From positions 1 to 42,038 of the forward strand of contig JWZX01002188.1 in NCBI GenBank assembly GCA_001275005.1: a stretch of 42,038 nucleotides of DNA, in the 5' to 3' direction. Source of the DNA: Chrysochromulina tobinii. Its lineage: Eukaryota. The notes beneath the pieces were generated by a model. It was not told where the DNA came from. It searched no databases and worked only from the letters and a program-made list of their open reading frames with translations. Positions 1 to 42,038 of this stretch are shown one piece after another. The translations under genes were made by a program, and so were the position numbers. Position 1 is the first letter of the stretch, and every line of letters starts with the position of its first letter.

Positions 1-3000
1 GCGCGTCGAGCCGCTTGCCCGTGAGCGCGTCGGCAATGCGCGCGTGGTTCGCGCGGAGCGAGCGCGCCCACCAGTCGCGCATCGCCTCGTAGGCGGCGTG
101 CGGCAGCTCGCGCGGCGCGTGGTTCCATGGGTGCAGCGTGAGCGTGGCTGGCGGCTCGCGGCTGCCCTCAAATTCGAGGAGGTGGCGGAGGCCATCGGCG
201 CCGACCCTTGCCACGTCGGCATCGCGCCAGCCGCTGGCCATACGCACGGTGAGCGGCTGGCCTGCGGCGTAGCGCCGGGCGCCGAGCGCGCCGCTGGAAA
301 CCAGCGCCGAAGTAAGCGCGGCCTCGAGCGCGACGGGCTGCAGCCTCTCGACCGCCGCGCGCACCATGCCGAGCGCGGCTTGGAGCTGCGTGGGATCGCC
401 GTTACTGAAGAGCTTCGCCGCCGCGTCCACGCACGACTGCACGGCGCCGCCCGCCTCGCGCGCCGCGTGCGCGATCGTTTGGCATCGCGCCGCGTTGTCG
501 GCGATCTCGCGCGACCGCTCGCCGACGGCGCGCACAGCCGACACCGATTTCATCCGCCCAGCATCGTCCGCCAGGTGGCGTGCGGGCTCGACGAGGTCTC
601 GAAGCGCACGCGCATCGCCGACGAACGCGGCGTCCCAGCCGGCAGCGGGTGGCCGCCACGGCAGCACCGCCTGGCTGCATCGGTCGTAGGCGAGCTCGGC
701 GTCGTCGCCGCCCGTGACGGCGGCGGCGACGCCCCCCCCGGTCGCATCGACGACGCCAAAGCGCGGCCCGCCGCCCGCGCCGCTGCCCTGCCAAGAGAGT
801 AGGAGCAGCGGCTGTCCCTCGGCGAGGCGCAGCGCCGCGGCGGCGGGCGCATCAACCGGTGGCGGCAGCTCCGATGGCTCGACCGTCGCGCTGTCGGACG
901 CGAGCATCTTGGGCAACACTCGTTGCAGTGCGCCCGCAATTCGATCCACGTACTTCATGTAAAGGCCGACCACGATGGCCTTGTCGCCCTTGCCGGTGAA
1001 GGTGGCGCGCTCGATGCGGGCGACCACCTCGTCGACGCGCGTCTCGAGCCGGCCGGCGCTCAAGTCGACGGTCCCGAGGGGGCACCCGCTTCGGAGCTGG
1101 AGCATCTTGGGCGGTAGCTTATCCAGCTCCGCCTTCACCCGTGGGACGACGGACAGCCGCAGGATGAGCTCGCCGCTCACTGCCGACTCGAAGACGCACC
1201 AGCCGCGGCCCTCGTCGTCGTCGAGGCCGGCCTCGCCGTGGCGTCCGTCGTACGAGCGCTCGTTGAAGAGCGTGTCGACGCCGCCGGAAATGTGCGCAAG
1301 CTGCGCCGCCGCTCGCTTGGCCGCTTGCGCCGCCGCGTGCGTTGTGAAGCACACGGTCGCAGGTGGAAACCTGCCGAGCGTGCAGCTGACGATGTCACCG
1401 TAGGCCACAAGCGCCGCTTTGATCGCCGCCCCGTCAACGCCCGGGGCGAGATCGAAGAGGCAGAGCTTGCCGTCGTACTCTGGCGGTCGCAGCGGTAGCT
1501 CCTTGAGCTGCAGCACGGTCGTGCCGATGGCGGAGGCATAGATGTGGCCCATGACGCCAAGGCCTCTCTTGAAGGCGCGTTCCTGCTCCTCGGTGCGCGG
1601 GCTCTGGTCGCTGTTCTGGTACAGCGACGGGAAATCCCAGAAAAGGGCCTCAATGTCGGACCGCTCTTGAAGGGCACGCCACAAGGCTTCGATGCGATGG
1701 CCGGTGGGGTCCGGGTTGCCCGAGATGGGCCAGCCGAAGGAGAACGCGCCGATGGCGCGCTCGCCCTTGAGAAGAAGACGCTTCGCTTCCTCGGGTTCCA
1801 GATGCGGCGAGATCCCGCCCACAGGCTTGAGGTCCTGCCGGCGGACGATGCGGTAGTCCGGCTGCAGGGCGAGCTGGGCGAGCAGCCAGGACGAGCGCAC
1901 GAGGGCAATATCGCCACTTTCGAGCACCTCAGCCAGATCGTTGTCGAGCGCACTCAACTCGCGCTTCACCTCGGGGTCGAGCTCGACGAGCCGGTGACGG
2001 TGTCGGGGGTGGCGGCGGAGCTGGAGGTTGCGGCGGAGGTGGAACCGGAGCCTGAGCCGGTCGATGAGCCGGTCGGCCGCGGCCACATCGAGCTCAGACA
2101 TCGCGGAGCTCTTCGCAGCGGCGGCGGCGTCAGCGTCGGGCGCAGCGGCCTGCATGCCGCCACGGAGACGCACCACGGAGACGCGAGGATGGCGCACGCG
2201 CAGATCGACGGAGATGCAAGGAGAACCACGGAGATGCACGCGCAGATCGACTGCCGCGCGCCATTGGCGGAGCGCGTGCGCGGTGCGAGCGAGCCTAGCT
2301 CGCAGTTCAAGGGCGGCGAGCGCGGTGGCGCTTTGCTTCTTCAGCTCGGGCGTCACCACAGCAGGTCGGGTCGTGATTCCGGCGAGCGCCGGAGATGGAG
2401 GAGAGTGTGAGACAGCCGCCTGAGCCTTGCGGAGAATCATCTTGCGGTGGCGGCGCCGCAGGTAGCTGCGCAGGCAGCAGCCTGGCTGCCTCATGCGCTG
2501 GCGCTCGCGGCCGAGAGCGCGTAGCCACTCGACGTAGTGGCTCAGCAGCGCGGCGCGGCGAGCGCTCGGTGAGCACGGTGAGCACGGCACGCTAGGGGAG
2601 CCTCCGAGGCGAGAGAATGCGGAAGCGGCGAGGGCCTCGTCAACCTGCGCCCACTCGGCAGCCGCCGCCGCTCGCTTCGCGGCGCGAGACGCACGCCGCC
2701 GCGCGAGCCGCTTCGCAAACGCACCGCGCCGCGTTGCCGGCGGTATCGAGGCGGGCAGCTCGCTCGCGCGGCCCATCCACTGGATGCACCACCGGGCCGA
2801 GATCGCGAGCACTGCGATGCACAAGATTCGCAAGATGAACCAGATGCACAAAATGTGGATGGCGATCTCCGCGGCACGATGGACCACGTGTGCGACAGCG
2901 GGAGCCTTGCTCGCCTCTCCGCCTGCCGCTGCCTCCTTCTCGTCCTCCCCCTCGTCGTCGAGCTTGAGGGCGTTGGCCTTGCCCATCGCCTTGAGAGCCT

Positions 3001-3046
3001 CGCGCACCGGCTCGAGCCCCTCGTTAAGGTCCTTTTGACGCAGCAT
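1..3046 (-). CDS. HET/TIR-like domain protein with N-terminal hydrophobic segment, RLRGG motif and RRM-like insert; 3' end lies outside the window (start uncertain: in-frame ATGs at 3046, 3130, 3241)
   Basis: Manual translation of the minus frame is open from >=3046 to the window edge, which is why the ORF track lacks it; the + ORFs 44, 923, 1238, 1544 and 2855 are its antisense shadows. Motifs GAFSFGWP..NPDPTG, LFWDFPSLYQ, FKRGLGVMGHIYASAIGTTVL, GRGWCVFE and FTGKGD match the HET-type pattern (SY.W / W.D...Q / M..IY / RGW..E). Confidence 0.75.
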   Translation of the reverse strand, partial: MLRQKDLNEGLEPVREALKAMGKANALKLDDEGEDEKEAAAGGEASKAPAVAHVVHRAAEIAIHILCIWFILRILCIAVLAISARWCIQWMGRASELPASIPPATRRGAFAKRLARRRASRAAKRAAAAAEWAQVDEALAASAFSRLGGSPSVPCSPCSPSARRAALLSHYVEWLRALGRERQRMRQPGCCLRSYLRRRHRKMILRKAQAAVSHSPPSPALAGITTRPAVVTPELKKQSATALAALELRARLARTAHALRQWRAAVDLRVHLRGSPCISVDLRVRHPRVSVVRLRGGMQAAAPDADAAAAAKSSAMSELDVAAADRLIDRLRLRFHLRRNLQLRRHPRHRHRLVELDPEVKRELSALDNDLAEVLESGDIALVRSSWLLAQLALQPDYRIVRRQDLKPVGGISPHLEPEEAKRLLLKGERAIGAFSFGWPISGNPDPTGHRIEALWRALQERSDIEALFWDFPSLYQNSDQSPRTEEQERAFKRGLGVMGHIYASAIGTTVLQLKELPLRPPEYDGKLCLFDLAPGVDGAAIKAALVAYGDIVSCTLGRFPPATVCFTTHAAAQAAKRAAAQLAHISGGVDTLFNERSYDGRHGEAGLDDDEGRGWCVFESAVSGELILRLSVVPRVKAELDKLPPKMLQLRSGCPLGTVDLSAGRLETRVDEVVARIERATFTGKGDKAIVVGLYMKYVDRIAGALQRVLPKMLASDSATVEPSELPPPVDAPAAAALRLAEGQPLLLLSWQGSGAGGGPRFGVVDATGGGVAAAVTGGDDAELAYDRCSQAVLPWRPPAAGWDAAFVGDARALRDLVEPARHLADDAGRMKSVSAVRAVGERSREIADNAARCQTIAHAAREAGGAVQSCVDAAAKLFSNGDPTQLQAALGMVRAAVERLQPVALEAALTSALVSSGALGARRYAAGQPLTVRMASGWRDADVARVGADGLRHLLEFEGSREPPATLTLHPWNHAPRELPHAAYEAMRDWWARSLRANHARIADALTGKRLDA

Positions 3047-3557
3047 TGCACTTGTCTCGGTCGGCTTTTTTGCGCGGCACAAGTTCACCCGCCGGGGGCA
3101 CTCAAATTCAGCATCCAAAGCAGCCGTCATTTGTCTGTTGCCGCGCACGTTGCCGCGCGCGAGCACCGACGAAGTCGAGGTACTCCAGCCAGAGGCGAAG
3201 CGGTCTCGACTCGCCCAAGTTCTCGCTGCGAACGCTGACATGAGGCTGGAAGTCCCAATTTGGAAAGCTTTCATGTTAATACACACAACACGTAAGCAGC
3301 ACACAGACACACCAAGCTGTGAAAACGTGCAGAAGATAGAAATATTTTCCCCATCTACAGTACTCACTACTCGGAGCGACTCGATTGCGCTGCGGCGGGC
3401 TCCAAAGCAATTCCGTTGTCAGCAGCAAGGAGTCGCGGTGTCCGTGTGCTTTCGGACATTTTGGCTTGCGAAATTCCTGTTGCGATGGAGGACCGTCGGG
3501 AGCCACTGAAAGACCTGGATGCTTGAACAGCGCACGTACTAAGTGCCAGTTTGATCC

Positions 3558-5279
3558 TCAGACGAGCATCTTTGGCACCCACCCCCCGACGAAACGCAGG
3601 GTCCGCGGACCGATCGATGAGGTGGTGGCGTTGCGCTGCGTCAGGTGGACTGACGAGCGGAAAGGCGAGCGGACCACTGACTTGCTGATGTTGTCAAAGA
3701 GGAGGCAGTTGCGCACGACGCCGACCCCCGATTTGATGTTCTCAGGGGAGTTGTCCTCCGCGAAGCCACCCCAGGACGCACACTCCATGCCATACGCCAA
3801 GCCCGTCCACGTGTTGACCCCGACGCAGCCGTAGCGCAGCCCAGCGAGGGCGTCCAAGACTGCAGGCTGGTGGTCCTTCTCGGTCTGCGGGTGGAGGAGC
3901 ACGGTGACGCTCAGATTGCCAAAGATGTGCTCGTTGGCAAAGGGCACGGCGTGGCGCAGAAAGGCCTCCGGCTCGGCGGTGCCCTCGATCCTCACGATGG
4001 CGAGCACGGGCGCGAAGGCCTCGCGCGTGAGGGCATATTCGTCGGCGGCGCACGTGGCGCTGTCGAGCTCGATGAGGAGAAAGCCCGTCGGCGCTCCGAA
4101 GCGCGAGGCCGCATCCGCCGCGATGGCGGAGCTGTGAGGAGCTTCAATCTTTTCGGCCGTCGGGTAGGCCTGCTCGAATCGGGCGAATCGCTCGTGCAAG
4201 CCGGGGTAGTACGGGGGAGGCGCGTGGATCTGGCGCAGCGCCTCCTTGAGGCTCGTGACGAATTTCTCGGTTTGGGCCCACTCCTTGGGCAGGAGGAGGG
4301 CCGTGGGCGAGAGGCAGTTGCACGACGCGTTGGCGACCACGCTGTTGGCGAGCTGCCACGCGTGGTGCTCCAAGTCCGCAGTCGTCCACGCGTCGTCGGG
4401 CACCAGAATCCACGGCGTGACACAGCCGAGCTCGGAGCTGAAGGGCTTGGGAAGGAGAGGCTGCTTGGACGCCTTTCGAGTCGCCGTCTCCGGATCGGAC
4501 GGCAGGCCCCACACCAGCGCGTCGTACGTGGCGCCACCTCCAGTCAGGTGCAGGCCGTCGACGTGAGGATGGTGGGCGAGGAGACGGCCGAGGTCACCGC
4601 CGCCCGTGATGGACGCGAAGGCGCCGTACTCCATCACGTCGGCGAAGAGCGTCTCGAGGAATGCGAGCTGGTGCTCGCGGAGCGGATGGTGCTTGAGCAG
4701 CACGGCCTCGCCGTGCACGAAGAGCTTGTCCATCACGTCGACCACTGTGAGGAACTCTTGGTTGCCCGCGCCGAGCACGAGGCAGAGCTTGGGAGACGAC
4801 AATGGATCACAGAGCGTCCGGCCCTGAGTGGGCTCGCCCTTGGTCCATACCTCCGCCGTCCAACCCAGAGCCCCAAGCGGGTTGAGGTACTTGTCTCTCC
4901 ACGTGCGTGGGAACGCTACCGATGCCGTGTGCCCCTGAGGCATCTGCTTGCTCACACAGGTCGGTGGCGTACCACTACTCACCACGGCAGATAGGCTTTC
5001 GATGAGGCGTGTGATCTCGCTACCAATGTTTGCGGCGATGATCATCGTCTCAGCCAGAATCTGCGCGCGTGCGACGCCTGCGCTCGGGTCAAAGCCCTGC
5101 ACTTTGGAAGACTCCGTTGCCCATGCCAGGAAGTCGATAGACTTGGCGCGCTTGCGGAGACGCTGGAGGCACTTCAGGCGACCAGGGACTCCCAGTTCTT
5201 GCCACGTGCGCTTGCCTTCGTTGAGGCGCTCGAGTTTGGCCTCCACCTCGGGAGGCAGGGCAGTGGCGTTGGCGGGCAT
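3558..5279 (-). CDS. Aldehyde dehydrogenase family protein
   Basis: LVLGAGN, VLLKHHP, HLTGGGATYD, catalytic Glu in SSELGCVTP, catalytic Cys region NASCNCLSP, EAFAPVL, LRYGCVGVN. Likely start MPANAT at 5279; no intron needed. Confidence 0.9.
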   Translation of the reverse strand: MPANATALPPEVEAKLERLNEGKRTWQELGVPGRLKCLQRLRKRAKSIDFLAWATESSKVQGFDPSAGVARAQILAETMIIAANIGSEITRLIESLSAVVSSGTPPTCVSKQMPQGHTASVAFPRTWRDKYLNPLGALGWTAEVWTKGEPTQGRTLCDPLSSPKLCLVLGAGNQEFLTVVDVMDKLFVHGEAVLLKHHPLREHQLAFLETLFADVMEYGAFASITGGGDLGRLLAHHPHVDGLHLTGGGATYDALVWGLPSDPETATRKASKQPLLPKPFSSELGCVTPWILVPDDAWTTADLEHHAWQLANSVVANASCNCLSPTALLLPKEWAQTEKFVTSLKEALRQIHAPPPYYPGLHERFARFEQAYPTAEKIEAPHSSAIAADAASRFGAPTGFLLIELDSATCAADEYALTREAFAPVLAIVRIEGTAEPEAFLRHAVPFANEHIFGNLSVTVLLHPQTEKDHQPAVLDALAGLRYGCVGVNTWTGLAYGMECASWGGFAEDNSPENIKSGVGVVRNCLLFDNISKSVVRSPFRSSVHLTQRNATTSSIGPRTLRFVGGWVPKMLV

Positions 5280-5476
5280 GACCAGCAGCGAGGTCAGGTC
5301 CACAAAGGCACCTTTCCAAGAATCTCGTGCTGAACTTTCCGAGAAATGACGAAATCGCACTTTCACTTTCGTGACGAGAAAAAGGATATCATCGTCCGAA
5401 TCGCTCGAATCTTACTAAGCGCAGCGCGCGCGCTTCACGGCAGCTCCGCGAGGCGCAAAACTTGTGCCGCGCAAAC

Positions 5477-8398
5477 ATGTCGCTTCGAGGCTGTCGGCAC
5501 GTGCGCGAGCCGTCGGCCGAGGCGCTGCGCGTCCTGCGATCGCAAGAGGCATGGTCGTGCCTCACGTGCGGCTCCACCGATGGCGTTTGGGTTTGCCTCA
5601 CGTGCGGGCACGTTGGCTGTGGCCGCCGTGCCCAGCACCCCCTGCTTGGCGGCGGCCACGCTCTTCACCATCACTTCGCGTCGGGTGCGAGGCATGCTGT
5701 GTGCATGGATGCGTCCAGCCGCGCGGTGCACTGCCACGCGTGCGATGACTGGGTCATCGCCGAGCCGCCATGGCTCGCGCAGCTGCGGGCCGAGCCTCTT
5801 CCCGAGCCTCTTCCCGAGCCTCTCCCCGCGCCCGAGCCCGATCCACCGTCCTCGTCGTCAACGGTAGGCGTCCAGACGGTCGGCGTCGAGACGGTCGGCA
5901 AGCGTCCGACGCCGCGCGCGGCTGCTGGCCTCAAGAATCTCGGCAACACCTGCTACCTCAACGCGACCCTGCAGGCTCTCTCCCACCTCGAGGGCTTCCG
6001 TGCGTTCTTCCACGACTTCGTCAAGGGAGAGACGCGCACCGGCTCGATGACGCTCGGCGCGGTGGTCGTGGCGCGCCAATCGACGCCCGCGTGGAAGATG
6101 CAGGCCGAGTCGCAATCCCCGGAGCAGACTCTCGCCTCCGCCTTGCACGGCCTGCTGCGAGCATGCTGGAGTGGCCGCTATGCCGTCATCTCGCCGCACG
6201 CGCTCGTGCACGCCGTCTGGCGGCACACCGACCTCTTCGAGTCTCCGCAGCAGCACGATGCCCAGGAGTTCCTGGGCTACCTCCTCGGCCGCCTCTCTGA
6301 CGAGCTCGCCATCCCAGCCTCGAGCGTCACGCCATTCGTCCTCCCGAGCGCCTTCAACATCGCCCCCCCTGGCCCCAGCAGCCCCAGCTGCTGGTCTGTG
6401 AACGTTCACAGCAGCCCCAGCTACTGGTCACTCATCTTTGGCGCGGCGGCCACCGAATCCACCGCCGCCACCCCCGCCACCGCCGCAGCCGCCGCGCCCG
6501 TCACGACGCCCGCGAAGGTTCCATCGCCCGTCACCTCGGATGGAACCTTCCCATCGCCCGTCGCCATCGCTCGTCTGGCTTCGGACGCGTCGCCTCGCTC
6601 GATCGTGAACGAGCTGTTTGGAGTGACCGTGCACCAGTGCGTGCGCTGCGACGGCTGCGGGCGCACGTTTCGTCAATCGCAGACCTCCGACGGCCTCGTC
6701 CTCTCGATGCCCGACACGGCGCCCGACACGGCGCCCGACACGGCGCCCGATCGGGCGAGATCGGGCGAGATGGGATCTGACGAGACGAGATCCGGCGAGA
6801 TGCACGCGGGTGTGGCCTCAGTCTCGCTCCAGGACTGCTTTGCCGAGCTGCTCGCAGAGGAGAGGCTCGAGGGCGCCGAACAGTACCAGTGCGATGACTG
6901 CGGCGTCAAGCGTGACGCGACGCTGACTCGCTCGCTCGGCGCTCTGCCCTTCGCGCTCGTGCTCATGCTCTCCCGCACGCGCTTCTCGATGGCACGGGGA
7001 CAGTACAAGGACGCACGACACGTGGCCTTTCCGGCGGTGCTGGAGCCGGACGCGATGATCGCTGCAATCGAGGACGAGCGCGCCATGAGGGCGCATGAGA
7101 GGCGTATCCAGGCGGCTACGGACGAATCGGACGCGAGGGCCGCTGCGGCACGCAAGGCGGAAGCCGCCATTCTCTCGGCCTCTATGTCCACGGCCGCCGC
7201 TTCAGCAACCAGCGCGGCTGGCGGCACCGGCGGCGCCAGCTGTTCTGGAGGGCCGCGGCTACTCGAGGCCACGTTGCATGTGAGCAGGAGGGGGAGGGTG
7301 GTGCTGCATCTGGTGCCACCGACTCCCGCCGCCGCCGCCGCAGCCGCAGCCGCAGCCGCCGCCGCCGCAGCCACCGCCGCCGCCGCCGCCGCCGCCGCGC
7401 CTCGGCCGCTCACAGGCGTGGTGCAGCGGTTGTCAGTGAATCTGACGCCTCCAGATCCAGATCCAGATCTGGATCTGGATCTGGCGCCTCCGCCGCCACT
7501 CAACAGTGGAGTGACCCACGAGCCACCAGGTGCCTCGATGGTGTTGCGCGCGGCATCGGATCTCGTTGGCTCCGTACCCGCCGCCGCCTCCGCCGCCGCA
7601 GCCGCCTCCGCCTCCGCCTCTGCCTCCGCCTCCGCCTCCCCCTCCCCCTCCGCCTCCGCCTCAGCCTCTGGCCGCCGGTACCGCCTCCGCTCGGTGGTCG
7701 TGCATTCGGGCCAATCGACGCACGTGGGCCATTACTATTGCTACGGCCACTACGCGCCCGGCACGGCGCCAGGCTCGGAGCAGCCTAGTCGAGAGCAGCG
7801 CGGCGCTCGATACGGCGCTTGGCGGCTGTACAATGACGCGCGCGTGTACACCGCGACCGAGCGCTCGGTGCTCGATGCGGAGGCGTTCGTGCTGTGCTAT
7901 GAGCTCTGCGAGACAGGCGACGGCGGCAGGGCCGTCAAGCCGGAGGAGGAGGAGAGAGAGGAGGAGGAGGAGGAGGAGGAGGGGATCGAGGTGTGGCCGA
8001 GGGAGCTCGAGACGGCGCTCAGCTCCGGCGGCCTCGGCCGACGTGTCACAGCCGCGCTCGAGACGGCGCTCAGCTTCGGCGGCCTCGGCCGACGTGTCAC
8101 AGCCGCGCTCGAGACGGCGCTCAGCTTCGGCGGCCTCGGCCGACGTGTCACGGCCGCGCTCGAGACGGCGCTCAGCTTCGGCGGCCTCGGCCGACGTGTC
8201 ACGGCCGGCGACTGGGGCTACCGGCTCATCATCGGCGCCCTCGTCGCCGCCATCGCGGCCCTGGTGGCGCGCAAGGTCCTTGGCCTCACCTCCCTCTCCG
8301 ATGCTGACGCTCTCATCATCGCAGGGCTCGAAGCGGTGCGCAGCGCGGCGAGCCGCGGTGCTCCACCGGCACCTGCAGCACCTGCGCCAATATTGTGA
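5477..8398 (+). CDS. Ubiquitin-specific protease (peptidase C19) with N-terminal ZnF-UBP, USP44/49/USP3-like architecture
   Basis: ZnF-UBP (CLTCG..WVCLTCGHVGCGR..HA..H..CHACDDWV), Cys box GLKNLGNTCYLNATLQAL, QHDAQEFL, His box YRLRSVVVHSG..VGHYYCY, YNDARV. Confidence 0.92.
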   Translation: MSLRGCRHVREPSAEALRVLRSQEAWSCLTCGSTDGVWVCLTCGHVGCGRRAQHPLLGGGHALHHHFASGARHAVCMDASSRAVHCHACDDWVIAEPPWLAQLRAEPLPEPLPEPLPAPEPDPPSSSSTVGVQTVGVETVGKRPTPRAAAGLKNLGNTCYLNATLQALSHLEGFRAFFHDFVKGETRTGSMTLGAVVVARQSTPAWKMQAESQSPEQTLASALHGLLRACWSGRYAVISPHALVHAVWRHTDLFESPQQHDAQEFLGYLLGRLSDELAIPASSVTPFVLPSAFNIAPPGPSSPSCWSVNVHSSPSYWSLIFGAAATESTAATPATAAAAAPVTTPAKVPSPVTSDGTFPSPVAIARLASDASPRSIVNELFGVTVHQCVRCDGCGRTFRQSQTSDGLVLSMPDTAPDTAPDTAPDRARSGEMGSDETRSGEMHAGVASVSLQDCFAELLAEERLEGAEQYQCDDCGVKRDATLTRSLGALPFALVLMLSRTRFSMARGQYKDARHVAFPAVLEPDAMIAAIEDERAMRAHERRIQAATDESDARAAAARKAEAAILSASMSTAAASATSAAGGTGGASCSGGPRLLEATLHVSRRGRVVLHLVPPTPAAAAAAAAAAAAAAATAAAAAAAAPRPLTGVVQRLSVNLTPPDPDPDLDLDLAPPPPLNSGVTHEPPGASMVLRAASDLVGSVPAAASAAAAASASASASASASPSPSASASASGRRYRLRSVVVHSGQSTHVGHYYCYGHYAPGTAPGSEQPSREQRGARYGAWRLYNDARVYTATERSVLDAEAFVLCYELCETGDGGRAVKPEEEEREEEEEEEEGIEVWPRELETALSSGGLGRRVTAALETALSFGGLGRRVTAALETALSFGGLGRRVTAALETALSFGGLGRRVTAGDWGYRLIIGALVAAIAALVARKVLGLTSLSDADALIIAGLEAVRSAASRGAPPAPAAPAPIL
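8006..8207 (+). repeat. 51-nt coding tandem repeat x4 (LETALSFGGLGRRVTAA)
   Basis: Near-identical units ctcgagacggcgctcagct(c/t)cggcggcctcggccgacgtgtcac(a/g)gcc read directly. Confidence 0.95.
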
Positions 8399-8533
8399 AG
8401 TAGTGAAGATCTGAACATACAATATTCCCTGGAACAGACGTGTAGCTGTAGGGATGGGCCCTTATACTACATGAAAAATAGTAGCCTTCCCTGTCACGGT
8501 CCAGAGAAATTGTTTGTCCTGTGAACAGAACGG

Positions 8534-9127
8534 CTACTCTTTCGCCTCTACTATACGCGCCTCGGGACCCGCGGCCTCGATGCACCGCACAAGCAGCTTG
8601 ATGTTGCCCACGCTCCAAGGCACAAACACATTCAGCCCGTGGTTGGGCTCAAGGTCGACGAATCGTAGGCCCGGATGGCGCCAAAAGTCGTGCCCATTTG
8701 AGACGACGATGAGTTGTTCGGAGCCGACCGCGCGCGCGCAGTCGTGCACGTACTCCACCATGGACCTGCCGAGCCCCTTGTGCTCCTCGTTGCGGTCGAC
8801 GGCGAGAAGCAGGAGCTCTGTGAAGTTGCGTTGGCTGGCGCTCGCACGCCGTGGCCGCTCAACGTGCCGGAAGCACGCTGCGACCACCACGCGGCAACCC
8901 GCTACCGTGCCGATGGCACAGCAGTAAGCCTCGCGCTCCTTGTGCGCGAGCGGCCGCCCCGAAAGGTGACAGTGCATCTCGCCCTTCGAGAAGCCGAGCA
9001 GCTTCGCGATGAGCTGCAGGTTGTCCTTCGTGAGCCTACTCGAGGCGAGGCGCGAAGCGAGCAAATCGCACGCCTTGCGCTTCGAGGTGTCGTCCAAGAT
9101 GATCGTGAACTCGAGAGGTGCCAGCAT
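8534..9127 (-). CDS. GNAT-family (GCN5-related) N-acetyltransferase
   Basis: VVVAACFR, FTELLLLAVDRNEEHKGLGRSMV (motif A, GxG acetyl-CoA loop), followed by DFWRHPG. Confidence 0.8.
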   Translation of the reverse strand: MLAPLEFTIILDDTSKRKACDLLASRLASSRLTKDNLQLIAKLLGFSKGEMHCHLSGRPLAHKEREAYCCAIGTVAGCRVVVAACFRHVERPRRASASQRNFTELLLLAVDRNEEHKGLGRSMVEYVHDCARAVGSEQLIVVSNGHDFWRHPGLRFVDLEPNHGLNVFVPWSVGNIKLLVRCIEAAGPEARIVEAKE

Positions 9128-9325
9128 CACACCGATGAGGTTCGGGTTTGAGGCGGGAATCCGCTGTGCGTGAACGAACCGTGACAAGCATGACAAGCAG
9201 CGAACGTAAACACGACGCATGTAAAAAGAGAAGAGAGAACTGTGATGAATGGCTGTGAACAGTCTTCACGTCTTCTTCGCGCCGGAAATCCATGTCAAAA
9301 AACCGTTCGCATACTCGTCGGCAAG

Positions 9326-12300
9326 ATGCCGCCAGCGACGCTGCCAACGAACGCTTCGATCGACGCATCGCTCCGCTACATCTTCGTCTCCTACTGCTCG
9401 ATCGGCGACGTAACCAACGTCGAGCATCTGGGCTCCGCCCGATTCTCGAAGCTCGTACGCGACGCCGGCCTGCTCGGGCCGCTGCTGACATCGACGGACG
9501 TGGACATCGTCTTCGTGCGCGCGAGCCAGTCAGTCGCCGGCCGGCAGCGCACCTCTCGCGTCGGAGGTGGTGCGCCAAGCACCAAGAAGACGCTCACGTA
9601 CGGCCTGTTCCTCGCAGCGCTCTCCGACCTCGCCAACAAGCGCGCCACAGCTCGGAGCGGCAACAGCTCGGAGCACGCGCTGGTTTTGCTGCTGCTCGAG
9701 CACATGCTGCCCCTCGCGGCGCGCGGGCCGCCCGGTGGCTCCAGCGCGCACGGTGCGGCGCCGACCGACCGCGCGGACGGCGGCGCGATCGGCGAGGAGG
9801 AACTGCTCTCGCGCGCTGCGGTGCTCGAGGCTATCTTCGCGCACTACAGCAGCTCGGTGCGCCTCGCGCCCGCGGAGGCCGAGACCGAGGCCGCGCCCTT
9901 TTGGCAAACGCTCGGCCGCGAGCGCGCCTCGCTCGTGGCGCAGGGTGTCCGCGCCGCGCCGGACGATGAGCCAGCGCTGGCGGCGATGCGACCCAATGAG
10001 CCTCAGGCGCGCGGAAGCGCCGCCGTGATGGACTTGGCGGCGTGGCAGCGCTTCGGCGCGCACTTCGACATCTGCCCGACGCTCCTGTCCAAGGCAGAGC
10101 TCATGCGCCTCTTCCAGGCCGAGGCGGCCCGCGCGCCGCCCCAGGCGCTTCTGACCTTCCCCCAGTTCGCGCATGCCCTCGGCGCGACAGCAGCAGCTGC
10201 CTTCCCACCGCCTCTTGGCGTCAAGTCGTTTGACGACGGCGGCGCGAAGAGCGTGCGCGACCTGCTCGTGACGATGAAGGTCGACCAGGCCAAGGCCCTC
10301 GCCGAGCGGCTCGCCCTCACGGGGCGCAAGGTGTGCGGCTGTCAGATGGCCTCTGATGAGCTCTAACTGCCTCCCTTTCTGATGGCTTCTGATGAGCTCT
10401 GATGGCCCCTGATGGCCTCTGATGGCCTCTGATGAGCTCGAATTGCCTCCATGCTCATCAGGTGTGCGGCATCATCGACGCGCTTGCGAAAGATAAGACG
10501 CGCCCGCCGCTGCAGCCGCTACCGCCCTCGTACATAAAGGAGAACACTGCAGCGTCCTCGGCGCCGTCGCCGTCGGCGGCCGAGGCCGCCCGAGTGGAGG
10601 CTGTCCGCGCTGTACGCGGTCTCCAGCCGGTGCTCGCGGCTGCGGCAACCGAGGCGGCCGCAGCGGCGGCATCAAGCGCGGCGCATCAAGCGCAGCTGGC
10701 GGCGGATAGCGCGATAGCGAGCGTGCAGGCGGTCATGGAGGCTGCCTTAGAGAGCGGCGGCTGCATGAGTGCCACGGGGATCAGCCTCGCGGTCGAGGCG
10801 GCCGTTGACGCTGCCATGGAGCGGGCGGCGAAAGATATGGAGAGGGCGGCGAGAGCCGTGGCCAGCCAATCGCCCTCTACCCCCCACGAGGGCCGTTGCT
10901 CCACGTCGGCGGGGCTTCACACCTCTACCCCCCACGAGAGCCGTTGCTCCACGTCGGCGGGGCTTCACACTTCTACCCCCCACGAGAGCCGTTGCTCCAC
11001 GTCGGCGGGGCTTCACAAGGCGTCGAGCGCTGGCGTGCTCGTGAGCGGTGGAGCTGCAGCAGCCTCGCCCGCTGCCGTGGTGACCTCGCCGACGGCGCCC
11101 ATGCCGTCCATGGGCCGCTCCTCCTCCGCCGCCTCGCTGCTCACCGACGGCGGCTCCAAAGAGCATATCCACCTTCTCGGAGTGCCGCCGCTCCGTCCCG
11201 TCACCGCCCTGTCGCCGCCCCGCTTTGCGCCGTCGCCGCCCAATGAGGCAAGGGCCGCCTCCTTCCCTTACCCGGGCGCTCCGCTCCACGGCGCCGCTAG
11301 CACGCCAGCACTGGTGCCCGCGGCAGCGCTCCACGGCGCCGCTAGCACGCCAGCGCTGGTGCCCGCGGCAGCGCTCCACGGCGCCGCTAGCACGCCAGCG
11401 CTGGTGCCCGCGACGGACGGCCGCGCTCCGGCGGGGCGCGCGTACGTGTTCAGCGGCTCGCCTCCTTCCGCAGGCCGCTCGCGCACCACGTACGCATCCC
11501 AGACGCACTACGCGGGCGGCGGCGGGAGCTCCCCGTTCCACAGAAGCATGGTCGCCTCCGCCTCCGCCCGCCTGCCCAGCTCCACCCAACCCAACTGCTC
11601 CCATCGCTCAACGGCTCTCGTCTCCCCACCGATGATCGGGAACACAGAGGACGTGATTGCCGCCAGCTCGGCCGCGGCCGACATTGCGAGCGCCGCGGCG
11701 GCGGCGGCCGAAGCGGCGGCCGCGGCGGCGAGTGCGGCGGTGGCCGATGTGGAAGCGATGCTGCGCGAGGGTCGAAAGTCCATTGAAGTGGAGACGCAGC
11801 TTCGGATGGAGGTGCTGCTGCAGCAGGCGCGCACCGCCGTGGAGGCATGTACAGCGCCGTCACCGCCAAAGCCGCCGCCGCCGCAGCAGCCGCAGCCGCA
11901 GCAGCAGCCGCAGACCGTCGAGGAGGACGCGCTCATCACAGCGCCCAACCTCGAAGCGCTCAGCCGAGCCAAATCGCAAGCGCGCGCGCGGGCAGAGGCA
12001 CTCCAGAGGGAGACAGCGCTCGTCGAGGAGCGTGCACGTCTGCTCGCACTCCAGATGCGTTCCTCGAGCTCGGCCGCCTTGGATCAGGTGAGGGCCACTG
12101 ATGACCCCTGATGACCCCTGATGACCACTGATGACCCCCGATGACCCCTGATGACCCCTGATGACCTCTGATGACTCCTCCTTGCTCCTCCTTGGATCAG
12201 GAGAGAGAGCTGCGCATCGTCGAGGCACGCTGTGCCGACGCAGCCAAGCGACGCGAGCACGCGGAGGCGGAGGCATTGGAGGCCGAGCAGCACGCTGCCG

Positions 12301-12906
12301 CCGCGCGCCTGCGTCGCGAGCGCACCGTGTACGCGGAGGCAGAGGCGGCTCAGGCGAATGTGGCCGCGCTCGCGGAGATGCGACGGCGCTCGGCCACAGC
12401 CGTGGCGGCCAAGGAGGCCTTGGAGGCGGAGACGAGGCGTTCGGAGGCTGAGGCTGCCCTCGCGGCGGCCGAGGCGCGCCACGCGGCCGCCGAGGCGGCG
12501 GCTGTCTCTGCGGAGCGGGATGAGGAGGTGATGAAGCTGCGGACGGCCGAGGAGGCGGCGGCGGCCGAGACGGCGGCGGCTGCGCACCGACTTCTCGAGG
12601 CCGAGGCGCATCTGCATGCGGCACTCGCCGCCGCAGAGCTGGCCCAGCGAGAGAGGGAGGCGGCTGACGTGGCGGCGGAGCGGCACGCTGCCCTCGCCGC
12701 CCTTACCGCCCAGCACACGCAGCTCTCGGCGGCCCTAGCAGAGCGACGTGAGAACAAGCACGCGCAGCGCGAGGCGATCGTTCAGATGGAGTCACGCCTG
12801 CGCTCCACGGCCTCCAAGATTGACGAAACCAGCCACTTGATCTTCCAGCTGGATGCGATCAACGCAACGGAGCAGGCGCGCCTAACCCTAACCCGACCCT
12901 TACCTA

Positions 12907-12944
<38 letters not shown>

Positions 12945-13569
12945 CCTAACGCGATCAACACTACGGAGCAGGCACGCCTCGAGGCGCTGCGTGAGCAGCT
13001 GCAGGCCGCCGCCGCGCAGAACAAGCGGCAGCTCGCCACGACGCTCCGTGGCGTGCAGCTGCTGCGAGGGCCGAGTGGCCCCGATCCGAAGCTGCTCGCG
13101 ATGAGCCAGCTGCACGTGCTCGGCGAGGTGCTCAGCTCGGCGCGCCATTGATGACCCCTGATGACCTCCGATGGCCCCTGATGGCACAACTTATGACCCC
13201 TGAGCTCGGAAAGGTGCTCAGCGCCACTGATGGCCTCCGAGCACCACTGATTTCCATCGAGCGTCATTGAGTGCCGATCGCCATCGAATGCCTCCCTCGA
13301 GTCCACTGAGTGCCACCGATCGGCATCGAATGCCATCGAGTCCGCTGAGTGCCACCGATTGCCTCCCTCATCAGGTGCTCACCGCCCTCTTCGAGCGGTT
13401 GCATACGCGCGACGCGGAGGCTGCCGCCCGCGAGGACGCGCTCATCGAGCTGCTGCGCGAGCACGGCGCATCGCTGCCCGCGGTGCTCGGAGCCGCGCCG
13501 CCCGCGCGCGCCGACTACCCGCAGCAATTCCCTCAGCCCGAAGCCGAGCCTGCCTTTGCTGCTGACTGA
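9326..13569 (+). CDS. p25-alpha (TPPP-like) domain protein with coiled-coil tail; exons 9326-10330, 10462-12087, 12201-12875, 12972-13127, 13375-13569
   Basis: N-terminus LRYIFVSYC...LGSARFSKLVRDAGLLG..LTSTDVDIVF...TLTYGLFLAAL resembles p25-alpha. Removing the introns joins ORFs 9242, 10432, 12171 and 13267 in frame. Confidence 0.75.
10331..10461 (+). other. Spliceosomal intron (GT-AG, phase 0), 131 nt
   Basis: aag|GTGTGC...CTCATCAG|gtgtgc; removes the in-frame stop and joins the two ORFs; filled with ctgatggcct-type repeats. Confidence 0.88.
10873..11017 (+). repeat. 48-nt coding tandem repeat x3 (STPHESRCSTSAGLHT)
   Basis: Three near-identical units are visible. Confidence 0.9.
11283..11412 (+). 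repeat. 45-nt coding tandem repeat x3 (LHGAASTPALVPAAA)
   Basis: Three near-identical units are visible. Confidence 0.9.
12088..12200 (+). other. Spliceosomal intron (GT-AG, phase 0), 113 nt
   Basis: cag|GTGAGG...TTGGATCAG|gag; body is a (ctgatgaccc)n decamer array; restores the frame. Confidence 0.9.
12876..12971 (+). other. Probable GC-AG intron (phase 0, 96 nt) filled with CCCTAA/CCCTCA telomere-like repeats
   Basis: cag|GCGCGC...GGAGCAG|gca. In frame and stop-free, so splicing is inferred; removal deletes a PHPHPH run and a duplicated AINxTEQARL peptide. Confidence 0.7.
13128..13374 (+). other. Spliceosomal intron (GT-AG, phase 0), 247 nt
   Basis: gag|GTGCTC...GATTGCCTCCCTCATCAG|gtgctc; removes the stop at 13149-13151 and joins the last exon. 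Confidence 0.85.
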
Positions 13570-13846
13570 GAACCCACGCGGCGCAGCGCGCGCGCAGCTG
13601 TCTCTCGCAACGTGCCTTGAGGGGCGACACAGCGCCAGGCGAACTTCAAACACGCTGACGGCTTTAGACAAAGTTTGGGCTCGACGTGTATTGCCCTGCA
13701 GCCGTTGGTTATATGCAGCCGTTGCGTTGGGTGTATGGTGCAGCTGAGTTACGTTGGTTGGGGGGTGCATCTCTCCTGCATCGTGCGCAAGTGAAACTAA
13801 AGAAACTAAATTCCCGCGTGTGACTAATTCCCACGTCCCAGTGGAC

Positions 13847-16800
13847 TCAGACATTATACTCTATCTTCTTCGAGATTTCCTTAAATTTACGCCGTGAATG
13901 TGTTGCCTGCGCCGCGTTGACACCCTTCTTGCGGTCATCGAAATCGTCACTATCAGCCGCCAATCGTAACTGTTGTGTGGACAGCTCAGGTGCGTTGCCC
14001 TTCACCTTCGCCCTTTCAGCCAGAACGCGTTCATAATTGACTTTGGATATGTCACGCACGATCTTGTTGAACGGATTGAAGGTGCCGAACGCCGCCTCGA
14101 TCACCGCCAACAGCCTCTCCTGGTCGTTCGGGTCGAAGGTCTCCGCCTTGCCCGCGTCAAACTTCAGAAGCCCTAGCTCGAAGTCCTTAGAGACCTCCTC
14201 AGCCTTGTCCTTAGAGGTCAGCGACATCACTCGCATTCTATCGTGCACTATCGGTGTCAATTGCACGAAGACAAAGAGCTCAATCACGCACCACAGCCGA
14301 GACGCGTACGTGGGCCCCGCGAGCACGAGGAGCTGCTTGCAGCCCGAGATGAAGACGGGTAGCCCCGCGAGGCTCGCTTGGATGTCTCTCTGGTCCAGGC
14401 ACGCCTTGTCGAGCCAGATGGTGACGCCGACGATGCCGCCATTGCCCTCGTCCGTCACCTTCCCAGCCGCCCCTGCGTGGGTTTGAGATCTCCTCTCCCC
14501 CTCTTCCGCCGCCCACTCTTGCAGGCGATCGAACTTGGCGTCGCCGTCGTCGGACCACGAGTGCGAGACGAAGGCGTCGACTTTGCCGAATCTCGCCAAG
14601 AACGTCTTATCTAACAACTCCTGGGTGGGCCAGCCGGGCGATGATTTCCAGTCATTGGCAACTGCTCCCGCCTTTCGCCCAGCGATCTCTTCGCGTTTTA
14701 GTTCAGCGAGAGGCAGCGCACGGAAGCGCTCGGTTCCCAGCTTGAGCGCCTCGGCGGGGGAGAGTTTGCCGATGAGCGCCGCAAGCGCCGTGGCCTTGCC
14801 TTCGGCCTCCAGCCTTTGCACGCTCGATTCGAGTTCCTTCAGGTTGTCTTCGGAGGACGAGAGCTCAGACTGCTCCTCTTGACTCAGCTTGCCCTTCGTA
14901 TCTTTCAGTCTGAGCTCGTCCACGCGCAAGCGCAACACTGTAGCCTTTCTCCGTGTGGTCGCTGCCATGCCGGACTTGCCGAGCGCGCCGAGCCACGCCA
15001 CGAATCGGCCGCGGTTGGCGGGCGTGAAGACGAGTGCGACGGCGAGGGCGACAGCGCTGTGAATCACATTCTGAATCGCACCAGCCTCCACCGGGTCCGG
15101 GCCATAGAGGTCAACCGACGGGACGTACAGCATCATGCAGAGGAAGACAACCAGATAAAGCAGCGCGACCCCGATGCATACGACGCGGAGCGTGAGCCAC
15201 AGGCGAAGCAGCTGGCTGCGTGCCCCCTTTGTATACTCGAGGGTGAACTCCATCCACGCACTCTGTGCCGCGACGACGGCTCGCTCTTGCGCAGCCTCGA
15301 GCCCGCCCTCGAGCTCGTCCGGCTTTGCGGCTGCCTCTTCGGCATTCCGGCCGCCTCGAAGCTTGAGCTCATCCGGCTTCCCCAAAGAGGCCTGAGTGGT
15401 CCTCAAGTTGTGGTAGTAGACCACACCACCCCGGGTGAAGGCGAGGCGGAACGCGAACCACAGGTTGAGCGGCGGCATTGTCAAGACTCGTATTCTGAAG
15501 GCGCGGCTTTGTATTGCTACCGTAGCTTTGCTTTTTGATGTGCTTCGAATTGCTTTGAATAGGCCTGATTTGCATGGCCTCGAGGCCGCTTTCTCCTCCG
15601 CCGCTTTCTCCTCCGCTGCCATCGCTTCATCCAACAATTTGACTTGCGCTGCGTTTCGACACACGAAGCGCACGCTGACCGTGTCCCAGAAGAGCACACA
15701 GGCTACCGTGGCGATGAGGGCGAGGCCGCTGCTGCGGATGATGTTCAACGCAAACACGGAAAGCCCATCAGTGGACGCAGTGCTCGCGACGCTCCACAAG
15801 GGCACAAGAGCACCATACAGGGCGGCAGCGCTAAAGAAGACGCCCAAGACGCCCAAGATGTGAATGGGGGTGGCGTAGGTGGGGCGCAGCGCGAGCAGAA
15901 TGACGGCCGCTCCCGGCGGCAAGGCAAAGTAGTAAGATACGATGTGGCTCGCGATGGGCGTGAGGTCAACGTCGATGACGTTAGCGAAAATCGGCGGAAT
16001 TGCTCCCAGAGCCAGCAGCATCCAGCCCAACAATACGAGCGTGCCGCTCACGCGCAGCCGGAGCCGATCGGCCTTGGCCACCGCGTCCGTGAGCTTCTCG
16101 CGCGTGCGCTTCTCGGCGGGGAAGGTGGCGGACTTTGCATGCTTACCTTTGAATGAGTCTAAGCTTTTGAAGCCTTTCCACGAGTCGGACAAGACACCTG
16201 CGTCCTGTGCGGGTTCCTTCTTGCGACGGAGGCGGAGGCAGGCGAGGAGGGCGCAGAAGAAGGCGAGAGGAACGAGCCAGGCCGCTGGAATGAGGCCGCC
16301 GTAGAGGACGGCTGACAGCGTGCGCAGGAGCTGCTGCCCTTTCGCAATGTCCGCCTCCATGAACGCGAGGTACTCGGCGGAGGCGGGCGCGCCGAGCTCG
16401 CACAAACACCGATAGCGAAGATAGCAGGGAGAGTCGAACCACCCATTCCGCAGATACTCGCGGCGCTTGGCGGCGCACTGCCGGTTAGCATAGCTCATTT
16501 CGCCTAAATCTCTGAATATCATGGTCCTGTAGAAGTTGCTTGGGTACCCGCTCTGCCAATTGGTAAAGTTGGTCGTCTCGCCCGACGCGCACGTGTCCCA
16601 CCCGCCGCCGGGCTCCACGGCGCCGGCCGACTGGTAGAGCCCGATCCACACATCACCCATGCTGCGTGTGAGGCTCGCAATAAAGTCAGCCTCCGCGGTC
16701 GAGCGGATGCATGCAAGCGTCGCATTCTCACCGCACGCTGCCGCGCACCCCAAGGCGTTGAACCGTCCTGCGGTCACCTTGTAGCACTTTCCGCCCTCGT

Positions 16801-16894
16801 CAAAGCGCGCCCAGCCGCCAGGGCACGTGGCGGAGGCGAGCGCGACGTCTGTGAGCGCGATAAGGAGCACTGAGGCGGGGCGCTTGGCTGCCAT
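13847..16894 (-). CDS. Signal peptide + C-type lectin domain + multi-pass membrane region + C-terminal TIR-like domain (putative receptor, ~1015 aa)
   Basis: MAAKRPASVLLIALTDVALASA signal; lectin CPGGW...CYKV...C...LACI...VWIGL...FTNW...CAA...WFDSPC...CLCE; about 7 hydrophobic helices; TIR motifs DAFVSHSW, IWLDK, LLVLAGPTY, SRLWCVIEL. The ORF-track extension to 17335 looks non-coding. Confidence 0.85.
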   Translation of the reverse strand: MAAKRPASVLLIALTDVALASATCPGGWARFDEGGKCYKVTAGRFNALGCAAACGENATLACIRSTAEADFIASLTRSMGDVWIGLYQSAGAVEPGGGWDTCASGETTNFTNWQSGYPSNFYRTMIFRDLGEMSYANRQCAAKRREYLRNGWFDSPCYLRYRCLCELGAPASAEYLAFMEADIAKGQQLLRTLSAVLYGGLIPAAWLVPLAFFCALLACLRLRRKKEPAQDAGVLSDSWKGFKSLDSFKGKHAKSATFPAEKRTREKLTDAVAKADRLRLRVSGTLVLLGWMLLALGAIPPIFANVIDVDLTPIASHIVSYYFALPPGAAVILLALRPTYATPIHILGVLGVFFSAAALYGALVPLWSVASTASTDGLSVFALNIIRSSGLALIATVACVLFWDTVSVRFVCRNAAQVKLLDEAMAAEEKAAEEKAASRPCKSGLFKAIRSTSKSKATVAIQSRAFRIRVLTMPPLNLWFAFRLAFTRGGVVYYHNLRTTQASLGKPDELKLRGGRNAEEAAAKPDELEGGLEAAQERAVVAAQSAWMEFTLEYTKGARSQLLRLWLTLRVVCIGVALLYLVVFLCMMLYVPSVDLYGPDPVEAGAIQNVIHSAVALAVALVFTPANRGRFVAWLGALGKSGMAATTRRKATVLRLRVDELRLKDTKGKLSQEEQSELSSSEDNLKELESSVQRLEAEGKATALAALIGKLSPAEALKLGTERFRALPLAELKREEIAGRKAGAVANDWKSSPGWPTQELLDKTFLARFGKVDAFVSHSWSDDGDAKFDRLQEWAAEEGERRSQTHAGAAGKVTDEGNGGIVGVTIWLDKACLDQRDIQASLAGLPVFISGCKQLLVLAGPTYASRLWCVIELFVFVQLTPIVHDRMRVMSLTSKDKAEEVSKDFELGLLKFDAGKAETFDPNDQERLLAVIEAAFGTFNPFNKIVRDISKVNYERVLAERAKVKGNAPELSTQQLRLAADSDDFDDRKKGVNAAQATHSRRKFKEISKKIEYNV

Positions 16895-17478
16895 GACAAG
16901 AGCGTTTCGTTCGACTTGACGAAGTTTGAACTTATTTCGACTTACCCCGACAGTACCTGGTGGGGTACTGAACTGAGCATTCGCCTCGTTAGGTACGTTC
17001 GGGTGAGACAAAAGACAAACTTTTCTACAGACTGAACATTTGGTGTAAAAGTGCCGCTTCCCACGAACATGTTTCTGACAAAAGCTCTTGAACGCAGACC
17101 GTAAACGCACTGGGGAAGCATTAGAAGCAGACAGAAAAACGCTCACACAGTCAGTCACAACGGGCTCGCCCTGGCCATGCCCCATACCGGCGATGCGGAT
17201 CTGCGCCAACCGGGAGCGGGGAGGACAGATAGCTCTTAGCTGCCTCCACATGCGTCCCGACACTCGATCGACGTCCCGCCCCGCGCCCCCCGCGCCGGTC
17301 GCGAGAGCGCGTGGTCTTCTCCCGTCCGTTTGCATTCGGATTCGCCGAAGGGGCGATGTTTCTCAACTCTGAAGTCATTCGTGATACAGTCCCATACAGT
17401 TACAGATACAGCTGTGCGTATACAGTGCACCTCGAGCCTCATTCCTCATTGCAGCGGGCGCGCGCATGCCCTCAACGC

Positions 17479-18101
17479 TCAACCGGCCAGCCCTGCGCTC
17501 GCGCGGCCTATGTTGTTCCGGCTCTTCATACGCTCGCCGCCCGTGCCCGCCGCCTTGAGAGCATCGGCGACAAGAAAGGGCGAGGCGCCGGTGAGCGCGG
17601 TAGGTTGGAAGAGCGCGAGTGGCACCTCGAGCGCGGCGCGCACCTGATGAGGGAGGCAATCAAGGCATCATATGTGAGGTCATGAGAGGCCATTCGGTTG
17701 ATGAGCACTTCGAGGGCGGCGCGCAGCGCACGAGCACACGCACGCGCGCGAGCTGCTCGGGCGGCGCGGGCGTCGACAGGAAGATGAGGCCATTGGGCAC
17801 GTCGACCGATCGCACCAGCCCGAGGCCAACGCACTCGTGATCAGACCAGCCGCCGCTGCCGTCGGGCGCCGTCGCGGGCGCTTCTTCGTGCTCGGCCCAG
17901 CCGCCGCCGCTGGGGGGCACCGCCGTCTCCGCGCCTCCAGAAGCGCCCACGACGACGCGGGCGGGAGGCACGAGCAGCCCCACCAGGCTCACGTTGAGCG
18001 CCCGGAGCGTCGTTTTGAGCGCCCGGAGCGTTTGCTCGATGGGCAGAGCGTCGTTTTGAGCGCTCCCCTTGGCGTCAGTGCCGCCTTCCCCCACCCCCTT
18101 C

Positions 18102-18140
<39 letters not shown>

Positions 18141-19600
18141 AGGTAGGCCGAGGGAAGCGCGACGACACGCTCGAGGGCATGCAAGGGCACCGTGTACGGA
18201 GGGGACGCGAGCAGGGCGCGGATCGCCGCCTGCCACGTGCCCGTCTGGTAGGCGAGCACGTCCTTGGGGAGCGCATGCACCTGTGGGGAGGCGAGGGCGC
18301 CGTGGTGAGCACGTGCATGCGGGTAAGGCGAGCACGTCCTTGGGGAGTGCACGCACCGCCGGTGGCAGGGCGCCCAAATAAGCGAGCAGCTGCAGCGAGC
18401 GGCTCTCTGCGGCGTGCGGCGCCGAGAGGGGCGGCAGCGGCGGCATCGGCGGCGGCGAGCCGAACTGTGAATTCACACTCGGCATCGGCGGCGGCGAGCC
18501 GGCCGGCGGCGCGATGGCCGCGAGCGCCGTGCTGAGCGCCGCGAGGCTCGGTAGCGGCGGCAGCCGGAGCACCATCCGCGCCGTGCTGAGCACCGTCTCG
18601 GGCAGCTCGAGCTGGGGCGCCGTGGCGGGCGCGGCGGCGGCGCTGGCGGACGAAGGACCGTCGAGGATGACGATGTGCGTAGGCGCCGTCGCGAGCGCCA
18701 GATCGGCGAGCAGATGCTCGCCGAGCCCCGTCACCCAGCCGCACGTGTTGATCACCAACGGTGCCAGCCGGAGCACGTCGGGCGCCGTGCTGAGCGCCCG
18801 CCGCCGTTCCTCCAGCAGGGACTGGACGCAGCGCACGTATGCAACCGGAGCGTCTCCGGGGGTCGACGCGCCGAGGAAGCGAGCCGCGCGCGCCGGGCGC
18901 ACGTGCGTGTGTGGAGGCCCAAGCAGCGGCTCGCTCACGTCGTGCCAGCTCAGCAGGCCAGCTGGCCCCATCTCGGACTGGCCCGGATCGCATTCAAGCC
19001 AGCCGACACAGCCGACACAGCCGGAGCCCGCGCCGCCGGGCTGAGCGCCGTGTTGAGCGCCATGTTGAGCGTCGTGTTGAGCGTCATGTTGAGCGCCGTG
19101 ATGAGCGCCCCACTCGCGCGCCTCGCTCAGCAGGCGATTGACGAGAAGCCGGCCGAAGGACGACTTGCCCGCATTACGGGCGCCACAGAGCAGCACGACC
19201 GCGCCGTGCTGAGCGCCGTGCTGAGCGCCGTGTTGAGCGCCCGCCGCGCCGACGGAGGCGCCCGCCGCGGCGGACGCGGGCGCCCAATACGGCGCCCGCA
19301 CCGGCCGCGACTCCGAGCGTAACGGCTCGTCCTCGGGCGCCGTGCCGGGCGGCGGCACGCTGAGGGACCCTGCTAGCGTCTGGAGCGCCGCGGCCCACGC
19401 CACGGGGACGAGGGCACCCAGTCCACCCAGTCGTCCCTCGGCGCCGGCGCACGGCACCCCCTTGAGCAGACGAATGCCCAGGCGCGCCTCCTCGACGGAG
19501 CCGTTGTTGCCAGCTGCGGAGGCGGCGCGCCCACGTCCCGGAGCGGAGGGTCTCGGATCGTCGATCGGATCGTCGAGGTCATCCTCGCCGTCCTCGCCGT

Positions 19601-19634
<34 letters not shown>

Positions 19635-19958
19635 ATCCTCCAGCTCCTTTGCTTGCCGCTTTCGCTTACCAGAGTTATGTGCGGTAGCCGCCTCGAACCC
19701 TATGGACTCTGAGAGGCTGCGCAGGAGCACGCGAGCTCCGCAGCTGATTGCCGACGGCGTCTGCAGCACCGCGGTCAAGCCGCCGGCGGGAGAGTGCAAC
19801 GTGAACCAATGCTCGTCCTCGTCGTCGCTCGCGGGTGCGAAGTCATAGCCGAGGATGCGGATGCGCCCCGACAGCACCCGAATGGCCACGTGGCCCACGA
19901 GTGGAGTTGCCTCCAGCGGGTGCACGGTCATCTCCTGGATCTGCGACGTCGCGGCCAT
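17479..19958 (-). CDS. NOL9: Polynucleotide 5'-hydroxyl kinase NOL9/Grc3 (Clp1-like P-loop); exons 19958-18357, 18280-17732, 17643-17479
   Basis: P-loop LLCGARNAGKSSFGRLLVNRLL, ECDPGQSEMGPAG, LVINTCGWVTGLG, C-terminal CVGLGLVRSVD...IFLSTP; the spliced end reads VRAALEVPL...MKSRNNIGR. Confidence 0.88.
17644..17731 (-). other. Spliceosomal intron (GT-AG, phase 0), 88 nt
   Basis: ctc|GTGCGC...GATTGCCTCCCTCATCAG|gtgcgc on the minus strand; same 18-nt 3' end as intron 13128-13374. Confidence 0.82.
18281..18356 (-). other. Spliceosomal intron (GT-AG, phase 0), 76 nt
   Basis: gcg|GTGCGT...CTCCCCACAG|gtgcat; joins ORF 18075-20015 to ORF 17660-18352 in frame. Confidence 0.85.
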
Positions 19959-20103
19959 TCTCCCTCGTGGACGGCCCACGTCGTCGCAATTCCCTCGGTT
20001 CGATGACGTGAACAATCAGAGCTTGCTCAAGTCGACTCTCCGCTTCAAGAAAGAAGTTTCATTCAACGCGCGAAGCCGAGCGCCCAGGGAAGGCTGAAAA
20101 AGA

Positions 20104-23073
20104 ATGGCTGCAAGCCTGGGGCGCGTGCTGGCAGCCGCTTGCCTCCTGACGGCAGCCAACGGACAGGCGATTGGTCAACCGAGCCCACCTTCGTGGCCCG
20201 AAGTATCTTCGGGCGATTCATCGTCGGGCGACGCATCTTCAGGTGACGCATCTTCGGGCGACGCCTCAGGAGACGCATCATCTGGTGACATGTTTTGGAC
20301 TGATCCATCCCCATCACCGTCACCCGGCACATCCGCATCGCCATCACCCGATCCATCGCCACATTCACCTCTGCCGCCGACAGTGCCGCCACCGCCCTCG
20401 CCGCCGCCGCCTTCGCCCTCACCACCTCCTCCCGCCCAACCACCGCCTCCACCGCCACCGCCCTCGCCGCCGCCGCCTTCGCCCTCACCACCTCCTCCCG
20501 CCCAACCACCGCCTCCACCGCCACCACCCTCGCCGCCACCGCCCTCGCCCTCACCACCTCCTCCCGCCCCACCGCCGCCTCCACCGCCGCCGCCTTTTCC
20601 GCCAAGGCTGCCGCCGCCGTCGCCGCCGCCGCCCCGATCCCCGCCTGGCGGCTGCACCGACTCCCGCGCGCTCAACTACCGCGTCTTCGCCGTGGTGGAT
20701 GATGGCACCTGCGTGGGCATCGGTGGCTGCACGGACTCACGCATGGATGCATATGAGCCCGCGGCCACGCACGAGGACGGCTCGTGCCCACCTATCATTC
20801 TAGGCTGTGCGCACTCCACCGCAGAGAACTATCGCTCGCTAGTGACCATCGACGACGGGACCTGCCAGTACACCGGCTGCCTTGACTCCCGCGCTCTCAA
20901 CTTCAACCCGTCGGCCACGTCGAACGCGCCGTGCACGTACCCGGTGCCTGGCTGCATGAACTCCGAAGCCGACAGCTACCACCCAGGCGCCAATGTGCAC
21001 GTGGCTAGCCAGTGCACGTACCTGGGCTGCACCGACGGTCAGGCGCTCAACTTCGAACCAAACGCCACCACGAACGATGGCTCGTGCACGGCGGTTTTCG
21101 CGGGCTGCACGAACCCAAGCGCGTCCAATTACGCAAACGTCGGGTACAACCGTGATTGCGGCTGCTGCCGCTTGCCAGGCTGCGCCGACTCGGCGTCGCC
21201 CAACTACAATGCGAACGCCGCCTTTCACGTCGCCAGCATGTGCGCTGCCGGACGTCGGCAGCTGCATGCATCGGGTAACGCGAGCTGCCTGGACCCGGGA
21301 TCGCTCAACTACGACAGTTTGGGCGCAACCCACATGAATGCGGTCTGCTCGTTCCCTATCTTTGGCTGCACCGAGTCGACGAACCTATACTATGTCGCGG
21401 GCGCCAACACGCACAACCAGTCCATGTGCGCGCCGCCGACCATCTACGGCTGCCTCGCGCCGACGGCGCTCAACTACCAGATGAACGCGACCATCCAACG
21501 CGAGGGCGATTGCGTGTACGCCTTCCCCGGCTGCATGGACCCGACGGCTTACAACTACGGCAGCGAGGCCAATGTGCCCAACGGGCTCTGCACGTACCCT
21601 GTGCTCGGATGCACGATCCCGATCGCGGCCAACTACAATGCATCGGCCACCGCGAGCGATGGCTCGTGCACTTTCCACGTGGTGGGCTGCACGAACACCA
21701 CGGCGCGAAACTACGTGCAGGACGCAACGGTGTCCAGCGAGCAGGCGGTCTCGCTCTCGATGACCCAATTCACGTTGGCGCAGTTGCAGACGGCAGTCTG
21801 CGTCTACGACACGCCTGGGTGCACCGCGCCCGCGGCGGTCAATTACAACTCTCTCGCTACGCTCGACGACGGCTCATGCTTCATGTATTCGCCGCCACCC
21901 TACCCGCCACCGCCCAAAGCACCGCCGTCGCCGCCCCTGTACCCGCCGAATGCGCCGCCTCCGCCGCCCCCTAAGCCACCCTCGCTGCCGCCGTCTCCGC
22001 CTTCTCCAAAGGCACCGCCGCCGCCTCCAACAAGGCCAACCTCGCCGCCACCGAGGCCATCCTCGCCACCACCGACTCCGCCCTCGATGCCTCCGTCGCT
22101 GCGGCCGCCGCCGCCATCTGCGCAGCCGATCGCCGCCTCCGTCACGATGGCGGTCGTCGTGGCCAGCAGCGTGTCCAACTTCACGTCGACGATCCGTATC
22201 GAGCTGCGCACCGCCGTCGCGACAGAGTCGAGCGTGGCCGTGAGTGCTGTCACGCTCGAGGTGACACCCTTGGTCAATGGTGCGGCGAGCGGGCGCCGGA
22301 AGCTTCAAAGCAGCACAGTCGAGCTTACCTTCACGATAGCCGTCACGTCGGCGGCGGCGGCGGCGACGACAGTCGACGCGCTCGCAAGGCGCCTTGCGAA
22401 CGCGACGACGGCAAGTGCGTTCCTTACGACTAGCTCCTACACGGCCACCGTCATCACGATCGCCAGAGTGCCCACCGCGGCCTACCCGCCGCCACCACCG
22501 CTCGCAGGTCGGTGCCTGGAGACGTGCACCCTCTCGGTTCACTACGCCTCGGATGGCGTCTGCGACGATGGCGGCCCCGGAGCCGAGTTTTCTGGCTGTT
22601 CTCTCGGCATGGACTGCACGGACTGCGGCGTTCGGGTGATATTCAGTTCTCCGCCTCAGGCGGACCCGAACGACGGGAGTAGCGCCAGCCTGATGGACCG
22701 TTTCGGTACCATCATCGGGGCGGCCGTCGGCGGAATTGCTGCGCTCGTCATCATACTCTTCGTGCTGGGCGTCACCTGCCGGGCGAGATGTCAAGGGAGC
22801 GAGGATAACGACGCCACCCTCTCGCAAGCACAATGGATGAAAGATGCAGAAGTGCAGCTCAAAGTGCACAAAATCTCTGCTCTGCCAGCTGGTCCTTCTC
22901 CGCAGAAAGAGTCACCTCCATCACGGCCAGCTCGACCTCCTCCGATACATCCTCCACCTACTCGCACAGGCGGAGGCGCTGACTTTGATCCTGAGCTGGT
23001 TCAGGACCAGCGACTGGTACCTGCGATAAACATAATCTCAGAGAATGGACCGCGGAGATTGGTGTTTTTGTGA
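20104..23073 (+). CDS. Type I membrane surface protein with Pro-rich stalks and ~15 Cys repeats (GCxxxxAxNY...DGSC)
   Basis: Signal peptide MAASLGRVLAAACLLTAANG; SP/PPP tracts; repeats at ~20650-21880; Cys module CDDGGPG..C..G.DCTDCG; TM IIGAAVGGIAALVIILFVLGV. Confidence 0.85.
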   Translation: MAASLGRVLAAACLLTAANGQAIGQPSPPSWPEVSSGDSSSGDASSGDASSGDASGDASSGDMFWTDPSPSPSPGTSASPSPDPSPHSPLPPTVPPPPSPPPPSPSPPPPAQPPPPPPPPSPPPPSPSPPPPAQPPPPPPPPSPPPPSPSPPPPAPPPPPPPPPFPPRLPPPSPPPPRSPPGGCTDSRALNYRVFAVVDDGTCVGIGGCTDSRMDAYEPAATHEDGSCPPIILGCAHSTAENYRSLVTIDDGTCQYTGCLDSRALNFNPSATSNAPCTYPVPGCMNSEADSYHPGANVHVASQCTYLGCTDGQALNFEPNATTNDGSCTAVFAGCTNPSASNYANVGYNRDCGCCRLPGCADSASPNYNANAAFHVASMCAAGRRQLHASGNASCLDPGSLNYDSLGATHMNAVCSFPIFGCTESTNLYYVAGANTHNQSMCAPPTIYGCLAPTALNYQMNATIQREGDCVYAFPGCMDPTAYNYGSEANVPNGLCTYPVLGCTIPIAANYNASATASDGSCTFHVVGCTNTTARNYVQDATVSSEQAVSLSMTQFTLAQLQTAVCVYDTPGCTAPAAVNYNSLATLDDGSCFMYSPPPYPPPPKAPPSPPLYPPNAPPPPPPKPPSLPPSPPSPKAPPPPPTRPTSPPPRPSSPPPTPPSMPPSLRPPPPSAQPIAASVTMAVVVASSVSNFTSTIRIELRTAVATESSVAVSAVTLEVTPLVNGAASGRRKLQSSTVELTFTIAVTSAAAAATTVDALARRLANATTASAFLTTSSYTATVITIARVPTAAYPPPPPLAGRCLETCTLSVHYASDGVCDDGGPGAEFSGCSLGMDCTDCGVRVIFSSPPQADPNDGSSASLMDRFGTIIGAAVGGIAALVIILFVLGVTCRARCQGSEDNDATLSQAQWMKDAEVQLKVHKISALPAGPSPQKESPPSRPARPPPIHPPPTRTGGGADFDPELVQDQRLVPAINIISENGPRRLVFL

Positions 23074-23361
23074 GTTGCTCCCGGACCCGGTAGAGGGTCC
23101 GGCGCGTTCGCAGCCAATGGTGATAATTCGACACCCAAGACACCGGACCGGCGTATGCAGTGGACAGGGCGACTGGCCCTCTGCCGTTTCACACAGAGCG
23201 TCGGTATCGGTGTGAAAATGTAAAATCACAGCGCTGGGGAACCGTGACGAAACTGACAGCTGAATGTGAAGTCGTTCACCAGAGCGTTCAAAAGCCTCCA
23301 CGCTTGCTTGCCCTCGCAGCTGCCTCCGCGTCATCCTCACTCATAAGTTTGCTGGTCAAGC

Positions 23362-24726
23362 ATGGCTTTGAAGCATACATTTACAGTGGGCTCACCGCTG
23401 TCAACACCACGCACTCCGGAGCGGCGCCTACTCCTCACAGTGAGCTCACCGCGCGACAGCGGCGTGCGTCAGACAGTGCGAGGGGCGGCGAATGAACTGA
23501 TGGCCGCGCTGCGCAAGACGACGGCCATGGTCGACACGTCGACGCTGACTGTTGATGAGATGCTTCAGCTGGGCGCGCGTGCCATCCTCGGCTTGCACGA
23601 GGAGCTGGCTCAGCAGCGCATGGATGCTGAACAGCTACGCGAGGAGGTCAATGCGGCCTATCGAGCGTCAGCTGCCACTCAAGCTCGAGACGCCCTGTCT
23701 GCGCGCCATGCAGTCGAGGAGTCGGAGGCGCGCGCGGCTGCGGTACGAGAGGCGACCCAGGCCCGCGAGCGCGAAGCCCTGAGCACCGTGCAACAGTTGA
23801 GGCACGCGCTTGAGCGGAGCGAGCGGGATCAACAGGAGATGCTTCGAGCCGTCGATCGAACGGCCGCGCACGCACGGCTGATGGAGCAGAAGTTCGACAA
23901 GGCGCGCGCGGCCGCCGCACGCATCCTGAAGGCGCTCCCTCCGTCGGCGGCCGAGGCGGCGCGCGAGGCAGAGCAGCTCTCGAAGGTTGCTGCAGGTGAG
24001 CAGATGCATGAGCCGGAGGACGTTGACGTGATGCTCGCGCGCGCCCTCGAGAGGGCGATGCGCCTCGCGGAGAAGACCGTGGCGTCGACGGCCGAGGCGG
24101 CCATCCTTCGATCCGAGACGGAGGCCGAGCGCGCACGCTACGCGAGCGGCCGGCAGCGCGAGAAGCTGCTGGTCGAGCAGCTCCAGCTAGCTGACTCTGA
24201 GAGGCAGGCCCTGCGGCTCGAGTGCATCGAGGCACATGCGGCGCGGGAGGCGGCGGATCAGACAGCGGAGGAGGCAACGAGGCGCTTCCAGGAGATGCTG
24301 GTGATGCAGCGGAACGGCTCGCTTCCTCCGCGACCGCGCTCGCCGCTGCTGCGCCCCCCGAGCCCCCCGAGCTTGCGTGATGTGGGGACCTCGATTGGCT
24401 CAATGTCCTCTTCGCCGCGCTGGGGCGTCGCAGACGCGATCGCCTCCTTGAATGCGCCGCGGACGCCGGCATCGTCACCTCGGAGCTTTGCGGCCGGTGC
24501 CCCGCAGGCAGGCACCTCACTCTTGCTCCCGCAACCGATGCGCACGTCCCCTGGGGCAGGGCACGCTTCATCGACGTGTTCACAGCTCGTGCCGGCCACG
24601 CCCTTGTTCCTGACGGGCAGTACGCAGCTGCCTGGGACGGACGCGGCCGCGGACGCGCTGAGCACTCTCGAGCGGGCGGTGCTCGAGACGGCCAAGTTCA
24701 CAGCGCTGCTTGGGCGCGGCACATGA
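23362..24726 (+). CDS. Coiled-coil protein of unknown function
   Basis: 454-aa ORF with long Ala/Glu/Arg heptad-like helices and a Ser/Pro-rich tail. Confidence 0.7.
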   Translation: MALKHTFTVGSPLSTPRTPERRLLLTVSSPRDSGVRQTVRGAANELMAALRKTTAMVDTSTLTVDEMLQLGARAILGLHEELAQQRMDAEQLREEVNAAYRASAATQARDALSARHAVEESEARAAAVREATQAREREALSTVQQLRHALERSERDQQEMLRAVDRTAAHARLMEQKFDKARAAAARILKALPPSAAEAAREAEQLSKVAAGEQMHEPEDVDVMLARALERAMRLAEKTVASTAEAAILRSETEAERARYASGRQREKLLVEQLQLADSERQALRLECIEAHAAREAADQTAEEATRRFQEMLVMQRNGSLPPRPRSPLLRPPSPPSLRDVGTSIGSMSSSPRWGVADAIASLNAPRTPASSPRSFAAGAPQAGTSLLLPQPMRTSPGAGHASSTCSQLVPATPLFLTGSTQLPGTDAAADALSTLERAVLETAKFTALLGRGT

Positions 24727-25305
24727 TCCTAGGCACCGGGGCGCTGGTTCTTTCTGGCGCTGGCGTGCCGCCCCGAGATCGCCGAGGTGAGGCCCCAGAG
24801 ATCACCACTTGAATCCTTATTGCAGTTATTCACGCAGTCGATTCACGCAGTAGTACAGTTATGTACGTTATGTAGTTTGTAGCCCTAGTTGCGTGTAGCC
24901 TGTCGGGTCCGGGTTTTGGATGACGCGCCGAACGAATTGGAATTCGGTCTCGTCGTCGATCGCGCGCGGGTGAGCCTTTGACGTAGGGCCTTTTTCAGCC
25001 CGTGGCGAGTGGCGTGGATTCGAGTAGTTCAAATTCTATTAATATTCATCGCCGAGATCGCGTTACTTATTATACCGCCTACAGTTCTGAGTTCACGCCT
25101 ACACGGCCCCGAAGAGCCTGAACACGCATCTCGGTATACGATACGTAATCGCAAATCGGACACGTCCTCGGATTGAATATGTAAAGTACAGCTGTTGAGC
25201 TACAAGGAACAAGCTCTTCGCAAACTTCGATCGCAAACTTCGGCCGCAGGCGCGAAATCGCGGCCGTTACGTCGGCACCATTCACGGCCGTCCCGTCGGC
25301 ACCGT

Positions 25306-28300
25306 TCACTTCTTCCCGGCGATCGAGTACAGCATCTGCCACTCAGCCAGTTGCTCGGCCCTCTGGGCCTCCGAGAGCGGAACGAGCGATGGCGGCGAGC
25401 CGGCGCCCGGTCGGAGCGGCGGGGACACGGCAGGCGCGCGTGACGGCGGCGACACGGCAGCTGCACGCGGAGGCGGCCCGGGCGGGAGGGGCGGCCGTAC
25501 CCCCGAACGGATCTCTACGATCCCGGGAGGGCTCGGGTGGCGCTCTGCCTCCTCGGTGAGGAGTCGCTCGAGCGCCGCAGCCTTCTTGCGCAGCTCGCGC
25601 AGCTCGGAGATCTCCGGGGTGATTGCCATCTCGGGATCCGGGGTCGGCGCCCGCCCTCCGACCGTCACGTGTCTCAGAGCCGGCGGCAGCGGCGGCAGCG
25701 GCGGCGGCCGCGTAGGAAGCTGCTGTGGTGCCGGCGCCGCCGCCGCAGCGACATAGGCCCCCAACGGCCGATCGACAGGCTCGACGTGATCATGATTGCC
25801 AAACCAATTCGAGTCCTCGTACTGATCGTACGAGCCCGCGCCGCCACCGCCACCGTCATCGGCACCGCCATCGACATTGCCACCGCCATTGCCATCGCCT
25901 CCGCCGCCGCCTTGCCGCGGCTCAGACAACGCGCCGTACTCGGCATATCGCGCGTCGGAAGCTGGGGCCGACGGCGGCAGCGAGGACGGCGGCAGGCGCG
26001 CCTGGCGCGGGTCGCGGTGCGCGTCGCCTTGCACCACGCTCCGCCAGCGCTCGAGACGGCGCTCGTACTCGTCAGGACGATCGCCATAGGTGGCCACCGT
26101 CGGCACACTTGGAATCTCGTACCCACCCTCGGCGTAGTAACTGCCTTCGGGTTGGTAGTAACTGCCTTCGGGTTGGTAGCCCGCTCCCCCGCCGTACTGG
26201 TCGCCGTACTGGCCGCCGTACTGGTCGCCGTACTGGTCGCCGCTTTGGTCGCCGTAATCCTGGTCGCCGTACTGGTCGCCGTATTGCTGGTCGCCGTACT
26301 GGTCGCCGTATTGGTCGCCGTATTGGTCGCCGTATTGGTCACCGTACTGGTCGCCGTGCTGGCCACCGTACTGGCCGCCGTCCTGGTCCGCCTGGTCATC
26401 TTGGTCGAACTCGGTCGGCGCTTCCACAAGCGCCGTCACGGCGCTTGGGAGCTCGGGCGCGGGCGGAAGGAGCGGCTGCACGCTCGGCGCGACGCGCGTG
26501 GTGCTCGATCGCAGCATCACCGCAAGGCGCAGCGCCGCGAGCGTCGCCGGCAGCTCGGCGTCGCCCACGTTGCAGCAAGCAACCGCGGCCGTAGTGCACT
26601 CGCCGAGCAAGCACGGCGCGAGCAGCCGCGTGACTGGATGGCGACGGAAGGTGGGACCGAGGGCAGAGGGAGGCTCACCCCGCGCCTGCGACGCCAGCAG
26701 CGCCTCAGTACACTCCATGAGCGCTGCGTGCGCTGGACCGAGGAGCAGGCGGCCCGACTCCGCCGCCACGCCCGCACCGTGGCTGGGCAGAGGCGCGCCG
26801 CGGCCGGGGCTGGCGCCGCGGCGGGGGCTGCCTCGCCGTTGGGCGGAGGATGGAGGGGGGGCGCGGCTGGAGGTGCCCGGGACGGCGCCTCCAGATTCGG
26901 CCGCCACGTCGACGATGGTCAGGCACGGGTCGGTAGCACTCGGCGCGTCGCGTGAGCTGCGCTTGAGAGCCTTTGAGCGCAGGTACAGGGTGAAGAAGGC
27001 TGTGCCGGCCGACGCGTGCAGATTCGCCGGGCCCGCGAGGCGCGCACGTCGCCGGCTGCCGAGCGCGAGCAGTGCGAGCACTTGGTCGTGCCGCTCGACC
27101 ACGTGGCGGGACACTCCCTTGATGTGCGGGCCGGCGGCGGCGGTCTCGCGGATGCGCAACGGCGGCGGCGCCGCCCCGCGACCGCTCGCGCCGCCGGTGC
27201 GCCGCGCGCCGTGTTGGGCACGCCCGCCCGTGCGCGCCGTCGTGGGCGCATCCGCGGCGCGCAGCAGGTCGACGATCAGCTCCCCGCGCACTTCGTACCA
27301 CGTGACGCTGAGCTCCAGCGGCCCGGCCGCGCCGACCGACTCCCCGAGCGCCTCGAAAATCTCGCGCGAAGCTCGAGGCGCGGCGCCCCACGCATCGTCG
27401 CCGCGCTCGCCGCTGTACGCGAGCGCCTCGAGCGCCGCAGGGCTCCCGAAGGCGGTGTGCGACTTGCCCGCGGCCGATGGGCCGACGAAGAGGACCGCAC
27501 AGCGCCGGCCGGCGAGCAGTCGCGGCACGAGGTGCGCGACGCCGTAGCTGTACGCCACAGATTGCGTCGCGCCCTCCTCGAGTACTGCGTCGAGCTGATA
27601 CATCGCCGGGGCTGGCGCCGCGAACCGAGCCTGCCACCCGGATCGCGCCGTTCGCGCAGGTGAGCCGAGCGGAGCGACGGCCGAGCGGCGCGCGCTCGGG
27701 GTGCAGCCGCACGACGACCTGGATGGGCTGCGTCATCAGCGTGTGCGCGGCCGGCCGCGCGGGGGTGCTCAGCACGGCGCTCGAGATCGAGGCGAGATGG
27801 CCTTCGGTGAGGGATTCGGTCACGGCGACGGAGGCGGCGTCCATCCAAACCTCGACCGTCTCGGTGGCCGCGCTCGAGACGGCGCGAATCGAGCCCCCGA
27901 TCGAGCCGAGCGCCGTGCTGAGCATGGGCGCCAACAGGGAGCTCACAGAGCTCACGGCGTCACCCACGCCGGCCCCGACGCCCGCGACCATCCCGGCCCC
28001 GACGCCCGCGACGACGCCCGCGACCAGCGCGCCAGAGACTTCTCGCGAGCCGCCCCCGACGAGCGCCCGCGACGGCGCTGGGAAGGCCGCGAGGTGTGCT
28101 TGCACCTGCGCCTGCATCCGCGCTGCCGGCGAGTGCCTGCTGGCGGTCGCGGGAGAAGCGGTGGGAAGCACCCGGGGGCCCGACGTGGGAGCGGAGCTCA
28201 CGTGCGAAGGGCGCGGTGGCGGCGACGGCGGCGCGCGAGATGGTGGCTGCTGTGGTCGTGAGTGTGGCTGCTGCGGTCGTGAAGGCGGCGGCTGCGAGGG

Positions 28301-31300
28301 CGGCGGTCGTGAGGGCGGCGGCTGCGAGGGCGGCGGCTGCGAGGGCGGCGGCTGCGAGGGCGGCGCGAGTGCTACCCTCTCGGCGCCAACGGCTCCAACG
28401 GCTCCAAGACGCTCCGCACGGAGCTGCGCCAGTCGCGCCTCGGACTGTGCCAGTCGCGCCTCGGAAGGAGGTGGGCGCGAAAGAGGCGGACGTGAGGGCG
28501 GCGGCGGCTGCACGGCTATCGGCGGCTGCACGGCTGGCGGCGGCAAGGGCGAGCGTTGCAAGGGCGGCGACTGAACAAGCGTACTGTCCGAAGTCGACCT
28601 GTGGGAAATGGCGCCGTGGTGAGCACTGGCATGTGCAGGCGTCCGTGCGGCTGTCGAAATCGAGGGCGAGCGGCTGGCGGCGGTGCGCGCCGGCGAGGGC
28701 GAGCGCGGTCGTGGCGGCGAGGGCGTCCGTGATCGTGGCGGCGAGGGCGAGCGAGCGAGGGCCATCTCCATGATAGAGCGAGGTGGCGATGCGTGGAGGT
28801 GGACGGCAGCTGCGTCCGCGGCGCTCGCCTTCTCGATCGTCGAGGTCGCCTCGTGAGCGGGTCGAAAGCCGCCGCCGGGCACGAACCGTGCCAGGTGCAC
28901 GCTGCCACTGAACTCCGCGGCCGCTGCCTCTGCCGCCGCGGCCGCCGCCCTCGCGAGGGACGAGAAATCATCTGCCTCGAAGCTCGGAGATGCGGGCGAG
29001 CTCTTTCGAGATCGCGCCTCCTGCCTAATGAGGTCCACCTCGGCCTCGCTCACGTCCGCCTCTCTCGTGCCCGGCTGGCTCCAGAAGGCGTCGAGTAGAT
29101 CGTTCACACCCGTCCCCGTGTCCTGTGAACGACCTCCACGGCCCAAGTCCACCCTGTGAACGACCCTTGCCGCCGACGCGTGCTTGCTGTACGTGGCAGG
29201 CGAGCCGACGGAGCAGGCGGGCGTGTGGGGATCGGGGGAGGCGCCAATGTCCTCCATCTCCTCTTCGGGAGATGCGATCTCGACCTCGATCTCCTCTTCG
29301 GGAGATGCGATCTCGACCTCGATCTCGGGAGGGCGTGCCGAGGGCGGGAGGGAGGTCTGCACCGCGGCGCTCGTGACGGCGCTCGTGAGCCTCCGAGCCC
29401 GAGGCGGCGGTGAGGGCGGCAGCTCAATCGGCGGCGGGCACAGCCTCGAAGGTGGCGCGGCGCTCGTCCCATGGGCATCGGATCTCGCATCGGATCTCGC
29501 ATCGGATCTCGCATCGGATCTCGCATCGGATCTCGCGCGACTCCACGGCCACATCCAGCCGTTACCCTCCGCCGTCGGCACGGGCGCCGGCGCCGGCGCG
29601 GGCGCGGGCGCCGGCGCGGGCGCTGCAGGCCGGCCGTTGCCGGGCTTCGCTTGCGCCGTTTCGGGCGCGGATGGTGGAGCGTGTGTGGTCGTCGCCGTCG
29701 CCGGCGGCCCTCGCGTGGGGCTCAACCCGGCGCTCACGCTCCTCGGGAAGGCATGCGAGAGGACGGCCGCCGCGGCCATCGTCGCGGCCCTCGTGGCAAG
29801 GGGCGGAGGACTCCTACCAGCCCACAACGGAAAAGCGAGCAGCTCGATGAGGCAGTTCACGGCCGTTGGGGTCTCGTGCAGGGGTTGCAGGCTGCTCAGC
29901 GGGAGCACCGAGAGGACTAACCCCATCGCCTCGGCGAGCTTCTCGCTGCGGTGCCGTCGCCCGCCGTCGCGCCTCGCCGCCGCCTCCCCCGCCGCCTCGA
30001 CCGCCGACATCAGACGATGCGCTGCGTTGAGCACCGCCTGGCTGCGCATGAGAGGGATCACATCCGACCTCGCGGGAAGCCCGATCGTCGCTCGATCAGA
30101 CGACATGCGTGCCTCAAAGACCGACTGGGCGATGAGCAGATTCGCTGCCTCGCTCACGTCGGCCCGGTCCGCGGCGGCGGCGCTTCCGCCGCTCGGCCCG
30201 CCGAGGCCGAGACTGGCGAGAGCGCTCGAGGCCATCGAGCCAAGCTCGGCAAATGTCGCGACGATCGGGCTGATGGGCGCGGCGCTCGACACGGCGCTCG
30301 TCGGAGGGCGGCGCGAGGCGCCCTTGGAGGCGCTCGGGCGGCGCTCAACACGGCGCGACGCCGCCGCCGACGAGCCGTTCCGCTTCGCCGGCGAAGGCGA
30401 GCGCTGGCGCACTGGCGACTTGTGCGGCGACTTATGGAGCGCGGCCGTCTGGAGGGCGCGCATAGCAGGCGAGCCGCCCCAGGAGGTTGGTGTGTTGGTA
30501 CGCTGCATCCCAGCCGCGCGCGCGGGTCCGAGGCCCTTGGGGTTGCGCCACGTCGATGCTGCACTCGGAGCTTCAGTGAAGCTCGCCGCCTCCTCCTCCT
30601 CCTCCTCCCCTCTCCCGAGACCCAGCCAGCTGCCGATGTTGAAGCCACGCCCGCCAGCGCCCGCGCGCTCACCGCCAGCGCCGCGGGTGCGCCCAGCGCC
30701 GCGGCCCGCATGATACTGTGCGTCTCTCGCGTCTTCGGCTTCGTCAGCTTCGTCAGCTTCGTCGGCTTCGCCGTATTCCGTCGAGGCGACTGCGGCGGCG
30801 AGCGGAGGTGACCAGAGCCTCGGCGGCGGCAACGAGGCGAGCACTTGTGCCCTCGTCGGCGGCGACGACGAGGGCCCGGCGCGCTGACCCGCCTGCGAGG
30901 CCTGCGCGCCCTGCGCGCACTGCGCCAGCACCTCTCCGCGCTGCAGCTGCGGCAGTGGCGGCTGATAAGGGCGCGGCGCGAGCTGCTGCTGCTTCTCCAT
31001 CTCCATCTGCTCATACCGAGCCTCGAGCTCTGCAAGCCTCGCGAGCAGATCGCCACGCTGCCTTCCCGAGCTAGCGACAGCTGCTGCGGCGGCAGGCGGC
31101 TCGCGATACTCCCCGGGAAGTAGCACCTCTCTTGGCATGGGCAGCGGCGATGTCGGCTTCGACGGCGAGGTTGGAGCAGCGGCCAGAGAGGCGGAGCTGC
31201 CGCCACGGCGCTGTCGAGGCGGCGGCGACGGTGGCTCGCTGCCAGTGGGGCTCTCTCCGTAGCGAGGAGGACTTCTCCCCTTCGAGAGGACGATGACCTC

Positions 31301-31699
31301 GGGAGAAGCGGCCTCGGTCTCATCGTCGTCGTCATTCTCATCGTCGTAGGGCGAGGGCGGCAGCTCCACAGGTGGCGGCGGCGATTGATAACCCGCACTC
31401 TCCAAAGCACCGGCCACTGGCGTGTTTAGCTCAGGGGTGGCCGTTTCGGCAATCTCCGCGAGCGCCTTGCGCGTCTCCGGGCTCCAAGCGCCCATCCGGA
31501 TCTCTTCGGCGGCCGTCTTCCCCACCGACATGCTGCGGTAAAACGAAATGGGTGACATTCGAGTTGGAGACACTCGAGTGGGTGAACTCCGACTTTGTAG
31601 CGGAGACGTTCGAGTCGGAGAAACCCGAGTGGGTGGACTCCGACTTGGGGACGGCCGCAAATCGGACGGTCGCCCAATGGTACATGACGAGGAGTCCAT
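25306..31699 (-). CDS. Large low-complexity protein with a divergent kinesin motor-like domain; apparent 1-nt frameshift near 27610
   Basis: PIQVVVRLHP (end of the upstream frame) continues as YQLDAVLEEGATQ..Y, P-loop GPSAAGKSHT, LSVTWYEVRGELIVDLL, LRIRET, FRRHPVTRLLAPCLLG, TLAALRLA in the downstream frame. Confidence 0.7.
26190..26385 (-). repeat. 12-nt coding tandem repeat (GDQY)n
   Basis: Array of gccgtactggtc units on the + strand. Confidence 0.9.
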
Positions 31700-31855
31700 T
31701 TTGAGGCACGAGCGTGAGTTGGGCCGTTACGCCTCGTCTGTGACGCTATGGTGTCATCCGTGTGAACGTACACGTAAGGATACACGCGTCTGTCTCACGT
31801 CCCGATCGGCCGTATCGAACATGTAACAGATTGCGGCGTCGAGAACTTCTGGTCC

Positions 31856-34800
31856 ATGCCTCGCGTTCCGTCCAAGCAGCCGAGGCTTCTCTCCCACGAC
31901 GTCGATGCCGGCACGGCGGCCTTCTGCAGCACGTGCGCGCGGCTCTTCCGCTACTTCCCGGGCACCGATGACGATCCGGCCAGCGGCAAGCCGCGATGCA
32001 GTGACTGCACGGGCCAGGCGCAGTTCCGTGAGTCCCTGGAGCTGGTCGGCGACCGCAGCCAGCAGCCGCAGCGGCGCGGGAGCACGCTGAGCAAGATGGT
32101 GGCCTTGCACAATGATCCGCCCGCTCCGAGAGACCAAGTCGCGCGTCCGTCCGACTCCTTGGTGTCGCCCGATGATGCAGCGACCAGTGCATTGCACCAA
32201 ATCGTGGATTCCTTGCGAGCTCAGAATCGCGAGCTCACGCGGCGGCTGAGCACGATGGTCGCCAACGGCACAAGGGCCGTGGACGATCCCGTCGATGCAG
32301 CGGCCACCTCTTCGGACAGCGCTCATGGCAGCGGCGGCGGCGGCGGCGGCAAGAGTGGCCGCCGGTTCGACTCGGCTGCTGACGAGCTCGAGGCCCTGAA
32401 AGTGACGCTGGGGGCGTTCATCCCGGCGCCGAAGCTAGCAACATCGCGATATGCGCCGCTATACGAGCGGCTCAACTCGCTCAGTGTCGTGTGGCGTGAG
32501 CACCAGGTGCGGCTGGCGGCGATGCACGCAGCACTATTGGGCTCTGAGGCGACCTGTGCGACGCTGCGAGAGGAGCTTGTGATCGTGGAGAACTCCCAAG
32601 CGACGCTGGGGCAGTTGGTGAAGAGCCAGAGCGCCGAGCTTGAGGAGGTGCGCCGTCGTGAGCACCTCGCCGAGGAGAGCCTCGCCGAGCACGGGAGGGC
32701 GGAGGCCTTTGCCCACGTGTCGCGAGACGAGGCGGACTCGTTGCTGCGGGGTCGGCAGCAGGCGGAAGCTCAGCTGCGCCAGCAGGTGACCGCACTGCAT
32801 CGGTCGCTCGAGGATGCGCACGCATCGCTCGAGTCCTTCGTGACGCAGCAGCAGGGGCGCCGTGCGCGCGAACTCCAGAGCCGCCAGAAGCAACTTGCAG
32901 CTTGGGATGGCCAGCTACAGAAGCTTCTGAAGCTTCTGGAGCTCACAGTGCGAAGCGGTGGCGCCAAGGGGCAGGCAGCGCGCGCCGCCCTTGCGGTCAG
33001 TGACGACACAGCGAGCGCGAGCGCGTCCGGCCGCCTTAGCGTCCTCTCATCGCTCTGGCCTGAGCGCTCCGACAAACCAGCGCCCGGCGACGACCGACGA
33101 GGCGATGGCGAGGCCGCGGCGGAGGCGTTCAACACTGGCGCTGCGACTCTCCGAGGTTTGGTCGAGAGCTTGTCCAAGTTTCTACGGGACGCGATGGAGG
33201 AGCACGCGAGCGCGATAAAGGCGATGGGGGCGAGTAGCCGCGACTTTGTTGCGCTCGACCGGGCCTCATATGAGCGCCAGATCGAACTTCTCTCGACCCA
33301 GCTGAACGAGCTGCAGGCCGTTCGTTTCAGATTGAGCTCCCACCTCGAGATGGCGATAGGCGAGCGGATGGAGGCGCAGCTGGAGCTGCTCAAGAAGCAG
33401 CGCGACGAAGCGTTCAAGGCGCGCGAGCTTGCGGTCGACAGCCTGCGCCAGCACGTCGTGCGGGAAGGGCAGATGATCGTGGCGCTGCGATCGGGATTTG
33501 CACACGCGGCCGACGAGTTGAGGCTCGCCTTTCAACGGATCCCGCTCACGGACGAGTCGCTCGCAGCGAACCGTACGGAACACGAGCGGCTGCACTGGGT
33601 GGCGGACGTCTCTCGACGGCGCATGATCGACGGCGCTCTTGATCGTTGGAGGCTTCGCTTCCTACGTGCGCATTGGGTCGGATGGCGCGGGTTGGTGCTT
33701 CAGGCAAAGGTCCATTCCCTGGCCGAGGATGCGCACGCGTACAAGGTGCGCTCGTGACGGCGCTCGACGAGGTCGGAGCTCAAGGCTCTGATGGCCTCAC
33801 CGATTGCCTCTGATGGCCTCATCGGTTGCCTGTGATGGCCTCACCGGTTGCCTGTGATGGCCCCTCTGATTGTGTCCGATTGCGCCCCTCATCAGGTACG
33901 CTCGTCGAGGGAGAAGCGCGACGCGATTCATGAGGCAGAGGCGGCGCTGCGGCGCGCGCGAGCCGAGGCGCGTGCCGCGGAGGAGCGTTGCGTCACCTTC
34001 GAAGCGCGCCTGAGAGAGGCGGAGCGCGCACGTATTAAGGGCGCGGACGAGGCGGCGGCGCGTGAGGCGCGAGCGACCATCGAGATCCGTGAGCTCGAGC
34101 GGCGCGCCGTGTTGGCGGAGGCGAGGGCGCGCGAGGCGGCGAGTGACGCGGCGATGGCGCAAACAGCCCTCGAGCAGGCGAAGACGATGGAGGAGCTCTG
34201 GTTCGAACAACGCGAGGCGTTGCTCAATGAGGTCGAGGCACACCGTAAGGGCGAGGAGCTCGCGGCCGACAGCGAGACGGCACGCAAGGGGCTGTGGAAG
34301 GCGCGTGCTGAGGAGCTGAGCCGGGAGCTCGCAATCAAAGCGTCGGAGGCCCACGCGCATCAGAAGCGCGCTCAAGCCCTCCAGATGCAGTTGCAGCGTG
34401 CGGCGGACGAGGCGGCCGCGCTGGAGGCCTTGCATCAACAGAAGGAGCGTGAGAGGCTCGTTGAAGAGAGGCCCCCGCCCAAGCCTCCCTCCTCGACGGT
34501 GGTTATGACGCCGCTAGGACTTGTCACGGTCCCCGCGCCCGCCGCCCGCGCAGTCGTCGCCGGCGCCGCGTTCCCATCGCCGCAGAGCGCGGGCGTCGAC
34601 TCGCCAGCCAGCGCCGCCGGCGGCGAGGGCGGTTTTGCAGGCTTTGCGCGCGCGAGCACCGCGCAGGGCTTTGGCGTCGGGTGGCTGCTCGAGCCCCACG
34701 CGCGTCAGGCTAAGCTTGAGGCTCAAACGGAGCACTTTCGCTCCCTCTTGGTGCGCGAGCGGCTGGGGCGCATGCGCCTTCGTCGGCTTCACGCCATCTG

Positions 34801-35029
34801 GCGCGCATGGGGGAGTCTTGTCCAGACGACGCGCCGGCGCCGCGGGAAGCGGCTCGCGACTCTCAAGCTCGTGGCGGACGTGGCCGACGCTGCCGCGGCG
34901 GCAAGTGGCAAGGCCGTTCAGGATTCGCGGGGAATGGTGGCGCCGGGACGTCGGCGGGCGCAAGAAGAAGACAGCCCGCTCGCCGCTCAAGTTGCAGGCA
35001 ATGGTCTAGCGTACCGTACAGTATTTTAG
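31856..35029 (+). CDS. Large coiled-coil protein; exons 31856-33745 and 33896-35029
   Basis: N-terminal CxxC..CxxC, long heptad regions; ORFs 31856 and 33848 join in frame after intron removal. Confidence 0.75.
33746..33895 (+). other. Spliceosomal intron (GT-AG, phase 0), 150 nt
   Basis: aag|GTGCGC...GATTGCGCCCCTCATCAG|gtacgc; contains an in-frame stop and tgatggcctc repeats. Confidence 0.88.
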
Positions 35030-35376
35030 TCGTCCTCTACCCAAATTACACAAGGTTTGTATAGTTACGTCATGTATACGCAGCTGTGCCAGCGCGCCGA
35101 GGCCGCGGCCGGGCAGTGGGATGCCCGGCGGCATGGCGCGGCGGCATGGGCGGCGGCATGGGCGGCGGTATGCCCGGCCAGATGGGCGGCATGGGCGGCG
35201 GCATGGGCAGCGGCATGGGCGGCGGCATGCCCGGCCAGATGGGTGGGATGCCGACAGTAAATCGAACACCTGGATTCCGATGTAATTGTAAACATTCGTT
35301 GACGCCGCCTTTGGCAGCGCTGTCTTCGGCTGCGGCCTGCGCGCGCCGCCCAGAGGCGGCGCAGAGCGGCGCCATT

Positions 35377-36111
35377 TTACTCAGCTTGCGACACGTCCAT
35401 GGCCTCCCAGTCGCCGTAGCTCCTCCCTGACTGCTGTAGAGTGCCCAGCGAGGGCACTCGGGGCACTCTCTCGCCCGAGACCCTCTTGCGCCGCTGCTCC
35501 TCCCTGACTGTTGCCCTGACTGCTGTAGAGTGTCCAGCGAGGGCCGAGTGCCCCTCTTGCCCGAGACCCTCTTGCGCCGCCAGCAGCCGCCGGCGGTCAC
35601 TGAACCAGTCCTCGATCTGCTGCGGCGAGACGCCCATCTTGACCGCGAGCAGCTGGCACGCCGCATGCGACGGAAGCGGCACCTGCTCGAGGAAAGCCTC
35701 GAGCTTTTTTCGCTGCTCGGGCGTCACACACCAGCGCGGCGAGGCTAGTGGGGCGCGCTGCTCATGTGGGTTGCTTGGGGAGCCGTTCACACTCTGCTGA
35801 TTGGAAGCCTCCTCTTCCACCTCACCGTTGTCCTCTCCCACCCCACCGTTGTCCTCTTCCACCCCATTGTCGTCCTCGAGCTTCGTCGTCGCATGCGACC
35901 AGCGCGAGCTATCCGACTCGAAAGACTGTCTTTCCTCGAGCTTCGATTTCGCGTCGGTCACGTCCAAGTCGAGGCCGCCTACATGCGCCTGCATGGCCGG
36001 CGGGACGGGGGAGGGGTCAGTCGACTGGGGCTCCTGGTCGCCTGGCTGCGTCCCGTCCGAGCCGGGCGTGGCAAACGGCAACGGCGTCACCAGCGCTCGT
36101 CTCGTGCCCAT
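35377..36111 (-). CDS. Homeodomain-containing protein (3' end uncertain)
   Basis: PRWCVTPEQRKKLEAFLEQVPLPSHAACQLLAVKMGVSPQQIEDWFSDRRR fits the homeodomain consensus (T..Q...LE..F...P......LA...G....QI..WF..RR). Confidence 0.75.
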   Translation of the reverse strand: MGTRRALVTPLPFATPGSDGTQPGDQEPQSTDPSPVPPAMQAHVGGLDLDVTDAKSKLEERQSFESDSSRWSHATTKLEDDNGVEEDNGGVGEDNGEVEEEASNQQSVNGSPSNPHEQRAPLASPRWCVTPEQRKKLEAFLEQVPLPSHAACQLLAVKMGVSPQQIEDWFSDRRRLLAAQEGLGQEGHSALAGHSTAVRATVREEQRRKRVSGERVPRVPSLGTLQQSGRSYGDWEAMDVSQAE

Positions 36112-36350
36112 TGCCCGCGATCCTGGAGATTGAATGATGTGAAGCTGAACAAAATTCTCGCAAAGTTTAAAGGCCAGTTTCATGACCCATTTTGGAGTTT
36201 GAGCTTATGTAATGAAATCTTTAATAGCCGATAAAAAACCGATCATCGCAAATCGGAGGTAACGTCCCTAACCTCTTGAATAGTGGCAAACCGTTAGCCC
36301 TACGCACAGCCACGTTACTCCGTGAGACTCACACATCCTGAGATGGCCGA

Positions 36351-38641
36351 TTATACATTATTCACTGCGTCGAGCTGCCAGACGTTGATAGCAGACGTCG
36401 GCAATGTCGCGTCATTGCCGAGGAGAGCGACCTCCTTGGCCCGATCGGAGGCGGGCGCCACGTACACGACGAAGGCAGTCGCATTGTTCACGATCAGCTC
36501 GAGGATCGAATGATCGAGGATCGCGTGGATGCGCCAGCCGTCCTCGGCACCCTCACCGCACGTGGCAGCCGTGCACTGGGGCGGCAGCGGCCCCGCACGC
36601 ACGAGAGTGTTGCCCTGGAGCGTCGCGTTCACTGCCACTAGACCAACGGAGGGCAGCAGCTTGATGGTCGTCGCATTGACGCCGTCGCCAAACACGCTTA
36701 TCCCGCACGCGTCAGTGGGGCCCGCGGCGTCGGCACATGAAGCTGGTAGTGTCGCGTACACCTCTGCACGCATGCCCGCGTCCGCCGGAGCGACGGCGGT
36801 CAATCGCGCCGTCGTGAGCTCGGGTACAAACCGTTGGAGCAGCGATCGGTCGGGGGCGAGCGCGAGATCACGTGAGATCGATTGGGCCGACCCGAGGTTT
36901 GCGAGGAAGGGCATGTCGGAGGGGGCGGGCCCCGTCCACCCGATGAGCACGCGCCGTCCCGGCACCGTCACCTGATCCACCTGCTCGCTCCCGAGCGTGC
37001 GAGCCATGCTGAAGCCGCGGCTTGCCTTGCCCGAGAGCAAATCGAGGCGCGGCGGGACTGCCAGCCGGGCAGCCGGGGCACTGAGACGGGCAGCCGGGGC
37101 GCCGAGACGGGCAGCCGGGGCGGCGGCTGCGGCCGCGTCCCTTGCTTCCACATCCCGCAGAAGACGGGGGAAGGCAGCGGTGGTGGTGGTGGCCCAGCCG
37201 AGACGCACCTTGAAGCCGCCCGCCTTGTTATCGACCGGTATCTGGATGTTCCGCTGGTTGTTTGAGATCTGGATGGCGAGGCGCACGAGCTCATCGTTGG
37301 GTACGCTCAGCCCGGTCACGTTGATGTGCAACGGCGGGCTGTACTGCGTGAAATTATCAAAGGAGTAGTTGCACAGGGGGGGCGAGCGGTACAGAGTGGC
37401 CAGCACGCCGCCGCTCGCGTCGATGAGGACGACGGTGGCGGTGGATGCTCCTCCCGGGCACGGAGCGGAGCCACAGTAGCCTGCGATGTAGCGGAAGCTG
37501 AGAGCAACGCGCTCGATGACGTGACCAGGCGCGAGCACACCGCCGCCGACGAGGACCGTGCCACTCCCCCCCGGGCCGCCTGAGCGCACGTTCGAGCCGC
37601 TCGTCGCGTCATCCGCGGGTCCATGGCTGCTCTCAGCCTGGCCTGAAAGGATCAGGTCCCCGAGAGTGGAGGAGGGCAGCTCGACTTCGCCGCTCGGGTC
37701 ATACGGGAGCGGCAGCGGGCGCAGCGAGAATGCGCCCCAGTCGACCATCTGTTGTCCAGGCATCACAAGACGCATGGGCTGCCCAGGCGGCTGTTCTATC
37801 ACAAAGTATGAGGTGGTGCCGCTGCAGCAGCCGTCGCCACCGCCATTCCCGCCCACGTTGTTAAGGAACAGGCGCGTGCCCGTGCCGCCCGCCGCTTCGG
37901 GATACGGATCCCCCGGGAGTGAGCCCAGGTAGTCGATGGTCACAAACTCTTTTGAGAGGAAGCCGTCGCTTAGCACGGTCGCGTTCGTCTCGAAGACGTT
38001 GCCGACGTACGTCCAAATGGCCGCCTCGCCTCGCAGCGCGGGCGAGCTCCACATGCCGAGTATGCCGCCCGCATGGCATGGGAGGGCGCGCGTCGTCGAG
38101 TTGCACCCATCCATCGACAGAAGCACGTACCAGTTCCCGTCGTCGGCCTCGCGCCACGGGCGCGCGGGATCGTACGGAATCGCGCGCCAAAACGATACGT
38201 TGAAGAGGTACTCGGGAGCCGCATCGTTCCATTTATTCAGATCGTCGTCGAGGGCACACCGAAGCTCCAAGGGCACGTCCCAAGGCGCGCCGCCGGCCAC
38301 GCCCTTTTCGAGCTGCTGCACTGCCGAAAGCCAGCGCACACGGCACCCGTCGCAGGATCCCTGGCGATGAAGCCGCTGCACGGGTCGCTCTGGCTGTCCA
38401 TGCCGGCGTACGTCTCATGCACCGCGTTCGGGCCGTGGGGAGCCGTCTGCCAGCGGACCAGGTCAGAAGAGATGGCGTGGTTCCAACCGGTACCTTGAAA
38501 CACGTGATGCACTCCGTAGTATGTGATGCAACCCGCAATGTCGTGCCAGCCCCCACGATCGCTCACGACCGTAGGCGTGAAGTGCACCTTGGGATGCAGA
38601 TAGTCAGCGCCTGGGTACGCCAACAACGCAGGGACAAGCAT
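36351..38641 (-). CDS. Glycoside hydrolase family 32-like protein (beta-fructofuranosidase fold); apparent frameshift at ~38305-38308
   Basis: HPKVHFTP..GWHDIAG (NDPNG-like), HVFQ..WNHAISSDLVRW, CSGF, YDP (RDP-like), RRVLIGW, AQSISRDL, LLQRFVPEL, C-terminal ILDHSILELIVN. Confidence 0.8.
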
Positions 38642-38916
38642 TAGATTTATCGTCGGTGATGAGGTGCTCGTGCATGTGGCGCTCGCTTGGACGCGGTATG
38701 CCGGCTGACGAAACTTGGCGTGCGCTACAGGAACATCCCAGGAATGGAACAGAAATACCCCGATCCTTGTCATGTGGTGGTTGCATCGGAAATTTCCATG
38801 CATTTTCTCATCCGCGACGTTCTTCCCGAGTTTCATAAAGGGCGCTCTATCGGGACGTCCTCGCCTACGCCCCCGGTGGCGCTCGTCGAGGAGCTCGCGG
38901 GCCGTGTGCTACGTCC

Positions 38917-41013
38917 ATGCCCAAGGTTGGCAGCAGGGATTCGAAAATGAAGCAGACGAAGCAACCCGTGTCGTACGGCAACGACGACGACGCCGAGGAT
39001 CACGACGATTATAACGACGATGTGCACGACGCTAGCCTCGCCTTTGAGGGCGGCGAGGACAACTACGATGACGACGATGACGGCGGCGCCGGCGCGGGTG
39101 GCAACGGCGGTCCGCGCAAATCCAAGTCCAAGGGCGCCATTCGTTCCGTGGGACGCAGCATCGGCACAGCAGCAGCAGCAGCAGCAGCATCCGCCGCAGT
39201 CAGCGCCAGCCAAGCGCAAGCCGCCTGTGCCGCCGCCGCCGCCACATCAGCAGCAGCAGCCACCGCAGCAGCCTCTGCTGCCGCCGCAGCCGCGCGTAGC
39301 CCAACGTCTGTGATCTTAGGCCGAGCTCCCGCGCGTCAAGCCAACAAGGAGCTGCAGGACCCAGCTGGCAGGAGCGCGGCAGCCACGGAGACACAGCCCC
39401 GACCAGCGGCAGCTGACATGGTGCCACGGGGCTCAGCGGCAGAGGCCAAGCAGCACCTCAGCCCCATCGGCGCGGCGGATGCCCGCGGCGTTTGTGCTCG
39501 AGTGTGGAGCGAGGCTGGGACTCTCTCGCTGCTCGCCTATCCACAGACCATCTCAGGCCTGACGAACTTTGTACCACGGCTCCTGGCTCTCGTGGCCGTA
39601 GGTCATCTGGAGAATGGGGCGGTGCTCATCGGGGCAGCCGGCATTGGCGGCATGTACTCCAACTTTGCGCATCTGATGATGATCAAAGCGACGGCCTACG
39701 GGGCGACTCCACTCTTCTCGCAGGCGTTCGGTGCGGGCAATCATCGGCGCTTGGGCCTGGTCCTCATGCGCGTGCTCCTCCTGCATGCTCTCATGTCCGT
39801 GTGCCTCTCCTTACCGCTCACCTACCTTGCGGGGCCTCTGCTCGCCACGGCGGGCCTGCCGGAGGCTGTGGCCGCGCACGTGCAGACCTTTGTATGGATT
39901 CGGCTCGTGGGCGCGCCGGGCATGTTCGTCGCGAACGACGTGCAGGCTTTCCTGAACGCACAGCGCTGCGTGCGCCTGCCGATGCTCGTCAACTTGGTAG
40001 GGAGCCTCTTCCAAGCTGTGCTCCTCTTTCCTCTGACCGCGGCGATCGGCTTCGTCGGCGCGCCGTGGGCGATGACCATGGTCGAGCTCTTGCAAGGGGG
40101 GCTCCTCTGCGCTGCCTCGCCATGGCTGCTGGGCCGCCAACGGCTGCGTTCGTGGCCCGCCTGGTGGCGCGAGCGCCGCGAGGCGTGCCGAGGTTGGGCC
40201 GAGATTGTGAACAAGGGAGCCCCCGCGGCCGTGATGGTCGTGAGTGAATGGTTCGGTTGGGAGTGTACGCTGTTCGTGGCGAGCGGGCTGTGCCCGCGCA
40301 CCACCGACAGCTGCCCCGCCGTCGACGCGATCCCAATCTGCACCACCGTCTTTGTGTGCCAATTCATCATTGCGTTCGGCGTGTGCCTTGCGATGGGGAA
40401 TCGGGTGGGCAATCTGCTCGGCGAGGGGCGTCCCGCCGACGCACGCTTCTGCGCGAGGACTGCGTGGGGCATGGCCGCCGGCGTGCAGCTTGTGAGCGCG
40501 ACCCTCATCCTCAGCTTTCGCAGGCCGATCGCGTCGTTCTTCGTCGAGGACGGCGAAGTGCTCGCGCATGTGAGTGAGCTCATGCCGATCACCACCGCGT
40601 ACTCCATGCTCGCGACGATGGCCTCGGGACTCAGTCATCAGCTGCAATTCGGCCTCGGCGCCAATCTGCAGGTTCCCGCGGCGATCAACTTCACGTGCTT
40701 CTTCGGCATCGGCGTGCCGCTCGGCGCCGTCCTCGCCTACCAGGCAGGGCTAGGGGTGCGAGGGCTGTGGGCCGGTCTCATCCTCGCGATGCTGCTCATC
40801 ATCATCGGCCAGTATGTGCACCTCTATCGCACGGTGGACTGGCAGGCGGCGTCGCAACGGGCGCGCGAGCGGGCCGCGAAGGATGCGACCGGCGCCGACG
40901 AGAACGAGGGCCGTGGGCTCGCGGCGGCAGATGCTGCTCTGCCTACAGGTCTGCCTGCGGACTGGCGATCCACGAAGGAGAAGGCCGTCGAGCCGTTGGA
41001 TGATGTTTTGTAA
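38917..41013 (+). CDS. MATE family efflux transporter
   Basis: About 12 hydrophobic helices; VGHL, SQAFGAGN, SEWFGWE, RVGNLLGEGRP..AR, GIGVPLG, GVRGLWAGL. Start could also be 38947. Confidence 0.9.
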   Translation: MPKVGSRDSKMKQTKQPVSYGNDDDAEDHDDYNDDVHDASLAFEGGEDNYDDDDDGGAGAGGNGGPRKSKSKGAIRSVGRSIGTAAAAAAASAAVSASQAQAACAAAAATSAAAATAAASAAAAAARSPTSVILGRAPARQANKELQDPAGRSAAATETQPRPAAADMVPRGSAAEAKQHLSPIGAADARGVCARVWSEAGTLSLLAYPQTISGLTNFVPRLLALVAVGHLENGAVLIGAAGIGGMYSNFAHLMMIKATAYGATPLFSQAFGAGNHRRLGLVLMRVLLLHALMSVCLSLPLTYLAGPLLATAGLPEAVAAHVQTFVWIRLVGAPGMFVANDVQAFLNAQRCVRLPMLVNLVGSLFQAVLLFPLTAAIGFVGAPWAMTMVELLQGGLLCAASPWLLGRQRLRSWPAWWRERREACRGWAEIVNKGAPAAVMVVSEWFGWECTLFVASGLCPRTTDSCPAVDAIPICTTVFVCQFIIAFGVCLAMGNRVGNLLGEGRPADARFCARTAWGMAAGVQLVSATLILSFRRPIASFFVEDGEVLAHVSELMPITTAYSMLATMASGLSHQLQFGLGANLQVPAAINFTCFFGIGVPLGAVLAYQAGLGVRGLWAGLILAMLLIIIGQYVHLYRTVDWQAASQRARERAAKDATGADENEGRGLAAADAALPTGLPADWRSTKEKAVEPLDDVL

Positions 41014-41353
41014 TGGAGTTTATCTTGGCTCTTCGAGTTCCTTACGCCTGTAACAACAACAAAAAATGAAGCCGAGGTGTTAATTGGGTTCTCCGACGAT
41101 TTGTGGAGGCTCCTGCGAAACTTAGATAAAAATATCCGATGCCGAAGCCCGCAGCGTAAGATCTAACATTGCCCCGAAAAGGCAAGAGGTTGCAGACAAA
41201 AAGAGACATAAAAACCTCATCCTTCATACGGACGTGTCACACAGAAAATCGGCGGCGCATCGCTCGCTCGCGCGCGCCTTTCGGGACTGCGTTCGTCGGT
41301 GTGGGGTACGACGAGCCTTGCCGATTCATCACCCCTCGAGCACACCAAGACTA

Positions 41354-42038
41354 ATGCAGTCGGCCGAGGAACCTAAAGCAGCACGCCCGCTGCCGACATC
41401 CATACAAGCTGAGGGTGAGGCATTGCTCACAGAGGCGCGAAGACCCAGGACCAAGACCTCGGATAGTAGCAGCCCATGGCCGAGCGGGGCCATGCTGGGC
41501 ACAAGCCGGCCGCTGCTGACGCCGTTGCCATTCTTCACGCCCCCCGGCTCGGACGGGACGCAGCCAGGCGACCGGGAGCCCCAGTCGACTGACCCCTCCC
41601 CGACCGGGAAGATCATGCCATGCTTGTCATACAGCCGCGGAGGAGGAGAGAAGCTGAGGTTTGCGGCTTCTGGGCATGGACCATCGCCCACATCGACCCT
41701 CGAGGCCATGAACAACCTCACATTGGGAGGTGCGAACTGGCAGCAATGTCCACCAGGATATGTGTTCCTGCCCTCCCCCGTCCCGCCGGCCATGCAATCG
41801 CTCGAGGCGCATGTAGGCGGCCTCGACTTGGACGTGACCGACGCGAAATCGAAGCTCGAGGAAAGACAGTCTTTCGAGTCGGATAGCTCGTGCTGGTCGC
41901 ATGCGACGACGAAGCTCGAGGACGACAATGGGGTGGAAGAGGACAACGGAGGGGTGGGAGAGGACAACGGTGAGGTGGAAGAGGAGGCTTCCAATCAGCA
42001 GAGTGTGAACGGCTCCCCAAGCAACCCACATGAGCAGC
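41354..42038 (+). CDS. 5' part of an inverted paralogue of the homeodomain gene at 35377-36111 (runs off the right edge)
   Basis: Frame open from ATG 41354 to the window end; encodes GSDGTQPGD.EPQSTDPSP and AHVGGLDLDVTDAKSKLEERQSFESDSS...NGSPSNPHEQ, near-identical to the minus-strand copy. Confidence 0.75.
   Translation, partial: MQSAEEPKAARPLPTSIQAEGEALLTEARRPRTKTSDSSSPWPSGAMLGTSRPLLTPLPFFTPPGSDGTQPGDREPQSTDPSPTGKIMPCLSYSRGGGEKLRFAASGHGPSPTSTLEAMNNLTLGGANWQQCPPGYVFLPSPVPPAMQSLEAHVGGLDLDVTDAKSKLEERQSFESDSSCWSHATTKLEDDNGVEEDNGGVGEDNGEVEEEASNQQSVNGSPSNPHEQ

Follow-up and report, generated by a model that had tools for sequence, protein, structure and literature searches.

The window analyzed here, a 42,038-nt stretch of Chrysochromulina DNA, contains a single-exon gene, P0001, whose product combines a C-type lectin-like ectodomain, one anchor helix, a six-helix membrane core and a C-terminal domain predicted to have a TIR fold. 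We give about an even chance to the explanation that this protein is a cell-surface defence receptor, with the lectin fold outside and a cytoplasmic TIR likely cleaving NAD+. P0001 is a variant of the transmembrane TIR receptor with a lectin fusion and a 1+6 helix architecture. No description of a lectin-core-TIR family was found in the literature searched.

Gene structure and domain organization

The reading frame at 13847-17362 on the minus strand contains 1171 codons without a stop, and the methionine at 16894 gives a product of 1015 residues. The frame has the following features.

13847..16894, minus strand: single-exon gene P0001, 1015 aa
16823..16894, minus strand: predicted signal peptide (residues 1-24)
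16397..16825, minus strand: C-type lectin-like domain (residues 24-166)
16229..16561, minus strand: distal lectin and TM1 segment (residues 112-222), near-identical to two paralogs
16238..16294, minus strand: TM1, anchor helix of the ectodomain
15026..16039, minus strand: six-helix core, TM2-TM7 (residues 286-623)
15374..15478, minus strand: degenerate WW-like sequence inserted between TM5 and TM6
14798..14974, minus strand: lineage-specific charged helical insert (residues 641-699; residues 651-690 about 5% occupied in the family alignment)
14585..14797, minus strand: conserved pre-TIR subdomain (residues 700-770; AlphaFold model and family alignment)
14045..14584, minus strand: predicted TIR-fold domain (residues 771-950; FVSHSW, WLD and RLWCVIE, model and structure searches)
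14279..14281, minus strand: Glu872, putative catalytic residue (RxWCxxE conservation)

The first-pass annotation had placed a lectin, a multipass core and a TIR-like domain in one chain, and this was borne out by the uninterrupted 1015-residue frame. The combination is not a product of chance, because a search with the TIR region identified 83 homologues, 77 of which have both membrane blocks and 51 of which unite the lectin with the membrane core and the TIR in a single polypeptide. The gene is identical in loci L001 and L002, and no further family member was found within the window. Both publicly named gene models in the P0001 cluster missed the lectin.

Transcription of the gene is suggested by contigs from 4 of 19 RNA runs, which cover it piecewise. 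In the same four runs no intron joint was seen and no single contig spanning lectin to TIR was found. Separately, the bin 17175-17341 had zero RNA cover in 4/4 runs; this was not counted as evidence.

Lectin-like ectodomain

The proposed signal peptide is supported by a hydropathy peak at residues 6-24 (16879-16823), directly after MAAKR. Pfam Lectin_C matched residues 53-166 with 28.3 bits against a cut-off of 22.6, which confirms the lectin domain. WIGL at residue 83 and the disulfide pattern among 10 cysteines are those of a CTLD, and the family lectin profile matched solved CTLDs with E values down to 1e-13 for single domains.

According to PMC7618208, Ca2+-dependent sugar-binding C-type lectins are marked by EPN or QPD, plus WND. 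P0001 has YPS at the EPN/QPD position and WFD at the WND position, and so lacks the canonical motifs of these lectins. Canonical triplets are scarce in the family as well (QPD in 9, EPN in 8 and WND in 1 of 95 lectin-bearing members). The earlier description of P0001 as glycan-triggered is unsupported and such triggering is doubtful, because the canonical motifs are absent. For this copy, a simple monosaccharide held through Ca2+ is an improbable ligand; the lectin may bind sugars in a non-canonical way.

Comparison with the two paralogs L005a and L005b revealed near-identity to P0001 over residues 112-222, where the few differences cluster in the loop at residues 125-134, and a divergence of about 20% elsewhere. 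Synonymous divergence (pS) was 0.02-0.05 over residues 112-222 versus 0.19-0.20 in TM2-5 and TIR, and residues 112-160 contained eight non-synonymous changes and one synonymous change. The distal lectin segment would appear to have been exchanged between paralogs, a conversion signal that rests on metagenome assemblies. Positive selection on the lectin was not shown, pN being below pS for distant paralogs. Locus L004 differs from the window at 15 positions over 12.4 kb, 14 of them within a 270-bp tract. All 14 match the states of the L005 paralogs, and an interpretation of L004 as a hypervariable allele was dropped. Gene conversion of an allele or a chimeric assembly may account for L004, which was for this reason not counted as independent.

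Membrane helices and topology

Seven hydrophobic peaks begin at residues 201, 286, 318, 346, 390, 571 and 605. The number of helices first proposed, about seven, was correct, but they do not form a single seven-helix unit: one anchor helix precedes a six-helix core. TM1 was identified by hydropathy and the family charge pattern and is missing in ectodomain-less relatives, while the core was delimited by hydropathy, family alignment and conserved motifs. These motifs face the cytoplasm: R-x-R before TM2, P-T-D after TM3, PRxxLxRLWxxxR before TM6 and R after TM7.

Topology was deduced from the mean number of K+R before and after each helix in 100-127 sequences per helix. The values were 1.3/3.2, 2.9/0.4, 0.4/1.8 and 1.1/0.5 for TM1-TM4 and 0.6/1.9, 2.7/0.6 and 0.7/3.0 for TM5-TM7, so that the bias alternates from helix to helix family-wide. 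The only two N-glycosylation sequons of P0001, N57 and N109, are both located inside the lectin domain. The TM5-TM6 loop, predicted to be inside, holds cytoplasmic modules, namely a WW domain in L005b (29.3 bits, cut-off 26.9) and EF-hands in P0006 and P0008. All three observations agree with the proposed orientation, and the lectin is predicted to be outside and the TIR inside. The insert in this loop of P0001, which matches Pfam WW at E 0.19, had also been considered as an internal duplication; this was dropped after the insert scored as WW.

Foldseek detected no significant match of the membrane core among solved structures. The best VIA hit (Z 9.3 over 114 residues) was among generic helical bundles, and the Atlas search returned solely unnamed haptophyte clusters, below 0.9. 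The modelled core fold is possibly new; failed structure searches do not show a new fold.

TIR domain and Glu872

The motifs DAFVSHSW (14578), IWLDK (14419), LLVLAGPTY (14332) and WCVIEL (14293) were all found where the first-pass annotation had put them. Pfam TIR, TIR_2 and HET gave no match in P0001 at E 0.1, while among 51 relatives TIR_2 was detected in 21 and HET in 13 at E<=0.1. A phmmer search of the TIR region against the PDB gave 0 matches. The AlphaFold model of the C-terminal domain has a pLDDT of 87. Its ten best Foldseek rows are plant TIR structures, with a best E of just 3.6e-3, and VIA likewise placed TIR proteins in each of its first 14 rows, the best being the MyD88 TIR (Z 8.2, rmsd 3.5, 121 aligned). 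The first Atlas match (0.96) is named TIR-domain. The C-terminal domain is predicted from the model to have a TIR fold, with modest scores and remote similarity; the assignment stands by model, Foldseek and VIA but not by Pfam TIR or TIR_2.

The conserved WCxxE glutamate is present as Glu872, and RxWCxxE is retained in 218/225 family proteins, a count inflated because the family hits were found with the TIR. Glu872 aligns weakly (E 0.41) with WCLNE of the SNC1 TIR. In plant TIRs the WCxxE glutamate is the catalytic residue. Conservation within the family is highest in the TIR, with a mean pairwise identity of 0.52 versus 0.35 for the lectin and 0.25-0.30 for the membrane part. Many eukaryotic TIRs with this glutamate make cADPR-type products (bioRxiv 10.64898/2026.04.20.719644). 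The residue is no guarantee of activity, as TLR2, IL-1R9 and IL-1R10 are inactive. We take the P0001 TIR to be a likely NAD+-cleaving enzyme.

Family and distribution

The ectodomains of 225 proteins were classified as lectin (75), LRR (3), EF-hand (2), other (5), short (25), none (57) and partial (58). The LRR forms are P0038, P0144 and P0185. In the TIR tree, two of the three LRR forms, both EF-hand forms and four of the five with other ectodomains fall inside the lectin-rich clade. The expected swapping of ectodomains on a common core-TIR was thus seen in the LRR and EF-hand relatives. The 57 proteins without TM1 or ectodomain, some of which are truncated gene calls, include named dinoflagellate and Triparma (Parmales) proteins. 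Because these relatives lack an ectodomain, the core works without one, and because the six-helix core exists in this form in other protists, the core itself may act as the true switch.

The full-length profile matched up to 2,044 representatives (50% identity) at E<=1e-30, an upper bound since some are lectin-only. The family is largely invisible to Pfam, and none of five proteins scored above the NCBIfam cut-off. Pattern matches in prokaryote (GTDB) genomes (15) and viral contigs (37) yielded 0 confirmed relatives of the P0001 TIR in either set. BFVD gave nothing at E<=0.001, its top row being a Tetraselmis virus TIR (E 0.17), and PADLOC matched 0/4 proteins.

Relatives induced by virus in Gephyrocapsa huxleyi

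P0069 matches P0001 at E 1.8e-28 and has an equal lectin-core-TIR order. Its cluster includes EMIHUDRAFT_471377, the annotation of G. huxleyi cogent2300_i1. By this sequence match, the multi-pass TIR genes of Shaler et al. 2025 (PMC12489294) include members of the P0001 family. Inspection by eye found family motifs in 4/15 TIR genes of their Table S9, all in infection clusters. At 0.5 h after virus addition cogent2300_i1 was up (log2FC 2.0, padj 0.049), as were cogent4121_i1 (1.9, padj 0.011) and 373cFLNC_57018782 (4.7, padj 0.004) (PMC12489294). The induction is modest and transient, lies inside a 548-gene early signalling cluster, is missing in recovered cells and is inconsistent in resistant strains (cogent2300_i1: -7.2, 3.1, 1.8, 1.0) (PMC12489294). 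The induced relative is about 32% identical to P0001 over the TIR region. The suggested link to viral infection is indirect, through these relatives and not through the P0001 gene itself.

Proposed mechanism and alternatives

In the proposed mechanism, the lectin-fold ectodomain would be joined through TM1 to the six-helix core. When a ligand binds or the receptors cluster, the core would pass this on to the cytoplasmic TIR. The TIR would then cleave NAD+ to produce an alarm signal, or deplete NAD+, so that an encounter with a virus or another cell would be translated into an alarm derived from NAD. The family would act as a repertoire: paralogs would swap or convert their ectodomains and keep the core-TIR module. 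We infer the catalytic activity, its triggering by clustering and the function in defence.

The same receptor-enzyme could instead sense contact outside immunity (in prey capture, mating or adhesion), with cADPR as a Ca2+-mobilising messenger. Chrysochromulina is a mixotrophic grazer, and transcripts are present in RNA runs from ordinary mixed cultures and from freshwater. The EF-hand and WW inserts of the cytoplasmic loop suggest Ca2+ or regulatory coupling, and many eukaryotic TIRs yield cADPR without NAD+ depletion (bioRxiv 10.64898/2026.04.20.719644). However, relatives are virus-induced in G. huxleyi, and conflict genes typically show exchange between paralogs, diverging loops and LRR ectodomains; we regard contact sensing as rather unlikely. 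A role of the core as sensor or channel (membrane damage, lipid, ion) gating the TIR, with the lectin merely targeting or anchoring, appears improbable to us. It would fit the 57/225 proteins lacking TM1 and ectodomain, the homology of the core across ectodomain-bearing and ectodomain-less groups (HHalign 93.9%, E 1.5e-7; reversed control 0.5%) and the doubled core-TIR of P0126. Yet every conserved residue of the core faces the cytoplasm and none marks a pore or outer binding site, and ectodomain-less forms could partner separate sensors.

Even less probable in our estimate is a non-enzymatic adaptor function, in which the TIR/HET-like domain would bring in downstream partners in the manner of Toll-like receptors. 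The best VIA rows do include the adaptor TIRs MyD88, IL-18R beta and TIRAP, and HET, which matches weakly in some members, has been proposed as an adaptor (PMC4986451). However, adaptor and enzyme Z values are tied within about 1 (SpbK 7.5, RPP1 7.5, ThsB 7.1), and a conserved pocket explains the near-invariant F-x-S-H-S-W-x-D, W-x-D and Glu better than a docking surface does.

Comparison with known systems

P0001 bears on how bloom-forming algae detect giant viruses or other attackers. We consider it possible, though less likely than not, that the family is a class of eukaryotic immune receptors with enzyme activity that had gone unrecognised, shared by haptophytes, dinoflagellates and Parmales. 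In this class a six-helix bundle of possibly new fold would gate an NAD+-cleaving TIR, and in haptophytes the gain and exchange of lectin, LRR and other ectodomains would have expanded it into a diversifying repertoire that recognises patterns of giant viruses in algal defence. P0001 offers a candidate that runs from sensor to enzyme within one chain and has no introns; E872 is a single residue to mutate, and ectodomain variants occur naturally.

Shaler et al. 2025 stated that TIR-based antiviral systems had not previously been described in microalgae, and proposed a receptor-like role for G. huxleyi genes that likewise encode several TM helices followed by a TIR with the conserved Glu (PMC12489294). 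Their main text is silent on the lectin fusion ('lectin' appears once, in a reference), and in the supplements, where 5-7 helices are called, lectin occurs solely as a top-hit label (PMC12489294). The family, the 1+6 architecture, ectodomain swapping and the range outside G. huxleyi are not described in the parts of that source consulted (PMC12489294).

P0001 resembles GPCRs in seven TM helices, N-out/C-in topology, a large TM5-TM6 loop and a helix after TM7. However, the best Foldseek E for the core was 0.62 and GPCR rows had rmsd >25, with a model (481 aa) above the advised size. TM1 is dispensable in relatives and therefore fits a seven-helix GPCR fold poorly; GPCR kinship is unsupported. 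Toll-like and IL-1 receptors also have the ectodomain out and the TIR in, and some P0001 relatives even carry LRR ectodomains. P0001 is not a Toll-like receptor as defined by an LRR ectodomain and a single TM: its ectodomain is a lectin fold, its helices number seven, and its TIR is divergent and has a near-invariant Glu. The TIRs of plant TNLs, SARM1 and Thoeris ThsB share the fold and WCxxE motif but are only 10-18% identical to the P0001 TIR, and are soluble or peripherally anchored. Fungal HET (PF06985), whose matches in 13/51 members are below cut-off, is TIR-related and has haptophyte homologues according to PMC4986451. HET occurs in cytosolic NLRs, whereas the P0001 TIR sits on a membrane core.

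Gene structure and RNA coverage

The window gene lies in a single minus-strand frame of 1171 open codons, from which the Met at 16894 gives a protein of 1015 aa. Hydropathy analysis revealed a hydrophobic N-terminal segment and then seven peaks ahead of the C-terminal domain. The 90% cluster of this protein includes a Chrysochromulina parva protein. Two public gene models belong to this cluster; one begins at M473 (543 aa), the C. parva one at M179 (837 aa), so both are without signal peptide and lectin.

The gene sits between an unnamed helical ORF and a NOL9/CLP1-like gene:

17485-20015, (-), NOL9/CLP1-like RNA kinase gene, end ~600 bp upstream of the window gene

The surrounding genes are ordinary eukaryotic genes, and the GC3 of the window gene (0.76) is similar to that of its neighbours. 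No Pfam family above cut-off was found for the long ORFs 20098-23073 (+), 36351-38414 (-), 23347-24726 (+) and 2-3418 (-).

Fourteen of the 19 listed sequencing runs are RNA, and four runs were mapped. In run X1 a 777-base contig with zero differences joins the lectin, the ectodomain anchor helix (TM1) and the following loop. Neither an intron joint inside the window gene nor a contig reaching from lectin to TIR was found in the four runs; neighbouring genes do show spliced joints, and that at 17637-17726 in the NOL9/CLP1-like gene was present in two RNA runs. In Gephyrocapsa huxleyi, the transcript cogent2300_i1 (2,669 nt), inspected by eye, opens with the N-terminus of the family member P0069 and lists the P0069 TIR.

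TIR domain

The first-pass annotation had proposed a lectin domain and a TIR-like C-terminus. In Pfam only the former stood, with Lectin_C above cut-off and no match to TIR; at E<=0.1 the TIR of the window gene matched neither TIR_2 nor HET, a fungal domain related to TIR. Among 51 family TIRs at the same threshold, 21 matched TIR_2 and 13 HET. The AlphaFold model of residues 691-961 (pLDDT 87) was closest to TIR domains. With it, the ten top Foldseek rows were plant TIR structures (best E 3.6e-3), all 14 top VIA rows were TIRs (best Z 8.2, rmsd 3.5, 121 aligned), and Atlas returned haptophyte clusters named TIR (0.96) and HET (0.95). In a weak profile alignment (E 0.41), RLWCxxE of the family falls on the SNC1 motif WCLNE, and RxWCxxE is kept in 218 of 225 family proteins, a set collected via the TIR itself. 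Given these structure matches and the conserved motif, the predicted TIR fold is well supported, and from them we infer, as plausible, putative catalysis by the family TIR. Some TIRs carrying the Glu are, however, described in a preprint as inactive.

Topology and the six-helix core

An external lectin and an internal TIR, as proposed earlier, are supported by several features. The K+R counts flanking the helices (100-127 aligned sequences per helix) alternate as N-out/C-in predicts, and both N-glycosylation sequons of the protein are within the lectin. The TM5-TM6 loop, predicted to be inside, carries EF-hands in the family proteins P0006 and P0008 and a WW domain in the paralog L005b (one of four stretches scored was above cut-off), which is degenerate in the window copy. 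We regard the architecture and the topology predicted from sequence as sound.

The AlphaFold model of residues 170-650 consists of seven long helices (pLDDT 78). Its comparison with the PDB gave no significant match, so kinship with GPCRs or membership among them, although possible, is unsupported. A TIR-only profile also collects proteins of Symbiodinium, Prorocentrum, Kryptoperidinium and Triparma strigata, some names being from incomplete labels. The pre-TIR region of these dinoflagellate and Triparma proteins is homologous to TM2-TM7 (HHalign 93.9%, E 1.5e-7, 55 vs 81 sequences; reversed control 0.5%, five column shuffles each <=0.3%), and such proteins with the start present have no helix ahead of this region. 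As the homologous region occurs without an upstream helix, the predicted conserved unit is the six-helix core, the pre-TIR subdomain and the TIR. In the family protein P0126 core and TIR occur twice in tandem in one chain. No relatives were confirmed in the prokaryote genomes and viral contigs searched. At residue 340 (15874-15876), in the LRPTD motif after TM3, the window copy has Tyr vs Asp in 82% of the family alignment.

Ectodomain variety and probable exchange

Both membrane blocks were present in 77 of the first 83 matches, and the lectin as well in 51. Ectodomains were counted in 225 proteins whose core could be located and whose TIR is single and complete: 75 have a lectin, 58 are partial, 57 lack TM1 (some of these are truncated), 25 have a short leader, 3 have LRRs, 2 have EF-hands and 5 have other ectodomains, the LRR and EF-hand labels being assigned by hand. 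An unrooted FastTree was built with 145 of the 225 proteins, 80 partial or short rows being omitted. Its lectin-rich clade of 68 rows (support 99) contains two LRR, two EF-hand and four other ectodomains. The three LRR rows require three changes, two of which are forced by strong branches, and the named dinoflagellate rows fall in a 25-row group without lectin. Because the tree is unrooted, ectodomain gain versus loss can only be inferred. By eye, the family member P0048 (1571 aa) has an unrelated long ectodomain and, beyond the TIR, a second region, HET/TIR-like plus LRR-like.

Two paralogs of the window gene, L005a and L005b, stand in tandem at a metagenome locus:

L005:2-2815 and L005:3277-6975, tandem paralogs

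They are identical to each other in the aligned lectin part, with TIR synonymous divergence of about 10%. Between the window gene and these paralogs pS is 0.02-0.05 at residues 112-222 and 0.19-0.20 in TM2-5 and the TIR; residues 112-160 hold eight non-synonymous differences and one synonymous. Family proteins P0004 and P0005 differ at 7/147 lectin residues and at 40/180 and 46/160 TIR residues. Such low lectin divergence against higher TIR divergence indicates that paralogs have probably exchanged the sensing segment recently, a signal that mixed-sample assemblies can mimic in part.

Lectin and possible ligand

We consider the predicted lectin fold real. Canonical Ca2+-sugar binding requires EPN or QPD plus WND (PMC7618208). 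Among 95 lectin-bearing members EPN or QPD is found in 17 and WND in one, WxD being common. The window lectin has YPS and WFD at these positions rather than canonical sugar motifs, so the suggested triggering by glycans is doubtful for this copy. It may recognise proteins, lipids or non-canonically bound glycans.

Virus response and possible function

The available parts of Shaler et al. 2025 (PMC12489294) report 15 virus-responsive TIR genes in G. huxleyi, some with multiple TM helices and proposed as possible receptors. By eye, four of the 15 carry lectin-core-TIR family motifs; three of these show induction at 0.5 h, the fourth belongs to cluster 3, and the resistance cluster contains none of them. 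A fifth gene, 373c_1032, annotated Lectin_C|HET, is up at day 2 (log2FC 2.5, padj 0.024). Effects are modest, and a virus-free lysate control was not found in those parts.

The best reading, to which we give an even chance, is that the window protein is a defence receptor with NAD+-cleaving output. It would work like a Toll-type receptor but is not a TLR, and its output domain, with putative catalysis at Glu872, is likened to enzymatic TIRs of plant and bacterial type. Non-immune contact sensing by the same receptor is rather unlikely. That the six-helix core is itself the sensor seems improbable; its conserved residues are all cytoplasm-facing. Slightly less probable still is a TIR serving as a non-enzymatic adaptor. 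Many eukaryotic TIRs yield cADPR-type products (bioRxiv 10.64898/2026.04.20.719644).

Published work includes uncharacterised TIR clades that are confined to eukaryotes (PMC13142454) and links HET with TIR (PMC4986451, PMC9153377). Neither a lectin-multipass-TIR family nor the six-helix core was described in the literature searched, in which subscription papers are thinly covered and the supplements of two preprints may include members. The lectin-core-TIR family, its 1+6 build, range and ectodomain exchange appear undescribed, with members glimpsed in one paper. In Table S9 of PMC12489294, most of the remaining G. huxleyi TIR genes share a different motif, FLSHxWxxGQDQ, and make up a second group apart from this family; their ectodomains are EGF-like or periplasmic-binding, and their TM helices number 0-8.
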